A stretch of 64,000 bases of DNA. Source: a virus. A model generated the notes under the pieces. That model had not been told where the DNA came from, did not search any database, and saw only the letters and a list, made by a program, of their open reading frames with translations. A program made the translations under genes and the position numbers. The number at the start of each line of letters is the position of its first letter. The stretch's first letter is position 1. Positions 1 through 64,000 of the stretch are shown in pieces. Where the stretch lies: IMG/VR virus record IMGVR_UViG_3300044797_000318, positions 64,001-128,000 of that record; one strand, 5' to 3'.

Positions 1-511
1 AAGAAGTGGATTCCAAACCTCCGAAAAGTTTTGAATTGCTATGCACCTCGGCCAATCCCGCCAACAATAAAGTGACGGCCTCGGGATGTTGAATGAACTC
101 TTCAATCTCGTCAGCTTTGATAGTATGAATTTTCATATCCCAACGAATGAGGTTGGCTACCGTTTGATTGGTGCTGACTGTTTGCCAAGTCTGATGAGAC
201 ATCTCGGAATGATTAGGAAAATGTCTGCGGCCCATTTCATCAATGGTCAGACAATAAGGTTTTCCGCAATCGTGAAAAATAGTATATTCCTCGATAATAT
301 CTTCGGGGAGTAATGCGGCTAATAATTGTTCTCGATACTCCGACATCCAGGTGGGCAATCTCCAACCCTGGCCAATGTGGTTCGTCTTCAAGAAAGAAAT
401 CAAATCGAAAATGTGCTCCTTGACGGAGAGACCGTGCTGATACACGGATTGGGTGTCCGTTTGAGGGCAGGCTTGCATATCAAGAATTAGTTGGTTCTAT
501 AAATGGCTCAT
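1..511 (-). CDS. HD-domain hydrolase-like protein, 3' end runs off the window; in-frame TAG at codon 5, alternative start at ATG 478
   Basis: Manual translation (absent from ORF track): MSHL*NQLILDMQACPQTDTQSVYQHG...IFHDCGKPYCLTIDEMGRRHFPNH; H...HDxGK pattern. Confidence 0.65.
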
Positions 512-553
512 GACAGTGTATATATCCTTTTATTGGTTGATTATATTCTCTAC

Positions 554-1192
554 TCATTTCTGAGTCCAAGTTTTATAATTTACGATATGACTTATATTTG
601 ATCTATGTGTATTGAACAGTATTGCTAACTCTGCTTGGTTTGCTTCATCATTTTCATACATAGATCTAATCTTCTCTACATCAGCCCAAGTTAAAACTGA
701 ATTGGCATGTTTCTCACCTAATTGTTTCCCCTTTTGGGCGGCGCTCATATTTTTACGAATTTTATCGGAAAACTTTTGACCAAAATTTTGGTTTCTTTCA
801 CCCAAATGACTTTCCCTTAATTTGATTATTGTCTCTGGCTTTCGTTTTAAGCCATAATTTGCACTATTAATTCCTGAACCACTACCAAGCCCACCAACAG
901 TTTCATTATATCCAAATTTTACATTTTTACTATTATAATAGGTAATCCAATAAGTTTCCGCCAAATAAGCTTCATCTTCATTGGAAAATGATTGGATTAA
1001 ACAAAAATCGAATTTATCAGCGCCATATTTTACTATAGCCGAATGTATAGCGTGAAATACTGTGGGATATTTTTCTTTTCCACCCTTGGCAACTCTTTTG
1101 TGCGTGATCCACCTATTGTGTAGATCATTAGTTTTACCAATGTAAAGTTTCCCATTAACAGTATTGAAAATCATATAAATATGAAATATCAT
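554..1192 (-). CDS. GIY-YIG homing endonuclease with NUMOD3-like repeats and C-terminal HTH
   Basis: HIYMIFN...LYIGKT, conserved E (AETYWI), GYN motif; starts 3 nt after the tmRNA CCA. Confidence 0.85.
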   Translation of the reverse strand: MIFHIYMIFNTVNGKLYIGKTNDLHNRWITHKRVAKGGKEKYPTVFHAIHSAIVKYGADKFDFCLIQSFSNEDEAYLAETYWITYYNSKNVKFGYNETVGGLGSGSGINSANYGLKRKPETIIKLRESHLGERNQNFGQKFSDKIRKNMSAAQKGKQLGEKHANSVLTWADVEKIRSMYENDEANQAELAILFNTHRSNISHIVNYKTWTQK

Positions 1193-1195
1193 AAT

Positions 1196-1545
1196 TGGTG
1201 GACGGCAGGGGAGTCGAACCCCTGTCCAAAATGCGAAAAATCAAAAGTCGTTACAGGTTTGGTTGATTAATGTAACCAACAACATTTGTAAATATCGCTT
1301 TACTAGCTATCTACTGTTTATTTAGTCGCTAATTCCGTAGCCAAATTAGAAACGAGCTTTTGTGGGTTTATGCCTCTACCAACTACCAAAACAATCTTAT
1401 TGGAGAGACACCAATTAGGCTGCTAGAGCCATTGGGGCTGCGTTATCGTTTGCAGTTACGTTTGATTGTTTTTTTTATAGGGATACAATCATCCCTAACC
1501 TGCGTTTTAATCTTTCTTACACCTTGTCGAAACCGGGAGCCGCCC
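1196..1545 (-). ncRNA. ssrA: tmRNA, one-piece, tag peptide ANDNAAPMALAA
   Basis: 5' GGGCGGC pairs with 3' GCCGUCC-ACCA including a G3:U wobble; T-arm AGGGG-UUCGACU-CCCCU; tag frame GCA AAC GAT AAC GCA GCC CCA ATG GCT CTA GCA GCC TAA at 1453-1415. Confidence 0.95.
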
Positions 1546-1585
1546 ATAAACTAAAACATCCAACTACATGGGAAGTAATCGGATA

Positions 1586-1659
1586 TGGAGCTAATGATGA
1601 GAATCGAACTCAGGTGACTGCGTTACGAATGCAGCGTAATACCACTATACGACATTAGC
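1586..1659 (-). tRNA. tRNA-Thr(CGT)
   Basis: Cloverleaf, anticodon loop TT-CGT-AA, TTCGA T-loop, encoded CCA. Confidence 0.9.
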
Positions 1660-1662
1660 CTA

Positions 1663-1875
1663 TTATTTTAGGCAATTTGTAGGATAACCCTTACAGTTTT
1701 TGATTATACTAATTGCCTCTAATCCTGCCCTTGGATTATCCCAAATCAATTTATCTACACTGTTATAAATGTTAATTCGCGCCTCTTCCCAAGAAGATGC
1801 ATAAGCTCTCATGTTCAAGGTACAAGGATTACCAACTTTATCTGTAAAATTATAAGAAAATTCATATAAATGCAT
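1663..1875 (-). CDS. small hypothetical protein between tRNAs
   Basis: ORF; start moved to the ATG immediately after the tRNA CCA. Confidence 0.45.
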   Translation of the reverse strand: MHLYEFSYNFTDKVGNPCTLNMRAYASSWEEARINIYNSVDKLIWDNPRAGLEAISIIKNCKGYPTNCLK

Positions 1876-1950
1876 TGGAGCTTTTTTCGGGAATCGAACC
1901 CGAGTCATTGTCGTACCAGGACAATATAATAACCATTATACTAAAAAAGC
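1876..1950 (-). tRNA. tRNA-Thr(GGT)
   Basis: Anticodon arm TTGTC-CTGGTAC-GACAA, TTCGA, CCA. Confidence 0.9.
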
Positions 1951-1951
1951 G

Positions 1952-2018
1952 TGGTAGCGGTCTCTCCCGCTTTGTCACGCCAATCTTGACGTTTAGCTAG
2001 TCTATTTCACCTAGTGAA
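1952..2018 (-). ncRNA. candidate small structured RNA with ACCA 3' end
   Basis: Hairpins ACGTCA-AGAT-TGGCGT and AGCGG-GAGAGA-CCGCT followed by ACCA, between two tRNAs. Confidence 0.5.
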
Positions 2019-2093
2019 TGGAGCCCGCAGTTGGACTTGCACCAACAATCTTCTGTTTACAAGGCAGAGGCATTGCTCTTATGCTATACGGGC
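2019..2093 (-). tRNA. tRNA-Thr(TGT)
   Basis: Anticodon loop CT-TGT-AA, variant T-loop TGCAAGT, CCA. Confidence 0.88.
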
Positions 2094-2170
2094 ACGGAGA
2101 CAGGGCTGAAAATGAACCCTATCACATACAATATAACCCTTTATTAGTAGGTGTCAAGGGGCACTAATTT

Positions 2171-2895
2171 TTATTTTTCGGGCGTATGGTTAGCGGCAAC
2201 TGCCCTACAAAACTCAAATACTTGTTCATCTGTAAAATTATTTCTTGCATAATTAGCCATCAAACTAACAAATCTCACATTGCCCTGCATATATCCTATT
2301 GCATTATCAATTCGATCTAAACTAGCATTACGAGGATCAGTTGAGTCGAAACATACGTGGGCATTTTTAGGGAGTATTAATTGCCATCCAGTGATTGGGC
2401 ATATTCCTAATTGAGTCTCCCATATTTTTTTTAGATAAACGGGTGTAATATTCGGAATCTCTTTTCTATTTTTCTCTAAATCTCTTCGTTTTACTTGTTG
2501 CACAAATAATTTAAAAGAAGAGTATTCATCTTTTCTATTATCTGGCACTAAATTTTTACTATTATCTCTTGGATAATCTTTATTATTCTGAATACTGGCG
2601 CAAGAAAGATTACAAAAGAATTTTGTTTGACCTTTCTTTACAAGCCAATTATAATCTTTTGTTGATTTCTGAAAAAGAGATTTACAATAATCACAAATAA
2701 GATTTACCTTAGAATAATTGTTATTTTTACCTTTATTATTTTCATAATAAATTTTATCATAATTATGCTTAATTCCATACTGTTTGCGATATTCTTTATT
2801 ACAAGCCTTACACCAGCCACCTTTTATTTTAAATTGCGATGGAGAATATTCTAATTCTTCTTTTCAGATTTACATCTAGAACAATATTTTTTCAT
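2171..2895 (-). pseudogene. Zn-finger/HNH-type endonuclease, frameshifted near 2862
   Basis: MKKYCSRCKSEK (start 2895) continues in another frame as EELEYSPSQFKIKGGWCKAC...CDYC..., contiguous with ORF 2171..2548 (CPITG, SLDRIDNAIGY..GNVRFV...N). Confidence 0.65.
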
Positions 2896-3682
2896 CACTC
2901 AAACCATCTTGTCGAAAAATATCTACCCCACCATTTTTTAAAATATTGCTCAAAAAACTTGTATCCTTGGTAAAGATAGGTAAATCTGTATTGAGATGCC
3001 ATTTGTTCTTCATCACGCCATCTACTACTTTGGGGACTTTATAACAAGCTGTGCCGCGCCTAAAAGAAGAAGGGTAGTCTGCATATTTGATATTACATTC
3101 TTGATCCAATAAATCAATTTTCTCATCTACATTCAATCCAGTCAGCATCTCTTTGATATTATTCTTATCATACTTATTGAGTAAGTTATAGAGACAAGCT
3201 GATTGAATAGAAGTATGAAAGTTTTGTTGTTGCTTATAGATAAAAGTATTGGTGGCCTCCCCTAAGGAAGGGACTACAAAAACTTGTGAAGTAAAAACAG
3301 GAGCTCCTGCTAAATTGAGCCCCATAGCAGTAGCACACTCATTGAAGTGCATAGAGGCAATGGCCGAGGTAATGGAACAAATCTTTTGCAATTTGTTATC
3401 ATACCAAGGGGCAGTATCATTGCTTTGATCATTGCGGGTGACAATGACAATCTCATCATTGTGTTGATAAGCAAACATAGCGCCTTCAATGTCCGCGCAC
3501 AAACGCAGCATCGTAGAAAGCAGGCACTCGGCAAATTTGTGGCAGTATGGCTTGTCCAGGAGCTGCGTTACTTTGGCAAAAGCTCGCCCATTGATGCAGA
3601 TGATAATCGGCACTCGCGCCAGCAGTTTGTAATCAGTATTGTTCTGATAGGAATTGATCCTGTCAGCTAATTTATTTCCCAT
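2876..3682 (-). CDS. tRNA(His) guanylyltransferase Thg1/TLP family protein, first catalytic Asp replaced by Asn
   Basis: PIIICINGRAFAK (canonical RLDGxxFxxF), YQHNDEI (YxQSDE), KLQKICS, FRRGT. Confidence 0.8.
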   Translation of the reverse strand: MGNKLADRINSYQNNTDYKLLARVPIIICINGRAFAKVTQLLDKPYCHKFAECLLSTMLRLCADIEGAMFAYQHNDEIVIVTRNDQSNDTAPWYDNKLQKICSITSAIASMHFNECATAMGLNLAGAPVFTSQVFVVPSLGEATNTFIYKQQQNFHTSIQSACLYNLLNKYDKNNIKEMLTGLNVDEKIDLLDQECNIKYADYPSSFRRGTACYKVPKVVDGVMKNKWHLNTDLPIFTKDTSFLSNILKNGGVDIFRQDGLSDEKILF

Positions 3683-3711
3683 AATGATGAATATAACTTC
3701 TATATATTGTA

Positions 3712-3954
3712 TTAGATATCACATGGCTTGCGCAGCATTTCTACGGGAACCACAGATTGTGGTTCAATTTGCTGACGGAGCTTAGCAGCTTCTATGGCAA
3801 GCTTTTGCAAGGCAGCTTTACCTTCCGGGCTGCCCAACCAAATCTTCAATTTCATAATTTTATTTTCCTTAGTCATCGACCCTTGATCTCCAACCATCCC
3901 ATTCGTGTTTTCGACGATAAGCTCGTCGGGCTTCTTGTTGTCTTTCATATTCAT
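3712..3954 (-). CDS. hypothetical protein
   Basis: ORF in minus-strand run; overlaps neighbour. Confidence 0.35.
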   Translation of the reverse strand: MNMKDNKKPDELIVENTNGMVGDQGSMTKENKIMKLKIWLGSPEGKAALQKLAIEAAKLRQQIEPQSVVPVEMLRKPCDI

Positions 3955-4171
3955 TTTCCATTTCACAAAAATATTTATAGGACTGGGCATCCATAGTCAT
4001 TTCGGTCATTTCGGTTATCTCGCCCGTCTCACCATCCAATACTTGAAAAATTACCATATCTTCTTCAAGGAAATCGAGCGCCTCTTGATCTTGTCGATAA
4101 TTTTCTTCTATTCCTGATTTCAGGCGATCTTGTTCTTCTTGCTCGGCTTTTTCTCCGTCTTCAATATTCAT
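3869..4171 (-). CDS. acidic hypothetical protein
   Basis: ORF preceded by AGGAG RBS. Confidence 0.6.
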   Translation of the reverse strand: MNIEDGEKAEQEEQDRLKSGIEENYRQDQEALDFLEEDMVIFQVLDGETGEITEMTEMTMDAQSYKYFCEMENEYERQQEARRAYRRKHEWDGWRSRVDD

Positions 4172-4181
4172 AAATCACTCC

Positions 4182-4370
4182 TTACCAAAACGCTTTTAGT
4201 TTGAGATATCTCTCAAACTCTTCTTGTGAATATTTTTTGCCATAGTGGAACCAATGAGAAGGGCCGGTGATAGGAATTACAAACCACAAATAACCAGGGC
4301 ATTTTTCACAAAGATGCCAACTACTATTGTTGAAAGTCCTCATTTCATCTTTACACAACAGGCATTGCAT
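4182..4370 (-). CDS. small CxxC protein with KLKAFW C-terminus
   Basis: CLLC and CEKC motifs; overlaps end of iscU. Confidence 0.6.
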   Translation of the reverse strand: MQCLLCKDEMRTFNNSSWHLCEKCPGYLWFVIPITGPSHWFHYGKKYSQEEFERYLKLKAFW

Positions 4371-4785
4371 TTTTAGCTAACTCTTGTTGTAATGCCTTTT
4401 TTCTTCTATAATCGGCAATAGCTGATTTAATCGTTTCCTCAGCAAGCAAACTACAATGTGCCTTAATTGGCGGGAGTTCTAGTGCCTCATAAATCTCTAC
4501 ATTTTTAATATTTTCCGCTTCTTCAAGTAGTTTCCCTTTAATTAATTCAGTAGTAAGTGACATAGATGCAATAAGACTTCCGCAACCAAATCCCTTAAAT
4601 ACCGCCTCCTCTATGATACCAGTTTCTGGATTTACTCTAATAGAGAGTTTAGAGACATCTCCGCAGGCCGGAGCACCTTCTAAACCAATACCTACATTTG
4701 GATCGTTCTTATCTAATGATCCTACATTACGGGGGTTCTCTGTGTGATCTAAAACGGCATCTGAATACGGCATGTTTTTATCCAA
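4351..4785 (-). CDS. iscU: Fe-S cluster scaffold IscU
   Basis: YSDAVLDH..NPRNVG, APACGD, FGCGS, LPPIKAHCS. Confidence 0.92.
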   Translation of the reverse strand: MDKNMPYSDAVLDHTENPRNVGSLDKNDPNVGIGLEGAPACGDVSKLSIRVNPETGIIEEAVFKGFGCGSLIASMSLTTELIKGKLLEEAENIKNVEIYEALELPPIKAHCSLLAEETIKSAIADYRRKKALQQELAKNAMPVV

Positions 4786-4829
4786 TCTTTACATTATACC
4801 AAAATATACGCCAGGTTATATAACTTGCC

Positions 4830-5582
4830 ATGACACCCGCAATTTCTATAATGATGGTTACCTACAATCGCCTCGACCTTACAAAAAAAATGATGCAAAG
4901 TCTGCAAGATACCGTGGGCCTATCGTTTCGACTAATTGTTGTTGATAATGGTTCCAAAGACGGAACGGTAGATTGGCTCAAACAACTTAGCCCTGACCCA
5001 CGATTTTGTCAAGGGGTGCATACACATTTTTTTGAAGAAAACCAAGGTATTGCCATTGGCAGAAACCAAGGACTACTAATTGCCAATAAATACAAAGATC
5101 CTTATCTTTGCACCGTAGATAATGATGTAGAGTTTCCACATCATTGGGACTTCCAATGTATAGCAATTATGCAAGCTAACCCCAAATATTCCATTGGTGT
5201 TTGCTTTGAGGAACCACCTCATTATTTACACCCACTTACCAGAAATGGTCAAACGTTTCAATATAAAAGCAAGGGTAATTTAGGGACCGCCTGTATGATG
5301 TTTGATCGAGAATTGCACGATAAAATTGGATATTTTACTACTGAGTATGAGCGCTATGGAGAGGAAGACGCCAACTGGGGATTTAGGGCAAGGTTAGCTG
5401 GCTATAACCTTGGTTACATAACACAGCCCGGAAAACATCTTGGAGTATCAGAATTAGATACGGGGGAGTATCGAACCTTCAAGGATGAGTGTCGTAAAAA
5501 AAATGTTGCTAAGTTTCAGCAGGATTGTTATGCTTATAGTTCTGGCAAAAAACCTATTTATATTCCATACATTGGAAAGTAA
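4830..5582 (+). CDS. glycosyltransferase family 2
   Basis: SIMMVTYNR, VVDNGSKDGT, DND, YGEED. Confidence 0.9.
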   Translation: MTPAISIMMVTYNRLDLTKKMMQSLQDTVGLSFRLIVVDNGSKDGTVDWLKQLSPDPRFCQGVHTHFFEENQGIAIGRNQGLLIANKYKDPYLCTVDNDVEFPHHWDFQCIAIMQANPKYSIGVCFEEPPHYLHPLTRNGQTFQYKSKGNLGTACMMFDRELHDKIGYFTTEYERYGEEDANWGFRARLAGYNLGYITQPGKHLGVSELDTGEYRTFKDECRKKNVAKFQQDCYAYSSGKKPIYIPYIGK

Positions 5583-5609
5583 TATTCTTACATTAGGGGT
5601 AGGGAAGTT

Positions 5610-6248
5610 ATGAAAAAATGCTCAAACTGTGGGGTAGAAAAAAATGATGATTGTTTCTACCCCAAAGAAAACCAGTGTAAAAAATGTAAATCTGATAAGA
5701 GAAAACAGTATTTACAAAAATTGGGTGAAGTAGGACAAAAGCAAAGGGCGGAATATTTTCGCACATATTGGCAACAGCATCCAGATGATATTAGGGCAAA
5801 TAATAGAAAATACAAAAAGAGTAAGAAAGCGAAAATTACAGCTAAAAATTTAAGAAAAAATCCGGCAATAAAATTACGACAAAATATATCAACTAACATT
5901 GGCTATCATTTACGAGTGAAAAACAGCTCAAAATACAATAAATCTATACTTCAAGCATTACCCTATACTATTCAAGAATTAAAAAAATATATCGAACAGC
6001 AATTTGAGCCTTGGATGACCTGGGAAAATTACGGATTATATGATGCTAAAACTTGGAAAGATGATGATCAATCAACCTGGACTTGGCAATTAGATCATAT
6101 TGTTCCACATTCTACTTTTGATTATACTTCAATGGAAGATCAGTCATTCCAAGACTGTTGGGCATTTAATAATTTGCGCCCGCTATCTGCTAAACAAAAT
6201 TTATTAGATGGTGTCAAAAGAATAAGACATGGCGGGTTAAATGTTTGA
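5610..6248 (+). CDS. HNH-type homing endonuclease with N-terminal Zn finger
   Basis: CSNC/CKKC; WQLDHIVP...NLRPLSAKQN; paralog of 31465..32133. Confidence 0.75.
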   Translation: MKKCSNCGVEKNDDCFYPKENQCKKCKSDKRKQYLQKLGEVGQKQRAEYFRTYWQQHPDDIRANNRKYKKSKKAKITAKNLRKNPAIKLRQNISTNIGYHLRVKNSSKYNKSILQALPYTIQELKKYIEQQFEPWMTWENYGLYDAKTWKDDDQSTWTWQLDHIVPHSTFDYTSMEDQSFQDCWAFNNLRPLSAKQNLLDGVKRIRHGGLNV

Positions 6249-8055
6249 TGGACACTACTTCCAGTGGAACTCCAAACGCATTAAAGGTATAATTGAGTTT
6301 TACGGATACAAGTTTTTCTATTTTAAAAGGCTTCTTGATTTAGGTTGCGGCCACGGTGATTTGGGTGGAGTATTATATCGCTTAGGTGCCAATGTTACTT
6401 GCGTGGATGCTCGTCAAGAACATCTCAAAGTGGTCAATAAAAAATATAATGGCATCAAAACGGTGCAAACCAACTTAGATGCTATGTGGCCTTTTCACGG
6501 ACAGAAGTTTGACGTTATCCTAGATTTAGGTTTGTTATGTCATTTATCCGATTTTGAAACTCATTTGAAAACGGTATGCAATGCTACCACTCATTTGATT
6601 TTAGAAACAGCGGTTTGCGATTCGGATGATCCTCAAAAAGTCGTTCTAATTGATGAGGATCGAGACTACGATCTCTCTTACAATGGTAAGGGTTGCCGCC
6701 CTAGCCCCGCTGCTGTTGAAAGAGTCTTGCGTGAATGCGGGATGAATATCAAGCGTTTGGATAATAGTAAATTCAATGCTGGCGATTATGTCTATGATTG
6801 GTATCCCAAAAACGATAACAGCACCAATTTATCCAAGCGTAGAATTTGGTTTGCCGTCAAAGAGAGTAGCCCTCTACAATTTGCTAACCCCGCTTCTGAA
6901 TTGGCTACCCCACCCATTATTATCCCTTCTGCTCCTTCCGGCCCCATTACTCCTATTCAGAATAGTGGAATAGCTGTCACGGCTAGCCCTAAACCTCCTA
7001 TGAGTTCTCGTATGGAGGCAGAGGCCCGAGCCAAAGCTAATTTTGTTTCTATAGCTCCGCCAGTCCCAGAACCAACTAAACCTGGTTCTCATTCTGGTCC
7101 TTACACAGCTCCCGAACCAAGTCCTATTCGCACTTATCAAAAAATACCCACCCTCAATGATAAGATCAGACGCGACAGCAAAGAATTCTCTCTGATAGAA
7201 GTAGATAATTTTGTTCCACCCGCTATCTCTCAACTTGGTGGCGTCATTTCGCCTAATACTTTTAGTTCTAGAATGTGGTATAAAAAGATTTGCCCACTTT
7301 TTCCTAATTTGAGACTGGCTAAAAATGTCATCTCTATGCCCGGTTTTGCCAAGAGCGATAAAATAGTAGATGTTGTTATGTGCTCTTTAGACAACTTGCA
7401 GCCCTATAAGAAAGTATGGATAGACGAATGGTTTGGCCCTGGCTTATCCACCGAGCATGTCAATGTCTTGAAGAGGTGTACTAGTATCATTACACCGTCT
7501 CTTATCAACGCACAAGAAATCTGGAAACATATTCCCCACGCGGCTATCACCCGAGTAGCTAAGCCATGGCCCTTACTTAGTGTTCCGCCAGCAGAAGGCA
7601 AATATTATTTGTATTTTGAGAAATCTACCCAGCTAACTCCGTTATTGTTCGAGGCTTGGGATCCTCAGTTTGGCAATTTAGTAGTTGTAGGAGCCAGCAC
7701 CAAGGCGCCAAGCTTCGTCACCTTCATCTCAGATACCGAGTCGTATGTACAAATTATGAAATTGATTATCGGGGCGCAAGCCATCCTTGATATTTCAGAA
7801 AATAATTATTATGCCTCCGGTATCAACAAATTAGCTACGGCCATTGGCGTGCCACTCATTACTAATAACCATATCAAGTTAGTTCCCAACAATACTTTGA
7901 TCCAACAAGATAAAGAAGTTTCTATTTATCCAAGGAAGGCTGATATCCATCAAGCCATCCAAAAGTTTATCGATAGCAAACCTCCTAGAACGGCCAGCAC
8001 TGAAAATTATAATAATTCCGTTATAGATAACTTCAAGAAGATTATGGGGCTATAA
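6241..8055 (+). CDS. class I SAM methyltransferase fused via a Pro-rich linker to a GT-B-like domain
   Basis: LLDLGCGHG motif I; Pro-rich middle; GVPLITN-type C-terminus. Confidence 0.7.
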   Translation: MFDGHYFQWNSKRIKGIIEFYGYKFFYFKRLLDLGCGHGDLGGVLYRLGANVTCVDARQEHLKVVNKKYNGIKTVQTNLDAMWPFHGQKFDVILDLGLLCHLSDFETHLKTVCNATTHLILETAVCDSDDPQKVVLIDEDRDYDLSYNGKGCRPSPAAVERVLRECGMNIKRLDNSKFNAGDYVYDWYPKNDNSTNLSKRRIWFAVKESSPLQFANPASELATPPIIIPSAPSGPITPIQNSGIAVTASPKPPMSSRMEAEARAKANFVSIAPPVPEPTKPGSHSGPYTAPEPSPIRTYQKIPTLNDKIRRDSKEFSLIEVDNFVPPAISQLGGVISPNTFSSRMWYKKICPLFPNLRLAKNVISMPGFAKSDKIVDVVMCSLDNLQPYKKVWIDEWFGPGLSTEHVNVLKRCTSIITPSLINAQEIWKHIPHAAITRVAKPWPLLSVPPAEGKYYLYFEKSTQLTPLLFEAWDPQFGNLVVVGASTKAPSFVTFISDTESYVQIMKLIIGAQAILDISENNYYASGINKLATAIGVPLITNNHIKLVPNNTLIQQDKEVSIYPRKADIHQAIQKFIDSKPPRTASTENYNNSVIDNFKKIMGL

Positions 8056-9008
8056 TGTTGAAAGTGCTTTATTTACCATTGGGAGACCAACCGGGGACAG
8101 AAGACGGTTTCCGAAATGTGGGAGCGGAATTAGAAGTTTGTCATTTTTGGAAAATCTGGGAACAAACCAAAAATAAGGCAACTATCGAAAACGATTTTTT
8201 GACTAAGGTAAGGCGTTTTCAGCCCCACCTCATTCATATGCAACTACAATTCACGGGAGTAGTGGAGGCACATACTTTGCACATGGCTCGTGCCGCCTGT
8301 CCCAGTGCCGTGATAACTAATTGGTCGGGTGATTGTCGAACCAGCGCCATTGGCGATTATACCAAAGTAGCCAATGCGGTAGATTTTTCCTTGATTTCCA
8401 GCACCGGGCAACTAGATATGTATCGAGGAGCCGGTTGCAAAAATATTACTTATTGGCAAATTGGATATGATCCCAAGAGTAATTTCCCAATGAACTTATC
8501 GGAATTTCAATACGATGCTGTTTTTATTGGTAATCACTATGGATTCACTTTTCCCGATGGAAATATTAGATTAGAAGCGACCAAATTTTTGTCTAGAACA
8601 CTTCCTAAGTTCAAAACTTTTGGAACTGGATATGGAGGGGGCATCCAACCCGTGCCATTCAAACAAATGAATGAAGTTTATAATAAAACCCTCTGTCCCA
8701 TTAGCATTAGCAATTTCAATAATGTTTCTCATTACTTTTCGGATAGATTACTTTATTGTTTAGCCTCTGGGCGTCCCACTATCTCTTGGTATTTCCCTGG
8801 CTGTGAGAGTTATTTTGTGGAGGGCAGTGAAATTTTTTACGCTCGTTCCAATCAGGACATTCTGGACATCGTCAATTATTGCAAGGCTAACCCCGACATA
8901 GCGAAACAAGTGGGCATCAATGGACATAAAAGAGTGCTCAAAGAACACACTTTTACCTCCCGAATTATTGAGCTCCTCAACATAACTAACTTGGCGCATT
9001 TGGTGTAA
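8055..9008 (+). CDS. CgeB-like glycosyltransferase
   Basis: DAVFIG, SDRLLYCLASG, G..RVLKEHTFTSR. Confidence 0.8.
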   Translation: MLKVLYLPLGDQPGTEDGFRNVGAELEVCHFWKIWEQTKNKATIENDFLTKVRRFQPHLIHMQLQFTGVVEAHTLHMARAACPSAVITNWSGDCRTSAIGDYTKVANAVDFSLISSTGQLDMYRGAGCKNITYWQIGYDPKSNFPMNLSEFQYDAVFIGNHYGFTFPDGNIRLEATKFLSRTLPKFKTFGTGYGGGIQPVPFKQMNEVYNKTLCPISISNFNNVSHYFSDRLLYCLASGRPTISWYFPGCESYFVEGSEIFYARSNQDILDIVNYCKANPDIAKQVGINGHKRVLKEHTFTSRIIELLNITNLAHLV

Positions 9009-9009
9009 A

Positions 9010-9573
9010 ATGATCAGACTTCTTTACAACTATTACGAAGACAAGAACCCCGCCAGAAAAAAAGAAATAGATTTCTGTCTTCAAAAGAATTTGGAAAATA
9101 ACCACCTTAATATGGTTATTATTGAAAGTGCGGAAAAACTTACCTATGATTTCTTTTTCAACCGCATCAATGAACTAACTGGGCCGGATGACATCAATAT
9201 TATTTGTAATTCAGATATCTTTTTTGACGATACCATTAGATTGGCTAGCCATCTCAAACACAATGCTTCCTTTGTCCTTAGCCGCTGGGACTATATCAAC
9301 GAACATAATATTAAATTGTTTGAGCGATGTGATAGTCAAGACACCTGGATTATAAGAGGATTTATCAAACATGTCAAAGGAGATTTTACTTTGGGTAAAA
9401 AGGGCTGCGACAATAGGATAGCTTATGAACTTTTAGACGCAGGATATAAACCTTCTAATCCTGCCCGATCCATCAAAACGTATCACGTCCATAATTCTAA
9501 TGTTAGGAACTATTCGCACAACGATACAGTTCACGGGAAATATCACCAAGTTCAGATAGGGAGTTTAACATGA
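9010..9573 (+). CDS. putative glycosyltransferase (GT-A-like)
   Basis: CNSDIFFD, SQDTW, GCDNRIA; cluster context. Confidence 0.55.
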   Translation: MIRLLYNYYEDKNPARKKEIDFCLQKNLENNHLNMVIIESAEKLTYDFFFNRINELTGPDDINIICNSDIFFDDTIRLASHLKHNASFVLSRWDYINEHNIKLFERCDSQDTWIIRGFIKHVKGDFTLGKKGCDNRIAYELLDAGYKPSNPARSIKTYHVHNSNVRNYSHNDTVHGKYHQVQIGSLT

Positions 9574-10487
9574 CGCCTAAGAGAGTTGTTTTTTTCAATT
9601 ATTTTCATAATGGAGACGTTCATTTGTCTCGTGGACTTGTACGTCAAATTATAAGCAAAGTGCATCAAACAGATCCAACTGTACAATTTGCATATGGACA
9701 TAAAAATGATCCAACATTACTTTCCGATATTCCTAATTTAGGTTTCGATCCAAATGCCTTATCTATTATTAATAATGAGCACGCCAACCTACATGTCGTA
9801 GGCGAAACTGTTTACATAAATACTTGGTATGGGCAACAACATCACAAATATATGAATAGGTACGGTGGTCTCACCATGGATACATTATATGATGCCCTGA
9901 GTGAGTCGTGTCAATCTTTGTGGAATTTTTCTTTATCAGATATTTCTGCCGATCCAACTATATTTTTCCCCATCATTGATTATAGTAAATATAATATTGA
10001 GCCAGTCCAAAAATGGTTAGATCAACATTCTGGTAAAAAAATATTAATTGAAAATGGGCCAGCTCTTTCTGATCAAGCAACCAATTTTTCGATGGCCCCA
10101 ATTATTACTCAAATTGCTACTAAACACCCAAATGTGTCTTTCATACTAACAAGTCGAGAAAACATAGATATGCCAAGCAATATTTTTCAATCCTCTAATA
10201 TCACTAACAGATCGACAAAAACTGATCTTAATGAAATATCTTTTCTAAGTACATACTGCGATATGGTTATTGGGCGATCGTCTGGCGTCTTTGCTTTTAC
10301 AATGACACAGCAAAATTTATTTGAGAGAAAAATTACATTTCTAAGTTTTTCTAATTTTTCTTTTCAACCCGGTAAATACTGGTTGGGAGATTTATTAAAA
10401 AATAAGATCACTTATAATTCGCCTATTTTATTTCATAATGAATCTAATCCAAATGAAGTATTAAAAATAATAGAAAGAAATTTATGA
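9570..10487 (+). CDS. putative glycosyltransferase (GT9-like)
   Basis: HNGDVHLS near N-terminus; CDMVIGRSSG. Confidence 0.5.
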   Translation: MTPKRVVFFNYFHNGDVHLSRGLVRQIISKVHQTDPTVQFAYGHKNDPTLLSDIPNLGFDPNALSIINNEHANLHVVGETVYINTWYGQQHHKYMNRYGGLTMDTLYDALSESCQSLWNFSLSDISADPTIFFPIIDYSKYNIEPVQKWLDQHSGKKILIENGPALSDQATNFSMAPIITQIATKHPNVSFILTSRENIDMPSNIFQSSNITNRSTKTDLNEISFLSTYCDMVIGRSSGVFAFTMTQQNLFERKITFLSFSNFSFQPGKYWLGDLLKNKITYNSPILFHNESNPNEVLKIIERNL

Positions 10488-11137
10488 TGCTATATAATAT
10501 TACTCACAAATTTACTAAATTTATTGATCCTCCTTCTCAAGAAGACATTTATAATTGCCCACATTATTTTGCGATGAGCTATGAACAAATAAAAGGCTCT
10601 GATGCTCCCGAGTTTCTTATTAAACTTTTAGATCAATTTCCATTTGATGGGAGGAAAAATATTCTTCAAATCCGACCCCAAGATTTTAGAAAAGAAAACA
10701 TTAACATTGATGGTAAACACTGGCATACAGATTATAATGTAAGGTTATTAGATAAAAAAGTTTATGCTAATGATCACGATGATTTTCATTTAATGGTTAT
10801 TTCGTGGGGCGCCGGTTGTTCTACGGAGTTTATTGAAACACCCATGGACCTTCCTAATAATTTAGAATTGAAAGATTCTAAAGAGAAATGGGAATTGTGG
10901 GATAGTGCACTTTCTAAAAAATTAGGAGAACCACATAAAGTAATTAAAGCTCAGAAGAATCAAATGGCTGAATATACTGCTAGAGATTTACACAGAGCCG
11001 ATGGTATCGTGCACTCTCACGGATTACGATTAATGATTGTGGCGTTTGATTGCGATAGTATTGATGGTAATGTTCGAATTTTGCCCAGTATTAGAGATAT
11101 AGATAACGGAATCCCAACGCCAATTTATTCAAGGTAA
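10484..11137 (+). CDS. putative 2OG-Fe(II) oxygenase-like protein
   Basis: WHTD (HxD), distal LHRA, then R (GLRLMI). Confidence 0.5.
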   Translation: MMLYNITHKFTKFIDPPSQEDIYNCPHYFAMSYEQIKGSDAPEFLIKLLDQFPFDGRKNILQIRPQDFRKENINIDGKHWHTDYNVRLLDKKVYANDHDDFHLMVISWGAGCSTEFIETPMDLPNNLELKDSKEKWELWDSALSKKLGEPHKVIKAQKNQMAEYTARDLHRADGIVHSHGLRLMIVAFDCDSIDGNVRILPSIRDIDNGIPTPIYSR

Positions 11138-11770
11138 TAGGATACCATTATTTTTCTTTAAAATTACATTTAAAGATAATGGAATAGAATTTTTCCCCAA
11201 CTCATTAGGTGGAAAAGCGTCGATGTTTTGAATAGAAAATAGATCACCAAACAGCGCCTTATAACCATACTCAGAAAACCTCCAACAATCTGGAATAGGT
11301 CCATGAATTTTAAACATATAAGGCGTATTAACAAATAATAATGAGTTGTCATTGGTTATTTTATATAATTCTTGTGGAACAAGAAAAACTTTTGGTACGT
11401 GCTCTATAATACCTATTAAAATAACTATATCAAATGTTTCAGTCATAAAAGATAAATCTTCTATACTGCCAATATAATCCGCCTTCGATGATTGATCAAT
11501 ATCTAAAGTTCGATAATATATGTTATTTCTTGCGCATGTTTCTTCTATGATAGAGGTGGAAAATTGAGGAAACTCTTCCTCAACATATAATTTTGAGGAA
11601 GGGCCAACCTCCAACACTTTGAGCGTGTTATTGTTTTTCAGAAAACAGCATATATTTTCCGCAAACTCAAACATGTGTTTTCTATAAACGTAATAATCGT
11701 CATCTTGACTGAAAAATTTTTGCTTGCGACCAGGTGCAATTTCCCTGTCGAATTTGAAGTCTGTATTCAT
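11129..11770 (-). CDS. class I SAM methyltransferase
   Basis: VLEVGP, FDIVILIGIIEHV, HGPIPDCWRF. Confidence 0.8.
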   Translation of the reverse strand: MNTDFKFDREIAPGRKQKFFSQDDDYYVYRKHMFEFAENICCFLKNNNTLKVLEVGPSSKLYVEEEFPQFSTSIIEETCARNNIYYRTLDIDQSSKADYIGSIEDLSFMTETFDIVILIGIIEHVPKVFLVPQELYKITNDNSLLFVNTPYMFKIHGPIPDCWRFSEYGYKALFGDLFSIQNIDAFPPNELGKNSIPLSLNVILKKNNGILLP

Positions 11771-11813
11771 ATTTCACCGTTCTTATTGGATATATATCTT
11801 GCAAGGAAGTAAG

Positions 11814-12437
11814 ATGAAAAAAATTTGTATCTATGGGGCGGGTGGCTTTGCCCACGAGGTGTTCTGGCTTGCTCATCAATGTGGCTGTGAAGTTGATGCC
11901 TTCATTGACATTCATTCGGGCGAAGATTATCATGGAGCACCAGTCAAAAATGAAAGTTATTTCAATAAAGAAAAGCACTTAGCGGTGGTGGCCGTAGGCA
12001 ATCCAAAAATTCGAGAAAAGATTGTTAAGCAGATTATTGATCGCCACGGTATGACGGCTTTCACAACACTAGTTTCGCCTACAGCCAATCTTATGGGCCC
12101 TAATATTGAAGTTGGTCACGGCTCAGTTGTGTGTGCCAACTGTATCTTGACTTGCGATATTCAACTAGGTTCTTTCTCGCAACTAAATTTATCTACCACT
12201 ATTGGCCATGACACGACAACTGGTGATTTTTTTACCACGGCCCCTGGCGTGCATGTTAGCGGTAAAGTAACAGTTGGCCAAAGGGTTTATTTGGGCACTA
12301 ATGCCTCTACGGTAGAGGGCATTACCATTTGTGATGATGTGACGATTGGGGCGGCAGCCTGCGTATCAAAAGACATACTAGAGGGCGGAGTATACGTGGG
12401 TGTACCCGCTAAGAAATTGGAGAAGAAAAATGGCTGA
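11814..12437 (+). CDS. NeuD/PglD-family sugar acetyltransferase
   Basis: IYGAGGFAHEV, hexapeptide repeats, IGHD, VGVPAK. Confidence 0.9.
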   Translation: MKKICIYGAGGFAHEVFWLAHQCGCEVDAFIDIHSGEDYHGAPVKNESYFNKEKHLAVVAVGNPKIREKIVKQIIDRHGMTAFTTLVSPTANLMGPNIEVGHGSVVCANCILTCDIQLGSFSQLNLSTTIGHDTTTGDFFTTAPGVHVSGKVTVGQRVYLGTNASTVEGITICDDVTIGAAACVSKDILEGGVYVGVPAKKLEKKNG

Positions 12438-12735
12438 CACAATTGGTTCACTCATAGATAAACTAGCAACAGTAAACCAGAAGATGTTTCTGGCACAAGA
12501 AGAGTTATACGTTATTCGCAAGATGACCTTTGAACAATTCAAAAAATCTTACGGCACTGAAGAAGGGCTTCATAAACTTTATACTGCTTTTAAGAAATCA
12601 ACTGACCTCAACGTTCAAAGGCAGGCTATGATTCTAGAAGTTGATAAAAAAATTGCAGAGGTAGTAGTAGCTACCATAAAAGGCGAAGACCTTAACAACG
12701 GAACTTTTATTCAAGACCAACACAAGACTTACTAA
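12430..12735 (+). CDS. small helical protein, DUF4254-like
   Basis: TIGSLIDKL; paralog of 15618..15887. Confidence 0.55.
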   Translation: MADTIGSLIDKLATVNQKMFLAQEELYVIRKMTFEQFKKSYGTEEGLHKLYTAFKKSTDLNVQRQAMILEVDKKIAEVVVATIKGEDLNNGTFIQDQHKTY

Positions 12736-12736
12736 A

Positions 12737-13555
12737 ATGATAATTTCAACAACTATACCTGTGGGCCTAGGAGACCTTATTTATGTTAAGGCTATGCTGG
12801 ATCCTATTAAAAATAAATGTAGTGAAATTAAAATTGCCTATCATAGGGAACTGGTAAATGTGTTTCGAAACAAAAGCACATCTTATAATAAACTATTAGA
12901 TGACTTTGGGCAGCTATTTTTTTCTGAATCACCATATGTTTTGACAGAACAAGGAGGGGAATTTAGAGGGGTAATGCGATTATCGACTGATTATGGTATC
13001 CAGCTTCAAAAACCCGAATTATCACACCTACTGTGCAAGGGGGCTCCTCTTAATATAGCTGATGAATATATAGTCTTAACTACAAAAGTCAGGTATGTAC
13101 CAAGAACAATATTCAATGAAAAATCTACTGAATTTTGGAATATGATCAATCAACTATCTAATAAGTATAAAATTATACTATTAGGTGAAAGAGTTGTGGA
13201 AATGAATGCAGAATATCTACATCATACCGCCGAACATATATATGGCATATATGACGATATCATGTGTCATGTTCCATCAGAAAAATTAATAGATCTCACT
13301 ATTCCAGCTCTTGGAATTGTTAATTCTGATATAGAACAAATTCAACAAGACTGTTTGATTATGAAAAATGCTAAATTCGTTATCACTTTGGGAGTTGGTG
13401 GAAATTTTTGTATGGCAACTGCCGTAGCCAACACCATAGGTTTTAGGGCTGATAAACATGATATATTTGAAGTTATATTTAACAGAGATTACAATGGCGC
13501 CATAATCACTAAGGAATGGCCGCGATTCATTGCAATTTTAAAACAATATTTGTAA
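12737..13555 (+). CDS. putative glycosyltransferase (GT9-like), tandem paralog 1
   Basis: GLGDLI; EYIVLTTK; QIQQDCLIM; TLGVGG. Confidence 0.55.
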   Translation: MIISTTIPVGLGDLIYVKAMLDPIKNKCSEIKIAYHRELVNVFRNKSTSYNKLLDDFGQLFFSESPYVLTEQGGEFRGVMRLSTDYGIQLQKPELSHLLCKGAPLNIADEYIVLTTKVRYVPRTIFNEKSTEFWNMINQLSNKYKIILLGERVVEMNAEYLHHTAEHIYGIYDDIMCHVPSEKLIDLTIPALGIVNSDIEQIQQDCLIMKNAKFVITLGVGGNFCMATAVANTIGFRADKHDIFEVIFNRDYNGAIITKEWPRFIAILKQYL

Positions 13556-13570
13556 TTTGCCAGGAGTAAG

Positions 13571-14401
13571 ATGAGAATTTATAAAGCAAATATTGCACAA
13601 GGGATTGGAGATAACATTATGGCAAAATGTTATGCCGATCAAGTCAAAGACCAGTATGATCAAATCTACTTCACTCATCACGCGCCCATCGTTCAGAGAG
13701 AAAAAAATAATTCACCACAATACTGGAATTTTTTACATGAAGTAGGGCAGTTATTTTTCACTGAACCTCCTTATGTATACAATCAGGGTGAACACCCGTT
13801 TCGTGATGCAGAGGGATTAATATCAGATTTTAATATCGTTCCACAAAAACCTCAGGTATCACAATACAAACATTTACTATGCAAGGGGACATCTCTAAAT
13901 TTACCAGAAGAGTATATAGTATTAACTACTAAAATTAGATATGTTGAAAGATCATTTTTCAATCAAATAGAACCTCAACTATGGCAAACAATTAAAGAAC
14001 TTTCCAATAAATATAAAATAGTAATATTAGGCGAACGACAAGTAGAAATGTGCCAAGATTATTTATATCATGGGATAAATCAGATATATGGTATTTATCC
14101 AGAAATAATCAAAAATGTTTCAGCCGATCGAGTGTTAGATTTAACTATACCTGCGCTTGGTATTACTAGTCCAACCTTATCTCAAATACAACAAGATTGT
14201 CTTATTATGAGTGAGGCAAAATTGGTTATTACATTGGGCCTTGGTGGTAATGTTTGTATGGCCATTGCAACATCTAATGTAGTTGGTTATAGAAGAGATA
14301 ATATCAAATGTGCTAATGATATCTACGATCAAAAATATTCAGATGCTATGGTTAGTAAAGATTGGAACGAATTTATTACAGCGATAAAGAGTTATCTATG
14401 A
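13571..14401 (+). CDS. putative glycosyltransferase (GT9-like), tandem paralog 2
   Basis: GIGDNI; same blocks as the upstream gene. Confidence 0.55.
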   Translation: MRIYKANIAQGIGDNIMAKCYADQVKDQYDQIYFTHHAPIVQREKNNSPQYWNFLHEVGQLFFTEPPYVYNQGEHPFRDAEGLISDFNIVPQKPQVSQYKHLLCKGTSLNLPEEYIVLTTKIRYVERSFFNQIEPQLWQTIKELSNKYKIVILGERQVEMCQDYLYHGINQIYGIYPEIIKNVSADRVLDLTIPALGITSPTLSQIQQDCLIMSEAKLVITLGLGGNVCMAIATSNVVGYRRDNIKCANDIYDQKYSDAMVSKDWNEFITAIKSYL

Positions 14402-15618
14402 TAAAAAATCTTTTTAGTTTAGGCAGCTTATATGTATCTGATTTTGTCAGGAATGACGAGTCTCCCAGGGGAGATAAAACTGAATTAAAATTGATGATGA
14501 CAAATGGCGGTAATGTTCGCCTAGAAAAAAGTGCGCCACTGGATACTATGTATGGTAAATATTGGTATCGATCTGGCATCAATAACTCAATGAAACAGGA
14601 GTTAAAAAACATTGTTGATTCAATTTTAGCCGTCAAGCAACTCAAAGAAAATGATATTTGGCTAGACATTGCCTGTAATGATGGAACCCTCTTTACTTTT
14701 TTACCCAAAGAACTAATTAAAATAGGTATCGATCCTGTGGATGATTCTTTTAAAAAAGAATCTGAGAAACACGCAGATATTATTGTGCAAGATTATTTCA
14801 CTGCCAACGCTTTTAAATCTACTAAATTTGGACATTTGAAAGCAAAAGTGATTACTTCTATTGCTATGTTTTATGATTTGGAAGAACCAGAGCCTTTTAT
14901 TAAAGATGTGTATGAGGTGTTGGACGACAATGGTTTGTGGGTTTTGCAATTAAGCTATACCCCCTTAATGTTAGAGCAACTTGCTTTTGATAATATCTGT
15001 CATGAACATATTTTTTATTATTCTCTTTTTAACTTGAAAAATCTATTGGAAATAAATGGCTTTCAAATCGTAGATTGTCAACTCAACGATACCAATGGGG
15101 GATCATTCAGAGTATATGCTATGAAAGATAGTGCTAATGTAAAAACTTTTGCCACACAACCTTATAGAGATATTGGGCGTTTCAGAGTTGCCTCTATTTT
15201 ATCACATGAAAAAACATTACACTTATCCGATGTAGAAACCTGGCAGCACTTCTATGACAGAATTAATCGGTTAAAAGAACGAACAGTGTCATTCATTAAA
15301 CAAGAAAAAGCTAACGGCAAAAAAATATGGGGTTATGGCGCTTCTACCAAAGGTAACACGCTACTACAATATTTTGGACTTGATTATACTTTGATAGATG
15401 GAATTGCCGAAAGAAGTGTTCATAAATTTGGGCTCAAAACAGTAGGGACTAATATACCAATTTACTCGGAAGATGAAATGAGAAAAGCCAAACCAGATTA
15501 TCTTTTGGTTTTGCCCTGGCATTTCATCAATGAGTTTTGCGAAAGAGAAAGAGAATTTCTTTCCAAGGGCGGAAAGTTTATTGTTCCTTGCCCCAAATTT
15601 GAAATAATAGGATTATAA
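14398..15618 (+). CDS. NDP-hexose C-methyltransferase
   Basis: YWYRSG, LDIACNDGT, FDNICHEH, GGSFR, GYGASTKGNTLL, PDYLLVLPWHF. Confidence 0.88.
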   Translation: MIKNLFSLGSLYVSDFVRNDESPRGDKTELKLMMTNGGNVRLEKSAPLDTMYGKYWYRSGINNSMKQELKNIVDSILAVKQLKENDIWLDIACNDGTLFTFLPKELIKIGIDPVDDSFKKESEKHADIIVQDYFTANAFKSTKFGHLKAKVITSIAMFYDLEEPEPFIKDVYEVLDDNGLWVLQLSYTPLMLEQLAFDNICHEHIFYYSLFNLKNLLEINGFQIVDCQLNDTNGGSFRVYAMKDSANVKTFATQPYRDIGRFRVASILSHEKTLHLSDVETWQHFYDRINRLKERTVSFIKQEKANGKKIWGYGASTKGNTLLQYFGLDYTLIDGIAERSVHKFGLKTVGTNIPIYSEDEMRKAKPDYLLVLPWHFINEFCEREREFLSKGGKFIVPCPKFEIIGL

Positions 15619-15887
15619 TGGAAACCATAGGTAATTTAATTGATAAACTAACAATTGCTAACATACGAATTTGGATGGCAGAAAATATCAAGAGAGATAG
15701 CCGGGCCACCGATGAAGAGGTAGCTAAGGCCGCTCGAACAACAAACACAGTAAACCAACTACGCAATGATCTCATTCAAGAAATTGATGAAAAAATAAAT
15801 CACATGGTTGAGACGGGTGAGTTACAAAAATTATACAAACAGGGCTCAACTAAAATGTATGGAAAAAGTAATGAAAGTAAATCATGA
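15618..15887 (+). CDS. small helical protein, DUF4254-like
   Basis: ETIGNLIDKLTIANIRIW...RNDLIQEID. Confidence 0.6.
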   Translation: METIGNLIDKLTIANIRIWMAENIKRDSRATDEEVAKAARTTNTVNQLRNDLIQEIDEKINHMVETGELQKLYKQGSTKMYGKSNESKS

Positions 15888-16996
15888 TTCCTATCTATAA
15901 GCCATACCTTCCATCAGGTTCTCTCAAATACGCACATGAAGCGCTAGATTCCACTTGGTTGTCTTCACAGGGTAAATATTTGCCCATGGTTCAGGAAAAA
16001 TTACAGGAATTGTTAGCTACCAAATATGTGCTTCCACTCAATAATGGAACTAGTGCTTGCCATTTAGTTGCTAAATGTTTATCTAAATTACGTGAAAAAG
16101 CATATGTAATTGTTCCCGATAACGTTTATGTGGCAGCTTGGAATGCTTTTCTTTTTGATGGTACCTTCGATCTAATTACTATCAAAACAGATTTACTTAC
16201 TTGGAATTATGATATGAACGAGTTAGATCAAGCCATTACGGATCGCCCTGATGCTGCTGTTCTCATCGTTCACAATGTTGGTAATATCATCAACGTCCCA
16301 GAACTACAAAGAAAATATCCGACCACGCTTTTTGTAGAAGATAATTGTGAAGGGTTTTTAGGAACCTATGAGGGCGCTTATTCTGGTGCAGCCAGCTATG
16401 CCTCCGCTATTTCTTTCTTTGGAAACAAACTTGTAACTTCGGGGGAAGGTGGTTGTTTTATTACTAATGATGAAGAGGCGTATCTTTTTGCTAAATGCGT
16501 GCAAGGACAAGGGCAGTCCGCCAAACGTTTTGTTCACAATGAATTAGGCTACAATTATCGTATGACCAATATCCAAGCCGCCATTTTATACGGTCAGCTA
16601 GAAATATTACCACAGATCATGGAGATGAAAGAAGAAATTTTCTACGATTATCGTTTGGCTTTGGAACACCGAGAAGATATATTGTTCCAAGCCGTAGATC
16701 CAAACACCAAACATTCTAACTGGATGTTTGGCATTAGGGTGCTTGGCAATCGTAATTACGAAGAAGCAGAGGCTTATTTCAAACAGGCGGGCATTGAAAT
16801 ACGCCCTATGTTTTATCCAATCGATACTCACCAACACTTAAATAACAATTACACCACTCACATAGGTGACACCACCAACGCCCGACTACTCAACCAAGAA
16901 TGTTTTATCTTGCCGAGCTACCCCGAACTAACCGTAGCAGAACAAGCCTATATCCTTGATACCCTCAATCATTATGTCAAAAGCATCGCTATATAA
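15884..16996 (+). CDS. DegT/DnrJ/EryC1/StrS aminotransferase, perosamine synthase-like
   Basis: NGTSACHL, EDNCE, SFFGNKLVTSGEGG, GYNYRMTNIQAA. Confidence 0.9.
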   Translation: MIPIYKPYLPSGSLKYAHEALDSTWLSSQGKYLPMVQEKLQELLATKYVLPLNNGTSACHLVAKCLSKLREKAYVIVPDNVYVAAWNAFLFDGTFDLITIKTDLLTWNYDMNELDQAITDRPDAAVLIVHNVGNIINVPELQRKYPTTLFVEDNCEGFLGTYEGAYSGAASYASAISFFGNKLVTSGEGGCFITNDEEAYLFAKCVQGQGQSAKRFVHNELGYNYRMTNIQAAILYGQLEILPQIMEMKEEIFYDYRLALEHREDILFQAVDPNTKHSNWMFGIRVLGNRNYEEAEAYFKQAGIEIRPMFYPIDTHQHLNNNYTTHIGDTTNARLLNQECFILPSYPELTVAEQAYILDTLNHYVKSIAI

Positions 16997-17002
16997 ACAG
17001 TT

Positions 17003-18001
17003 ATGAACACCGCTTGCATCACCGGAATTACAGGACAAACCGGCTCCTATTTATGCGATTTATTACTCAGCAAGGGATACAAAGTCTACGGCTTGAAACG
17101 TCGTAGTAGCTCGCTTAATACAGAACGCGTAGATCATGTGTATACCGATCTGCACCATGAGCACAACTTCGAGATGATGTATGGCGATCTAGCCGATTAC
17201 TCTTCATTGTCTAGTTGGATTGGCGATCTCAAACCAGATTTGTTTTTCAATATGGGGGCGCAAAGCCATGTTCGTGTCAGCTTCGACATTCCCGAGTACA
17301 CCATGGATGTAACTGGCACAGGAGTGGTTAGAGTGTTAGAGGCGCTACGCAAAAACAGTCCCAAGACCAAATTCCTGACCGCTTCCAGCTCAGAGATGTT
17401 TGGCTCCAGTCCTCCTCCGCAAAACGAACAAACGCCCTTTCATCCTCGTAGCCCATATGGCGTAGCCAAGGTGGCTGGCTATTTCACTACACTCAACTAT
17501 CGTGAAGCTTATGATATGCATGCTTGCAATGCTATTTCTTTCAACCACGAAAGTCCAAGACGTGGTGAAACTTTCGTCACTCGAAAAATTACTCGTGCCG
17601 CTACCCGTATCAAACTCGGTTTGCAGGACAAGCTGTATCTTGGAAATTTGAGCGCACAGCGCGACTGGTCTCACGCTGCTGACGTGGCCCAAGCAATGTA
17701 TAAAATTATCACAGCGCCTACACCAGATGATTATGTGATAGCTAGCGGGCAAATGCATTCAGTGGAAGAGTTTGCCCAATTAGTTTTTAGTAAACTGGAT
17801 TTAGATTACTCTCAATATGTAGAGTTTGATCCACGTTATCTGCGCCCTTCCGAAGTTGATGCACTATGTGGCGATCCATCCAAGATCAAAAACCAATTAG
17901 GATGGGAGCCAATTTATAGTTTTGAGAATTTAATTGATGAAATGATTGCGTCCGATATGGAATTAGCTAAACGAGAAAAAATATTGAAGGAACACCAATG
18001 A
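17003..18001 (+). CDS. gmd: GDP-mannose 4,6-dehydratase
   Basis: ITGITGQTGSYL, AQSHVRVSF, PRSPYGVAK, FNHESPRRGETFVTRKIT. Confidence 0.96.
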   Translation: MNTACITGITGQTGSYLCDLLLSKGYKVYGLKRRSSSLNTERVDHVYTDLHHEHNFEMMYGDLADYSSLSSWIGDLKPDLFFNMGAQSHVRVSFDIPEYTMDVTGTGVVRVLEALRKNSPKTKFLTASSSEMFGSSPPPQNEQTPFHPRSPYGVAKVAGYFTTLNYREAYDMHACNAISFNHESPRRGETFVTRKITRAATRIKLGLQDKLYLGNLSAQRDWSHAADVAQAMYKIITAPTPDDYVIASGQMHSVEEFAQLVFSKLDLDYSQYVEFDPRYLRPSEVDALCGDPSKIKNQLGWEPIYSFENLIDEMIASDMELAKREKILKEHQ

Positions 18002-18918
18002 AGTTATTGATAACAGGAGGTGGTGGTTTTTTAGGCAAACATGTCTTAAAAGAATTTAATAATCAAAACATTGATTACCTAGCTCCTAAATCATCTGAAC
18101 TAAACTTATTAGATTTCAATACTTTATGTGATTACTTACAATTACATCATCCCACCACTATTTTACATATGGCCGCTATCTGTGGTGGTATAGTTAAAAA
18201 CTTACATATTCCCGCTGATTTTCTTCGAGAAAATACTCAATTAGCCCTCAACATTTACGAAGGGGCTCGTCAGTGCAATATTACCAATATCTATTCACTT
18301 GGTAGTGTGTGCATGTATCCGCTACACTGTCCAACACCATTTAAGGAGGACGATATTTGGAATGGGGCAGCGGAGCCCACTAACTTCCCGTATGGTCAAG
18401 CTAAAAGAACCTTAATGATGTTGGGGCAAACATATCGCACGCAATATGGTTTCACTGGGGCTCATTTAATTCCCGTTAATATGTATGGACCTCACGACTC
18501 GTTTGACGATCAAAAAAGTCATGTCATTCCTGCCCTAATCAAAAAATTTCTTCACGCCAAAGAAAACGAACTGCCGCAAGTTGAATGCCTGGGCACTGGA
18601 AAAGCCACTCGTGAATTTCTTTATGCGGGTGATGCTGCCCAAGCTATTGTTAAGGCAGTAAATACTAATCTCAATTATGATTTACCTATTAATTTGGGGG
18701 TGGGTAAAGATATCACTATTAAAAACTTGGCACACCTAATTAGCGATTTAATTGGTTATCAAGGCAACATTATTTTCAATGATGATGGTTTAGATGGGCA
18801 ACCAAAAAGATTGTTGGATGTGTCGCGAGCCAAAGAAGTATTAGGTTGGACAGCACATACCTCTTTAACAGACGGTCTTCATAAAACTATTAAGTGGTAT
18901 CACCAAAACAAATCTTAA
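17998..18918 (+). CDS. fcl: GDP-L-fucose synthase
   Basis: TGGGGFLG, GSVCMYP, EPTNFPYGQAK, SHVIPAL, TREFL. Confidence 0.93.
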   Translation: MKLLITGGGGFLGKHVLKEFNNQNIDYLAPKSSELNLLDFNTLCDYLQLHHPTTILHMAAICGGIVKNLHIPADFLRENTQLALNIYEGARQCNITNIYSLGSVCMYPLHCPTPFKEDDIWNGAAEPTNFPYGQAKRTLMMLGQTYRTQYGFTGAHLIPVNMYGPHDSFDDQKSHVIPALIKKFLHAKENELPQVECLGTGKATREFLYAGDAAQAIVKAVNTNLNYDLPINLGVGKDITIKNLAHLISDLIGYQGNIIFNDDGLDGQPKRLLDVSRAKEVLGWTAHTSLTDGLHKTIKWYHQNKS

Positions 18919-19097
18919 TCAAGTGCCACTAATGGTCGTCTTCTAATGACCACTACTTCTGGCTCAGCTTTGGCTTCCACTTCTATGCCAGCGGAAGTAT
19001 GTCCGCATTTTTGGCATTTGGTTTTCTTGTTGATGGCATGATCGTTTCCGATAACATCCACCTCTCCCTGACAGAGGGAACATTTTAACAACTTCAT
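18915..19097 (-). CDS. small Zn-ribbon protein
   Basis: CSLC and CQKC. Confidence 0.55.
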   Translation of the reverse strand: MKLLKCSLCQGEVDVIGNDHAINKKTKCQKCGHTSAGIEVEAKAEPEVVVIRRRPLVALD

Positions 19098-19099
19098 AT

Positions 19100-19624
19100 T
19101 TACCTTAATTCATCATTTTCTTGACAACAAATAATGAACCTGTCGTCAAGTATTTTTTCCACTACGGGCTTAACATCGCGATACCAATCTAGCCCACCGA
19201 TACCGCTACCAAAACGAACTCCGGCCACTCCCATCAACTGAAAACGGTCTGCGAAGATTTTCATTTCTTCGGCAGACCGTTGGATAAGTTCTATTTTGGC
19301 TCCGTCCATCAAATCATCAATGGTGGGGAAACTGAAAATTAGACATTTGAATTTTCTTTCTTTAATCTTTTTGAGATTGGGTTCTAAATATTCACCCCGT
19401 TCATTTAACATCCCAATAATAAATGGAACGTTTGTTTGAAAGTTTTTGAGGCATTTACCGAGCCTGAAGGCAGTTTCGGGCCACCTATCTGCACATTGAC
19501 GGGCGGAACCGCCACCCATACATGCTCTACCATCTTCGGTATATTGGGAGTTGGTGGTTATGCAGATCGCATTAACCATAGGATCAGATATGCAGTCAAA
19601 TAAGTCTCTTTTAATTTCCTTCAT
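19100..19624 (-). CDS. macrodomain protein (DarG-like)
   Basis: DLF..NAICITTN..MGGGSA..FPT..GSGIGGLDW. Confidence 0.78.
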   Translation of the reverse strand: MKEIKRDLFDCISDPMVNAICITTNSQYTEDGRACMGGGSARQCADRWPETAFRLGKCLKNFQTNVPFIIGMLNERGEYLEPNLKKIKERKFKCLIFSFPTIDDLMDGAKIELIQRSAEEMKIFADRFQLMGVAGVRFGSGIGGLDWYRDVKPVVEKILDDRFIICCQENDELR

Positions 19625-19649
19625 TCATCGACCTCACTTATCGTATGTT

Positions 19650-20456
19650 TTATGTATATGTATATTTACATACATAATCGTTATGACATATACTATATGC
19701 TTGACCAATAGTAATATTATACTTTTTAATAATTTCTGAATATGTCATTCCATTATTTCTGTCACTTTTAATTAGTGCCTGCCATTCTCGCTTACGAATT
19801 ATTTCCATAATTTTTACTATTTTTTCGCTAAAAGCAATATGTTTACGATTTAAATATAAATCTGAATTATCATATAAATAATGATAGAGCTTAATTAATC
19901 TTGGGCCATCACTTACGCAAATACTATATAATGTATTTTTACGATTATTTTCATTCTTCTTATGAGTATGCAATTCAATATTTATACCCACCTCTTCATT
20001 AAGAATTTGTTTTATCCTATTTAAAAAATCTCTTGATCCACTTACTATACCCCATTGATCTTTAATAAACCAACCATCTCCATCATAAACTCCCCTAATA
20101 AAATCTCTATTAAAATTGGCGTCAATATTTGGATATTTTAATATCAAACTTTTTCTAGACGGGCAACCTAAAAGACTTAATTGATCGCATAGTGATTTAG
20201 AACATATACGAAAAGTAGCATCTTCACCATATAAATATATATTATGATCTGCTGCCATTGATGTTTTAAATTTATCTAAAATTTCTCTATCTTTTGCACG
20301 TATTTTAATTTTAAACTGATATTTATCATGCGTCCCATCGGCACAAATAAATCCAAAATAATACGCCTTTTCTTTCGAATCTATTTTAGAAAAATAGTTT
20401 TTATCAAATTTTAAATTATTCGTATAAGGCATGATCTTATGGCACAATATTACCAA
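19650..20456 (-). CDS. LAGLIDADG homing endonuclease
   Basis: YYFGFICADG and FIRGVYDGDG. Confidence 0.88.
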   Translation of the reverse strand: MVILCHKIMPYTNNLKFDKNYFSKIDSKEKAYYFGFICADGTHDKYQFKIKIRAKDREILDKFKTSMAADHNIYLYGEDATFRICSKSLCDQLSLLGCPSRKSLILKYPNIDANFNRDFIRGVYDGDGWFIKDQWGIVSGSRDFLNRIKQILNEEVGINIELHTHKKNENNRKNTLYSICVSDGPRLIKLYHYLYDNSDLYLNRKHIAFSEKIVKIMEIIRKREWQALIKSDRNNGMTYSEIIKKYNITIGQAYSICHNDYVCKYTYT

Positions 20457-21157
20457 TTAGCAAAATTAGATTTAAAATAAACTTCTTTGGCTAGAACCTG
20501 CACTATTTCCTCGGTTTCCAATACAAATGCAGTTAATTTATTTCCAAATACGCAGCCCGTATCAATTCCTATACACATACTACCATCATCAAATCGATCT
20601 ATTCTGGGCTCATTCCATACTTGATGACCATATACGATACGGTCATATCCAAAAGGCCCAAACTCTGTCCAAAAGATAGCGCCCAAGGCTTCCTTGCCAA
20701 ACTTGTTGAGCTGTCTCAAAGAAATGAATTTGCGGTTAGCATCCGTATAACGAAGATACAAGAGATCATCATCTCGTTGTTTGGAAACGGGAATGCCTGG
20801 CTTCAACCCAGCGTGAACAATAATGGTTTTGTCCAACTCGATATAGCTGGGCATATTGGCAATGTAAGTGACATCCGCGTCCGATAACTGACCGTAATAA
20901 TCCTTACGATCATAGACGTCCACTCGGGTGCCTTGACTGCGATACCATTTGAGGATTTTTCGATCATGATTTCCGCAGGTAGATAACAGATTTAGTTCTC
21001 TTGCCCTTCTAATAACTCCAAGACTTTCGGGACCGCGATCTGACAAATCACCCACCAAAATAATCTTGACAAGAGGTGATTTGTAATCTACTAATGTCAG
21101 TAATTCATTGAATTCGTCCAAACAACCATGAATATCACCTATTATGACTGTTCTCAT
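20450..21157 (-). CDS. metallophosphoesterase (ApaH/PrpE/Ser-Thr phosphatase-like)
   Basis: IGDIHG, GDLSDRGP, GNHD, VHAG, YGH, IDTGCVFG. Confidence 0.9.
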   Translation of the reverse strand: MRTVIIGDIHGCLDEFNELLTLVDYKSPLVKIILVGDLSDRGPESLGVIRRARELNLLSTCGNHDRKILKWYRSQGTRVDVYDRKDYYGQLSDADVTYIANMPSYIELDKTIIVHAGLKPGIPVSKQRDDDLLYLRYTDANRKFISLRQLNKFGKEALGAIFWTEFGPFGYDRIVYGHQVWNEPRIDRFDDGSMCIGIDTGCVFGNKLTAFVLETEEIVQVLAKEVYFKSNFANW

Positions 21158-22011
21158 ATAAAATACCTAATATCATATAACTTTTCTTGGGAATCAATAC
21201 CTCTTTTTAGAAGATATTTTAGACGATTATAAACAGTTTGTTTACTTCTATTTGTAAGAGTAGGAATAACTGATATTTTAGGAGTTTTAAATGTTTTAAG
21301 TGCTTTTTTCTCTCTAAAAAACAATAATATTTGAGAATCTTCTTCTCTGGTAAATTGGAGGTGCTTTTGTTCAGCTAAAAAACTGGAACTGATTATTAGC
21401 GTAGCTTCTTTCATTTTTCTATCTAATGATAAGCATTCTGGATAATATAAAATATTTGCCATATGAACCGCATAACATCCAGCAATCGTTATGTTGAATT
21501 GCTCATCTCTTTTATTTCTATTACTATGATTTTTCGAATAAGATTGAAGAAACAAAAAATTTTCAAACACTCTGGCAATATATTCGCTACTTGTCGCTAT
21601 ACTAATAAATGGTTCTGGCTTATGTTTACCCTCTCTAAAACCTATGCTACCGTCCCCATCTATAAAACCGCGCCAATAATCTATTTCTAAATATATAACA
21701 TCTGAGGGTGGACGAACTGTTTCTGATTTTTTGCCGAATGGAATAAAATCAATTATATTAACAATGGAAGATTTATGAATTGCTAACGAACAGGAAGCGT
21801 AATCATCCTTAAAGTTGGTATCCCTAGTTCTTGTACGGACATTATTTATAACTGAAAATTCTATTCTGATCTTATCAAGAATATCCCTATCTTTAATAGA
21901 TAACTCTATTTGAATTCCATTTGGATGTGTTAGTGATCTATGCCCATCTGATTGTAAAAATCCCAACAAATACGATTGGTTTTTATCAATAAAAGCCGTT
22001 CTTTCAATCAT
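21154..22011 (-). CDS. LAGLIDADG homing endonuclease
   Basis: YLLGFLQSDG and YWRGFIDGDGS. Confidence 0.88.
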   Translation of the reverse strand: MIERTAFIDKNQSYLLGFLQSDGHRSLTHPNGIQIELSIKDRDILDKIRIEFSVINNVRTRTRDTNFKDDYASCSLAIHKSSIVNIIDFIPFGKKSETVRPPSDVIYLEIDYWRGFIDGDGSIGFREGKHKPEPFISIATSSEYIARVFENFLFLQSYSKNHSNRNKRDEQFNITIAGCYAVHMANILYYPECLSLDRKMKEATLIISSSFLAEQKHLQFTREEDSQILLFFREKKALKTFKTPKISVIPTLTNRSKQTVYNRLKYLLKRGIDSQEKLYDIRYFI

Positions 22012-22030
22012 TAATTACACCATACCAATT

Positions 22031-22246
22031 TCATTTTGGATCGTCCCAAACAATCTTTGTTGCTCCTTCATGTCCATGAATGAATAGCAAGTCATCGATT
22101 GATCGGTAGATATTAATACTGGGGTGATCGCTTTCCCAATGTAAGGCAATTTGTCCGTCATCAAACAAAACCCCCGTTGCCACAACTCCACAACCACTTA
22201 CGCCAGATACGTCCATATTTCTTTCGAAATGAAAACGCTTTAACAT
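22031..22246 (-). CDS. hypothetical phage protein
   Basis: DVSGVSGCGVVATGVLFDDG...HGH; AGGA RBS. Confidence 0.65.
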   Translation of the reverse strand: MLKRFHFERNMDVSGVSGCGVVATGVLFDDGQIALHWESDHPSINIYRSIDDLLFIHGHEGATKIVWDDPK

Positions 22247-22330
22247 ACAATTCCTTTTGTTCAGTTTATCTTCCTAACTTCACGCTCATATGTCTTGTTA
22301 TTACCACTATAAGGCGTGTTGTGAAAATCG

Positions 22331-22987
22331 TCAAGCATCCGTTTTAAGTTTATTTTTAATAATTTTATTATGTGTCCAATGTTGATTTGTGTTAACGTGA
22401 TTTTTTCTCACATTTTTTAATACACAATATTGAAACTCATCATCATTAAAACCACTCGCTACGCGAGCCACGACACCCTCTCTTATACCGCCGCATGCTG
22501 ATTGTTGCCCCATAAATGATTGTATAAGTTGTTGTAACTCATTTTTGGACTTTACCACGCCCTCCCATAAAACGGGCACCGTAGGGACGCCTATCTCCTC
22601 GGCCCACATTTTTACTTCTTCCCAACTCAACCACTGATTACCAGTTCGAACCCCAAATAACAAAAAATAACCCGGTAATTCGGAATATTCAATAGAATGC
22701 TTTGCATAACAATTCTCACCAAACAACTGATAGTCCATAGGTATTTTATGCTTGATAGTGGCATGCAAAACTTTGATAAGATCAAAAGACGCATGCGTAG
22801 GTATGGACACGTGTGTGCGCGCATATACTCCGTTAGTTTCTAGGCTACAATTTCCTCCATCGAGTTTCTCGCTGCAAATGATAGGTACGCCAATTAACTT
22901 CTCTACAGACGTAGCTATCTTATCATCCGAAGAGGCTCCGGGCGAAAACGGAAAATGGAAGGTGCGATTATATTTAGGGGTGTCCAT
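22331..22987 (-). CDS. RNA ligase family protein (Rnl2-like)
   Basis: KYNRTFHFPFSPG, EKLDGGN, FGEN, REGVV. Confidence 0.85.
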   Translation of the reverse strand: MDTPKYNRTFHFPFSPGASSDDKIATSVEKLIGVPIICSEKLDGGNCSLETNGVYARTHVSIPTHASFDLIKVLHATIKHKIPMDYQLFGENCYAKHSIEYSELPGYFLLFGVRTGNQWLSWEEVKMWAEEIGVPTVPVLWEGVVKSKNELQQLIQSFMGQQSACGGIREGVVARVASGFNDDEFQYCVLKNVRKNHVNTNQHWTHNKIIKNKLKTDA

Positions 22988-23567
22988 GGAACTTGCTCGA
23001 ATTGCAATGATATAACTTACAAAAATAAAGAAGATCAATATCGGTAATGTGGGCGGAACCTAACTCCACCGAAGGAGACATCAGAGTAAAGAAACCATCG
23101 TCTCCTGTCAGGTGCTCCAATCCCAAAGCGTGCCCTATTTCGTGCATCACCACTTCGGTAGTCTCATCATTGGATAAACGCGACTTGACCACACCGATAT
23201 AAGGGATGCCCCGCTTACCTTGAAAGAAGGCTAAGGTGTTGTAATGATTAGTATTATCTAGCATAATAACTTCTGGATAATCAGGAGTGACATTGAGAAT
23301 GATGACAGCATCCGAGGGCATAACATCGGGTTGCGGCATCATTTTGATATCAAGTACTACTTGCCCGTTGGTGACTTCATTCCATTCCAAAGCTGCCGCC
23401 ATAATATGCGACATTTCTTCATTGTCTATGCCTCGACCCAGATACAAAGTTTTATGCACTGGTAGAGTATAATACATTTCTGGTGGCCGTATAATTGGCA
23501 TAACTATTCTAGCAAAACCAATCAAAAAGATAATGGTAAATGCAAGAGGCCACAGAAATAATCGCAT
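22974..23567 (-). CDS. membrane-anchored matrixin-like zinc metalloprotease
   Basis: N-terminal TM; HEIGHALGLEH and Met-turn. Confidence 0.85.
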   Translation of the reverse strand: MRLFLWPLAFTIIFLIGFARIVMPIIRPPEMYYTLPVHKTLYLGRGIDNEEMSHIMAAALEWNEVTNGQVVLDIKMMPQPDVMPSDAVIILNVTPDYPEVIMLDNTNHYNTLAFFQGKRGIPYIGVVKSRLSNDETTEVVMHEIGHALGLEHLTGDDGFFTLMSPSVELGSAHITDIDLLYFCKLYHCNSSKFHGHP

Positions 23568-23575
23568 CTTATTCC

Positions 23576-23965
23576 TTAATTAACTAATCTATTAGCGAGG
23601 GCAATTTTGACAAGTTGGTCAAATTTATCAGGGTGAGCCAAAGCTTCTGCCGCATATTTCCTAACATCAGGACAGTATTGCTTGAAAGAACCGCCATGAC
23701 CCAGATGTAAATGACACTCTTTGGTATCCATACACAAAGTAATAAGATTATTAGGAGCTAATTCTAATTCAGGAGTGAGGTGGAAGGGCCGCACGTGATG
23801 AACATTAAGTCTGTTTTTACTACCACAAGCGGCACAGCTAGGATGAGCTTCCCGAAAATGTTTTTCTACTGTGGGCCATTTAGAAGAACGTTTGGCACCA
23901 ATTCCAACATCTCGGAGGGCGTGCCTGGCTAAATTATATCCGTGTTGAATGGTCTTTATGATCAT
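23576..23965 (-). CDS. HNH endonuclease
   Basis: CAAC..NVHH..NNLITLC..CH. Confidence 0.8.
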   Translation of the reverse strand: MIIKTIQHGYNLARHALRDVGIGAKRSSKWPTVEKHFREAHPSCAACGSKNRLNVHHVRPFHLTPELELAPNNLITLCMDTKECHLHLGHGGSFKQYCPDVRKYAAEALAHPDKFDQLVKIALANRLVN

Positions 23966-23979
23966 TCAATAATGCATAA

Positions 23980-24675
23980 TTATACCATTAGTAAGAACTT
24001 CTTCATAGTAGACTTACGCACATATTTGGCAAACTTTTTTATCTCTTCACTATTATCACTATCTAATACAGATTGTTCAATCTTATCAACATTAGCAAGT
24101 TTAATTTTCTCAGCAAATAATCTCATATAAGTAAATGATTTAGATTGAATGATTAGATTTTCTATTTGTTCTATTTCAGATTTAGAAGTAAGATGTTTGG
24201 CTAACTCAAAAAGATAACGCGGCTTTCCCGAGGCAATAATAATATCCTTAAACTTACTAATGTTAGTTCCCTTAACGTGTTTGACATACATATGAATGTA
24301 TTTAACATTTTTAGATTTACTAATGAAATCTTCTAATGGTTTTTGGTCAGCTTTGGAAACGAAACAGGCAAACCGGGTAATGTATTTGATTTTTTTAGAA
24401 CCTAATACAATACCCTGCAATGCTTTAATATCAGCACCAGCGATATTCTGTGCGAAGAGATAAGCATACTTGGCATCTTTCTTATCAAGAATAACCTTCT
24501 GCATCAAATATGTTTTATATTGGAAATCAATAGCAAAGAAATAAGCAAAGGCTGCATCCGCCTTTTTGATTATTTCCTCTTGTAAACTTTCCATCTCTGA
24601 AACAAAAGATATTTCACTACGCCCTAGCCATCTGACTAAGTCAGCAGAAATATCACTATTGGAATACAATACCAT
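23980..24675 (-). CDS. helical repeat hypothetical protein
   Basis: ~25-aa repeats such as KYAYLFAQNIAGADIKALQ and TYMRLFAEKIKLANVDKIE. Confidence 0.65.
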   Translation of the reverse strand: MVLYSNSDISADLVRWLGRSEISFVSEMESLQEEIIKKADAAFAYFFAIDFQYKTYLMQKVILDKKDAKYAYLFAQNIAGADIKALQGIVLGSKKIKYITRFACFVSKADQKPLEDFISKSKNVKYIHMYVKHVKGTNISKFKDIIIASGKPRYLFELAKHLTSKSEIEQIENLIIQSKSFTYMRLFAEKIKLANVDKIEQSVLDSDNSEEIKKFAKYVRKSTMKKFLLMV

Positions 24676-24697
24676 ACCTAAGTATATATCGTATACA

Positions 24698-25951
24698 CTA
24701 GTAATAAAACTTGGCTATCTCCAATATTTTATCAAGAAAGGAATTGCCCCAAGTACCATCTTTACGGTTCTTTTGGATGAAATCCTTCATGTCGACAGAT
24801 TTACCATCGAACATATTGAAAAATGGAGCTGTCCATAGCTTACCATTTCGCAATTTAGCGACACCTTGAACCGCGATGGCAAAGATCTTCTTGTCGCCAG
24901 CCTTGATGATTTGACATTCATTATAAATTGTTCGGAAAGCTAGATCATGATCTTGAATAGCTTTCACTAGTCCCACCTTGATCTTTTGCAGGTTCTTGAC
25001 GATTTCCTCTGGTAGCATCGGGATAACATCGTCATCCTTCTCTGCCAAAATAATTTCAACAATATTGCGTTCCGAAGAAGCCAAAGCATCACGCACCTTA
25101 TTGTAAGCTACATAAGATGGGTTTTTGAGTTTGATACGATTGAACTTAGCATCTCGAACCACTACACCTTCGTGTTCCATTGGATTGAGCGAAGAAACCC
25201 ATTCTACTAAGGCTGGAATGGTGGTGTAGCTATGTGCTTGCACTTTGGGTATTCTGCCGTCCAAAGGAAGTCCCTCGAGCTCTGACTCGCTGAGAGTAAG
25301 CAAATTACGAGCAGATAATAGGGTTATACCATTATTTGGATAATAGACCACAATACGGTTGTAAGGAGTAGTTAGCTCAAAGCAATAAGTAAAATACTTA
25401 TCCAAACCAGCAGTTAGTTCATCGAAGGTCATCCCGGTCGTTTCTTGGGCGGCCTTCTCGAATAAAGTTCGGAAGGTAAATAGATTATTATCCATAATCA
25501 GATCAGCCTCTGGCACAGATCGGGTTGCCACGCACCACTGTTCAGTAAATGGATCAAAATAGACAATGCATAGAGTGCCGTCCAACTTTTCTAACACTTT
25601 GAGCTGAGGATCGCTCCAATTGATTTCAGCAGCTGATCCCTGACCGTGATTGAAAAACCTCTTCATTGGGTAAGCTAAGATGCGGGTTTTGCCTGGGGAC
25701 AAATGATCATAGGAAGCTTTCTTACCAGGAACAGTAATGGACTGCGATGCCAATGAAGTTCCGTTCTCGCAAGCCAAGACTAGACCACGGCATTCTTGTG
25801 CCAAAGGATCGTGTTCCTTAGCTTCAATCTGATCATAATTGAGAGAGAACTTATGACCTGACTTGGAGAAGGATACATAGACCCCGTGATCGCGGGCCAA
25901 ATCACCAAAGGTGTGGTTGGTCAAATAGTCTTGCACTAATAGCATAATCAA
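24698..25951 (-). CDS. T4 Rnl1-like RNA ligase
   Basis: ECRG, KRFFN, EKLDGT, FELTTPYNRIVV, EGVVV, IKLK. Confidence 0.88.
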   Translation of the reverse strand: MIMLLVQDYLTNHTFGDLARDHGVYVSFSKSGHKFSLNYDQIEAKEHDPLAQECRGLVLACENGTSLASQSITVPGKKASYDHLSPGKTRILAYPMKRFFNHGQGSAAEINWSDPQLKVLEKLDGTLCIVYFDPFTEQWCVATRSVPEADLIMDNNLFTFRTLFEKAAQETTGMTFDELTAGLDKYFTYCFELTTPYNRIVVYYPNNGITLLSARNLLTLSESELEGLPLDGRIPKVQAHSYTTIPALVEWVSSLNPMEHEGVVVRDAKFNRIKLKNPSYVAYNKVRDALASSERNIVEIILAEKDDDVIPMLPEEIVKNLQKIKVGLVKAIQDHDLAFRTIYNECQIIKAGDKKIFAIAVQGVAKLRNGKLWTAPFFNMFDGKSVDMKDFIQKNRKDGTWGNSFLDKILEIAKFYY

Positions 25952-25954
25952 ACC

Positions 25955-26386
25955 TTACTTCTTGTAATATATTTTTGGAATACTAAAACTCACTTGCTGG
26001 CGGAGAAAGTCCTCCGCATTTTTACGTCCTTCCTCCATAGCTGCCTCCAATTCTTCTTTTGAGATAGGTTTGACCCTATCTAACTCTTCTGGCGTGCAGG
26101 CCTCAAACTCCCAATGCTCACCATATTTATTTTTCATATAGGCCTCGAACTCTTCATCCGTCAAAGACGATAAATAGCTGGCCGATTGTTTTTTATCTAA
26201 TGCTATTTCTGAGATCAAATCTCCCACCAGTTGGCTAAGATGACTTTTCAATATCAGCAACTGATTGTGTGTCAAGGCTCGCACTTCGGGAGATGCTATT
26301 TTTTCCGACAAAGTATAATGTAATTGCTCAAATACTTTTTTGCCATAAAGAGAGAGGGTGCCGTCTTCCTTGAAGATTTTATACAT
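25955..26386 (-). CDS. hypothetical protein
   Basis: ORF in operon. Confidence 0.55.
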   Translation of the reverse strand: MYKIFKEDGTLSLYGKKVFEQLHYTLSEKIASPEVRALTHNQLLILKSHLSQLVGDLISEIALDKKQSASYLSSLTDEEFEAYMKNKYGEHWEFEACTPEELDRVKPISKEELEAAMEEGRKNAEDFLRQQVSFSIPKIYYKK

Positions 26387-26387
26387 G

Positions 26388-26630
26388 CTAATCCTTTGTA
26401 ATAAGTAGACATAGAGCACATATAACGAGTGGTATGATGGTCGCCCAACTGATGGTAGTGTTGGTTCCCAGCGTCATAGCAATATGTCTGGTGTCTGGGA
26501 CATTTTCCCATAACCACCAATGTGATAAGAAGGCAAAACCACAGAAGATAACGGCTCGAATCATCCACCCAAAAAACATATGGACAAAGACAATAGCGCA
26601 TAACAAAATGATAGCTAAGGTAATGGTCAT
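26388..26630 (-). CDS. small membrane protein
   Basis: 2-3 hydrophobic segments. Confidence 0.6.
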   Translation of the reverse strand: MTITLAIILLCAIVFVHMFFGWMIRAVIFCGFAFLSHWWLWENVPDTRHIAMTLGTNTTISWATIIPLVICALCLLITKD

Positions 26631-26809
26631 AATAATTCCTCCGCCTCATTTTGTTTGAGTTGTCCTGAGATTTCATTCAACCCAGCTTCAAGGCATAGGT
26701 TGATTATTTCTGATAAGGAAACCATATCCCCATCTATTTTGATTAGAGGTTGCACTTCTTCCAATTGCGAAAGAAGTTGTTCATCTAATGATATTTGATA
26801 TTGTTTCAT
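26627..26809 (-). CDS. small putative DNA-binding (ribbon-helix-helix-like) protein
   Basis: QYQISLDEQLL...SLSEIINLCL; first gene after a strong promoter. Confidence 0.4.
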   Translation of the reverse strand: MKQYQISLDEQLLSQLEEVQPLIKIDGDMVSLSEIINLCLEAGLNEISGQLKQNEAEELL

Positions 26810-26832
26810 AGGGTGCCTATCCAGATACCTCT

Positions 26833-26860
26833 ATTATAATTTTTACAAATAGCCTGTCAA
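26833..26860 (-). promoter_or_regulatory. sigma70-like promoter
   Basis: TTGACA-16 nt-TATAAT. Confidence 0.7.
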
Positions 26861-26864
26861 GGGT

Positions 26865-27113
26865 TTATCCTGAAAAATTAGGTGGCAGGATAAAATCAAT
26901 GATAGCCACGCTATCCAAGGCACGCAAGCTATCGTAGGCTTCTTGCTGACGGTCGTCAGGAAACTCTACAATTATTTGGGCCTTGGGCTCGAGGGTAGCG
27001 AGGATGACGATGAACGGCAATTTCTTGATTTCTCCTTGGAAGGCCGCGATAGCCTTAGCTCGGGAGGCAGGAGAATAATCGTAGTTGAGTTGAAGAAAAA
27101 TCGTTCTTCTCAT
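26865..27113 (-). CDS. hypothetical protein
   Basis: ORF overlapping neighbour. Confidence 0.55.
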   Translation of the reverse strand: MRRTIFLQLNYDYSPASRAKAIAAFQGEIKKLPFIVILATLEPKAQIIVEFPDDRQQEAYDSLRALDSVAIIDFILPPNFSG

Positions 27114-27352
27114 TTAGTTTTCTTGATCTGCAAGTGGTGCCCCAACTGACGCAATGTCTTAGCTGTCGTATCAGAGGCTTTGACCACCACTCGATCAATG
27201 AGATTGAGCTCTTCCACGATGACTAACTCTTGCCCAACCAGTTTTCTGATGGGTAGAAAAAGATATTCCTCTACTAATTGGGCATGCTGTTCTGCGGTCA
27301 GGGGTGGACAGAAGTCCGTCTCAAAACCTAATTGAATGACATAAGTTTTCAT
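27110..27352 (-). CDS. hypothetical protein
   Basis: ORF with AGGA RBS. Confidence 0.5.
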   Translation of the reverse strand: MKTYVIQLGFETDFCPPLTAEQHAQLVEEYLFLPIRKLVGQELVIVEELNLIDRVVVKASDTTAKTLRQLGHHLQIKKTK

Positions 27353-27363
27353 ATTAGTTCCTA

Positions 27364-28329
27364 TCAAAAGTTTCCAGGAGCAACTTGAAAACAAGTTAAC
27401 CCTTTGGAACGCCAATACTCAACCACCTGATCGCGATCGTCCAAAACGCAGAGTACGTTGTACTTACCTTCGATATGCTCTTGATAAATCTCTTCCTTGA
27501 TAATGGCATCCTTACGAAAGTCATCCGTCTTGCGCATATACAACTGATACTGAATAGGATAAATAGTACCACTATTGGCGACCATACAATACTTCTCAAT
27601 AAACCTAATGGTCTCTGGTCGATACTTATCTTCACGGCCAGAACAAAAAATGATCTGACGACCAGCATTATAGTGAGCTTTGATGGTCTCAATAACTGGA
27701 GCATTCGGCAAATCTTTCAGATCGCAATCGGTAGCATCGTAAGGGCTACGATTGTGGATCAAAGCTAAGGTGCCGTCTAAATCGCACAAGACTGCTTCGG
27801 GAGCTCCCGGAATTTCTTCTGGGCCATCAATAGTATTATTGACGTTGCCCTTTTGCTCTTGAAAGATTTCCACACGCGGCTTATAGAATTTGTGCTGGGT
27901 TTTGCCAGACTCTTTCCACCACTTCTTGATGACATCATCCGGCACTCGGGCCGCACCTTCTCGCTTAGAGTTGCGTTCCAAAGCTTCTTCCAATTCCACA
28001 TAGAAAGACTTTTCCATTACTTGAATGTCAGCATTGATAGACTTAGCAATCTTGCAGACATCATCGAAGTGGCGTCGGTTCAAGTTCAAGTTGTCTATAA
28101 CAATATTCTTGCCTCTTTTTAGGCTATCTCGGATCAAATAATTACGAACGTCCGTAATGATCTTCTCGTAGTCTTGCGACCAAACGGAACCATTCATCAT
28201 AGCTCGCAAATCATCATTGTTGATGCGAACCCAACTGTTCGGATCTTTGGCGACTAATTGTTTGGCATAAGTTGATTTGCCGCTGGCCGGTAAGCCAACT
28301 AATATTTCTACTCTAATCATTTGTTTCAC
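27364..28329 (-). CDS. pseT: polynucleotide 5'-kinase/3'-phosphatase (T4 PseT-like)
   Basis: GLPASGKST P-loop; DLDGTLA HAD motif; SGR; DDRDQVV..WR. Confidence 0.92.
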   Translation of the reverse strand: MKQMIRVEILVGLPASGKSTYAKQLVAKDPNSWVRINNDDLRAMMNGSVWSQDYEKIITDVRNYLIRDSLKRGKNIVIDNLNLNRRHFDDVCKIAKSINADIQVMEKSFYVELEEALERNSKREGAARVPDDVIKKWWKESGKTQHKFYKPRVEIFQEQKGNVNNTIDGPEEIPGAPEAVLCDLDGTLALIHNRSPYDATDCDLKDLPNAPVIETIKAHYNAGRQIIFCSGREDKYRPETIRFIEKYCMVANSGTIYPIQYQLYMRKTDDFRKDAIIKEEIYQEHIEGKYNVLCVLDDRDQVVEYWRSKGLTCFQVAPGNF

Positions 28330-28335
28330 CTATTA

Positions 28336-28665
28336 CTAAAGGAACGCTTTATTGTTAATGGCCTTTTCCACTTCATCCAAAGTCTCAAATCGATGTCCAT
28401 CTAAAAGAAAACCATTCTCATCATAACTCAAAGTTTTTTGGAACTGGGTCAACAAAAACTCATACCTCTTACGCAAAACAAGATAATCAAAATCTTGATC
28501 AATCGCCTCTCTAAAATATGAGATATCCATATAATACCAAATATCATTGCTGATATTTGTATACAATGCATAGAACGCAGAACCAATTTTAGATAGACTT
28601 CTATTCTGTGCGTAATGGTCTAAAACTTTATATTCTTCTTTGGGAAGAAGGGCTATCTTTTTCAT
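28336..28665 (-). CDS. hypothetical protein with KAFL C-terminus
   Basis: ORF in operon. Confidence 0.55.
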   Translation of the reverse strand: MKKIALLPKEEYKVLDHYAQNRSLSKIGSAFYALYTNISNDIWYYMDISYFREAIDQDFDYLVLRKRYEFLLTQFQKTLSYDENGFLLDGHRFETLDEVEKAINNKAFL

Positions 28666-28938
28666 TTAGTGAGGCCTTTTACCTTGTAAAAACTCTTCAT
28701 AAGTAATAGCGGTGCCTGTCGGCCCAATACCAGTGGCTATAAAACTACCATTAGACAATCTTACCGTGTCTATTCCAAAACGCTTTTTGAGCCCGGTAAA
28801 AGGGACATACTCAATTTCACGATGACCATTGCCCTTACAATTGAGACAGACAACACCCACTCCCTTAGGTTCCGCAAAACCACAGTAGATACCGGTGCCA
28901 CCACAAGAAGAACATTCTGCTTTGACTACACTTTTCAT
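28666..28938 (-). CDS. DnaJ-type Zn-finger small protein
   Basis: CSSCGGTG and CLNCKGNG. Confidence 0.6.
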   Translation of the reverse strand: MKSVVKAECSSCGGTGIYCGFAEPKGVGVVCLNCKGNGHREIEYVPFTGLKKRFGIDTVRLSNGSFIATGIGPTGTAITYEEFLQGKRPH

Positions 28939-29162
28939 TGAAATTTGACCTTGTCTTTAACTGAGAAATCAAAAATACGAGCTATATGAGCTTTAAATTC
29001 GTCGTATGACATATTACCCTTCATCCTATTACAGAGCCAACAACACGGAACCACATTATTTTTGTTGTGCGGAAAATTGTTATTTACCCTATCAAGTCCA
29101 TTATAAGTAAAATAACCATCTCTTATTCTCTCCTCTTTATAGAATTCAAAATTGACGACAAA
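28935..29162 (-). pseudogene. HNH endonuclease C-terminal remnant
   Basis: Start-less frame YNGLDRVNNNFPHNKNNVVPCCWLCNRMKG. Confidence 0.65.
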
Positions 29163-29165
29163 TTA

Positions 29166-30272
29166 TTATTTATTGAATGTGACGCCTACACTCAAAGTTG
29201 TGAATAAGTCAAAAAATAATTTACATTGATAAAGTTTATGAATTTTTATTTGCTCAAAATCAAAGCTATTATGGAGCCCCATCACTTGCATCTCCGTCTC
29301 TACTTTGTATTGATTGAAAAAATTGCACAAGTGTTCTAAATAAATAAATCTATTCTTGGACTTATCCGCGAACACTTTCAGCTTGGCATGATAGCAAGCC
29401 GCTATCACGAAGACAATTTTTTCAGTAGGCACTAAGTCATCGAAGTTGAGGGACATCTGCCCGCGTTCAATTAGGGAATGAACAAACGGCTCAAACTTAC
29501 GATAGAACTCGTACCATAACTTGAACCTCAAACCAGCTTCGCTACCTACATAACCAGAAATAATTTGAGTGACTGATTCGATATCAGGTATTTTGAGCTC
29601 TTTGGATTTGACCAAAGCCTGCGAGGCCCAAGTCCAACTACGAGGTGAGGGGGAGGCATAAGCGGTATCTTCTATGGAAGCGCAAGCAAATTGTGGATCG
29701 CTACGCAAAAATCCGATGATAAGATCGTGGACATTATTAGCTTTCGCCCAGTCAACCCAGCGTTCAAAATTGAAAGACAAAATATACTTAGCGCCCCTAT
29801 CCAGTAAGGCAGAACTAAGTTGATTAGAGAAGGCTCCCTCATTGGGAAGGTTACCAGTCAGAATACAAGAGATAGCATTGATAGGAACGCCATTGATTTT
29901 CTTGAATAATAAAATCTCCAATAGAGGGGCGGTCACTTCTGGCTGCACCTTATCTACTTCATCGAAAAGAATGATGCTATCAGGTTTAGCATCACCTATT
30001 AGTTTGGGTAGAAAATGAGGAGACTTGAAATTGATAACATCCCCAGGAGAACTCATATCTGGATAGCCAGCCAAGTCGGGGCGTTCGATGACACTTAGAT
30101 TTATATAATTGATTTTGAGCCTGCACTCTTTAGCGGCCTGAATTGCAATCTCTGTTTTACCCACACCTCTTTGCCCAAAAAGAAAACAGTTGTGCCCAGA
30201 ACGAATGAAAAACTTAGTTAGATTGAGGGCTTGTTCTTGGTCGATCTCAGTTAAATTGAGGGCGTTGGGCAT
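29166..30272 (-). CDS. MoxR-like AAA+ ATPase
   Basis: GQRGVGKT, LFDEVDK, TGN, ALLDR, PSPRSW. Confidence 0.85.
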   Translation of the reverse strand: MPNALNLTEIDQEQALNLTKFFIRSGHNCFLFGQRGVGKTEIAIQAAKECRLKINYINLSVIERPDLAGYPDMSSPGDVINFKSPHFLPKLIGDAKPDSIILFDEVDKVQPEVTAPLLEILLFKKINGVPINAISCILTGNLPNEGAFSNQLSSALLDRGAKYILSFNFERWVDWAKANNVHDLIIGFLRSDPQFACASIEDTAYASPSPRSWTWASQALVKSKELKIPDIESVTQIISGYVGSEAGLRFKLWYEFYRKFEPFVHSLIERGQMSLNFDDLVPTEKIVFVIAACYHAKLKVFADKSKNRFIYLEHLCNFFNQYKVETEMQVMGLHNSFDFEQIKIHKLYQCKLFFDLFTTLSVGVTFNK

Positions 30273-30315
30273 ATTTCCTTTGATATATCAAAAGGATATA
30301 TATCCCAACTAACCA

Positions 30316-30543
30316 TTAGTTGAATAACGGTTTTTGCTCTTTTATCTCATTGACATATTCAGGAATATAAAAAACTGTCTCAAAAATCTGAATGGCAAAC
30401 TGCGCTTCTTCGTTTCCGTCCAGTAGGGCTTGCTTTTTACATTCGCCCACTTCGTGATTGGCAGCCTCGGGAGAAATAGCTAATGATATGAGATGCCATT
30501 TGTTTTTTGGTCTGCTCTTGGTATAAATTCCATGAATCGTCAT
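30316..30543 (-). CDS. hypothetical protein
   Basis: ORF with AGGA RBS. Confidence 0.55.
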   Translation of the reverse strand: MTIHGIYTKSRPKNKWHLISLAISPEAANHEVGECKKQALLDGNEEAQFAIQIFETVFYIPEYVNEIKEQKPLFN

Positions 30544-30555
30544 ATAGTTCCTTTG

Positions 30556-30906
30556 TCAGACCGCGAAAGATTTACCGCAGCCACAGGATGATTTTTCATT
30601 GGGATTGAGAAACTTGAAACCTCTTTTCAGGAGAGTTTGCTCCCAATCTAATGTGCACCCACTGAGATACAATAAACTTTTGGGGTCTACAACAACATTG
30701 ATGTCGTGGTATGAAAAGACTTTATCTGTCTCTTTGGGAGGCGCATCCTCAAACTGAATAACATAAGTAAAGCCTGAACATCCCCCACCTTTGAGACCCA
30801 ATCTCAGATAAGCATAAGGAGTACCACGTTTTTCCAATTGTAGCTTAGCCTGCCCGGCCGCTTTGGGAGACACAAACACTTGTAATGTCTTTTCAGTTTC
30901 CATCAT
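30556..30906 (-). CDS. iscA: A-type Fe-S carrier (IscA/HesB)
   Basis: GGGCSGF; FKFLNPN..SCGCGKSF. Confidence 0.92.
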   Translation of the reverse strand: MMETEKTLQVFVSPKAAGQAKLQLEKRGTPYAYLRLGLKGGGCSGFTYVIQFEDAPPKETDKVFSYHDINVVVDPKSLLYLSGCTLDWEQTLLKRGFKFLNPNEKSSCGCGKSFAV

Positions 30907-31475
30907 CAGTATGCGTCTTTATTGGTATTCTCTCGTAGCATATTGATGAATAGCTGCCCTTGTTCTATAGCATCATCAAGAGCAATATGTGTATGCGGTG
31001 TGGCAGGGAACCAACGCTTAGGCATATTCTTTTTAGTAGATTGTCGATACTCCGTTCCCATCATAGCCATGGCATAAGTTTTGATATCAAGAGCAGAAAA
31101 AGAAAATGGACTATCATATCCGAAGTGAATAATATAATTATATACAAACATAAAATCGAAAGTAGCAGGATACCCCACAAATACCGGTTTGCCCTCTATT
31201 TTATTCACCCATGAAACAAACTGACCAATTGCTTGTCCAGCTTCTACTATATTTTGGCGAGTGGCTTCGTAAGCTGCTTTATTTTTATCCCACCATTCCA
31301 TCGTATCTTTATTAGGTTTAGTTCCCACCACCTCTTCCAGATTGATAGAAAAAGTATCAATCAATTCACCATTAGATGAAAAAGCCGCAGCGCCTAAACT
31401 AAGCATAGAGTTATCGCGTGGAATTGGCCCATTTACTTCAACATCTACGCTACAATACCATTCATTATTTTTCAT
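30906..31475 (-). CDS. DEDDh 3'-5' exonuclease
   Basis: SVDVE, FDFMF, LDIKT, HIALDDA. Confidence 0.85.
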   Translation of the reverse strand: MKNNEWYCSVDVEVNGPIPRDNSMLSLGAAAFSSNGELIDTFSINLEEVVGTKPNKDTMEWWDKNKAAYEATRQNIVEAGQAIGQFVSWVNKIEGKPVFVGYPATFDFMFVYNYIIHFGYDSPFSFSALDIKTYAMAMMGTEYRQSTKKNMPKRWFPATPHTHIALDDAIEQGQLFINMLRENTNKDAY

Positions 31476-32133
31476 TTGATCTATCACTATCTAATAAGTT
31501 TTGTTTTGCTGATAATGGTCGTAAATTAGATAACGACCAACATTTTTGGAAACTCTCTTCTGCCATCGAAGAATAAAGCAATTCAGATTGTGGAATGATG
31601 TGATCTATATTCCATGTCCAAGTAGTAGGATCATTATCTATCCAAGTTTTTCGATTATATTTTCCATGATTGGTCCAATTCATCCAAGGCTCAAACTGAG
31701 CTTGTAAATGAATTCGTAGTTCTTCCATAGTATATGGAAGAAACTTCAATATTGAACCATTTTTGGTAGCACCAGCTCTTTTTACTGCTTTGGCAACTGA
31801 TTGTGATATTGAGCCACGCAACTTACGTTCTGGCTTAGTATTTCTCTTTGTTTTGGCCCACGCATTTTGTTGCGCCCTTATTACATCTTTGTTGTCTTCC
31901 CTGTATTGAAGATAATAATCTTTATTATTTTCGCGCCACTTTTTAGTGTATGAATTACATTTTTCTTTATTATTTTTGCGCCACTTCTTACGATATTCGC
32001 CTAACTCCTCTTTGTGTTCTGCTTCATACTTGGCATTTTTTTCGGCATACTCTTTTTTATTCTCTTGGTAATGTTTTTTGCTATACTGCTTATGATATTC
32101 TTTTCTTTCTTCCGGACTTTTATACGGCATCAT
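31465..32133 (-). CDS. HNH-type homing endonuclease
   Basis: WNIDHIIP...NLRPLSAKQN; paralog of 5610..6248. Confidence 0.75.
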   Translation of the reverse strand: MMPYKSPEERKEYHKQYSKKHYQENKKEYAEKNAKYEAEHKEELGEYRKKWRKNNKEKCNSYTKKWRENNKDYYLQYREDNKDVIRAQQNAWAKTKRNTKPERKLRGSISQSVAKAVKRAGATKNGSILKFLPYTMEELRIHLQAQFEPWMNWTNHGKYNRKTWIDNDPTTWTWNIDHIIPQSELLYSSMAEESFQKCWSLSNLRPLSAKQNLLDSDRSNEK

Positions 32134-32201
32134 GACCTCCGCAATAAATATATCAAGAGACTAAAAAGATCAATAGAAAATCAAAGCCCAAATTTCGCTT
32201 A

Positions 32202-32363
32202 TCATAGCCAACTTTTCTTATTAGCTCTAATTTTTTTAGCCAATTTACGATCGGCCTCTCGCCTTCTTCTATTACGTGGATCAATTATATCATACCAATT
32301 ATGAATAATGAGCGGTATTATTATCGCTAAACATATACTTATAAAGATAGGTATGTTCATCAT
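32202..32363 (-). CDS. small membrane peptide
   Basis: Manual translation MMNIPIFISICLAIIIPLIIHNW...; basic tail. Confidence 0.45.
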   Translation of the reverse strand: MMNIPIFISICLAIIIPLIIHNWYDIIDPRNRRRREADRKLAKKIRANKKSWL

Positions 32364-33475
32364 TTATTTGCTCCTAAGGATTGTTCTACCAATCGAATAC
32401 ATAATTCATCTAACTTTTCTTTATCGGGTATCTTGGGTAAAGCCGTACTGGTTAGATACAATTCATTGATTTCTTTTTCTTCACGCTCAGCAAACTCAAT
32501 CAACTGTTCATAAGACCAAGCCCCATTACGAATGGTTAATAGCTCTTCTCGATCAGGTCGTTTGACCAAAACCTTACCTGTCGTAAGAATTTCTCGGCAC
32601 ATACGGATTAGCCTTACTAAGTGATAGGCGTGTTTAGTATCGTATCCGTATTTTTCTTCCAAAGCAGAACGAGCTTTATTACGATTGCTCTTCCATTCTT
32701 GATATTGATCCCACTCTCTCTTAGCGCCCGCATACTGTCGCTCTAACTTCATTACTTCAATAAAATTATCACTCAATCCAATTTTACGGGAGGCGGCTTG
32801 CCAGTGTTGGTCGGCCGTAATTTTCAATTCAGACAACATGTCTGACATAATACCGCGCATAGCAATCTTCTGAGACTCTTCCAACCCTTCCATGAAATCC
32901 AGCTGAAACCTATCTAACTCCTTCTGCACCTCAGCATTAGCGGCCATCAACTGATCAGCGGGGATCACGGTCTGTTCCGGTAATCCCAAAGAAGCTCTGG
33001 TAGGTGGAGCGGACGGTGGATTGAGCAACCATTTTTTATGAGATTTTATTCTGTGTAATTGCGAAACGCTATATCCCATAAAAGTGAACTTGATTTTCTT
33101 GGATAGAAAGTCGTCTTTATGAGCTAAAATCTCTTCTCCAATCGGAGATACCACAAAATGATCGGAGGGATCCGTGTGCAGCACTTCAATAATATTAGGG
33201 TTGCAATCGGCTGCTAAATTGAAGAACTTGCGGATGTCATAGATAACTGCATCGGGATTGGGGGCTTTTAGCTCGGCTTGTTTGAAGACATGCAGTCCAC
33301 CCAAAAAATATCTCCTGGTAGGGATAGCAATCCCCTTGAAGTCTTCATCGGAGGTAGGCGTGTTAGTTCCATAAGCATGAGAACCATGTCGTACTAACAG
33401 GACAGTATTATCCTGTATCCATTCGAGGTGGGGGCTGTTCTTAGCTATAATATCTAATACTGGATGCTTACTCAT
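32360..33475 (-). CDS. Pol-beta superfamily nucleotidyltransferase (RlaP/YcgL-like)
   Basis: HGSHAYGTNTPTSDEDFKG, NPNIIE, YDTKHAYHLVRL. Confidence 0.85.
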   Translation of the reverse strand: MSKHPVLDIIAKNSPHLEWIQDNTVLLVRHGSHAYGTNTPTSDEDFKGIAIPTRRYFLGGLHVFKQAELKAPNPDAVIYDIRKFFNLAADCNPNIIEVLHTDPSDHFVVSPIGEEILAHKDDFLSKKIKFTFMGYSVSQLHRIKSHKKWLLNPPSAPPTRASLGLPEQTVIPADQLMAANAEVQKELDRFQLDFMEGLEESQKIAMRGIMSDMLSELKITADQHWQAASRKIGLSDNFIEVMKLERQYAGAKREWDQYQEWKSNRNKARSALEEKYGYDTKHAYHLVRLIRMCREILTTGKVLVKRPDREELLTIRNGAWSYEQLIEFAEREEKEINELYLTSTALPKIPDKEKLDELCIRLVEQSLGANK

Positions 33476-33483
33476 AACTTACC

Positions 33484-33705
33484 TTATAACCACACTAATA
33501 AATGTCCGAATTCTTTGACGATCAATTTCATATCTCGCAAATTGACAGTGATAGGAAACATCCCTTCACTTATGCCTACCCACTGATTGCCAGTACTATC
33601 ACAACGACGATAAATCTGGCCATCATCACCTAAGCCCCAATACCAGTTGGTGCGAAATTCTCTGATACAGTAGTCTTCATCGTAAAATTCTTTGACGATC
33701 TTCAT
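33484..33705 (-). CDS. hypothetical protein
   Basis: ORF with hydrophobic C-terminal tail. Confidence 0.55.
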   Translation of the reverse strand: MKIVKEFYDEDYCIREFRTNWYWGLGDDGQIYRRCDSTGNQWVGISEGMFPITVNLRDMKLIVKEFGHLLVWL

Positions 33706-33740
33706 TATTTTCTGATATATAATTGGGGGAGGATACTTGC

Positions 33741-34217
33741 ATGACTAATGACAAAGAAAAACTTTACGCTTATTTAGCCGGGTTTATTGACGCGGATGGA
33801 TCAATAACTATTGTTAATGCTAAATATAAAGATAAAAAAGGCATTACCAGAATACAGTATAGAATAAAATTGAGTGCCCATAATTGTAAAATACAACCTA
33901 TTCAAGTTTTACAAAAAGAATTTGGTGGCGGTAAACTTCGTAATACAAGAAGGGGTAAAATAAAATTGCACCCAAATTGGAGGAGTTGTTATGAGTGGAT
34001 AATAACTAATCATATGGCGGCCAATGCTATCAAATCAATGTTGCCATACCTTATTGTAAAGAAAGAACAAGCTTTGTTGTGCCTTGAAATGGACAGACTC
34101 AAAACAGAAACTAATGCTGCAATTAGAAGGTGGAACCCAGAATTAGGAAAAAAGATTACGAATCAATTTATCGAACTAAAAACCAAGATAAATGTATTGA
34201 ATAAACGAGGTCAGTAA
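33741..34217 (+). CDS. single-motif LAGLIDADG homing endonuclease
   Basis: YLAGFIDADGS; PYLIVKKEQA. Confidence 0.88.
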   Translation: MTNDKEKLYAYLAGFIDADGSITIVNAKYKDKKGITRIQYRIKLSAHNCKIQPIQVLQKEFGGGKLRNTRRGKIKLHPNWRSCYEWIITNHMAANAIKSMLPYLIVKKEQALLCLEMDRLKTETNAAIRRWNPELGKKITNQFIELKTKINVLNKRGQ

Positions 34218-34534
34218 GATACGGACTTACCACAGCCACAACTTCCTGTGATTTTCGGGTCTTTGATCTTGAAGCCGCCACCAAAATCAGTATCTACATA
34301 ATCAATAACTGATTCATCTATATACTGAAAAGAAAACTCATCAACTATTACTTTGACACCATCTAACTCAAAAACCTGATCCATCTCACTAATTTGATCA
34401 TCGAAAAAAAGATCGTGAGTGAAACCGCTACATCCACCGGCTAAAATCTTGACCCTGACAATGTAATGACCAACACCATCTCCGTTGGAGATTTGTTCAA
34501 TCATTTTGGCGGCTTTTTCGGTAAGATGGATCAT
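34211..34534 (-). CDS. A-type Fe-S carrier (IscA/ErpA family)
   Basis: AGGCSGF; SCGCGKS. Confidence 0.9.
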   Translation of the reverse strand: MIHLTEKAAKMIEQISNGDGVGHYIVRVKILAGGCSGFTHDLFFDDQISEMDQVFELDGVKVIVDEFSFQYIDESVIDYVDTDFGGGFKIKDPKITGSCGCGKSVSY

Positions 34535-34562
34535 GTTCCCTTAGATAATCTATATCAGGATA

Positions 34563-35585
34563 TTACTCTAACTCATCCTCGTAAGGATAATCTTCATTTT
34601 GACAGTTGCAGAACGCACCGGAGTAAATTATCTCTCCACAATAACTGCATTCATGTCTATCTTCGTCTTGACACTCGCCAAGACAGTCGAGTTCATCACA
34701 ATACTCACAGCTAGCTTCTTCATCTTGGCACTCTTCACAAAGACGATCGTCACCATAAACTTCCGCACCACAATTCTCACACTCCTCTACTTCATCCTCG
34801 TCATTCAGATCGGAGTCGAATTGAGCTTGATTGATCACACGTAAAGCAACAGTGGGTTCGTAAGGCTGAGTTACCACGCCCAGAACTGTGTATCGACATA
34901 CTCTCATCTTGGAATTATTATAGTCGGTGGGAATAGCCACCACATCGGCCGGATTGACTTCTACCTCCAACATTACATCGGTGTTAGGATTGGAGCTAAC
35001 AAAGTGTGTGTGAGCATAGTCCCAGTTAGCTACATGCAGACCCTTACTACAAGTGCGGTTGGAATCTTCATCTACTTCATTGCGATTGATGGACACAACA
35101 TTTCCTACCGAGTTGTCAAAGGTATTAGAATGGATATCCTTGAAATTGTCTCGAACTCGTTTGTAAGCGATGAAATTGCCGCTCTCTGTGATAGGGTGAT
35201 CATTCTTCTCTAAGAATGTATATAGTTCCTGCACGGCTCGGAAAGAGGGGTTGTTGTTCAGGTTCTCAGCAAATCGAAGCAGAGGCTGAAAAGGCAAACC
35301 ATCATTGGAGAAACGAATAATCTTATCGCTCAAAACCTGGGCAGCAGGAGAACCATTGACCTGTACCCGTCCATCGACTACTGTAAAAGCGCCCTTAGAA
35401 AAGGTCTCAATACGCTTGGCAGTAGAAACCAAACTAGGAATTTCACTTAGTCTGTTTTCTTTGAGAGCCTTGATAAGACGATCCCCCAAAGCATCGCTAC
35501 GCTTGACGATATGCGTCTCATTATCATAATTGACAGTGATATTCTGATCTGTAATCAACCAACTTATTCTTTTTGACATCTTCAT
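34563..35585 (-). CDS. rIIB: rIIB-like protein with acidic Cys-rich tail
   Basis: NPSFRAVQELYTFL, FIAYKRV, TCSKGLHV, VNPADVVAIPTDYNNSKMRVCRY. Confidence 0.9.
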   Translation of the reverse strand: MKMSKRISWLITDQNITVNYDNETHIVKRSDALGDRLIKALKENRLSEIPSLVSTAKRIETFSKGAFTVVDGRVQVNGSPAAQVLSDKIIRFSNDGLPFQPLLRFAENLNNNPSFRAVQELYTFLEKNDHPITESGNFIAYKRVRDNFKDIHSNTFDNSVGNVVSINRNEVDEDSNRTCSKGLHVANWDYAHTHFVSSNPNTDVMLEVEVNPADVVAIPTDYNNSKMRVCRYTVLGVVTQPYEPTVALRVINQAQFDSDLNDEDEVEECENCGAEVYGDDRLCEECQDEEASCEYCDELDCLGECQDEDRHECSYCGEIIYSGAFCNCQNEDYPYEDELE

Positions 35586-35592
35586 TCTCCTA

Positions 35593-37680
35593 TTAGATTT
35601 TATCTACCATATTGACATAATGAGCTACATGCTCTATAACTTGCGAGAGATTATACGTATTGATAGCTCCCAGCAACGGATATTTTTTAGTATACTCGGT
35701 ATTTATTTTTTCGACATCCCAGTCGGGATTGTTCTGCACAAAAGTTTTTAGATCTGCCTCGGTAATTTCGCCCTTGATCAATTCATAAACATCTAATAAT
35801 CCTTTGTCTTTGTCACTAAACTCTCTGATTTTTAGATGAAGTTTTAGGCGAGTTAGAAACAGGCTCGTGTTATTTGTGATAAGTAAGTTGAACGCATCCA
35901 AATGATTGATCATTCGTTCATCTAACCCATAATGATGTTCGTGTGAGAATTTTATCTCGACAAAATTTATTGCTTTGTTATTCAGAACATTCTCGTCTAT
36001 AAACTCATCTAAGCTCTTGAAATCAGAGAACTCCTCTTCCACCCTATCTTTATCTGTATTCTTATCCACACCATAAAGAGAAATTTTCGGATGTCGAGCT
36101 AAAAGAGAAGTGATCGCATAGTTTGTCAACGATTTATTGCCAGCCAGAATAGGCAAACGAGGAGTGGGATAATTGTCCCGATTTAGCAGACAGATCACTT
36201 TTTCGTTAGCGTCTCCTTCCATAAAATCATAACTGACCTGACGGAAGGCACTAGTCACACCATCAAACTTGAAAACTAAAAGGCGAGAGGCGGCCGGAGT
36301 ATAAGCTCGGGCGGATGCCTTGGTAATAGCGGATAGCTTCTTGGGCAGCATTAGATCAAGATGGTGTTTTTTATTGAGATCATCTTCCGATTGCTTATCG
36401 GAAGGACACACCACCTGGATGTGATTGAGGGCGGGATCATCTTCGAAAGCTTTTTTGACATGGCGTGGGGTTGGTTCTTTGATGGGCAAATCATTGAAAT
36501 ACAATTGAGATTTCTCGTGAAAGTCCAAATTACGACCAATAGAACGAGTTAGTTTCTTGTCATCGCGGTCAGTTTTACGAGAATATTTGCCGCGCTCAAA
36601 ACTATAAACCTTACAATCTAGTTCTACATAACCATTATTGAGAATATTACCCTTCCAACTCAATGGCCCCATAAAGCTCAGGCCATTGAAAACTTGATTG
36701 AGTTCTTTACGATAATAGACATTAGCCATCCATAGATCGGGAAAAGAATCAATTTTAGTTTCCACCGAAGTTTTGAGCTCATTGGTAATCTGAAAGAGGC
36801 GAAGCTTGATTTTATCTTGGGTTGGTTTATCCAAAAAAATCTGCTCACGATTGGCGGATAAGCTGAGTTCTCCCACCCCATAATACATAACAAAAATGCC
36901 ACGAGCCGCATCAATTATTTTAGGGTCGGCATATTTTCTGAGGGCATCCAATTCTAACGGATACTCAATACCATCAATAACAATCTTGGCTGTTTTATTC
37001 CAGCTATCTTCATTAGAGACAATAGCCCATCTATCACCTTCAATAATCTTATTGAGAGTTTGCCACTGAATAGTACTACCCGTAATAATGGGCTTAGTAG
37101 TCCAGTGACGACAAGCTTGCTCTGTCCATTGGCGGAAAAAATTGAAGTCAATGGGCTTGACTGGAATGGCAATTTCCGTGCTGTTAGGCTCTTCCACGGA
37201 TCGTTTGTTTAGAACAACCAATTTACCAACTTTGGTATCATCAATGGAACAAGCATAACTATACTTGATACCATCAACAACCGTCGTCACCATAAAAGTA
37301 TCACTGTAAGAGAATGGGGTCTTGGCACCCAAACCAAAACCACCTGTTTGTATATTATCATTGCGCTTGGTAGAAGCCGTATACTTGATGAAGATATTGA
37401 GCATACGGTCGGGACTAATACCGGGACCAAAATCTTTGACTCGATATTCAGGTTCCAAACCTACCGGCAAATGAATATGGATGGGTAGCTCTGGCGTACC
37501 AACTTCTCGATGAGCATCACGAGCATTGCTGGTAATCTCACGACAAATAGCTAGGATAGGATTTGAGTACATCTTGCTACGCAAGATATCAAAGATCATT
37601 CCTTGATCTTGAATAGAAAAGAAATGTTCTTCCAAATCTCCTGACGACTCGAAATATGGCTTGGCCTCATTTAGTTTCAT
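35593..37680 (-). CDS. rIIA: rIIA-like GHKL ATPase
   Basis: MYSNPILAICREITSNARDAH, DFGPG, STK, GGFGLGAKTPFSYSD; upstream of rIIB. Confidence 0.9.
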   Translation of the reverse strand: MKLNEAKPYFESSGDLEEHFFSIQDQGMIFDILRSKMYSNPILAICREITSNARDAHREVGTPELPIHIHLPVGLEPEYRVKDFGPGISPDRMLNIFIKYTASTKRNDNIQTGGFGLGAKTPFSYSDTFMVTTVVDGIKYSYACSIDDTKVGKLVVLNKRSVEEPNSTEIAIPVKPIDFNFFRQWTEQACRHWTTKPIITGSTIQWQTLNKIIEGDRWAIVSNEDSWNKTAKIVIDGIEYPLELDALRKYADPKIIDAARGIFVMYYGVGELSLSANREQIFLDKPTQDKIKLRLFQITNELKTSVETKIDSFPDLWMANVYYRKELNQVFNGLSFMGPLSWKGNILNNGYVELDCKVYSFERGKYSRKTDRDDKKLTRSIGRNLDFHEKSQLYFNDLPIKEPTPRHVKKAFEDDPALNHIQVVCPSDKQSEDDLNKKHHLDLMLPKKLSAITKASARAYTPAASRLLVFKFDGVTSAFRQVSYDFMEGDANEKVICLLNRDNYPTPRLPILAGNKSLTNYAITSLLARHPKISLYGVDKNTDKDRVEEEFSDFKSLDEFIDENVLNNKAINFVEIKFSHEHHYGLDERMINHLDAFNLLITNNTSLFLTRLKLHLKIREFSDKDKGLLDVYELIKGEITEADLKTFVQNNPDWDVEKINTEYTKKYPLLGAINTYNLSQVIEHVAHYVNMVDKI

Positions 37681-37714
37681 TGCTTATTGTCCTCGTTGAG
37701 TGGGCGTAGCTCGA

Positions 37715-37800
37715 CCACCCTCCGCAATATATTCCTGCAAATTACGGCGTCAAGGGGCGGCAATTTTTTAGATTGACATTTCCTAAAAAACGGTTATATT
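37715..37800. promoter_or_regulatory. divergent promoter region
   Basis: Minus AAAAAATTGCCGCCCCTTGACG toward rIIA; plus TTGACA..TATATT toward the GIY-YIG gene. Confidence 0.55.
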
Positions 37801-37871
37801 ACAGCTAAAGTTCAATCTAAACGACTGATTTTACTACCTAATTTGGCATATTGAAAATAACTGAGGATGTA

Positions 37872-38645
37872 ATGAGCGCAACCAAAGACGAACCTACCTT
37901 CATGTATTGCATCGAAAATATACTTAGTGGAAAATTATATATCGGATATTCAACAAGCCCCGATACTCGATGGAGAGACCATCTGCGAACAGCTGTTGGT
38001 GGTAAAGAAAAATATCCTTCATACTCCTATATACATAAAGCTATCACCAAACACGGAAAAGAAAATTTCATCTTTACTGTATTTGCTTGTTATCATAATG
38101 TGCAAGAAGCAAAAGAAGCTGAAAAATACTGGATAGCAGAATTGAAAAAACAATCTGTGCCACTATATAATTTGACTAACGGTGGTGATGGTGCGGTAGG
38201 ATATATACCAACAGAAATTACACGAAAAAGAATGAGTGTAGCACATACTGGCATAATGCATACAGAAGTAAGTAAAAAGAAAATGAGCAAAACAAGAAGA
38301 ACAAAAAATTATAGTGGCGAACGTTCCTCTTTTTTCGGGAAACATCATACAGATGAAGCAAAGAAAAAAGTAAGTGAAGCAAATAAAGGAAACACAGCTT
38401 TTCTTGGCAAACAACATACTCAAAATACTATTGAGCTTATGAAATCCAATAGTAGGGGTGAGGGCAACAATGCTGCGATAATCAATGAAGCCACAGTTAT
38501 GGAAATACGCAATAAATATGCTACCGGCAACTATTCATACAAAAAGTTGGCGATTGAATATGGGTTGAAAAAACATCATGTTGGCGATATTATCAGGGGC
38601 ACCATTTGGACACATTTACCAATCTATTATCAAAAGAATAGATAA
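37872..38645 (+). CDS. GIY-YIG homing endonuclease with NUMOD3 repeats
   Basis: FMYCIEN..LYIGYS; YNLTNGGDG; GKHHTDEAKKK; shares GGKEKYP with 554..1192. Confidence 0.87.
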   Translation: MSATKDEPTFMYCIENILSGKLYIGYSTSPDTRWRDHLRTAVGGKEKYPSYSYIHKAITKHGKENFIFTVFACYHNVQEAKEAEKYWIAELKKQSVPLYNLTNGGDGAVGYIPTEITRKRMSVAHTGIMHTEVSKKKMSKTRRTKNYSGERSSFFGKHHTDEAKKKVSEANKGNTAFLGKQHTQNTIELMKSNSRGEGNNAAIINEATVMEIRNKYATGNYSYKKLAIEYGLKKHHVGDIIRGTIWTHLPIYYQKNR

Positions 38646-38738
38646 TCAATGCTTGGACAAATTATAATAAAGTCCAATGGTAAGAATAATATCTAACACG
38701 ATCCATCCAATTATAGTCATCTGTATAATGTGTAAAAT

Positions 38739-39038
38739 TTAGCTGAAAACAATTAGAAGCCGTAATCTATCTCTGGTGATATTGAAAGGTGGATCGAAAG
38801 TTAGTTTCCTAAAAGTCGAGTCAATCCATCTCACTTCCGAAGGCCCCTCACTCGACCACCACACTTCACCTCCGTCAAAATAGCGTCTCAAAAAATAACG
38901 ATTTCCATCGTCTAGAAAAGCTATTTGACATGTATCATAGTTGTCGCAACCAACTGCACCAAGCACCTTTTGTTTACTAAGATAACGGCCCCATCCACCT
39001 CCGCATAACGGGCAATACTGAGGCCTCTGTGTAAGCAT
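38739..39038 (-). CDS. Cys-containing small protein with RLRLLIVFS tail
   Basis: CPLC; shared C-terminal motif. Confidence 0.6.
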   Translation of the reverse strand: MLTQRPQYCPLCGGGWGRYLSKQKVLGAVGCDNYDTCQIAFLDDGNRYFLRRYFDGGEVWWSSEGPSEVRWIDSTFRKLTFDPPFNITRDRLRLLIVFS

Positions 39039-40774
39039 TACGCCCTCAGATCGAAAGCTCTACCAAATGGAGGGTTGAAAGCGCTGCCGCTGGTAATCAA
39101 CCAAATGACGTCTATTCCGGGATGTTTCATTTCTGCTATGTCGGAATCCAAAAGAAATCCGTCCGAAACAACAATCAGAAAATCGCATTTGCCAATGTGT
39201 TGTTCATAGTCAGTAAAGAACTCAGCATACTTAGTTCCACCGCGACCAACTACCTTGACTTTGGAAATTGACTCGGCATCTGCTTTCTTGACCTTAGTAG
39301 CGTCTTCCCAATAAATATCAGCATCAGCTGGGACGATAGTGCCTTCCGAACGCTCATCCAAGGAAGTTAGTTGAGAGAGACCAAATGCCATATCGTCTTT
39401 GCTCATAGAACCCGAGGTATCCAGCAAACAACCGAAGTGAGCATAATAGTTTTTTCTCTTAGGCACCAAAAGACCGGAGAACATAGGTCGAGTCCTAAAA
39501 CGAGTCCAATCATTGCGACCATTGCCAGCTCTTGCTCTGAGCAACCTAGTGCGGATAATATCCTGCCAAGTCACCTTGGGAGCAGTTAGTTTTCCAAGCT
39601 CATCTTCCAAAGCTGCTGGAACGTGGCCTGCTAATTTACGAGCCGCTTCCATTGCATCAGAAATTCTCTTGGCCAACTTCTCTTCCGATTCTTCAGAATC
39701 CATGTGATCATCCACTGTGCCACCCAGCCCAAAGATATCTACGCCACCTCCGCAGCTATCGCATGGCTGATCGCCATTGCAGCTTTGACCTTGACCATTC
39801 CCAGGTTGTTGTCCATGTTGCCCTTGATCTCCACAATCACAAGGTTGATCACCGCCGTGATTATGTTGGTCTCCTGGCTTTTGCCCTTGACCATCTTGCT
39901 TGTCCTGACCATCTCCTGGCTGTGGTTTCTCGCCTTGTTGGCCTTGACCTTCTTGCTTATCTTGACTTTGTTTGTCCTGCTTGCCTTGTCCAGGTTGAGA
40001 CTTAGATCCCTTCTTGTCGGGCTTCTTATATATTCCCAGGCGACCACACTTAGGGCACTTTGGTAGAAGCTTATAGAGAAGATCGTAAATCTTTTCTGGC
40101 CTCTTCATATCCTCTTCGAGAGCTGGATCTCCATAATAGAACTTGACACCCTTCTCTCGCTTTTCTAATAGCTTACGCTCAGCAGGAGTCAATTCACGAT
40201 CCTCATTGGGAGCGGGTAATTCCACTTGCGGTGCGTTGGGGTCTTCAATAGTAGGATTGAGATCCTCAAAGCCCGGAATCTTAGCAAAGGGATCCTTGAT
40301 TAGTTCACAGAAATTAGAAAGCGTCATATAGCGGCCCAAGTTCTTAGTGAACTCAACGGCCGGGTCTTTCTTACGAGTCTTGAAATCTTCCATCACTGTG
40401 CCATTGACAATATAGTCTACGGCAATATTCCACAGCTTTGGATTTCTAGATCCTCTTCTAGAAGGATGCATATAGAGGGCATGCCATGCTTCGTGTCCAC
40501 AAACAATTCTTAGACCTTTGATAGAATGTTTGAGAACAAATTTGGGGTTCCAATAAAACCTCTTGCCATCGGTAGCGGCAGTGGGTATGTTCATGGTACA
40601 AACATGATCTACTGGATACATCAGTGAGAAGACCAATGGATCCCCTCCTAGGCCACTTCCCACATGCTCATTGTCGTATCTAACTCCTAGCTCTAGGAAA
40701 ACCTTCCCAAGTTTGGATTCAGCCTCAGCCACTAATTTCGCATCGATCTTACCGACTACTCTCGAGAACTTCAT
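39038..40774 (-). CDS. DUF2201-like metallopeptidase plus VWA domain protein
   Basis: TAATDG, HEAWH, WNIAVDYIVN; Gln/Gly-rich linker; DTSGSM MIDAS, GRGGT, SDG. Confidence 0.88.
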   Translation of the reverse strand: MKFSRVVGKIDAKLVAEAESKLGKVFLELGVRYDNEHVGSGLGGDPLVFSLMYPVDHVCTMNIPTAATDGKRFYWNPKFVLKHSIKGLRIVCGHEAWHALYMHPSRRGSRNPKLWNIAVDYIVNGTVMEDFKTRKKDPAVEFTKNLGRYMTLSNFCELIKDPFAKIPGFEDLNPTIEDPNAPQVELPAPNEDRELTPAERKLLEKREKGVKFYYGDPALEEDMKRPEKIYDLLYKLLPKCPKCGRLGIYKKPDKKGSKSQPGQGKQDKQSQDKQEGQGQQGEKPQPGDGQDKQDGQGQKPGDQHNHGGDQPCDCGDQGQHGQQPGNGQGQSCNGDQPCDSCGGGVDIFGLGGTVDDHMDSEESEEKLAKRISDAMEAARKLAGHVPAALEDELGKLTAPKVTWQDIIRTRLLRARAGNGRNDWTRFRTRPMFSGLLVPKRKNYYAHFGCLLDTSGSMSKDDMAFGLSQLTSLDERSEGTIVPADADIYWEDATKVKKADAESISKVKVVGRGGTKYAEFFTDYEQHIGKCDFLIVVSDGFLLDSDIAEMKHPGIDVIWLITSGSAFNPPFGRAFDLRA

Positions 40775-41691
40775 ATGCGTGTCCTTATGGTTATGACATT
40801 ATTATTGTATGGATCCGTGTCTTTGACAATGGAACCATCGTCAAGGTAAGGTTGAAGAAACTTGTTAAGCATCTTGTAATCTGTCTTTCCGTTATACTCA
40901 AGACCTAGTTCTCGGGCTAATACTTTCATTGTAATTGGTAGGCGATCCCTGATAATTTTGTCAATAATAGCTTTTCTTTTGCTAGCTAACTGACCGATAT
41001 TTGTTTGCCTCTTTGGCTGGTCCGTGTAAAATCTGCTCTCGGGCTTGTCCCAAATCCTTTTGCGACCCATCTTGAAGAAGACATCAATATCAGCAAACAT
41101 GGCTCGACAACCACTATCATAAACCTTGATGATGTAGTAGGTTTTTCCTTTCCTATGTTTGGGTCTGACCAAAAAATTTTCTTGGTATCTTTCATTGAGA
41201 AGACTAGCTAAATACTGAACCTCCTCTTGGGAAAAACCGTGAGTAGAGATCTCGGTCCTCAGCCTATATGGCAATTTATTGTAGTCTATACTGCCATCAT
41301 CAGCAAGCCAGTGTGCAATGATTTGAGCATTCAATTCAACAACTGACGGAACTACCTTTTTATATGTGCCTTCTATAGGTTTATACCAAAGCGTATGATA
41401 CGCGGTAAGCGAAGGAGAAGCAACCGTAACAAAACTACAGCCAGCCCTAGCTGCACCAGTCCTTTTATCCACCGATCTGTTGTAGTATATTTGCCCATTC
41501 TGGTGGGCTGGTGGAAGAAAATTGTCGAAAATACTCATTTCATAACGAAGATACTCTTCGTCTTTGACGGCACGACCCACCATCAATTTGGCATTGATGT
41601 TATTTGCTGCTATCGACAAATGTCCGTCCCCCAGCATTAGGCCAGTAAGAGCGTTATGTTGTTCTTGTGTTAGCGGAACAAAATTGTGCAT
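40771..41691 (-). CDS. LAGLIDADG homing endonuclease
   Basis: GLMLGDGHL and WLADDGS. Confidence 0.85.
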   Translation of the reverse strand: MHNFVPLTQEQHNALTGLMLGDGHLSIAANNINAKLMVGRAVKDEEYLRYEMSIFDNFLPPAHQNGQIYYNRSVDKRTGAARAGCSFVTVASPSLTAYHTLWYKPIEGTYKKVVPSVVELNAQIIAHWLADDGSIDYNKLPYRLRTEISTHGFSQEEVQYLASLLNERYQENFLVRPKHRKGKTYYIIKVYDSGCRAMFADIDVFFKMGRKRIWDKPESRFYTDQPKRQTNIGQLASKRKAIIDKIIRDRLPITMKVLARELGLEYNGKTDYKMLNKFLQPYLDDGSIVKDTDPYNNNVITIRTRI

Positions 41692-41704
41692 ACTATTCCA
41701 TATA

Positions 41705-42826
41705 TCATTGATCTACTTCTTTATTGATCCTGCCCAATACCTGAGACCAATCGGGGTGCTCGTCGAGATTGTGTTTGACTAAACGCTCAATCTGAATTTG
41801 ACTTCTAACAGCCACTAGCACATTTTCATGGGCCACCTTATTCAAGAACTTACCCACATATTTGACAGATGGTGGGAGTTCCCCCTCCGTTTGATCTAAT
41901 TGAGTGGCAAAGCGAGCACAAGCAATCATGCAAGCCACTAATCTCTTAGAGGGCTCCAAGGTAGCATATTGTGAGGAAATATCCTTGCCGGCATACATAC
42001 TTTCCACCATAGGTAAGAGCTCCATGTAATGCTCGTAGTAATGCGAGTATTGCATACCAGCCTGTTTACCTACGCAGCCACATACTTTCTTGTTGAGCAA
42101 GTAGTGGTTCCATCCAAATGCCTCTCCCTTGAAGAGAATTTGAGAAGCACGATCCCAACCACGAGGAGATGGGTCTGCATATCTATCATCAGGGTCTACA
42201 TCTCCAAACAAATCCTTGGGATGATCATTGATGTAAGCAGAAACGGAAGGATGAATGCGGCCTGACTTACCAGCCCAATCCAACCAAGAGTGAACGTCAG
42301 CTTCCACCAAGAATTTTTCCGCTCTATCGAGAAGAGGTAAACTGGGACGAGAGCCACCCTCCGAAATCAAATTACCCGTCATAATGATTGCTTGCAGTTT
42401 CGGTAATTGCTTAGAGTTGATGCTTCTAAACTGAGTGAATTCTAGCAAGGGAGCCCACAAGCTTGGGTCAGCCTTATCCACTTCATCCAAAAGGGCTACT
42501 ACTGGCTTATTGCCATCAATCATTTGTTCGTAAAAATGAGGGAGTAAAAAGTCAACATATTTCTTTTGTTGAGCCGAGGCCATAATATTTGGATATCCAC
42601 CCAAGTCTACTCTTTCCATAACGGATAAGTTGATGTAGACTTCTTGCATATCAGCTTTTCTAATTTCGTGCTTGGCAATTTCTGTCTTGCCAGTGCCTCT
42701 CCTTCCAAAGACAGCAATGTTACCACCCATTTTGATAGAGGCGGTAAAATGTTCTGATAAATCTTTGGTGTTGAGTTTTTCTAGATTGAAATCTGAGGAG
42801 GTTAGGGTCGGTGTTTTAGTTGGCAT
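41705..42826 (-). CDS. MoxR-like AAA+ ATPase
   Basis: GRRGTGKT, LLDEVDK, TGN, PLLDR, PSPRGW. Confidence 0.87.
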   Translation of the reverse strand: MPTKTPTLTSSDFNLEKLNTKDLSEHFTASIKMGGNIAVFGRRGTGKTEIAKHEIRKADMQEVYINLSVMERVDLGGYPNIMASAQQKKYVDFLLPHFYEQMIDGNKPVVALLDEVDKADPSLWAPLLEFTQFRSINSKQLPKLQAIIMTGNLISEGGSRPSLPLLDRAEKFLVEADVHSWLDWAGKSGRIHPSVSAYINDHPKDLFGDVDPDDRYADPSPRGWDRASQILFKGEAFGWNHYLLNKKVCGCVGKQAGMQYSHYYEHYMELLPMVESMYAGKDISSQYATLEPSKRLVACMIACARFATQLDQTEGELPPSVKYVGKFLNKVAHENVLVAVRSQIQIERLVKHNLDEHPDWSQVLGRINKEVDQ

Positions 42827-42943
42827 GTAAATCCTTCCTTGCAATTTAGCGAATACGTAATAAACATAGGCACGCTGAGTTTATTGTCAACGGACCATAA
42901 AGAAAAAAAATGCAGCGACTTGAAGCAAATGTAAAAATAATTT

Positions 42944-43315
42944 TCAAGAAAATACGAGATAAATTTTGAGTTTATTATATAATTTATTTTTGTCGGAAAA
43001 ATCTATTGTAAAATATGGAATAGTGGTAATAAACCATCTATGTTGATCAAAAATAGAAAAATTACATAAATTATAATTATAAGATATAAAACAATCATTA
43101 CAACTAAAAGCAAAACCAGTATGCTTGGTCTCTCCGATACTATTCTGAGAATAATAAATTAGAAACCTTTCTTCACAAAAACGACAAGTCAAAGCCTCTA
43201 CATCCGATCTTGTTCCATTTGCAAGATCTGACGAGCTTGTATGAGAGAAATCAATATCTCCTTCACAATAAAGGCATCTAGGGTTATCCATATTAATCAG
43301 CTCATGCATCATCAA
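42944..43315 (-). CDS. Zn-binding protein with KLKIYLVFS tail
   Basis: CLYC, CRFC; shared C-terminal motif. Confidence 0.6.
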   Translation of the reverse strand: MMMHELINMDNPRCLYCEGDIDFSHTSSSDLANGTRSDVEALTCRFCEERFLIYYSQNSIGETKHTGFAFSCNDCFISYNYNLCNFSIFDQHRWFITTIPYFTIDFSDKNKLYNKLKIYLVFS

Positions 43316-43617
43316 TTTTGATCTTTCTCGGGCTCAAACTCTAATGTTCCGTCCACAAAGCGATCATATATTTCTTGATGAATACTCCACGGATCTTTCC
43401 GCCCAAATGATAAAGCACCACCAGTATACATCATCCTTCCGATAAGAACTTCATCACATCGCAACTCTGTTAGCTTATCGCATAAATATTGGCCTGCATA
43501 ACATACCTCTCGAATAATAGGGTTTTGCGCCAAATTGACTGGCATTTTTGGATCATTATCAATTTTTTCTGACCAACGAAGAATATCTTCGTTCGTCACT
43601 GAATTAGGTCTTGGCAT
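43312..43617 (-). CDS. hypothetical protein
   Basis: ORF with AAGGA RBS. Confidence 0.6.
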   Translation of the reverse strand: MPRPNSVTNEDILRWSEKIDNDPKMPVNLAQNPIIREVCYAGQYLCDKLTELRCDEVLIGRMMYTGGALSFGRKDPWSIHQEIYDRFVDGTLEFEPEKDQN

Positions 43618-43627
43618 TTATTCCTTA

Positions 43628-43855
43628 TCACTTGAAAACTTGTAGTCTGGCTTTTCTCATTTCATCAGCCATTTTATAGGCCACCATCGCTATGCGCTCT
43701 TGGCGTGCCTTGGATCTCTTTTGATAATCCTCATCCCACATTTCATTATCAATAATGTTGGAACAAGTTCCTTCTTTGGTTATCAAGGCTTGCATGGCAG
43801 CGATAGCAAATTGATCCCGCAAACGCAATTCCTTCTCATCATCTTCCACTGACAT
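43628..43855 (-). CDS. conserved small phage protein
   Basis: LRDQFAIAAMQALI...AYKMADEM pattern; GAGGA RBS before ATG 43855. Confidence 0.7.
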   Translation of the reverse strand: MSVEDDEKELRLRDQFAIAAMQALITKEGTCSNIIDNEMWDEDYQKRSKARQERIAMVAYKMADEMRKARLQVFK

Positions 43856-43871
43856 TTTATTCCTCATCAAT

Positions 43872-44104
43872 TTTGGGTAATGCCGGCTTTCTCCCCGGCT
43901 TTGGTACACTTTTCCACAGGTGCAAAAGGGTTCTTGCGAACCGTCTGGGGCTGGGCGTGAGGAGTTCCTACGGAACCGCTCTGGTGTCAATTCACCTCGT
44001 CAAAGGAGGTATTCTTCCTCCTACCACAGCTCTACTAACGAATCGGCTAGCTCACTTTTAGATTATTGCTAACCTCAGCTAAATTAGTAGAGGGATTACC
44101 CAAA
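43872..44104 (-). ncRNA. candidate structured ncRNA (~233 nt), family not recognised
   Basis: 10-bp closing stem TTTGGGTAAT/ATTACCCAAA with several internal helices, two capped by GCAA tetraloops. Confidence 0.7.
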
Positions 44105-44145
44105 TCTTATTCTTCATTTGCTATAAAAACAAAAATAGCTTCTTA

Positions 44146-44235
44146 TCAAAATAAGAAGCGTGCGATGGTGATACATCCAACAATAATGGTGTCTAACCAA
44201 ATAACAAGGCCTAAGGCGGCAAGAAAGTCTTTCAT
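44146..44235 (-). CDS. 29-aa hydrophobic peptide
   Basis: MKDFLAALGLVIWLDTIIVGCITIARFLF; AGGAAG upstream. Confidence 0.45.
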   Translation of the reverse strand: MKDFLAALGLVIWLDTIIVGCITIARFLF

Positions 44236-44250
44236 CTTTATCTTCCTGTA

Positions 44251-44325
44251 TGGTATCCCCAACTGGAATCGAACCAGTACTGTTTGTTTCGAAGACAAAC
44301 GTGATATCCGTTTCACTATGGAGAC
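44251..44325 (-). tRNA. tRNA-Arg(TCG)
   Basis: TTTGT-CTTCGAA-ACAAA arm; CCA. Confidence 0.9.
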
Positions 44326-44336
44326 ATATACTTACT

Positions 44337-44421
44337 TGGTGCGCCTGGTAGGAGTCGAACCTACTATGGGTTTCCCCGCTTGTTTCGTAGACAAGGGCCT
44401 TATCCGTTAGACTACAGGCGC
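44337..44421 (-). tRNA. tRNA-Arg(ACG) with long variable arm
   Basis: CTTGT-CTACGAA-ACAAG; variable arm GGG-GAAA-CCC; CCA. Confidence 0.88.
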
Positions 44422-44432
44422 ATTTTCTTACT

Positions 44433-44511
44433 TGGTATTCCCGGTCCGATTCGAACGGACATCGATCCAATTACGGTGCTCAGAGGTAGAAGCTCTGTCC
44501 GATACGGGAAC
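44433..44511 (-). tRNA. non-canonical D-armless tRNA-Arg(TCT)-like RNA
   Basis: Acceptor GTTCCCG/CGGGAAT; 7-nt linker; CAGAG-CTTCTAC-CTCTG; 20-nt extra region; perfect T-arm; ACCA. Confidence 0.75.
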
Positions 44512-44520
44512 ATACTTACT

Positions 44521-44595
44521 TGGTGATCCTAATGAGGGTCGAACTCATTCCTGAACCTTGAGAGGGTTCCGACCTAGCCGGTAGTCGATAGGACC
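44521..44595 (-). tRNA. tRNA-Glu(CTC)
   Basis: GAACC-CTCTCAA-GGTTC; CCA. Confidence 0.9.
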
Positions 44596-44640
44596 ATCGT
44601 GTATATTATATCACGATATTAGTTGATCTAAAATCAATTA

Positions 44641-45123
44641 TTAGGGTCTGCCGTCTTCACAACCTGCCTTGTCGGACGGACAATACATAGTTTGCAGAGT
44701 TTCGGGCTCTACCAACATAACACAATAGTTGAGGGAAGAACCGCATCTTTTCAGGGCCGATCTTTCTTTACCAGTAAAAGCGGCATAATTGATGCTGGTA
44801 CCACCCGCTTGCAGTGGGCCGGAACAAACTTGACGGCTTTGCGCAATAGGTAGTCCGCCTTCCTCAGCATAGAAGGTTATACGAACGCAAGAGTTAGCGG
44901 TGCTTTTCCCAGCAATAGCCGGCCATTGATTGATAAAACCACAACGAACCCACACTAACTTGTCATTGACTTCTTCATCTGTGCAAGACCAAGAGTTGAC
45001 GCCATTAGTGCCTCGAGCTACAAACATAGTTCGATGTTGTGGATTTTCAATAGCAGTCGGTGCTTGCCGCGTTTGAGCGCCACAACCTGCCAACAATAGA
45101 AGTGTGAATAATAGATATTTCAT
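44641..45123 (-). CDS. putative lipoprotein
   Basis: Lipobox LLAGC; Cys-rich. Confidence 0.7.
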   Translation of the reverse strand: MKYLLFTLLLLAGCGAQTRQAPTAIENPQHRTMFVARGTNGVNSWSCTDEEVNDKLVWVRCGFINQWPAIAGKSTANSCVRITFYAEEGGLPIAQSRQVCSGPLQAGGTSINYAAFTGKERSALKRCGSSLNYCVMLVEPETLQTMYCPSDKAGCEDGRP

Positions 45124-45197
45124 GATCTTACCTTATAAAAAAGAAAATTATTGAACCCAGTTCAGCGTGTGTTATATTGCACAGCAGAGGTTCAATT

Positions 45198-45884
45198 ATG
45201 AAAAACATAGAACAGTGTAAAGCCAAAGAATTACGAAGTCAAGGAATGTCCATCAAGACAATTGCCAAAGAATTAGGTGTGTCAGCCGGCTCGGTTAGCG
45301 TATGGGTGAGAGATATCGAATTATCGCCGGAACAAATTGAAACCCTCAAATCACAGAACGCCATTTACGATAATCAACATAAAGGAGCCAAGGCTCGTCA
45401 ATTACAAGCTAGACAACAAAGATTACGATATCAGGAAGAGGGCAGAATAAAAGCGAGAGAAAAAGATCCGCTACATATGGCAGGATGTATGTTGTATTAG
45501 GCAGAAGGGTCCAAGAAAAGAGTAAGTTGTGAATTTTCTAATTCAGAACCGCATATGCTAAAAATGTTTTTACAATTTCTATATCAGTGTTATGGTATAA
45601 CCAAAGAACAAATAAAAATACATATAAATTGCTATACAACCAACGGTATTAGTGTAGAGGAGATAGAAAAATATTGGGCAGACAATCTAGATATTCCTAA
45701 AAGTTGTTTTGGCAAAACCACTACCGATAACCTATCAAAATATTCTTTACAAAAGAAAGCTAAAAACAAACTTCTATATGGAACTGTAAAAATCAAAGTT
45801 TTCAAAAGTGTATGGCTCGTCCAAAATATATTTGGAGCTATTCAAGAATATGCTAATTTCAATTCAGAATATTGTGTTGATTGA
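45198..45884 (+). pseudogene. HTH plus LAGLIDADG-like endonuclease interrupted by an in-frame TAG at 45498-45500
   Basis: GCMLY*AEGSKK (expected LYWAEG) joins two track ORFs in the same frame. Confidence 0.75.
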
Positions 45885-45888
45885 TATT

Positions 45889-45962
45889 TGGTGACCCGTA
45901 ACGGTTACGATCCGATGTTCAAGAGTTGAAAACACTTTGTCCTACCATTAGACGAACGGGCC
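45889..45962 (-). tRNA. tRNA-Glu(TTC)
   Basis: Anticodon loop TT-TTC-AA; variant T-loop ATCGTAA; CCA. Confidence 0.82.
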
Positions 45963-45966
45963 ATTA

Positions 45967-46043
45967 TGGGGTGTCGTACGAGTTTTGATCTCGTCAAAGA
46001 ATGAGTCACAGTCATCCGGGTTCGCCAGCTCCCTCACGACACC
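45967..46043 (-). tRNA. tRNA-His(GTG) with encoded G-1
   Basis: G-GTGTCGT/ACGACAC-C-CCA; loop CT-GTG-AC; T-loop ATCAAAA. Confidence 0.85.
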
Positions 46044-46100
46044 ATATGGTAATATTATTGCTTACTTATTAGTATATATCATCCTAACCACAGAGGTTTC

Positions 46101-47315
46101 ATGCCTTACACCGCAGAACAATTGCTAAAAATTAGCCATAACTATGAAAAGATAGGAACAAATTCTTTGGTGTCAAGTGCTAAGGGAAAAGAAAAGAAAA
46201 AATTAGACCCCCACGCCAAAGTTCGCAATAGAGGATATGTGTGCGTTCCAGCTGAAAAAGCACTTGATCATAAGGATCATTTTCCGGCAAATGATGAAGC
46301 TCAGGCTCGTAATGCCTTAGCCCGTGTGCACCAATATAGCAGTGCCCCCTCGTGGTATAAGGGAAGTCTCAAAGGTTTGCAAGATTTAATTAGTCGTAAA
46401 GTACATTCTAAATATCCAGGCATCAGCAAAGATAAGAAATCTAAAAAATCTTCTGTGGAAATAAGTGACGTCTTGTTGAACAAATATTCACAAACGGCTA
46501 CCCCCACTGTCAATGTAGAAGATTTACCTAAGGCTTCTGCCCCGACCAAAGCACAATATCCTACTATCGACAAAACATTCCAAGTTATATTGGGTGTGGA
46601 TCCCGATGGATCTTTGGGGCCGATCACTCAAAAAGCCTTGGATGCTTATAAAGCAAAAGTAAATCCTAATAACCCTACTATGAATAATCAATTGGCATTC
46701 GAGTTTCTCAAAAGAGAGCCACAATACCAAACTAAACAACTTTTACCAGCCAACCAATCTTCGATAACTAATGCTGCAACTCAATCTATTCAATTATTAG
46801 AGTCTATCGCCCAAGTATTTGCACGAGTTGGAAGCAACGGATTAGGCGAACAAGACAAGCAAATCATCAACACCTTTATCGAACAATATAGCGGATTGCG
46901 AGAACAATTGGGTAGAGAGCAGTTGAGCATCAAAGATACTGATCAAAACGCCTTCAATCAAGCCGAAGGCACTCTTTTTCAAGCATATAAAATGATCAAA
47001 GAATTAGCTCAAATGTCGGGAATAGCTTGGGGAGGAAACTCTATTTCTAGAACTAATCGTACTGCCACCAGTGTAGATAATTTGATCGCTAAATACGCGT
47101 CAGTAAGCGAAATAACAAGTTTATTGAATAGATATGAAGGTACCGGAGCTTTTTTGAGAGACTTGGCCAAAGCACAGTTTGAATTGGTGGGATTGGACCA
47201 AAACCAGGAACCCGAAGAAAATTGGAAGACCGAATACGAAAGTTCCAAGAAGCTTCACGATATGATTATGGCATTTGCCGATCAAGTGGAAGCTGAAGAA
47301 TCTAAGTATTGGTGA
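46101..47315 (+). CDS. hypothetical protein with peptidoglycan-binding-like motif, possibly virion-associated
   Basis: QVILGVDPDGSLGPITQKALDAY. Confidence 0.55.
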   Translation: MPYTAEQLLKISHNYEKIGTNSLVSSAKGKEKKKLDPHAKVRNRGYVCVPAEKALDHKDHFPANDEAQARNALARVHQYSSAPSWYKGSLKGLQDLISRKVHSKYPGISKDKKSKKSSVEISDVLLNKYSQTATPTVNVEDLPKASAPTKAQYPTIDKTFQVILGVDPDGSLGPITQKALDAYKAKVNPNNPTMNNQLAFEFLKREPQYQTKQLLPANQSSITNAATQSIQLLESIAQVFARVGSNGLGEQDKQIINTFIEQYSGLREQLGREQLSIKDTDQNAFNQAEGTLFQAYKMIKELAQMSGIAWGGNSISRTNRTATSVDNLIAKYASVSEITSLLNRYEGTGAFLRDLAKAQFELVGLDQNQEPEENWKTEYESSKKLHDMIMAFADQVEAEESKYW

Positions 47316-47339
47316 TTGGGTAGGAATTGCACTTTCATT

Positions 47340-47421
47340 TGGTAGTGGTAGAGGGACTTGAACCCCCACGGTTTCCCGCTCGACCCTAAATCGAGTGCGT
47401 CTGCCATTCCGCCATACCACC
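47340..47421 (-). tRNA. tRNA-Leu(TAG)
   Basis: CTCGA-TTTAGGG-TCGAG; long variable arm; ACCA. Confidence 0.92.
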
Positions 47422-47423
47422 AT

Positions 47424-47507
47424 TGGTCTCATCGGAGAGAGTCGAACTCTCACACCTTTCGGCATATGCACCTCAAGCATACGTGTCTGCCATTCCACCA
47501 CGATGAG
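47424..47507 (-). tRNA. tRNA-Leu(GAG)
   Basis: TATGC-TTGAGGT-GCATA; long variable arm; ACCA. Confidence 0.92.
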
Positions 47508-47510
47508 CTG

Positions 47511-47587
47511 TGGTGCGCGAGATGGGAGTCGAACCCACAAAACTTATTTTTTGAGAATAATACGTATGCCTATTCCGTCACCCGCGC
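47511..47587 (-). tRNA. tRNA-Leu(CAA) with short variable loop
   Basis: TTATT-CTCAAAA-AATAA; variable region only GTTTT; ACCA. Confidence 0.85.
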
Positions 47588-47607
47588 GCTCTAATATATC
47601 CTGTTAT

Positions 47608-48075
47608 TCACAGATGTTTTTTCTTTACATCATAGAACTTACTATAAAAATGATAGCTAGCATTATCCCAAGGCCCTATACAAAAAGTATCCTCTTTGAC
47701 TATTTTTTGAGCGGCCTGAAAAATTTCGGAGGCAATTCCCCGTCTTCGATGTCCAGGCTCAATGAACACTTGAAATAAGTAGCCGTCTTGTTTTCTAAAA
47801 ACGGAATCAAGAGAACCCTCAGTAAACTCAAAATTGCTATCTTCTTTGGATAAAAGACCCCATCCTACCAAACTTCGGAAGCGATAGGCCAAAAACACTT
47901 TACAATCGAGATGGCGAGTTATGGCTTCTTTCAACATCCAATCTAATTCGTAATTGAGGCCCGAAGTAGGGCCAAGAGTCAATAAGCGAAGTTTTCCTAT
48001 AAGATCTGGTTGGTTGGCCACTAAATTGAAATCTACAACTCGAATTGTTAGCGTCAACCAATTTATTAGGTTCAT
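47608..48075 (-). CDS. GNAT acetyltransferase
   Basis: VFIEPGHRRRGIAS; ASYHFY. Confidence 0.8.
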   Translation of the reverse strand: MNLINWLTLTIRVVDFNLVANQPDLIGKLRLLTLGPTSGLNYELDWMLKEAITRHLDCKVFLAYRFRSLVGWGLLSKEDSNFEFTEGSLDSVFRKQDGYLFQVFIEPGHRRRGIASEIFQAAQKIVKEDTFCIGPWDNASYHFYSKFYDVKKKHL

Positions 48076-48102
48076 AGCTTATATAATATGAATAAGAAGA
48101 TT

Positions 48103-48186
48103 TGGTAGGAACGATCGGACTTGAACCGATAAACCCGAAGGCGAGCACTTTTAAGGAGCTTGTGTTTGCCATTTCACCACGTTCCC
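48103..48186 (-). tRNA. tRNA-Leu(TAA)
   Basis: Loop CT-TAA-AA; variable arm with CC-TTCG-GG; ACCA. Confidence 0.9.
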
Positions 48187-48223
48187 ATGCGATACATTAT
48201 ATATCGCACCTTATTAGTAGGTT

Positions 48224-48739
48224 TTACTTACCGCAACTGGCAGAACAAGCTGTATTGTCAGCCTGACACTTATCGAAAGCCGTTTGACATTCGCAAAGAC
48301 AAGCTGCACGATCCTTCTCTTCACATTGAGAAGTGTCATTGCAGAAAGCCTCACAAACACATTTTTGTGCATTGCAATCTTGTGGCTGGCAAGCATCGGG
48401 CTCTGCATGAGAGTCGGAACCGGGGTTAGAATCGACAGGTGGATTAGAGTCCACAGGTGGTTTGGTGTCAGTGGGCGGGGCCGTATCTTTGACCGTTACC
48501 ACATCATCGTTGATATTGCTATCGCTGTGATTATCACAATCCGCCTGATCATTACCATCGGTATTGTTACTGGAATCAACAGTCCCTGTTTCTGGGTTGC
48601 TGTTGGTATCTTCCAGACCTGAATCAGTAGTTCCGACATTAGCATCATCGTCGGTAGGAGGAATGATATCAGCTGAGGAGCCACATCCTGCCATCAGGCC
48701 AGTGACTAAGATCAATTTGATCAATGTTTGAGTTCGCAT
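48224..48739 (-). CDS. Asp/Thr-rich, Cys-rich lipoprotein
   Basis: Lipobox LMAGC; low-complexity linker; Cys-rich C-terminus. Confidence 0.72.
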   Translation of the reverse strand: MRTQTLIKLILVTGLMAGCGSSADIIPPTDDDANVGTTDSGLEDTNSNPETGTVDSSNNTDGNDQADCDNHSDSNINDDVVTVKDTAPPTDTKPPVDSNPPVDSNPGSDSHAEPDACQPQDCNAQKCVCEAFCNDTSQCEEKDRAACLCECQTAFDKCQADNTACSASCGK

Positions 48740-48771
48740 GTTTTTATTTCCTTGTATAATAGTTGTTTGGT

Positions 48772-49836
48772 TTAGTTGGTTGCATCAACAGAAGAGAAGG
48801 TGACCACGAACTCTACTCGACGATTACGCTCACGACCTTCTTTAGTCGTATTAGGGGCGGACGGATGAGCAATGCCCATTGGGGCGCCCACCAATCGAGC
48901 AGCATCGACACCATGATCCACCAGATATTGTTTGACCGCAACGGTGCGTTGGGCAGATAATACCTCATTGTGAGCTAGTTGACCCTCAGAAGATGCGTGA
49001 CCCTCAACCTTCATAGCCAACTTAGGATGAGCTTGGAATTGTTTGACCACCACATCCAACTTATCACGAGATTCCCAACGTAGAGTGGCCTTATCAAAAT
49101 CGAAATAGACCTTCTCAATTAGATTGAGTTGATCTACTTCCTTGGTAGCCACCGGAGTAGGGCAAGGTTTGTCATCGTCATGCACGTCCACAAAAGAGAC
49201 AGTATTGACATTGTGCGTCTTTACCCTTGGGGTAGTTGGAGCATCAAAGGAGAAGGAAAGACCAACCTGCAACAAGTTGACATCGCTTCGATTGAGCTCA
49301 ATATTACCGAATGCGTTCTCATTGGTGTTGTCAGCGGTTTGGAAAACGTGAGTATAACGCACGAAAGGACCTAACCAGAAAATATGATTCTGATCCAGAG
49401 GCATCTCACCACCAATTCCAACATCACCTGCTGGTAGCACTAGGCCACCAGTATCGGCTGCCATCAAATCCACGTCAACCCAAGGAGAGAATTCCCCGAG
49501 AAATCGATTATGGTAAGAAGCTCGACGATCTGTTTGCAATCGTACGGAACCACCGAACTGCCACAGTACGCCCGCATTCTGCCCATTATCAGTGGCACGT
49601 GGTAGATACATAGTAGAAACAGAGGGACCAATAGCAAGGTTAGGAATCAAGGTAAACATCCCCTTAGCTCCTAAAGCCAAACCAGGATCATAAATACCGC
49701 TTTGTGGAGAAGATAGCGGAATGACTACACCGGGTTCCAAATGTAAACTGAAGGAGTTGTCCGCAGAAGCGGTACCAGTAATAGTTGTGAGAAGGGCAGC
49801 GGTTGTTGCTGCTAAAATAGAGAAATGTCTTATCAT
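48772..49836 (-). CDS. OmpA-family outer membrane protein
   Basis: Signal peptide, beta-barrel-like N domain, VYFDFDKA, VEGHA, NEVLSAQR, GRERNRRVEF. Confidence 0.92.
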   Translation of the reverse strand: MIRHFSILAATTAALLTTITGTASADNSFSLHLEPGVVIPLSSPQSGIYDPGLALGAKGMFTLIPNLAIGPSVSTMYLPRATDNGQNAGVLWQFGGSVRLQTDRRASYHNRFLGEFSPWVDVDLMAADTGGLVLPAGDVGIGGEMPLDQNHIFWLGPFVRYTHVFQTADNTNENAFGNIELNRSDVNLLQVGLSFSFDAPTTPRVKTHNVNTVSFVDVHDDDKPCPTPVATKEVDQLNLIEKVYFDFDKATLRWESRDKLDVVVKQFQAHPKLAMKVEGHASSEGQLAHNEVLSAQRTVAVKQYLVDHGVDAARLVGAPMGIAHPSAPNTTKEGRERNRRVEFVVTFSSVDATN

Positions 49837-49878
49837 TGAAAATCCTTATAATGTGAGGTTGAAAAATTCCTGAAAAAT

Positions 49879-50368
49879 CTAAACACGAAACGAAGAACCG
49901 TCAAGGCGGGGGTCAACAAAAATAATTTCACGACCCACATTTTTGGCGTATTCCACGCAGTTAGCTGTGCCGCCTTTCGATCCATCCCATACGGCAATCA
50001 ATTTATCGCAATGGTCAACCATCCACTCATTACGAATTTGCATTTTATAAGCAGCATAACCGCCATCACTAACAATAACTTCTTCGGAGGCTAGCTTGCG
50101 TAAAAGCCGATATGTTTTTTGACTGACCTCGGGCCACGCCATCTCTTGCCCCTCAAAAGGAATGCAAGCTACTAATGGAATACGAAGTTTGAGGCAAACA
50201 CTGGCAAAATATTGATCGGTACCTAAGGCCATACCCGACAAACATTTTTCGGGTTTCATTTCCAATAATAGCCTCTCAATTTCTCGGCAAATTTTATTAT
50301 AGGTTGGATTAGGTAATTTGTATCCACCGATTTTTTGTCGGCCTGGATCCCGTGATTGCTATTATCAT
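49879..50368 (-). CDS. YspA/SLOG family protein, frameshifted in an A6 run at 50331-50336
   Basis: MIIAITGSRP then shifted frame KIGGYKLPNP...SGMALGTDQ...RNEWMVD...WDGSKGGTANCV. Confidence 0.8.
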
Positions 50369-50640
50369 TTTTGTATGGTTACTTGTTCGTGTGCTTGCAT
50401 CTCTTCCGCCTCAATCAATTGCATAAACTCATCGTGAATTTCTTGCGACTCGTTGTTGCGCTGAATGTAAAACAGACCTACCGATTGCTCGCCTAACAAA
50501 CCCAAGAACTCATACTTGACTTTGACCTTGCCAACAATAATGGTGTTGATAGCGGAGGCGAAACTAGCCATTTCATCTTCACTTTGGAAGAGGTGAGCGG
50601 CTGGTAGATTGACTAATATTTCCTTGGGTTTGATTTTCAT
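50365..50640 (-). CDS. hypothetical protein
   Basis: ORF with GGAGG RBS. Confidence 0.55.
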   Translation of the reverse strand: MKIKPKEILVNLPAAHLFQSEDEMASFASAINTIIVGKVKVKYEFLGLLGEQSVGLFYIQRNNESQEIHDEFMQLIEAEEMQAHEQVTIQK

Positions 50641-50641
50641 C

Positions 50642-51286
50642 TTACACCTCCACAACAACAGGCAAATTTTCTGGTTTATAATAATCGGTGCAGACAGCAG
50701 CATTGATAAACTTGACGCCATCTCGCTCAACCATTTTACCACCATCACGATGTAAGTGTCCAAAGATATGAACTTTGAGATTAGTTAGTTGCGGCAATCT
50801 CTTGGCCAACAATTCACAACCCTGACTACCAGCTTGAATGGTGTCATCCAAGATACCATAAGGGGGACAATGAGTAATCAAGATATTAGTGTCCTCGGGG
50901 ATCATATCCCATTTTTGAGATAGTTCATCACCATTTCGTGGTAAGTTCCACTCCCAATCATGAAATGCCGGTTGCCAAGGAGAACCATAGAAGTAAAAAT
51001 TATTTATTCTTGCACTCTTATCTTCAAGATAAAAAGATCCAGTATCATCAAACATTTGAAGGGCAATGTTTCTCTTTTGTTCATTACGAATGCCAAGCTC
51101 ATGATTACCACAAACAATTATTTTATTCTTGTGTGGTAATTCTTTCCACCAATTACAAAAATCGGCAATAATTTCTAATTCACCTCTCCAAGTAATATCG
51201 CCCGCATGAACCAAAATATCACCGTCAGGAACAATAATATTACGATGATATGAGTGTGTATCGGAGATTGCTACTATTGTTGTCAT
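50642..51286 (-). CDS. metallophosphoesterase
   Basis: SDTH, HAGD, GNHE, THCPP, FGHLH. Confidence 0.9.
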   Translation of the reverse strand: MTTIVAISDTHSYHRNIIVPDGDILVHAGDITWRGELEIIADFCNWWKELPHKNKIIVCGNHELGIRNEQKRNIALQMFDDTGSFYLEDKSARINNFYFYGSPWQPAFHDWEWNLPRNGDELSQKWDMIPEDTNILITHCPPYGILDDTIQAGSQGCELLAKRLPQLTNLKVHIFGHLHRDGGKMVERDGVKFINAAVCTDYYKPENLPVVVEV

Positions 51287-51486
51287 TCTAATTCCGTTTT
51301 TATTGAGATTCCATCTACTACTGGCGAAACAAGTTTTCTAATTTTATTATCTATTTGATGGGCCATCATAACGATACCAAAACCGTCATCCGTAGAAATA
51401 ACCACACTGGAACTATACCAAGCATATTGGGAATACTTCATCTTCAATTTCAGGCGAACTTGATTGGCTTCCTTGAAAGTAGACAT
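51283..51486 (-). CDS. hypothetical protein
   Basis: ORF with AGGAG RBS. Confidence 0.6.
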   Translation of the reverse strand: MSTFKEANQVRLKLKMKYSQYAWYSSSVVISTDDGFGIVMMAHQIDNKIRKLVSPVVDGISIKTELE

Positions 51487-51496
51487 AGCAGCTCCT

Positions 51497-52102
51497 TCAA
51501 CTAAAAAGTATATAGGTTTTTATTTTATCTATCAGACTATCTTGATCAGAATAATCCCAAGTGGTTAGTGGCAACTTCAATACTAATTTTCGAGGGGTAT
51601 AATCATCAAGTTTGTATATCACAGTAACATCTTGGAAAAAATCTAAAGTAATTTGATATTCAGGAATATCTCGCCGAAACAACGAGATACATTCTTGTTC
51701 TAACCCAGTATTGAATATATTTCCATTAACTGACTCAAACTCTACATCTAGGGTCGATACCCAAGTATGATGACAATTTTGACAACTAGCATTGATCCAA
51801 AAATAAAAATAACGACTTGTGTCCTCATTTGGATTTATTGTTACACAATGATCGGGATACGGCCGATCTTTTATCTCAACTTGATACGTGTTATTATCAC
51901 AGTTGATCTGATATATTGGTAAGCAATTTTTCTTTTTGTTTCGACATTGAATTGTTAGTAAGTGGTTTTCTTTTAGGAAACCAAGGCACTCAAAATTTGG
52001 ATCAGGTCCCACCGATAAGTCTATGGTTCTAGTATCTTTTTGACACAGAGGACAAAATAAACAATGATCCCAAAGTTCTTGAAGTGTATTGAATATTTTC
52101 AT
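51497..52102 (-). CDS. Cys-rich protein with KIKTYILFS tail
   Basis: CPLC, CQNC; shared C-terminal motif. Confidence 0.6.
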   Translation of the reverse strand: MKIFNTLQELWDHCLFCPLCQKDTRTIDLSVGPDPNFECLGFLKENHLLTIQCRNKKKNCLPIYQINCDNNTYQVEIKDRPYPDHCVTINPNEDTSRYFYFWINASCQNCHHTWVSTLDVEFESVNGNIFNTGLEQECISLFRRDIPEYQITLDFFQDVTVIYKLDDYTPRKLVLKLPLTTWDYSDQDSLIDKIKTYILFS

Positions 52103-52118
52103 ATTACTCTGGATGCCA

Positions 52119-52637
52119 ATGAAATATCAAAAAATCTTAGACATGGTCGAAAAATTCGTCGTTTTAGCTCAGGTCAAAACGGTGATCGTCAATAATCCTA
52201 TATCCGGTCACGATACGGTGGATAAAGCATATGAGGAGCGACAACATAAGCTACAAGAGTTTTCTAATCTTTTCAAGCGTAATCTAACGGCCGTAATCAA
52301 TGAAATGAGCGGAGATATGATCACCCTCAAAGAACGAGGCTTTGATCATAAAATGATGTCTTTATTAGCCAAAGTTCAACACGATCTTATTGAAATAAAC
52401 AAGGAAATTGAAGACATCAATCCTTATATTGCTGCTCAAAAATTAGTCAATTTTGTTTCAGAAAGACCTAACAAGCCTATAATTGACAACTTAGAGTTTT
52501 TAGCCACGCATCATCTCAAACAAACCAACGAGGGAATAAATCTCTCTAAGTATTTGGGGTATCCCAGATTTCATAGTATAGAAACACTTAGGGCATTAGC
52601 TACACAACTTCATCTTTACATAGAGAAAAATCTGTAA
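52119..52637 (+). CDS. hypothetical helical protein
   Basis: ORF. Confidence 0.6.
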   Translation: MKYQKILDMVEKFVVLAQVKTVIVNNPISGHDTVDKAYEERQHKLQEFSNLFKRNLTAVINEMSGDMITLKERGFDHKMMSLLAKVQHDLIEINKEIEDINPYIAAQKLVNFVSERPNKPIIDNLEFLATHHLKQTNEGINLSKYLGYPRFHSIETLRALATQLHLYIEKNL

Positions 52638-53162
52638 TTACTTGGTTGGGAATAAAGAAGGTTGCTTCTGAAACAAATCATCCCACAGAGTTCTAGCCGT
52701 AGGTAAGGGAACGACAGGAGCAGGGGTTGACATTGAAGTATTGATGGCGGCTGCTAATGCCGTAGCTGATACATTGACGATGGGTGGTGGTACTGGTGCA
52801 GAAGCGCGAGCAGCTTGCGCTGCCACTACCACAGTTTGCGCTCTTGCCATAGGACGTAGGGAAGATTGGGCTCGTTTTTGGATTGTATATTTACTATCCA
52901 AGTCCCAAGAAGCTGTGAGTGGATGGTAAAGTAAGGCCTCTGCTGTGGTTCCATTTCCTAAGGTGACGGTAATAGGCGTGCGAGCCCAGCCCTCATTTTC
53001 GATATTAGTAGTAAATATACTACGGACTACATCGCGCACCTCTCTATGACGTGCGTGCGGCATAACCGTTTTGACTTCGTTGCTAACATCTAATGCTGTG
53101 AAAAGCACCTCTCTATTGATGAAATCTTCCACTACTGCGAGAACTGTGTCTTGTAAATTCAT
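52638..53162 (-). CDS. hypothetical protein with Ala/Pro-rich tail
   Basis: ORF. Confidence 0.6.
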   Translation of the reverse strand: MNLQDTVLAVVEDFINREVLFTALDVSNEVKTVMPHARHREVRDVVRSIFTTNIENEGWARTPITVTLGNGTTAEALLYHPLTASWDLDSKYTIQKRAQSSLRPMARAQTVVVAAQAARASAPVPPPIVNVSATALAAAINTSMSTPAPVVPLPTARTLWDDLFQKQPSLFPTK

Positions 53163-53167
53163 TGTTA

Positions 53168-53719
53168 TTATCCTTTATGCATGAATGATTCTAAATCGAT
53201 AAATTTGAGCGCGCCTTTTTTATTTTGCATGATATTCCATTCGTGGAAATCATAGTATGTGTATTTTATTTTGCGAGCGTGTGTGATAAAAGTTTTGACC
53301 TTAGAAGTCATATATCTTTCATATTGCTTGATGTATTCTTTATTCTCTGGAAAGTATAAGGCTGTTTCGATAGCCGAAACCTTACTTTCTCGTAAGCCAA
53401 TAGGTATCAGTTTGAGTTTATCCATTACATAATAGTAATATTTTTGCTCGACCGACTTTCCTTCAACTCGACGAATGGCAGTGAATGATCCTATTTTATA
53501 TAATTTGACTATGGCTGGATTTTTAGAATTCATAATATATTCTAAAATACCTAAACTATTGAACCTATTACGATGATTTTCGGCAATCTTGACCACACGA
53601 TTAGGGTATTTATCGAGACGATAAATGCATCCATCACCTCGGTAAATTCTTCTACCAAGTTTCAATCCTGAATGATTTTGGAATTCCCGCTGTTCGGGCG
53701 TTAGTTTTTTGGAGGGCAT
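53168..53719 (-). CDS. protein kinase-like fold protein
   Basis: VVKI, YYVMDKL, DFHEWNIM, FIDLE. Confidence 0.7.
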   Translation of the reverse strand: MPSKKLTPEQREFQNHSGLKLGRRIYRGDGCIYRLDKYPNRVVKIAENHRNRFNSLGILEYIMNSKNPAIVKLYKIGSFTAIRRVEGKSVEQKYYYYVMDKLKLIPIGLRESKVSAIETALYFPENKEYIKQYERYMTSKVKTFITHARKIKYTYYDFHEWNIMQNKKGALKFIDLESFMHKG

Positions 53720-53773
53720 GCTAACAACCTAAAAATTATAAATAAAAAGTCAAGGGCGGGGATAATTTTTTCG

Positions 53774-54205
53774 CTATTCACCTTTCAACTCTTCCCTTAT
53801 CTCCATCAATATTTGACCCAGTTCATTCCTACCGTTTCCATCTTTGCCACAACCCCACCAACTATCCACGGGCAAGTCTTCTATCAATTCTTCGGTGCCA
53901 GTTTCCATTAGTTGCTTACGCAAATCGGCGTGTTGCAAAAACTTAGCCAAACAACATTCTTTCATGACAGTGCGCTTGATCTGATCCCAATCGGGGATCA
54001 TGGTTACTGTCTGACCTAAGTCTCTGGCTTGCATCGGTTTGGTAGCTTCCCAGATCAATTTCTTCTCAGCCAGATTGTAGGTCTTTTGAGATTGATAGGG
54101 GGCCTCGATCCAGTTCCACCACTGCCCATAGATATACATTCTGGCTTTCCAGAAGTTGCCTAAGAAGCCTCCTGGGTCTTTGATACGATAAAATTTGAGT
54201 GCCAT
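53774..54205 (-). CDS. NADAR family protein
   Basis: FLGNFW, EAPYQSQK, AKFLQH..LR..L..TG..ELIED, WWGCG..G.N.LG.ILM. Confidence 0.9.
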   Translation of the reverse strand: MALKFYRIKDPGGFLGNFWKARMYIYGQWWNWIEAPYQSQKTYNLAEKKLIWEATKPMQARDLGQTVTMIPDWDQIKRTVMKECCLAKFLQHADLRKQLMETGTEELIEDLPVDSWWGCGKDGNGRNELGQILMEIREELKGE

Positions 54206-54687
54206 TATTCGTCTCCCTCACGACGGTAAATTCGCACTTTGACATCCTGCTCGCCAACATAGTTGGCAAAATTGTTGATAATTCCAAGGTAATGTTCCCA
54301 ATCGCCCCCACCAAGTCCGCAGCCCACTCTCCACGGAAATCCTACACTTTCCAGATCAGGTAGTTGAGCGACACGCAATAATCCTCTATAAAAATATTTC
54401 TCTCGAGCAGCCAGACCATCTAAACTTGAAAGTGGATACCTACATCGACCCGGATAAATTTGCCCGTGTAAATTAATAATAAGCCGTTTATCTATGCCAT
54501 TACCACGTATATCAATTGTTCCCGCAATACTTTGCTCGATTCGATCGGCATAGCAATTAGCATAAGGATACTTATCGAAAATTGCACGAGCAATTCCTGC
54601 CGCCCCACCATTAGAGATAGTGTTGGTCTGATGAATAATGTATTTCTCTTTGGCTTCTAAAAGATTGCCCGTAATTATTTCAATCAT
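54205..54687 (-). CDS. macrodomain protein
   Basis: GNLL..IIHQTN..GAAGIARAI..GCGLGGGDW. Confidence 0.88.
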   Translation of the reverse strand: MIEIITGNLLEAKEKYIIHQTNTISNGGAAGIARAIFDKYPYANCYADRIEQSIAGTIDIRGNGIDKRLIINLHGQIYPGRCRYPLSSLDGLAAREKYFYRGLLRVAQLPDLESVGFPWRVGCGLGGGDWEHYLGIINNFANYVGEQDVKVRIYRREGDE

Positions 54688-54693
54688 ACTAAT

Positions 54694-54855
54694 TCACCCA
54701 CTATTTTGTCTATCTATCCATGGCACAACCCGAACGTTCTTGACACCTTCGTAACCAGCGATGTCATCCATCTGATAGTAAACTTCCGTTTCAGAGTAAG
54801 GGCCAGCCTTCTGGGTTCCTGGAAACCCTTCAACTTCGTATTCTACAAAATACAT
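54694..54855 (-). CDS. small hypothetical protein
   Basis: MYFVEYEVEG...; fills the operon gap. Confidence 0.5.
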   Translation of the reverse strand: MYFVEYEVEGFPGTQKAGPYSETEVYYQMDDIAGYEGVKNVRVVPWIDRQNSG

Positions 54856-54856
54856 T

Positions 54857-55330
54857 CTAAAACCACCAATCAGGCACATTTCGTTTTGTCCATTTCGCGA
54901 TATAAGCTTTGTCGCCTTTGTAATAATTACGGTAAGATTGCACGGGGTCATCCACCTTGTATTGATCGGGCATACACTTTACGAAAGGCGCAAGGCCGAT
55001 ATTAGGGATAGATAACTTAGAAGCGTCCGAGTAAAAATTACTTAGAATTGATTGACACTTATGTGTCTTACTATATCTATATGTATACTCTTCACATAAG
55101 GCCAAGCCAAGATTTAGCAACCAACCGAAATTCTCTCTTGACTGACTTGCCCAGATAGAAGCCGGATGATTCTTATGTGTCTGGCGATACACAGGAACAT
55201 AAGATTTGTCGTAAGTAATCAGTGCGTTGTTAAGAAGCTGCGTGGTTTCAAGGATCATTTTGATACAATGTTTATCAACATGATATTGAGCAGCCTTCTT
55301 TACATCTGCATCTAAAACAAAGATGTTCAT
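54857..55330 (-). CDS. pyrimidine dimer DNA glycosylase / DenV-like family protein
   Basis: MNIFVLD..DKHCIKMILE..QLL..HKNHP..W..EYTYRY..YRNYY. Confidence 0.82.
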   Translation of the reverse strand: MNIFVLDADVKKAAQYHVDKHCIKMILETTQLLNNALITYDKSYVPVYRQTHKNHPASIWASQSRENFGWLLNLGLALCEEYTYRYSKTHKCQSILSNFYSDASKLSIPNIGLAPFVKCMPDQYKVDDPVQSYRNYYKGDKAYIAKWTKRNVPDWWF

Positions 55331-56826
55331 CTTACTTGCGTCTCAAATTCGATTATATATTTTATGGCGTGTTGCTGATTTGGTCCCGTGGCATGGTAAG
55401 TAATCATTTCATCATTTATAACTCCACCTTGACCGGCTTTTGCCCATACGCTGTGATATGGTTTGATATTGGTGGCATTATAGTAGTGTGAGCCGGTAGC
55501 CATTTTTTGGTTTCCAAAAGCCACATCACATAAAAATAAATAAGCTGTTTTGTTATTTCCCTGTGCCCAATATGACCCCCTAACATCACAGTAATTAATT
55601 GATTTTGACGAAGATGAAGCAAAATAACAGCCATCTCCAAACATACTGCCGGCGTGAATAACTCCAGAAGGACGAATCAAAAGTCCCTTGGTCGTGATAC
55701 CAATCATGTTAGCACGGCGAGTGCCGTGCCAACCTGGCAACACATTAGCCCTTTGGTAAATCTCTTGCAAAGCCTTGGGAACATCAGGGCGTCTCTTGAC
55801 CAAATTAGCATACACTTCGGAAGGAACCCATTTACCGCATTCTTTGGCAATGCGCTGAGCATTCTCAATGAAATTTTTATCTTCACTATGACGATTGACA
55901 CGGAAGATTTTATGAGTTTTGAGCTTGCCTAAACCGCTATGGTTGCTGGCTCGGGTCTCCAAAACCATAGTGTCAATCCATTTCCAAGTAGGATCACTGG
56001 GATCTATGAATTCTAACTCAGCATTGAGTGTGGTATACTGCGAATCCACCGCACTCTTCTTAGAGATAACGGCTTGCACATTTTTCGCATCACTAAACAC
56101 ATCCATAATATCAAAAGCCCGATCGAGCTTATCATCGGTATCCAAACGCAAAGCGTCTGCATCCAATCGACGATAGCCAAAGTTGTGAGGAATATTGGAG
56201 TAATAGAGGTTAGTCAGTTTATTTAGCTCTTGTTGATCTGGCTTGCCGTGGATGAGTTTACGGGCCTCTTCCAAAATATCACGACCTTTGGTTAGCTGAT
56301 CCAAGGAAAGCTGTCCAAGAGGGCATTTGGCTGTGTCTAAGTTCATTTCAATGAACTCTTGCGTGACACCGAACCAAGTTCTAACCAAGTCTTGCACTTC
56401 TGCATGCAACTTACTAACAGTAGCTGGCTCTTCCTTGACCGTCACACCAGCTTTTTTGAGGGCCTCTACAGAGACAGCGGTGTTATCCACCTTAGATTTA
56501 CCTACCTCGGAACCCACATCAGCTCGCACCAGCTTGACTTCTTGATAACCCTTCTTGATTTTAGCTTTGATAATCTTATCAGCTTCTGCCTCCGCATGAG
56601 AAGCCGAATCAGCCATACGATATTCTCGTGCTGCTGTGCCACCTACTCGACCATATTGAGTGAATATACGCGCTTCACCAGTCTTGGCAACTTGCACTTC
56701 AGCGTTGTAATACTTGTTATTGTTATTGATTACATCAGTGAAATTGAGAGTTACCCTCTTAGTCACATCATAATTGTTCGGAAACGCAGGTTCTGAACCT
56801 GCGTCATAAGATTTTAGTGCTGCCAT
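55327..56826 (-). CDS. poly(ADP-ribose) polymerase with WGR, regulatory and catalytic domains
   Basis: NKYY..QYGRVG..KKGY; CPLGQLS..YYSNIPHNFG; WHGT, MFGDGCYFA..KSINY, NDEMITY. Confidence 0.92.
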   Translation of the reverse strand: MAALKSYDAGSEPAFPNNYDVTKRVTLNFTDVINNNNKYYNAEVQVAKTGEARIFTQYGRVGGTAAREYRMADSASHAEAEADKIIKAKIKKGYQEVKLVRADVGSEVGKSKVDNTAVSVEALKKAGVTVKEEPATVSKLHAEVQDLVRTWFGVTQEFIEMNLDTAKCPLGQLSLDQLTKGRDILEEARKLIHGKPDQQELNKLTNLYYSNIPHNFGYRRLDADALRLDTDDKLDRAFDIMDVFSDAKNVQAVISKKSAVDSQYTTLNAELEFIDPSDPTWKWIDTMVLETRASNHSGLGKLKTHKIFRVNRHSEDKNFIENAQRIAKECGKWVPSEVYANLVKRRPDVPKALQEIYQRANVLPGWHGTRRANMIGITTKGLLIRPSGVIHAGSMFGDGCYFASSSSKSINYCDVRGSYWAQGNNKTAYLFLCDVAFGNQKMATGSHYYNATNIKPYHSVWAKAGQGGVINDEMITYHATGPNQQHAIKYIIEFETQVR

Positions 56827-56938
56827 ATGTCCTCTTATCTTATTCGGATGACTATTATAAGTCAGTTTGATTATTCGATAGACAATCCCGAAGGATTATA
56901 ATTTCTAATACTAATAAACGATCTTTTTCTCGACAAAA

Positions 56939-57193
56939 TCAATTTTCAGGAACAAACTTTATGACGATACTGCCACTCTCATCACCTATGTCATTGAAGG
57001 CGGCAAAAGTGCAAATCATAAGCTTATCCTTATAGGGCCAACAACAGTTGGAACCATCACTATATTGGCCTGAATAACAACTAAGTTGTTGATCTCGACT
57101 TTTATAAAGAAAGCGATGACCAGCAGGTGTCAAAATAAGATTTCCACCACAACTTGTGAGTAATAACAATATAATCAACCAGTAGTATTTCAT
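56939..57193 (-). CDS. small lipoprotein
   Basis: Lipobox LLTSC. Confidence 0.6.
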   Translation of the reverse strand: MKYYWLIILLLLTSCGGNLILTPAGHRFLYKSRDQQLSCYSGQYSDGSNCCWPYKDKLMICTFAAFNDIGDESGSIVIKFVPEN

Positions 57194-57206
57194 ACTGAGA
57201 AATATA

Positions 57207-57512
57207 TCACTTAGGCTCTCGATGTAAATAGAGGAGCAGTCCGTCTATTATAAGACAGACAGTACCGCCCGTCAAGGCCCAACAGATAGCCCAGCCCAAT
57301 TTATAGGGTTCTTGCGTCAGAAAATAGACCACCAACCCCGCCCAACAGCCAGTGCAGAAATAGCAATCTAATAACTTGAAGATTACCACGCCCACCCACG
57401 GAAGGCGGAATAGAAGATTTCGTAAATGCCCCATCATATTCCAAGGGCCATCCGTCTCTTTGATGGCAAAAGCTAAACCAAAAATAGCTAGCAGGGCAAT
57501 TAGTGTATTCAT
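57207..57512 (-). CDS. membrane protein, DUF1360-like
   Basis: DGPW..LR; LLDCYFCTGCW; TM helices. Confidence 0.6.
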   Translation of the reverse strand: MNTLIALLAIFGLAFAIKETDGPWNMMGHLRNLLFRLPWVGVVIFKLLDCYFCTGCWAGLVVYFLTQEPYKLGWAICWALTGGTVCLIIDGLLLYLHREPK

Positions 57513-57742
57513 AATATCTCGCGCAAAAGTTTCAAGATATGTCCGGCATTCTTTCCGTGCCATACCAGACAAGAAGTGTCGATAGCACAAATAGGAATTT
57601 CTTTTTGCTGGACAAGTTTATTCAATTCATTACCGCTAAGTTCTATTCGTAATAGTTTGCCTTGAACATCTGGGAAAACCTGGCCAATAGTAAAAGAATA
57701 ATTGATATCTTGTTTATTGTGATTGGTAAATATTTTCAACAT
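57509..57742 (-). CDS. hypothetical protein
   Basis: ORF in operon. Confidence 0.5.
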   Translation of the reverse strand: MLKIFTNHNKQDINYSFTIGQVFPDVQGKLLRIELSGNELNKLVQQKEIPICAIDTSCLVWHGKNAGHILKLLREIL

Positions 57743-57745
57743 TGT

Positions 57746-58345
57746 TCATTCTAAATAAAAATAAGGAGCTCCCGTATATCGTCTAATATAAGCTAACAAT
57801 CTCAATGAAGCTTGCAAATTATATTGCGATATCAATGATAAGGCTTGTTGAGCTATTTCCATAGGAAACAGATTGGGCTCAAAGACAATATCTAACTGAT
57901 TGCTGGCAATGGTAGCAGCAAACCCAGCATCTACAATAGTTCCCGTATCCAAACGATAACCTACCGCATCCAAATTGAAGAAAACGGTTTGTGGCAGTAT
58001 GTTGAGGCTAGCTTCCTGAGCAAAAGTATTACTTTGGATAATAGCCCAAGTAGCATCCAAGTTCCAAATAGTAAATTGTGTGCCACTGATGGAAAACTGA
58101 TAACCCGTCACATTGTTTTGATTGAGCTGAACACCATCATATGTGCTAAACACATACAAAGAACTGGCTGGACAATCTATTACAATATTGATATTGGCGG
58201 GACTTTCACCATAATACCACTCTCGAACGGCTGATCCAAGAATAAGGACAGTCCCTAAACTATTGACTATGGTAAATAGTTGAGCAATTTGAGGGTCTGC
58301 CTGTAAAGCAGTTAGACTATTTTGGACAACCGTAGATAAAGTCAT
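57746..58345 (-). CDS. degenerate CCA-adding/poly(A) polymerase head-like protein
   Basis: LGSAVREWYYGESPANINIVI versus canonical GGAVRD....PKDIDI. Confidence 0.6.
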   Translation of the reverse strand: MTLSTVVQNSLTALQADPQIAQLFTIVNSLGTVLILGSAVREWYYGESPANINIVIDCPASSLYVFSTYDGVQLNQNNVTGYQFSISGTQFTIWNLDATWAIIQSNTFAQEASLNILPQTVFFNLDAVGYRLDTGTIVDAGFAATIASNQLDIVFEPNLFPMEIAQQALSLISQYNLQASLRLLAYIRRYTGAPYFYLE

Positions 58346-58806
58346 CTATGTCCGCCATGACCACCGTGGCCACCACCTACACGACCACCGCCATGGAAAC
58401 CACCGCCACCATGAAATCCACCACGACCACCATTCCAATGAGCGCCATAATGACCACCTCGATACCCTCGGTAAAAACCATGACCGTGATAGAAGCCGCC
58501 ATAACGAGCTACATAACCAGGATAATAACCTCGAAACCAGGCATTATTGTAAAAATAGAAACCACCCCCAGCCCAAATATGGAAATATGAATCCCAATAG
58601 ACAACGCCCGCACTGGTAACATAATACGAAGTATCGCAAACTTCTCTTTCACCATAAGCGTTTTCATCAATGAAACAACCATAGCTAACCTGTGGTGCCA
58701 CTGGATCGGCGTATGCTACGCTTTCTACACAGCCCATCAAGCCAAACAAACTAAGGCACGTCATCAAACTAAATAGTAACTTCTTCATAGGAAACCTCTT
58801 CATCAA
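58342..58806 (-). CDS. lipoprotein with Gly/His/aromatic-rich tail
   Basis: Lipobox LMGC; GGFHG repeats. Confidence 0.65.
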   Translation of the reverse strand: MMKRFPMKKLLFSLMTCLSLFGLMGCVESVAYADPVAPQVSYGCFIDENAYGEREVCDTSYYVTSAGVVYWDSYFHIWAGGGFYFYNNAWFRGYYPGYVARYGGFYHGHGFYRGYRGGHYGAHWNGGRGGFHGGGGFHGGGRVGGGHGGHGGHR

Positions 58807-59603
58807 ATATAAATCAAATCTTTATCCGAAACATGTAGATAAGAACCTTTGCCTACCCTACATTCCGCATTACGTGCAATTTGGACGGTCATCGACTCGT
58901 GAGTATGACCGCTTAGAACACACATGTGTCTTTTCTTATGCTTTTCCATTACCTTTTCCAGCTCCACACCTAAACTACAATTGATGTGGTAAGGAGCCCA
59001 AAAGGCTTCGCTAAATATTCCTTTGGCACGATTGGCTTCTGCGTGAGACGGAAAATGCGTCATTACATACACCATCTTATATCCATCCAAAGCTTCTTCT
59101 AGTCTAAGGGCCAAAGTTTGAGCACTCTTCTTTGCCATCTCCCTCATCAGCTCCAAACGAGCCTTCATATTGGGAAGTTGTCGGAATTCTTTGACTAAAA
59201 ACCAGTCAAAAGTATATTTTATGTATTCAGGGTTACCTATTCCAGCATCATACCAACCTTCCGTTCCAATGAGTGCCGTTCGTTCATTGAGAGGGACAAT
59301 CCCTGCATCGGTCATCCAAATTAGATTTTTATATTGAACACATAACTGACGAATGCCGGCATGAACTTTCTCGAAAGAAGAGAACCATAATTCGTGATTG
59401 CCATGCACAAAATAGAGGGGGCGCCCAATGCGTTTGCCCAAAAACTCTAAATCGGAGAGGAAAGTAGGCCCTTCGGAAATATCACCCGTCAAAAATACTC
59501 CATGAGGGTGTTGATCCAGAATAGTATTGAGTAACTTATAACGCCCAAATATCTTGATATGCGGGTCGGTTATCCATACATATCGTTTTCTTTTAGAGAT
59601 CAT
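58803..59603 (-). CDS. metallophosphoesterase (CpdA/Icc-like)
   Basis: TDPH, TGDI, GNHE, THFP, GHTH. Confidence 0.85.
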   Translation of the reverse strand: MISKRKRYVWITDPHIKIFGRYKLLNTILDQHPHGVFLTGDISEGPTFLSDLEFLGKRIGRPLYFVHGNHELWFSSFEKVHAGIRQLCVQYKNLIWMTDAGIVPLNERTALIGTEGWYDAGIGNPEYIKYTFDWFLVKEFRQLPNMKARLELMREMAKKSAQTLALRLEEALDGYKMVYVMTHFPSHAEANRAKGIFSEAFWAPYHINCSLGVELEKVMEKHKKRHMCVLSGHTHESMTVQIARNAECRVGKGSYLHVSDKDLIYI

Positions 59604-59629
59604 ATATAATTACTCAATTATGAATAGCT

Positions 59630-61501
59630 TTATGCAATCAAATCTAAAAATTGCGTTTCATTGATAAGGGCCGTTCCCATTTTACGGGCGGCCTGTGCTT
59701 TACTACTGGTAGATTGTGGATCGGCAATTATCAGATAACTAAGATTTTTACCAACGCTGTTTTTTACCTCTCCACCATTCTCTGTAATCATTTTTTCAAT
59801 TTCTGCACGCTTGATTGAAAGCGTTCCCGTTACTGCAAAACTTTTACCACTCAATTTACCATTGATAATTTCTTTGATCTTGACACCATTGACAAGTAAG
59901 TCGAGAATAAGTTGCTGATTATTTTTGAGGCCATCAGCTAAAAATTGCGCTTTCACCGGCCCCACCCCAGATACTTGCTCGAATTGTGCGGCTCCTAACT
60001 GCCCAAACTTTTCTAATGTGTTGCAGCCATCTTTCATTATTGCTTTTATTGTTGATTGTCCTATGGTAGGTATTGATAAACCGCCCAGAAGCACTTCCAG
60101 AGGAACTTCTTTGGCTGCCCACAGGTTGTCATAGCACTTCTGCGCTGACTTCTTACCCATACGATCGATATCGGCCAGCTGATCTACTGTCAGAGTATAA
60201 AGATCAGCCACCGTCATGACCTTACCAGTTTGCACCAGCTTCTCTATCAGAGTGTCTCCCCATTCTAAGATATTGATTTCTTTGATCCAATTTTTGATGT
60301 GACCAATCACTTGGGAAATACACTTGTTAGTATTGAGGCAAACAAGGTTCTCACCCTGAAATACTACTTGATCACCACAATCAGGGCAATCCGTAGGTGG
60401 CTCAGCAATGGTTCCAGTGCCTTTGACTAACTCCTCAATACGGGGGATGACGTCATTAGCACGGGCTACCAGCACCTTAGCACCGATATCCAATCCCAAC
60501 TCTTCGATATAACCAATGTTATACAAGCTGGCACGAGTAACAGTAGCACCTACTAACACTACTGGATCCACTACTGCCACAGGGGTCAATCGACCACTAT
60601 TGCCCACTTGCCAAATGATATCTCGAATTACACTCTCACGAGTTTCATTATCAAACTTGAAAGCCATAGCTCCCAGAGGTCGGAGGTCTTTATCACCCAA
60701 AGCCATCTGCTTATCAAAGTCATTGATGCGAACTACCAAACCATCGATATCATAGTTGAGCAAATCGCGCTCAGTGTCTTGATAAGTGCGCCAGTGTGTA
60801 TTGACATCATCGATATTCTTGAAAGTCCAATAAGAGGGAACGCTAATATTGTTGTCTTTCATCCACTCGAACTGATCCTCTTCTGAGGAAAAATCCAGAT
60901 CGCCCAATACTTGATAGAAAAGAATATTGAGTTTATCAACCCCCACTCCATCCAAACGCTTGGAAACACCCGAAGCAGCATTGCGCGGATTAGCCTTTTC
61001 AGGGAAATCCTGCTTCCAGACCGATTTCTGCATAATGATTTCACCACGAAGAGAACCATTGAAATCAGTATTGAGGTCATTATTGACCCCACCCATACGA
61101 GTCACATTGACAGTAATATCCTCACCAGTGATACCATCACCTCGGGTAATAGCCTGCACTAGCTTACCATGCTCATACACTACTTCGATAGAGATACCAT
61201 CCAACTTTTGAGTGACGAACCAGGACTGACAATTCTTATCCTTGGCCCAATCAGCCATCTCAGTAGGGGTATTGACTTTGTTGAGAGAGCCCATTGGGAT
61301 CTGGTGCTTAGCTTTCTGCCATTCAGAAGGCCCCACAGGGGCTCCCACAGCTGTCAAAGCAGGATGATTAGCATCCAAAGTGCGCAGCTCATCTGACCAA
61401 GCATCAAAGACGCTGTCTTTTATCTTTGTCTCACCATTATAGTAATCATTACGAGCCTGCGTAATCTTATCCGCTAACTCTTGAATACGAACTTTCGACA
61501 T
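59630..61501 (-). CDS. ligA: NAD-dependent DNA ligase
   Basis: KLDG, TRGDG..GEDIT, NPRNAASG, DGLVV, C4 Zn finger, HhH, BRCT. Confidence 0.96.
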   Translation of the reverse strand: MSKVRIQELADKITQARNDYYNGETKIKDSVFDAWSDELRTLDANHPALTAVGAPVGPSEWQKAKHQIPMGSLNKVNTPTEMADWAKDKNCQSWFVTQKLDGISIEVVYEHGKLVQAITRGDGITGEDITVNVTRMGGVNNDLNTDFNGSLRGEIIMQKSVWKQDFPEKANPRNAASGVSKRLDGVGVDKLNILFYQVLGDLDFSSEEDQFEWMKDNNISVPSYWTFKNIDDVNTHWRTYQDTERDLLNYDIDGLVVRINDFDKQMALGDKDLRPLGAMAFKFDNETRESVIRDIIWQVGNSGRLTPVAVVDPVVLVGATVTRASLYNIGYIEELGLDIGAKVLVARANDVIPRIEELVKGTGTIAEPPTDCPDCGDQVVFQGENLVCLNTNKCISQVIGHIKNWIKEINILEWGDTLIEKLVQTGKVMTVADLYTLTVDQLADIDRMGKKSAQKCYDNLWAAKEVPLEVLLGGLSIPTIGQSTIKAIMKDGCNTLEKFGQLGAAQFEQVSGVGPVKAQFLADGLKNNQQLILDLLVNGVKIKEIINGKLSGKSFAVTGTLSIKRAEIEKMITENGGEVKNSVGKNLSYLIIADPQSTSSKAQAARKMGTALINETQFLDLIA

Positions 61502-61607
61502 TCTATCACCTTTTTTGACTTGGGTAAATGCGATCGAGGTAAAGATTTGAGGGAAGACGCACCACTCCCACCAGCACCTCTACATCGTAAGGCTGCGGTG
61601 CAGCTTG

Positions 61608-61772
61608 TCAAGAATGCCGTAATTTATTAAATTGCTTAGTGTCGGCTTTTCGTCGTTTATCAAAAAAAGCGCGCACAGTACTAAAAATTGTCAATACTCC
61701 GGATCCAACACTAATTACTTCTATTATTTCTATAACCATTTTATCATCAATAAGTCCTACGCCCAATAGCAC
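61608..61772 (-). CDS. small membrane protein
   Basis: Manual translation MLLGVGLIDDKMVIEIIEVISVGSGVLTIFSTVRAFFDKRRK...; GAGGGG RBS. Confidence 0.4.
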   Translation of the reverse strand: MLLGVGLIDDKMVIEIIEVISVGSGVLTIFSTVRAFFDKRRKADTKQFNKLRHS

Positions 61773-61846
61773 ACCCCCTCTTGCCGGAACCGCCCCATTG
61801 TAGATGTTGAAATTAGTAAGTCAAGCTGAACCGAAAATTTATTATT

Positions 61847-62410
61847 TTACCTTCTTTTGGCCGGCTTCTTCTTGATTTCACCAGCTAGTCTAAGGATAAC
61901 GAAAGGTGGTGCAACCCCAGCTGAGAAAGTGGCAGCTGCGGAGAGAGCTATATTGAGCCTATCTTCTGGCTTCATTTTCTCCGTAGCAAACATAGCACCT
62001 AGGGCCAGATCAGCTCCACACCCCAGTGCGTCAAAAGTGGCGTGAAGCTTACCCACCTGATAATCCCGCTCTACATTATACAGATTTCCCTTGTATCCTA
62101 CTAAAAAATTACCACCCAAGGTAGCATCTTTATCACCAAAACCATTGATAGAAAAACATTGTCGAACTGCATCCACGAAGCTGGTAACCATATATTCCAT
62201 ATCGTTTTGATGCACGGTTTGTGCAGGAGGGGCAAATTTGTATCTAAGTAGTTGGCCCATACGAAATGATTGCGTGAAACCCATCAAAAATGGCCCGTTG
62301 CCAAACACTTTCTCATCAGCCCTAATAGAAAGGGATGATCCAGCTACCCCCGCACTATCTCCACCAATGTATACATCGCCTTTGTCTACGAGCCCTATTA
62401 CACATGTCAT
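61847..62410 (-). CDS. HslV/proteasome-like Ntn hydrolase
   Basis: N-terminal Thr (MTCVIG), GGDS, K, ALGCGA..ALGAM. Confidence 0.78.
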   Translation of the reverse strand: MTCVIGLVDKGDVYIGGDSAGVAGSSLSIRADEKVFGNGPFLMGFTQSFRMGQLLRYKFAPPAQTVHQNDMEYMVTSFVDAVRQCFSINGFGDKDATLGGNFLVGYKGNLYNVERDYQVGKLHATFDALGCGADLALGAMFATEKMKPEDRLNIALSAAATFSAGVAPPFVILRLAGEIKKKPAKRR

Positions 62411-62428
62411 ATGATCTCCTAAAATGGC

Positions 62429-63055
62429 TTATGGTTTTTCTTGCAGCTCTATGATTGTACTATATCGCTCCACTAATCTTTTGATTTCGTCTTTCACCAA
62501 AGGTATTTTAGGAAAAAAGTTGATGGGGGCGAGTGTTACCATCTTATCGAAGATCGGAAAATACTTTTCTTTGGTTTCTTGTATTTGCTTTTTCTGAAAT
62601 TCCAAAGTAGTGCCAGGGATCATCAGAGATCGTAAATTATCTAATCGATCACAGGCCTTGATGGCCAGGATTTTCCAATCGTGGCAACTAGATAAACGCT
62701 CAATATAGCCTTCTTTGGGGACTTTGCTCAGTGTCTTGATCATATAAGGCACATCCTGGCCAAAACAATGTTCCAATAATTCAGGGGTTAGATCGTGGGT
62801 GTCTTCTATCGAGTCATGCAAAATGGCCGTAATAATCATATCACGATCGATAATTCCCATTTCGTCCATCAATATAATAGCTACTCTGCGACAATGCTCG
62901 AAATAACGGGTGGGCTTCCCATCTTCCGTCAGTTCTTTTCTGGTTTGGGCTCGATGCCCAAACTTAGCCAAGCAATAAGCTAGCTTGACGTCCAGCTGTT
63001 GAGAAGGCGCAAAGAAAGGGGCAATGCGAGCTTGAAAGGTTTCTTTATTCTCCAT
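62429..63055 (-). CDS. small alarmone hydrolase (RelA/SpoT HD domain)
   Basis: H..QTRK..YFEH..AILHDSIEDT..IKACDRLDNLR. Confidence 0.85.
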   Translation of the reverse strand: MENKETFQARIAPFFAPSQQLDVKLAYCLAKFGHRAQTRKELTEDGKPTRYFEHCRRVAIILMDEMGIIDRDMIITAILHDSIEDTHDLTPELLEHCFGQDVPYMIKTLSKVPKEGYIERLSSCHDWKILAIKACDRLDNLRSLMIPGTTLEFQKKQIQETKEKYFPIFDKMVTLAPINFFPKIPLVKDEIKRLVERYSTIIELQEKP

Positions 63056-63311
63056 AATGGATCCTATATAATTCTATGGCTTGCTCTCGCATTATCTTGA
63101 AATGACCCAGAAGAAAATTCAATAAATCTTCATCTTTTATCACTTCAAGACGACATATGCAACAAGTTGCTCCATCGTTTCCACCTTCGTCTTCTTGATT
63201 AGCACAAATCGGAGAACAAAAACATCCCCCACAATCACACCAAGTGGCATCACGACTAACATCTGGAAAATTACACCTACAATGACTACAAGTATAATAA
63301 TCAACACTCAT
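63045..63311 (-). CDS. Cys-rich small protein
   Basis: Multiple CxxC motifs. Confidence 0.55.
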   Translation of the reverse strand: MSVDYYTCSHCRCNFPDVSRDATWCDCGGCFCSPICANQEDEGGNDGATCCICRLEVIKDEDLLNFLLGHFKIMREQAIELYRIHYGE

Positions 63312-64000
63312 CTTATTATTACTCCTAATTCTGAGACTAATCTCTCTATAATAGACTTCTGAATTTTATTGACTTCCACATTACGCAGCGTTCCTTCCAT
63401 AGAACGATACATTACCCTATAACACTGCGAGGTGTGTCCTTTCAGCTGAAACTCGTCGATCAGGGTGACGGACTCGATCAAGTTTTTGGTATCCACATCA
63501 CGAGCGATAGAACATAAATCATTGTATGAAAACTTCTCACTAACAAAGAAGGAAACATCCTTATAGCAAGCCTCATATTTAGAGTAAGGTTGGAACTTAG
63601 TAATCTGGCCCGGAGTAAATTGACTGAGAAAACGCCTATCGGTCGACCAAAACAGTCTAATATCGGGGATATCGAACATGACCATAGCCAATCGTTCTAA
63701 TCCTAAACCGAAGGCCCAGGCTTTTTTATGTCCTAAGCCCAAATCATTCATAATATCGGGGTGAACAGTGCCAGCTCCCAAGATTTCTAATTGACGATCT
63801 TTGCCGTTTTCATCGGTCAAAGTAATGCTAATTTCCAGAGAATCCACTGTGAAGGGGAAATATACCTCTTCGTGTTCTGAGCCTTCTAAAAATTGATATT
63901 GGATTTTGTCGCCAAATAGGTGTTTGACCAATCCACTCAGTTTTTCTCGAAGGTGTTGCTTGACATCCACTCCATCATCCACAATATGGAAAGCATCCAT
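63308..64000 (-). CDS. monomeric (mitochondrial-type) phenylalanyl-tRNA synthetase, 5' part outside the window
   Basis: YFPFT, LEILGAG, WAFGLGLERLAM..IPDIRLFW fused to FDX-ACB (SKY..CYKDVSF..SQCYRVMYRSME). Confidence 0.9.
   Translation of the reverse strand: MDAFHIVDDGVDVKQHLREKLSGLVKHLFGDKIQYQFLEGSEHEEVYFPFTVDSLEISITLTDENGKDRQLEILGAGTVHPDIMNDLGLGHKKAWAFGLGLERLAMVMFDIPDIRLFWSTDRRFLSQFTPGQITKFQPYSKYEACYKDVSFFVSEKFSYNDLCSIARDVDTKNLIESVTLIDEFQLKGHTSQCYRVMYRSMEGTLRNVEVNKIQKSIIERLVSELGVIIR

Follow-up and report, generated by a model that had tools for sequence, protein, structure and literature searches.

RNAs that combine many helices with a long, invariant and largely unpaired core are rare, and those described so far have historically proved to be ribozymes, riboswitches or RNP scaffolds. 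Phages are one source of unusual small RNAs: the tRNA cluster of phage T4 encodes, along with its tRNAs, small stable RNAs (species 1 and 2) that probably derive from the tRNA transcripts by processing. GOLLD and ROOL are elaborately folded orphan RNAs of phages and prophages that are often found near tRNA islands, and neither is known to have a protein partner (10.1101/2024.12.08.627333). Candidate structured RNAs of viruses have also been collected on a large scale, the figure given by Fremin et al. 2023 for IMG/VR being 8,495 (PMC10690425).

The locus described here is a 233-nt element at positions 43872-44104 (minus strand, which is the gene strand; RNA position i = 44105 - i) of a 64,000-nucleotide stretch of viral DNA, the whole of which is referred to as the window. 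The window belongs to a 138,671-base IMG/VR virus record (G000) that is estimated to be 32% complete. An earlier note had proposed a multibranched RNA at this site, and the sequence, the coordinates and the minus strand that it gave are all correct. We suggest, with a probability of roughly 0.5, that the element is a stand-alone structured non-coding RNA gene, accessory to the translation island of one huge-phage clade. The translation island comprises the tRNA arrays, TrpRS and TyrRS.

A conserved RNA outside the known families

The gene strand of the element specifies a genuine structured RNA that has been conserved in evolution. The MFE of the minus strand is -82.6 kcal/mol, compared to -62.5 +/- 4.3 in dinucleotide shuffles (z -4.66, n=200), and none of the 200 shuffles folded as well. 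The plus strand of the element folds more weakly (z -2.52), in agreement with the strand chosen in the earlier note, and the most divergent homolog, L044, gives a fold z of -4.92. Across the seven distinct sequences of the family, G-U occupies 56 of the 490 pairing cells and A-C occupies 5, an excess that indicates that the element is read on the gene strand. Invariant positions number 95 of 233 among the seven sequences, and 83 of these fall within RNA positions 78-233. The element had also been described as GC-rich in an AT-rich background; this is true but modest, the GC content being 0.48-0.51 versus 0.36-0.43 nearby. One RNA library had a small word share of the stretch and yielded a single contig, at 43436-43568, outside the element.

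The element is outside every Rfam 15 family. At gathering score, Rfam 15 returned the tmRNA and 10 tRNAs from the window and none at the element. With permissive filters (E<=10, positions 43600-44400), the element was touched only by noise, which consisted of animal lncRNA and snoRNA models at 12-19 bits against gathering thresholds of 35-65. The models of RNase P RNA, group I intron, 6S, SRP RNA and the self-cleaving ribozymes gave no match at E<=10 in the same interval, and four homolog loci likewise gave no real match to Rfam 15. ARAGORN called 13 tRNA/tmRNA genes in the window, none of them at 43872-44104. The claim in the earlier note of an unrecognised class of structured RNA is upheld by the lack of any Rfam 15 match at gathering score or at E<=10, by the ARAGORN result and by covariation in seven distinct homologs.

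Homologs were collected with the neighbouring AAA ATPase gene as bait, which gave 20 related viral loci; the relatives of the window are phages of 350-480 kb. Four of the 20 loci (L004 and L005, which are identical, L006 and L009) proved to hold the element in full length when searched with nhmmer and a covariance model. A covariance-model search of whole records placed the element in four of 20 related phage records, whose completeness is 5-62%; the four records with a completeness of 90% or more gave no hit. Pattern scans added three members on metagenome contigs, namely L043, which differs from the window by four substitutions, L045 (identical to L047) and L044. A metagenome pattern scan returned six stretches, five of which are members. 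The family stands at seven distinct sequences of 215-235 nt, all from one phage clade, with pairwise identities of 64-85% (98% for the window and L043) and covariance-model matches of 140-265 bits. The element is single-copy in G000 and in each positive record. The runs that contain the stretch carry the labels peat, soil, freshwater and lake-water, and DNA contigs from two other runs hold the L043-type variant.

Wider searches did not extend the family. A second model, built from the seven sequences, matched none of 20 element-lacking or TyrRS-bearing records, and the GenBank phage collection held no DNA match for the element or the surrounding 6 kb. Pattern scans of viral contigs returned known contigs and seven other stretches, none of which passed the covariance model; these seven were rejected, as their nhmmer match was confined to the pattern and they read as coding sequence. 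The scan of the genomes of 185,579 prokaryote species gave 16 stretches, none matching past a 14-15-nt hairpin. A profile of the neighbouring 101-aa ORF, which has 99 relatives in a protein homology search, led to two new viral loci, with the element in neither. The element is accessory and narrowly distributed, being present in a few related giant soil/peat phages and absent from most of their relatives.

Several other features of the window and its record are listed at the end of Table 1. Among the tRNA genes, similarly long Arg(acg) genes are present in L009 and L012. The record also encodes a CTA-anticodon tRNA of the amber-suppressor type (Pyl according to ARAGORN) at G000 C1:61584-61658, approximately 2.3 kb before the start of the window, which hints at read-through or recoding of TAG. 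The free-standing LAGLIDADG endonuclease ORF lies between the AAA ATPase and a DUF2201 metallopeptidase/VWA-like gene, and a homolog was seen only in L010 of the 20 loci.

Table 1. Features of the element, its surroundings in the window and the genes that flank it in the other members of the family
Feature	Position in the window	Strand	Remarks
P1, 5' strand, UUUGGGUAAU	44095-44104	minus	pairs with 43872-43881; 10 bp
P1, 3' strand, AUUACCCAAA	43872-43881	minus	16 nt between its end and the ATG at 43855
P2 domain	44030-44092	minus	outer helix 44084-44092 / 44030-44038
P2a inner helix	44068-44074 / 44045-44051	minus	16-nt apical loop, 44052-44067
P3 hairpin, AGGAGG/CCUCCU	44004-44022	minus	7-8-nt loop; both-side change
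P4 hairpin, GGUG-AAUUGA-CACC	43983-43996	minus	invariant in 7/7
P5 variable hairpin	43959-43981	minus	both-side changes in 6/9 pairs
P6 domain	43914-43955	minus	outer helix CCCAG/CUG-U-GG and inner hairpin P6b
P7 hairpin, GCCGG-GGAGMAAG-CCGGC	43882-43899	minus	2/5 pairs changed on both sides
ACCA, invariant	43902-43905	minus	candidate nested long-range helix with UGGU 44023-44026
Antisense ORF, 62 aa	43873-44061	plus
75-aa ORF, PHROG 2201/20565-like	43628-43855	minus	starts 16 nt 3' of the element
Intrinsic-terminator-like hairpin and T run	44138-44159	minus	33 nt upstream of the element
29-aa hydrophobic ORF, MKDFLAALGLVIWLDTIIVGCITIARFLF	44146-44235	minus	ends inside the terminator-like hairpin; conserved in L043
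tRNA-Glu(ctc), tRNA-Arg(acg), tRNA-Arg(tcg)	44251-44595	minus	end of the upstream tRNA array
Downstream gene in L006, L009, L044: TyrRS			PF00579, E 1.3e-69, with SYY C-terminal domain
Downstream gene in the window and L043: 75-aa ORF
Downstream genes in L004: 75-aa ORF, then TyrRS
Downstream gene in L045: 101-aa ORF			after 50 nt that include a ribosome-binding site left over from the 75-aa ORF
Upstream gene in L006: TrpRS
Upstream gene in L009: DUF4326 protein
Upstream genes in L004, L044, L045: ORFs			no assigned function
Upstream of the element in the window: 29-aa ORF and terminator-like hairpin			after the tRNA array
Phage tmRNA	1196-1545	minus	126.8 bits, tag ANDNAAPMALAA; followed by three tRNA-Thr genes
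LAGLIDADG endonuclease ORF, free-standing	40771-41691	minus	PF03161, E 2.4e-21
tRNA-Arg(acg)	44337-44421	minus	85 nt, with a variable-region insert of ~10 nt
Rfam-only tRNA	45892-45962	minus	44.9 bits, not in ARAGORN; 5 nt from tRNA-His 45967-46042

Helices, covariation and the invariant core

The helices were named P1 to P7 and compared among the seven distinct sequences. In a structure-blind MAFFT alignment, from which P2a and P5 were excluded as arms with a shifting register, 94.7% of the 358 cells are standard pairs and 16 of the 52 pairs have changed on both sides. When the 3' partners were slid by 1-3 columns in this alignment as a control, 37-49% of the cells were paired and 0-4 pairs showed changes on both sides. 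The covariance-model alignment, which is biased towards the structure, gave 95.1% paired cells and both-side changes in 31 of 70 pairs, and none of 500 shuffles was equally good. Because the comparison comprises only seven distinct sequences, all of one phage clade, these shuffle controls overstate the significance, and the invariant core is beyond the reach of covariation on the same account. Three of the substitutions in the near-identical variant (L043 and the X4/X5 contigs) fall within helices, and all three preserve pairing.

The helices differ in how they have evolved. Two pairs of P1 have gone from G-C to A-U on both sides, and its sequence is otherwise nearly invariant. P2 recurs as the same two-helix arm in each homolog, built from different sequences, and five of seven outer pairs have changed on both sides; in L044 the arm has shrunk to a plain hairpin, so the P2 arm and its 16-nt loop are dispensable and the arm is variable. 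P3 shows replacement of A-U by G-C on both sides in three of the seven sequences, and it is flanked by the invariant GUGGU (44023-44027) and UUGAC (43999-44003). The helix of P5 is retained with unrelated sequences (GGUUCC/GGAACU, CUGCC/GGCAG, UGAUCG/CGA-AUCA). Both-side changes occur in two of five outer pairs of P6 and in four of five pairs of P6b, and the internal strands of this domain, CCAGACG and CCUUUUGCACC, are invariant. P7 directly adjoins the 3' strand of P1. Further invariant stretches are GGAAA, and GAG.AA in the loop of P7. The almost invariant core consists of GUGGU, P3, UUGAC, P4, the CCAGACG/CCUUUUGCACC internal loop, GGAAA-GUG-ACCA and P7.

The invariant ACCA would be able to pair with the UGGU upstream of P3. 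Folds that were forced to form this helix lay 0-2.6 kcal/mol above the MFE in all seven sequences, and in L044 the helix is present in the MFE itself. The candidate UGGU/ACCA helix would enclose P3-P6 in a second junction; both of its strands are invariant, which puts it beyond a covariation test. An all-against-all scan of covarying columns for pseudoknots returned 214 pairs, mostly noise with seven related sequences, and was set aside.

The earlier note had drawn a secondary structure and had proposed that it be checked for covariation in homologs. The compensatory changes across the seven distinct sequences are strong, and they support its closing stem UUUGGGUAAU/AUUACCCAAA (P1) and the pairings CUCUACUAA/UUAGUAGAG (P2), AGGAGG/CCUCCU (P3), GUUCC/GGAAC (P5, a helix that survives quite different sequences), GGUUC/GAACC (P6b) and GCCGG/CCGGC (P7). 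Its GGUG/CACC helix (P4) is present, and it is invariant and hence beyond a covariation test. Other parts of the drawing had to be replaced. In lieu of UAGCU/AGCUA and AGGUUA-GCAA-UAAUCU, the homologs have GGUUAGC/GCUAGCC with a 16-17-nt loop. The CUUUU/AAAAG helix is broken by a C in three of seven homologs and clashes with the covarying CCCAG/CUGUGG. The GNRA loops to which the note had drawn attention are found on P6b only in the window and L043 (GCAA) and in L045 (GAAA), the other homologs having AU-rich non-GNRA tetraloops.

Several motif assignments were tried and rejected. A hammerhead-like UUGAYGA failed as its 3' half varies (AGAG, AGAA, GCAU, UGAC, AUAG), and a K-turn at P4 is a misfit in register. 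Mimicry of SD/anti-SD by P3 was dropped, AGGAGG being AGGGGG in other members, as were CsrA-type GGA loops, since the P7 loop of L044 is without GGA.

The internal covariation and the excess of G-U on one strand only also bear on whether the locus acts as RNA in the first place. A MITE-like mobile DNA, with P1 as its 10-bp terminal inverted repeats, would account for inverted ends that are perfect and highly conserved and for the patchy presence among relatives. However, no record has more than one copy, the syntenic slot never changes, and the flanks show no target-site duplication. An antisense gene for a small protein would explain why the window and L009 have several stretches in common in their ORFs on that strand, but indels of 1 and 2 nt break the frame in L006, L045 and L044. 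We consider either form of a non-RNA explanation to be extremely improbable.

Genomic setting and proposed mode of action

The element occurs inside polycistronic units that belong to the translation island of these phages. In every member it is found on the gene strand and at one syntenic slot, with the conserved 101-aa ORF and the AAA ATPase downstream of it. Its immediate neighbours vary on both sides (Table 1): TyrRS is the next gene in three of the seven members, the second gene in one, and absent behind the element in three. That the element heads or precedes a phage TyrRS in four of seven, and that most relatives are without the element, had been overlooked in the earlier note. Its placement downstream of an Arg/Glu tRNA array holds in the window, where 146 nt, containing the 29-aa ORF and the terminator-like hairpin, separate tRNA-Arg from the element, but the link is loose, as the last tRNA is 1.2 kb from the element in L004 and 2.3 kb in L009. 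Homologs of the 75-aa ORF follow the element in L004 and L043, and in L032 one precedes TyrRS without the RNA. The island also carries TrpRS, with 0-1.3 kb between it and the TyrRS slot downstream, in L006 (268-1227; PF00579, E 4.7e-56), L044 (2382-3341) and L032 (1612-2574). Neither TyrRS nor TrpRS was found in the 138.7 kb of the record of the window.

The spacing around the element is tight. An upstream stop codon falls 2-3 nt before P1 in L006, L004, L044 and L045, and the element is thus packed like a tRNA gene. In six of the seven members the start codon of an ORF follows P1 at a distance of 15-17 nt; spacers of 10-20 nt are usual in these phage genomes. The minus strand has no terminator-like site between the element and the ORF start, and P1 is clear of the ribosome-binding site, which sits outside the structure. 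With no overlap of P1 and the ribosome-binding site and no terminator after the element, no expression platform is visible. A weak sigma-70-like promoter was noted by eye in the window (TTGATA at 44149-44144, 18 nt, TATAGC at 44125-44120); it overlaps the upstream terminator and was not among the predictions of the promoter/terminator scan.

According to the reading that we favor, the element would be transcribed on the gene strand within a polycistronic transcript, considering that it is without its own terminator and that the space for a promoter is usually lacking. The RNA would fold into a multi-helix body closed by P1, with the variable arm P2, the variable hairpin P5 and the near-invariant core, and, as with the neighbouring tRNAs, it may be excised, the cut being at the P1 base. 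It would then act in trans as a folded RNA, possibly as a scaffold or decoy, and its target would be a host factor, or one general to these phages, in tRNA/translation metabolism; it would not be a switch for one particular gene. The reading of a stand-alone RNA is based on the retention of the fold while both neighbours change and on the survival of the element without TyrRS. The window and L045 have no TyrRS at the locus, and in these the fold is retained with P5, P7 and P2 remodelled. The lack of an expression platform and the packing in the manner of a tRNA gene point in the same direction.

A search for a partner encoded by the phages was performed with tblastn. The queries were 1,434 ORFs with a length of 70 aa or more in the three larger records that bear the element (G000, G018 and G020), and the element-lacking G001, G002, G009 and 240 kb of G013 served as negatives. 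For 23 ORFs, two or more of the positive records gave a match and none of the negative ones did. Two of the ORFs were in all three positives and in none of the four negatives, and both are spurious frames over tRNA-Leu genes. As no ORF tracks the element, there is no sign of a dedicated phage partner in these positive records, which are 32-62% complete; it counts against the stand-alone reading that a partner gene could be located in the unsequenced parts of incomplete records. It counts against it as well that the ORF 15-17 nt after P1 (6/7) and the TyrRS in the operon (4/7) fit a leader equally.

The main rival, a possibility that we take seriously and nonetheless hold to be rather unlikely, is that the element acts in cis, as a leader or operator of the operon behind it, which would ancestrally have comprised the 75-aa ORF and TyrRS. 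A protein (the phage TyrRS, for example), a ligand or a tRNA would bind the core 5' of the ribosome-binding site and modulate initiation. There is precedent for this kind of control, as ThrRS of E. coli acts on the thrS mRNA. In four members there is no promoter room, and there the RNA is physically part of an mRNA. At most loci the element is without its own promoter or terminator, the end of P1 lies 15-17 nt before the start codon in six of the seven members, and TyrRS (PF00579, E 1.3e-69) is the next gene in three members and the second in one. The short spacers, however, are normal in these genomes, and TyrRS genes of the same clade (69-87% identical) occur without the element in L031, L032, L033 and L035. 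In turn, three of the seven members have no TyrRS behind the element, and their fold is still kept by compensatory change. The ribosome-binding site being outside the structure, with no conserved alternative pairing, and the missing CCCUCU tract in L044 are also difficult to reconcile with a leader.

The tight wedging of the element between cistrons would also fit an RNA-processing module. This would be either a ribozyme that cleaves itself and so splits the cistrons apart, or a punctuation signal at which host RNase P, RNase Z or RNase III cuts. Stacked on each other, P1 and P7 are similar to an acceptor/T-arm minihelix, with a 5-bp stem that has no linker to the 3' strand of P1 and a 2-nt P1-P2 linker after the 5' strand. 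The sequence of P1 is conserved beyond the needs of pairing, and an invariant core of this size is as expected of catalysis. On the other hand, the P7 loop GGAGMAAG differs from the T-loop consensus and no NCCA follows P1. The models of tRNA, RNase P, tmRNA and the known ribozymes fail to match even at E<=10, a conserved core of ~150 nt is needless for a simple punctuation signal, and relatives manage without the element. A processing module is thus an unlikely explanation, to be ranked below the leader.

More unlikely still, we judge, is a new class of phage RNA that interacts with tRNA or is catalytic, or alternatively a small self-assembling RNA-only particle like ROOL/GOLLD. The invariant internal loop with UGGU beside P3 would bind NCCA ends, be it the ACCA of the RNA itself or the end of an uncharged or precursor tRNA. 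For the phage tRNA/aaRS island, such an RNA would serve either as a sensor of the T-box type or as a processing ribozyme akin to RNase P.

Comparison with known systems

The element is specific to huge phages that encode their own tRNAs, tmRNA and aminoacyl-tRNA synthetases. As it is gained and lost with the translation island, it may help such phages to take over or buffer host translation. Its narrow distribution, seven distinct sequences from one uncultivated phage clade, limits its general importance for now. A search of the literature on huge phages with tyrosyl-tRNA synthetase found nothing relevant.

YrlA, a tRNA-like Y RNA that is bound by Ro60/Rsr, invites comparison, as the 5' and 3' ends of the element pair in a stem of conserved sequence. 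In contrast to the YrlA/Ro60 system, the element has no Rfam Y-RNA match and TROVE genes are not linked to it. TROVE (Ro60-like, PF05731) ORFs of 529-597 aa are present in five of 10 related huge-phage records: in one of the four that bear the element (G020) and in four of the six that lack it (G001, G002, G007, G013). None was found in the element-bearing G000, G018 and G019, and the one in G020, at C1:33721-34167, is ~100 kb from the element. Species 1 and 2 of T4 offer an analogy, being phage RNAs in a tRNA cluster, whereas the element is 1-2 kb from the tRNAs in most homologs. With regard to riboswitches, a conserved core is present, no platform was seen and the downstream genes are heterogeneous.

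The T-box comes to mind because the element is a ~220-nt structured RNA immediately 5' of TyrRS in three of the seven members, and its invariant UGGU could in principle pair with an NCCA end. The T-box model RF00230 matched nothing at E<=10 in the window and nothing at E<=1 on four homolog loci. As a positive control, the same model gave 119.8 bits on the TyrRS leader of an unrelated contig, L037, and 102.7 bits on L040. These are canonical T-boxes in viral contigs with a distant TyrRS (43-46% identical), at L037 2721-2946, directly upstream of TyrRS, and at L040 1601-1806. As for a specifier (UAC/UAU), the UAC of the P3 loop is GAC in L044 and L045, and the UAC in P2 is present only in the window and L043. 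No terminator was found between the element and the ORF start, and the ribosome-binding site lies outside the fold. The element thus differs from a T-box in that it persists without TyrRS and has no terminator, sequestrator or conserved Tyr specifier.

With GOLLD (RF01998) and ROOL (RF03087), the element shares its location in a tRNA/aaRS island and the finding of no co-occurring phage protein. It matches neither RF01998 nor RF03087, is far narrower in distribution, with its seven distinct sequences, and is 215-235 nt in length, compared to >500-800 nt. This size is suited to direct biochemistry and structural work, which makes the element easier to approach experimentally than GOLLD or ROOL. 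By analogy, then, the closest known systems are GOLLD and ROOL with respect to context and orphan status, and the T-box with respect to the position before TyrRS.

What the first reader, a model, noticed from the sequence alone, without database searches (positions are those of the whole stretch)
44433..44511. D-armless tRNA-Arg(UCU)-like RNA with a D-loop-like sequence moved 3' of the anticodon arm
Seen: only UAUCGGA separates acceptor and anticodon stems. The 20-nt variable region AGCACCGUAAUUGGAUCGAU contains a D-loop-like AAUUGGA and can pair back to the linker (AUCGG/UCGAU or CGG/CCG). Acceptor, T-arm, anticodon stem and ACCA are intact, and it sits among the Arg tRNAs, arguing against decay. 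Inference: a topologically rewired tRNA that rebuilds the elbow differently, or a decoy.
Basis: partly seen in the sequence, partly recalled or inferred. Interest (0 to 1): 0.75.

Follow-up and report, generated by a model that had tools for sequence, protein, structure and literature searches.

The report
Rewired arginine tRNA of phages
This huge phage carries an arginine tRNA gene whose D-arm parts sit after the anticodon arm instead of before it, a conserved phage-only design that standard tRNA finders miss and that probably still works as a normal tRNA.

Summary
Window 44511..44433 (minus strand) is a 79-nt tRNA-like gene with anticodon UCU. It lies in a promoter-to-terminator tRNA array, Glu - this gene - Arg(ACG) - Arg(UCG). 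ARAGORN and Rfam's tRNA model both miss it.

It is not decay. Pattern scans of viral contigs gave 79 distinct homologs, window included. Acceptor, anticodon and T stems covary, and so does a 3-bp helix joining the linker (11-13) to the "variable" region (36-38): CGG/CCG, CAG/CUG, CAC/GUG, CAU/AUG, GCC/AGC.

My reading is that the D-stem 5' strand plus the D-loop (A14, R15, G18G19, A20 equivalents) has been moved to the 3' side of the anticodon arm. Moving columns 36-47 back between columns 9 and 10 in silico makes ARAGORN of 79 as tRNA-Arg(UCU), against 0 of 79 for the native sequences.

With the anticodon left free, 93 of 93 distinct copies carry an Arg anticodon and keep A after GG. Felix O1 and Agrobacterium phage Atu_ph04 hold unannotated copies. 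AGA is this phage's most used Arg codon.

Expression and charging are not shown. This scan had already noted the class on other DNA. Five literature searches found no description of it.

The parts
44433..44511 (-). Whole rewired tRNA-Arg(UCU) gene, 79 nt including the encoded CCA. RNA position p corresponds to window coordinate 44512-p.
   Evidence: Sequence. Model R1 scores it 91.7 bits, but it is a training member. It aligns to 78 other distinct homologs.
44505..44511 (-). Acceptor stem 5' strand (RNA 1-7); pairs with RNA 69-75.
   Evidence: 99.3% of cells paired, and all 7 pairs show changes on both sides.
44502..44504 (-). U8 A9 U10 connector. U8 and A9 are invariant.
   Evidence: U8 and A9 are present in 79 of 79. 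These positions were left free by the patterns.
44499..44501 (-). Helix P2 5' strand, C11 G12 G13. By position this is the equivalent of the D-stem 3' strand (23-25).
   Evidence: Pairs with 36-38. 11:38 is CG 63 / GC 16; 12:37 is GC 55 / CG 16 / AU 8; 13:36 is GC 59 / CG 3 / UA 1 / unpaired 16.
44498..44498 (-). A14, a single nucleotide between P2 and the anticodon stem (position-26 equivalent, inferred).
   Evidence: A in 44, C in 19, G in 16 of 79. It covaries with position 49, and this is unexplained.
44481..44497 (-). Anticodon arm (RNA 15-31). The anticodon UCU is RNA 22-24, window 44488-44490.
   Evidence: 94.2% of cells paired, and all 5 pairs show changes on both sides. The loop is CUUCUAC.
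44477..44480 (-). AGCA linker (RNA 32-35) from the anticodon stem back to P2.
   Evidence: Sequence. A32, G33 and A35 were fixed by all search patterns, so their invariance carries no information.
44474..44476 (-). Helix P2 3' strand, C36 C37 G38. By position this is the equivalent of the D-stem 5' strand (10-12).
44461..44473 (-). Relocated D-loop fused to a variable-loop-like strand, U39 A40 A41 U U G44 G45 A46 U C G A50 U51. Proposed equivalents: A14, R15, G18, G19, A20 ... Y48.
   Evidence: 8:40 is U:A in 79 of 79. 41:51 is A:U in 77 and G:C in 2, with none unpaired. The base after GG is A in 93 of 93 when left free. See also the block-transposition test.
44444..44460 (-). T arm (RNA 52-68) with loop UUCGAAU.
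   Evidence: 99.7% of cells paired, and 4 of 5 pairs show changes on both sides.
44433..44443 (-). Acceptor 3' strand (RNA 69-75), discriminator A76 and encoded CCA.
   Evidence: In the family CCA is encoded in 47 of 79, and the discriminator is G in 44, A in 27 and U in 8.
44605..44632 (-). Promoter-like site upstream of the array (TTTAGA, 16-nt spacer, TG-extended TATAAT). It ends 9 nt before tRNA-Glu.
   Evidence: This is a consensus match only; 2 sites were found against a mean of 1.5 in shuffles.
44138..44159 (-). Terminator-like hairpin plus T run, closing the array after a short ORF.

Best explanation
This is a working arginine tRNA for AGA (and probably AGG) codons whose core is wired differently from the cloverleaf. 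Compared with a canonical tRNA, the block 'D-stem 5' strand + D-loop' lies 3' of the anticodon arm instead of 5' of it. The short strand after U8-A9 (C11 G12 G13) runs straight into the anticodon stem. After the anticodon arm and a 4-nt linker, C36 C37 G38 pairs back onto it, rebuilding a 3-bp D-stem that stacks on the anticodon stem. The chain then continues as a D-loop-like strand (A40, A41, G44 G45, A46) that goes directly into the T stem through U51. I infer that the same tertiary contacts as in a normal tRNA form: U8 with the A14 equivalent, an R15:Y48-type pair, and GG with the T loop. That would keep the L-shape and the A20, C35 and U36 marks read by arginyl-tRNA synthetase, so the host enzymes would process, charge and use it. 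What is shown: the conserved family, the four helices, the Arg-only anticodons, the invariant A after GG, the genomic setting and the codon demand. What is inferred: the 3D fold, charging and decoding.
For: (1) Family. Three pattern scans of viral contigs returned 56, 13 and 98 stretches. 106 of 109 sources parse as full copies, giving 79 distinct sequences.
(2) Helices. Acceptor 99.3%, P2 93.2%, anticodon 94.2% and T 99.7% of cells paired. 20 of 22 pairs show a change on both sides, and 0 of 500 shuffles reach the observed covariation score. When P2 is left free by the pattern, the combinations are CGG/CCG 55, GCC/AGC 16, CAG/CUG 4, CAC/GUG 3 and CAU/AUG 1. CGC/GCG and CUC/GAG appear as well, and Felix O1 has CUC/GAG.
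(3) Rival pairings fail. 9-13:47-51 is 78% paired with 11:49 broken in 32 of 44. 35-38:48-51 is 56% paired.
(4) Tertiary-pair equivalents. 8:40 is U:A in 79 of 79. 41:51 is A:U in 77 and G:C in 2, none unpaired.
(5) Block-transposition test. ARAGORN of 79 native sequences. It of 79 as tRNA-Arg(tct) after columns 36-47 are moved between 9 and 10. Seven shifted controls give 25-74 of 79.
(6) Arg specificity. With the anticodon and the base after GG left free, 93 of 93 distinct copies have Arg anticodons (UCU 61, UCG 20, ACG 11, CCU 1) and A after GG.
(7) Non-redundancy. A canonical tRNA-Arg(UCU) occurs in only 2 of 79 loci. 61 of 79 loci hold other tRNAs, and in 38 of 79 the nearest is within 200 nt. 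This phage fragment has canonical Arg CCU, UCG and ACG but no canonical UCU.
(8) Demand. AGA is 417 of 1462 Arg codons (28.5%, the highest) in 118 ORFs of at least 150 aa.
(9) Setting. The gene sits in a tRNA array with regular AGUAAG spacers and encoded CCA, between a promoter-like and a terminator-like site.
(10) Cultured phages. Felix O1 (NC_005282, 25951-26032) scores 56.7 bits and Atu_ph04 (MF403007, 112818-112896) scores 92.8 bits, while canonical tRNAs score at most 33 bits; both copies are unannotated. The Felix O1 genome paper expected a tRNA for AGA and listed none (PMC3185647, passages read).
Against: There is no direct evidence of transcription, processing, charging or decoding. 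Energy-based folding does not single the RNA out: the MFE z-score is -0.58, and the MFE structure pairs 36-38 with 43-45 instead of forming P2. RNAalifold on the 79 sequences predicts the three long stems but not P2. P2 is only 3 bp, and 13:36 is C.A in 16 of 79. Several 'invariant' positions were fixed by my search patterns (A32, G33, A35, CUUCUA and others). The R15:Y48-like covariation rests on 2 of 79 sequences. The controls of the transposition test are weakly discriminating, reaching up to 74 of 79. The phage record is estimated at 32% complete, so a canonical tRNA-Arg(UCU) could lie in the unseen part. Two loci (L002, L004) do carry both kinds.
Confidence: 0.75

Rival explanations
1. 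It is a decoy or sponge: a tRNA-shaped RNA that is not used in translation but soaks up a host factor, for example a tRNA-targeting defence nuclease.
For: The architecture is unusual and virtually confined to phage sequences: the same pattern gave 98 stretches in viral contigs and 7 in 185,579 species genomes, all of them MAG contigs. Phage tRNAs that counter tRNA-cleaving defences are in print (PMC11555353; title and start of abstract seen in the listing).
Against: A decoy would be expected beside a working tRNA of the same anticodon, yet a canonical tRNA-Arg(UCU) occurs in only 2 of 79 loci. The rewired copies fill the missing Arg anticodon in arrays. The features needed for charging and elongation are conserved: the acceptor and T arms, A or G discriminator in 71 of 79, CCA in 47 of 79, and A after GG in 93 of 93. 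No tRNA-Arg-targeting system was identified here.
Confidence: 0.1
2. It is a working tRNA-Arg whose rewiring was selected as an escape, either from a host nuclease or modification enzyme that reads the canonical D-arm, or from homing endonucleases that cut canonical phage tRNA-Arg genes. Here the function is the same as in the best explanation, and the claim concerns why the design persists.
For: In Felix O1 the gene abuts an HNH endonuclease ORF. Homologs of that HNH lie within about 400 nt of the rewired gene in L023 and L038. Earlier notes of this scan (e1-6021217, e1-2009164, unchecked leads) describe HNH-linked copies.
Against: Homologs of the Felix O1 HNH were found in only 3 of 79 loci. 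None of the 10 neighbouring ORFs scanned in this window hit an HNH family. No defence system was tested. A neutral origin followed by spread with tRNA arrays explains the data equally well.
Confidence: 0.1
3. It is a decayed or rearranged tRNA pseudogene with no function.
For: Standard finders reject it. The single-sequence fold is unremarkable.
Against: 79 distinct homologs show compensatory changes in all four helices. Their stems differ widely while the linker and D-loop-like strand are conserved. Copies occur in unrelated cultured phages.
Confidence: 0.02
4. One reading: the linker AUCGG pairs with UCGAU next to the T stem, enclosing both the anticodon arm and the D-loop-like sequence.
For: Five complementary bases are present in this window's sequence.
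Against: Among 44 homologs, 11:49 is unpaired in 32, and no pair of this helix shows a change on both sides. G12A variants are compensated at position 37, not at 48.
Confidence: 0.03

Closest known systems
Canonical bacterial and phage tRNA-Arg(UCU), e.g. the ARAGORN-called copies at L002:2658-2731 and L004:6838-6914 (E. coli argU and T4 tRNA-Arg are recalled, not fetched)
   Same: A 7-bp acceptor stem, a 5-bp anticodon stem with loop CUUCUAA/C, the T arm UUCGAAU, an AAUUGGA-type D-loop sequence with A after GG, an A or G discriminator, and a place in phage tRNA arrays.
   Different: The order of parts. The D-stem 5' strand and D-loop lie after the anticodon arm, the D-stem has 3 bp and encloses the anticodon arm, and there is no separate variable loop. 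The Rfam tRNA model and ARAGORN do not recognise it.
Unannotated copies of the same class in cultured phages: Salmonella phage Felix O1 (NC_005282, 25951-26032) and Agrobacterium phage Atu_ph04 (MF403007, 112818-112896)
   Same: The same architecture by model R1, at 56.7 and 92.8 bits. Felix O1 has P2 as CUC/GAG and anticodon UCU.
   Different: The Felix O1 copy has a longer linker between the anticodon stem and P2 (8 nt against 4) and abuts an HNH endonuclease gene. The window's copy has no such neighbour among the 10 ORFs scanned.
Metazoan mitochondrial D-armless tRNAs, e.g. mt-tRNA-Ser(AGY) (PMC4013460, abstract read)
   Same: No D hairpin lies between the acceptor and anticodon stems, and the RNA is still (presumed to be) a working tRNA.
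   Different: According to that abstract, the mitochondrial RNAs have lost the arm and rely on co-evolved factors. Here the D-stem and D-loop elements are all kept and only relocated. The carrier is a phage that uses bacterial machinery.
Circularly permuted tRNA genes of the red alga Cyanidioschyzon merolae (PMC3978253; title and start of abstract seen in the listing; details recalled)
   Same: The gene order of tRNA parts departs from the mature cloverleaf order by a permutation.
   Different: There the 3' half precedes the 5' half in the gene, and processing restores a canonical tRNA (recalled). Here the acceptor ends are in normal order and the permutation is internal (D and anticodon domain). 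Nothing suggests that it is undone, so the mature RNA itself would be non-cloverleaf.

Membership tests
Canonical tRNA (cloverleaf; Rfam RF00005) | Arms in the order acceptor - D - anticodon - (variable) - T, recognised by the covariance model or by ARAGORN | tested here: not met
   No RF00005 match at E<=1. No ARAGORN call at default settings. 0 of 79 native family members were called in isolation and 1 of 79 in the locus context.
Canonical tRNA (cloverleaf; Rfam RF00005) | 7-bp acceptor stem, discriminator, 3' CCA | tested here: met
   GUUCCCG/CGGGAAU, then A and CCA. The family is 99.3% paired.
Canonical tRNA (cloverleaf; Rfam RF00005) | 5-bp anticodon stem and 7-nt loop with U33 and a purine at 37 | tested here: met
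   CAGAG-CUUCUAC-CUCUG. Note that CUUCUA was fixed by the patterns. Copies found by the model alone have the loops UUCCUAA and CUACGAA.
Canonical tRNA (cloverleaf; Rfam RF00005) | T arm with a UUCRANY loop | tested here: met
   GUCCG-UUCGAAU-CGGAC. The family is 99.7% paired.
Canonical tRNA (cloverleaf; Rfam RF00005) | Tertiary core: U8-A14, R15-Y48, G18G19 with the T loop | tested here: inconclusive
   Sequence equivalents exist: 8:40 is U:A in 79 of 79, 41:51 is AU 77 / GC 2, and GG is conserved. The contacts themselves need a structure.
Canonical tRNA (cloverleaf; Rfam RF00005) | Aminoacylation and decoding on the ribosome | not testable with these tools
   No assay is available. See Tried and rejected for the RNA runs that were laid.
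   C11 G12 G13 pairs with C36 C37 G38 in the window.
   UAAUUGGAUCGAU followed by GUCCG, with anticodon UCU. 93 of 93 copies have an Arg anticodon and A after GG.
Metazoan mitochondrial D-armless tRNA | The D arm is lost, with no D-loop elements elsewhere in the molecule | tested here: not met
   The D-loop-like AAUUGGA and a rebuilt D-stem are present.
Circularly permuted tRNA gene (C. merolae type) | The 3' half is encoded upstream of the 5' half, so the acceptor strands are adjacent in the middle of the gene | tested here: not met
   The acceptor strands are at the two ends of the gene.
Substrates of bacterial ArgRS (identity set A20, C35, U/G36, A/G73: recalled from the literature, not read here) | Presence of the identity nucleotides | tested here: met
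   A46 after G44 G45, C23 and U24 of the anticodon, and A76. In the family, A follows GG in 93 of 93 and the discriminator is A or G in 71 of 79. Whether A46 sits where ArgRS reads A20 is not testable here.

The most novel reading that the evidence does not exclude
A natural, non-organellar class of tRNAs that is not a cloverleaf. The D/anticodon domain is internally permuted, yet the molecule folds into the canonical L-shape and is charged by the host ArgRS. The design is confined to arginine tRNAs of phages. It persists because the rewired gene or RNA escapes something that recognises the canonical tRNA-Arg, such as a host tRNA-targeting nuclease or a homing endonuclease that cuts tRNA genes.
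Probability: 0.3. Interest if true: 0.9.

Novelty: new variant of a known kind. Interest (0 to 1): 0.8.

Why it matters
The cloverleaf order of arms is treated as universal outside organelles. A widespread, conserved tRNA class with a different strand topology would show that only the L-shape, and not the cloverleaf wiring, is constrained.

It would also explain 'missing' AGA tRNAs in phages such as Felix O1 (PMC3185647). It would expose a systematic blind spot of tRNA finders in phage genomes. And it would give RNA engineers a natural example of a permuted yet presumably functional tRNA scaffold tied to one synthetase.

For this phage, the gene completes a non-redundant set of four arginine anticodons for an AGA-rich genome.

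Tried and rejected
Near and distant BLAST of the array against 50,697 phage records found only tRNA-Glu-like matches. A typical family member as query found Atu_ph04 and Stenotrophomonas phage SOVA965.

The search for related loci with the upstream 160-aa lipoprotein-like ORF found no relatives, so synteny could not be used.

ARAGORN with relaxed thresholds gave only poor alternative folds: a tRNA-Leu(gag) at -ps80 and three low-quality mitochondrial-mode folds. I rejected them because they break the conserved anticodon arm.

The D-like hairpin model (35-38:48-51) was rejected: 36:50 is never paired.

Expression. Of 24 runs listed, I laid one DNA run and three RNA runs. The RNA contigs lie only on the tRNA-Glu and tRNA-Arg(UCG) parts. 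Their flanks run on unlike the window, so they come from other organisms. Nothing can be said either way about transcription of the rewired gene.

No ArgRS gene (PF00750) was found in the 138,671-bp record, which is a fragment.

Pfam scans of 10 neighbouring ORFs gave only HTH, GNAT, OmpA and weak AAA hits, and no HNH.

Literature. Five full-text searches returned no paper describing a phage tRNA with relocated D-arm parts. I read only listings, apart from passages of PMC3185647 and the abstract and outline of PMC4013460. Supplements were not opened. Subscription journals are not covered.

Limits of the counts. All homologs came from IUPAC pattern scans, so the positions fixed in a pattern are invariant by construction. 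Three loci were left out of the alignment: L104 (cut by the contig end), L027 (diverges after the T loop) and L066 (3' part only). From A1 I also dropped L027. The metagenome-contig scan was not used.

Full report
WHAT IS THERE

The window belongs to an IMG/VR virus record of 138,671 bp, estimated at 32% complete, so this is a huge phage. GC content is 39%. The record carries a tmRNA and many tRNA genes.

On the minus strand, 44511..44433 reads GUUCCCG UAUCGGA CAGAG-CUUCUAC-CUCUG AGCACCGUAAUUGGAUCGAU GUCCG-UUCGAAU-CGGAC CGGGAAU A CCA. It is the second gene of an array: tRNA-Glu(CUC), this gene, tRNA-Arg(ACG), tRNA-Arg(UCG). Each gene ends in CCA and is followed by a 9-11-nt spacer that begins AGUAAG. 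A promoter-like site lies upstream (44632->44605), and a terminator-like hairpin follows a short ORF (44159->44138).

ARAGORN and the Rfam tRNA model find the neighbours but not this gene. A DNA contig from a second run covers 44200-44539 without a difference.

IT IS A FAMILY, NOT A WRECK

A pattern built on the odd 3' region found three viral contigs whose copies differ in every stem yet keep the linker and the D-loop-like strand. Three further scans, each leaving different parts free, returned 56, 13 and 98 stretches.

Of 109 sources (108 loci plus the window), 106 parse as complete copies, and these give 79 distinct sequences, aligned as A2. Left out were L104 (cut by the contig end), L027 and L066 (partial copies).

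On A2 the acceptor, anticodon and T stems are 99.3%, 94.2% and 99.7% paired, and nearly every pair shows changes on both sides. None of 500 shuffles reaches the observed covariation score, and sliding the partners by 1-3 columns drops pairing to 38-46%.

WHICH BACK-PAIRING IS REAL

- On the first 44 homologs, helix 11-13:36-38 (CGG/CCG) is 100% paired, with G12-C37 replaced by A-U in 3 sequences.
- AUCGG/UCGAU (9-13:47-51) is 78% paired, 11:49 is broken in 32 of 44, and no pair shows a change on both sides.
- A D-like hairpin 35-38:48-51 is 56% paired.

When the scan left positions 10-14 and 36-38 free, the helix varied and stayed complementary: CGG/CCG 55, CAG/CUG 4, CAC/GUG 3, CAU/AUG 1. The combination GCC/AGC occurs 16 times, with two pairs swapped and the third C.A. 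CGC/GCG and CUC/GAG turn up in later material.

This short helix, which I call P2, is thus the real one. It rests on covariation, not on energy. The single-sequence MFE (z = -0.58) and RNAalifold both omit it.

READING THE ARCHITECTURE

In canonical numbering, the strand after U8-A9 (C11 G12 G13, then A14) runs directly into the anticodon stem, as positions 23-25 and 26 do in a normal tRNA. After the anticodon arm and AGNA, C36 C37 G38 (U39) pairs back, as positions 10-12 (13) do.

The chain then reads A40 A41 (U)U G44 G45 A46, which is a D-loop (A14, R15, Y, Y, G18, G19, A20). It enters the T stem through U51, which stands where Y48 stands.

Three observations agree with this reading:

- U8 and A40 are invariant (79 of 79).
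- 41:51 is A:U in 77 and G:C in 2, never unpaired, which is the pattern of the R15:Y48 pair. It rests on only two variant sequences.
- A after GG is kept in 93 of 93 copies when left free.

As a direct test, I moved alignment columns 36-47 to between columns 9 and 10, adding and deleting nothing. ARAGORN then of 79 as tRNA-Arg(tct), against 0 of 79 for the native sequences. Seven controls with shifted block or insertion point give 25-74 of 79. The controls are not very selective, but the predicted cut is the only one that reaches 100%.

The gene therefore contains every part of a canonical tRNA-Arg, with the block 'D-stem 5' strand + D-loop' transposed to the 3' side of the anticodon arm. That amounts to a circular permutation of the D/anticodon domain.

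It is my inference that the L-shape is kept. In a normal tRNA the 3' strand of the anticodon stem and the 5' strand of the D stem are neighbours on one strand of the coaxial stack, so a short linker could join them. No 3D tool was available to check this.

IS IT USED AS AN ARGININE tRNA?

Nothing here shows transcription, charging or decoding. The indirect evidence is consistent, however.

- With the anticodon unconstrained, all 93 distinct copies in hand bear Arg anticodons: UCU 61, UCG 20, ACG 11, CCU 1. A model search of 88 loci also found CCU and ACG copies, including three rewired genes in tandem in L024. It found one copy with anticodon UAU, and that copy has GGU instead of GGA.
- The rewired UCU gene seldom coexists with a canonical one: 2 of 79 loci. 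61 of 79 loci hold other tRNAs, and in 38 of 79 the nearest is within 200 nt.
- This phage fragment has canonical Arg tRNAs for CCU, UCG and ACG only.
- AGA is its commonest Arg codon, 417 of 1462.
- In Felix O1 the model finds an unannotated copy at 25951-26032 (56.7 bits, against at most 33 bits for canonical tRNAs), next to an HNH gene. Atu_ph04 has one at 112818-112896 (92.8 bits). The Felix O1 genome paper noted that a tRNA for the over-used AGA codon was expected and not found (PMC3185647, passages).

DISTRIBUTION

The pattern that gave 98 stretches in viral contigs gave 7 in one genome each of 185,579 prokaryote species. All 7 lie on MAG contigs and all score as family members. The class is therefore essentially viral.

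RIVALS

- A pseudogene is excluded by the covariation.
- A non-translating decoy is disfavoured by the non-redundant anticodon sets and the conserved charging marks, but it is not excluded.
- An 'escape' rationale (from host tRNA nucleases or from homing endonucleases) is attractive but unsupported here. Homologs of the Felix O1 HNH occur in 3 of 79 loci, and none of the 10 neighbouring ORFs scanned in the window is an HNH.

COMPARISON AND NOVELTY

The gene works like, and probably is, a tRNA-Arg, but it fails the defining cloverleaf order.

- It differs from mitochondrial D-armless tRNAs, which have lost the arm (PMC4013460, abstract).
- It differs from permuted tRNA genes of red algae, where the acceptor halves are swapped and processing restores a normal tRNA (PMC3978253, listing only; details recalled).

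Five literature searches found no description.

Earlier agents of this scan noted the same class on other DNA, including Felix O1. I re-derived the family, the helix and the Felix O1 copy independently here. I add the Arg-only anticodon census, the invariant A20 equivalent, the R15:Y48-like pair and the transposition test.

VERDICT

The gene is a new variant of a known kind. Interest is 0.8. Confidence is about 0.75 that it is a working tRNA-Arg, and above 0.95 that it is a conserved structured RNA of this class.

Noticed in passing
window 44337-44421 (-): The tRNA-Arg(ACG) next door is 85 nt long and has a class II-like extra arm (GGGG-AAA-CCC) in the variable region. This is unusual for an arginine tRNA. 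Both ARAGORN and Rfam call it.
   Followed up: no
window 45892-45962 (-) and 45967-46042 (-): Two adjacent tRNA genes are each found by only one tool. Rfam alone finds 45892-45962 (44.9 bits, anticodon loop UUUUCAA which reads UUC/Glu, mismatched stems, T loop AUCGUAA). ARAGORN alone finds tRNA-His(GUG) at 45967-46042.
   Followed up: no
G000 C1:61584-61658 (outside the window) and the whole record: There is a tRNA with anticodon CUA, reported by ARAGORN as 'Pyl' (an amber suppressor type). TAG ends only 5 of 118 ORFs of at least 150 aa, and 82 in-frame TAGs appear if TAG is read through. The phage may recode TAG.
   Followed up: partly
window 1196-1545 (-): A phage-encoded tmRNA with tag peptide ANDNAAPMALAA lies beside three tRNA-Thr genes.
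   Followed up: no
window about 44147-44236 (-): A short ORF of about 29 codons, hydrophobic and preceded by AGGAAG, lies between the last tRNA of the array and the terminator-like hairpin. It is apparently co-transcribed with the tRNAs (read by eye).
   Followed up: no
L024:1175-1539 (-): Three rewired tRNA-Arg genes stand in tandem with anticodons ACG, CCU and UCU, so the rewired scaffold is not limited to UCU.
   Followed up: partly
L095:1054-1133 (-): One copy of the rewired architecture (50.2 bits) has anticodon UAU (Ile AUA) and GGU in place of GGA. This may be an identity switch away from arginine.
   Followed up: no
L027:3201-3290 (+) and L066:11220-11295 (+): Two partial copies. L027 diverges inside or after the T loop. 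L066 keeps only the 3' part, from the relocated D-loop onward. These could be insertions or broken genes.
   Followed up: no
alignment A2, columns 14 and 49 (window 44498 and 44463): Positions 14 and 49 covary strongly: A with A or G, G with C, C with U (mutual information 1.2 bits). No helix of my model explains this. It may be a tertiary contact or a lineage effect.
   Followed up: partly
NC_005282 25951-26395; L023:10678-11022; L038:8489-8686: An HNH endonuclease gene abuts the rewired tRNA in Felix O1. Its homologs lie close to the rewired gene in 2 further loci, and a third homolog in L105 lies about 3 kb away.
   Followed up: partly
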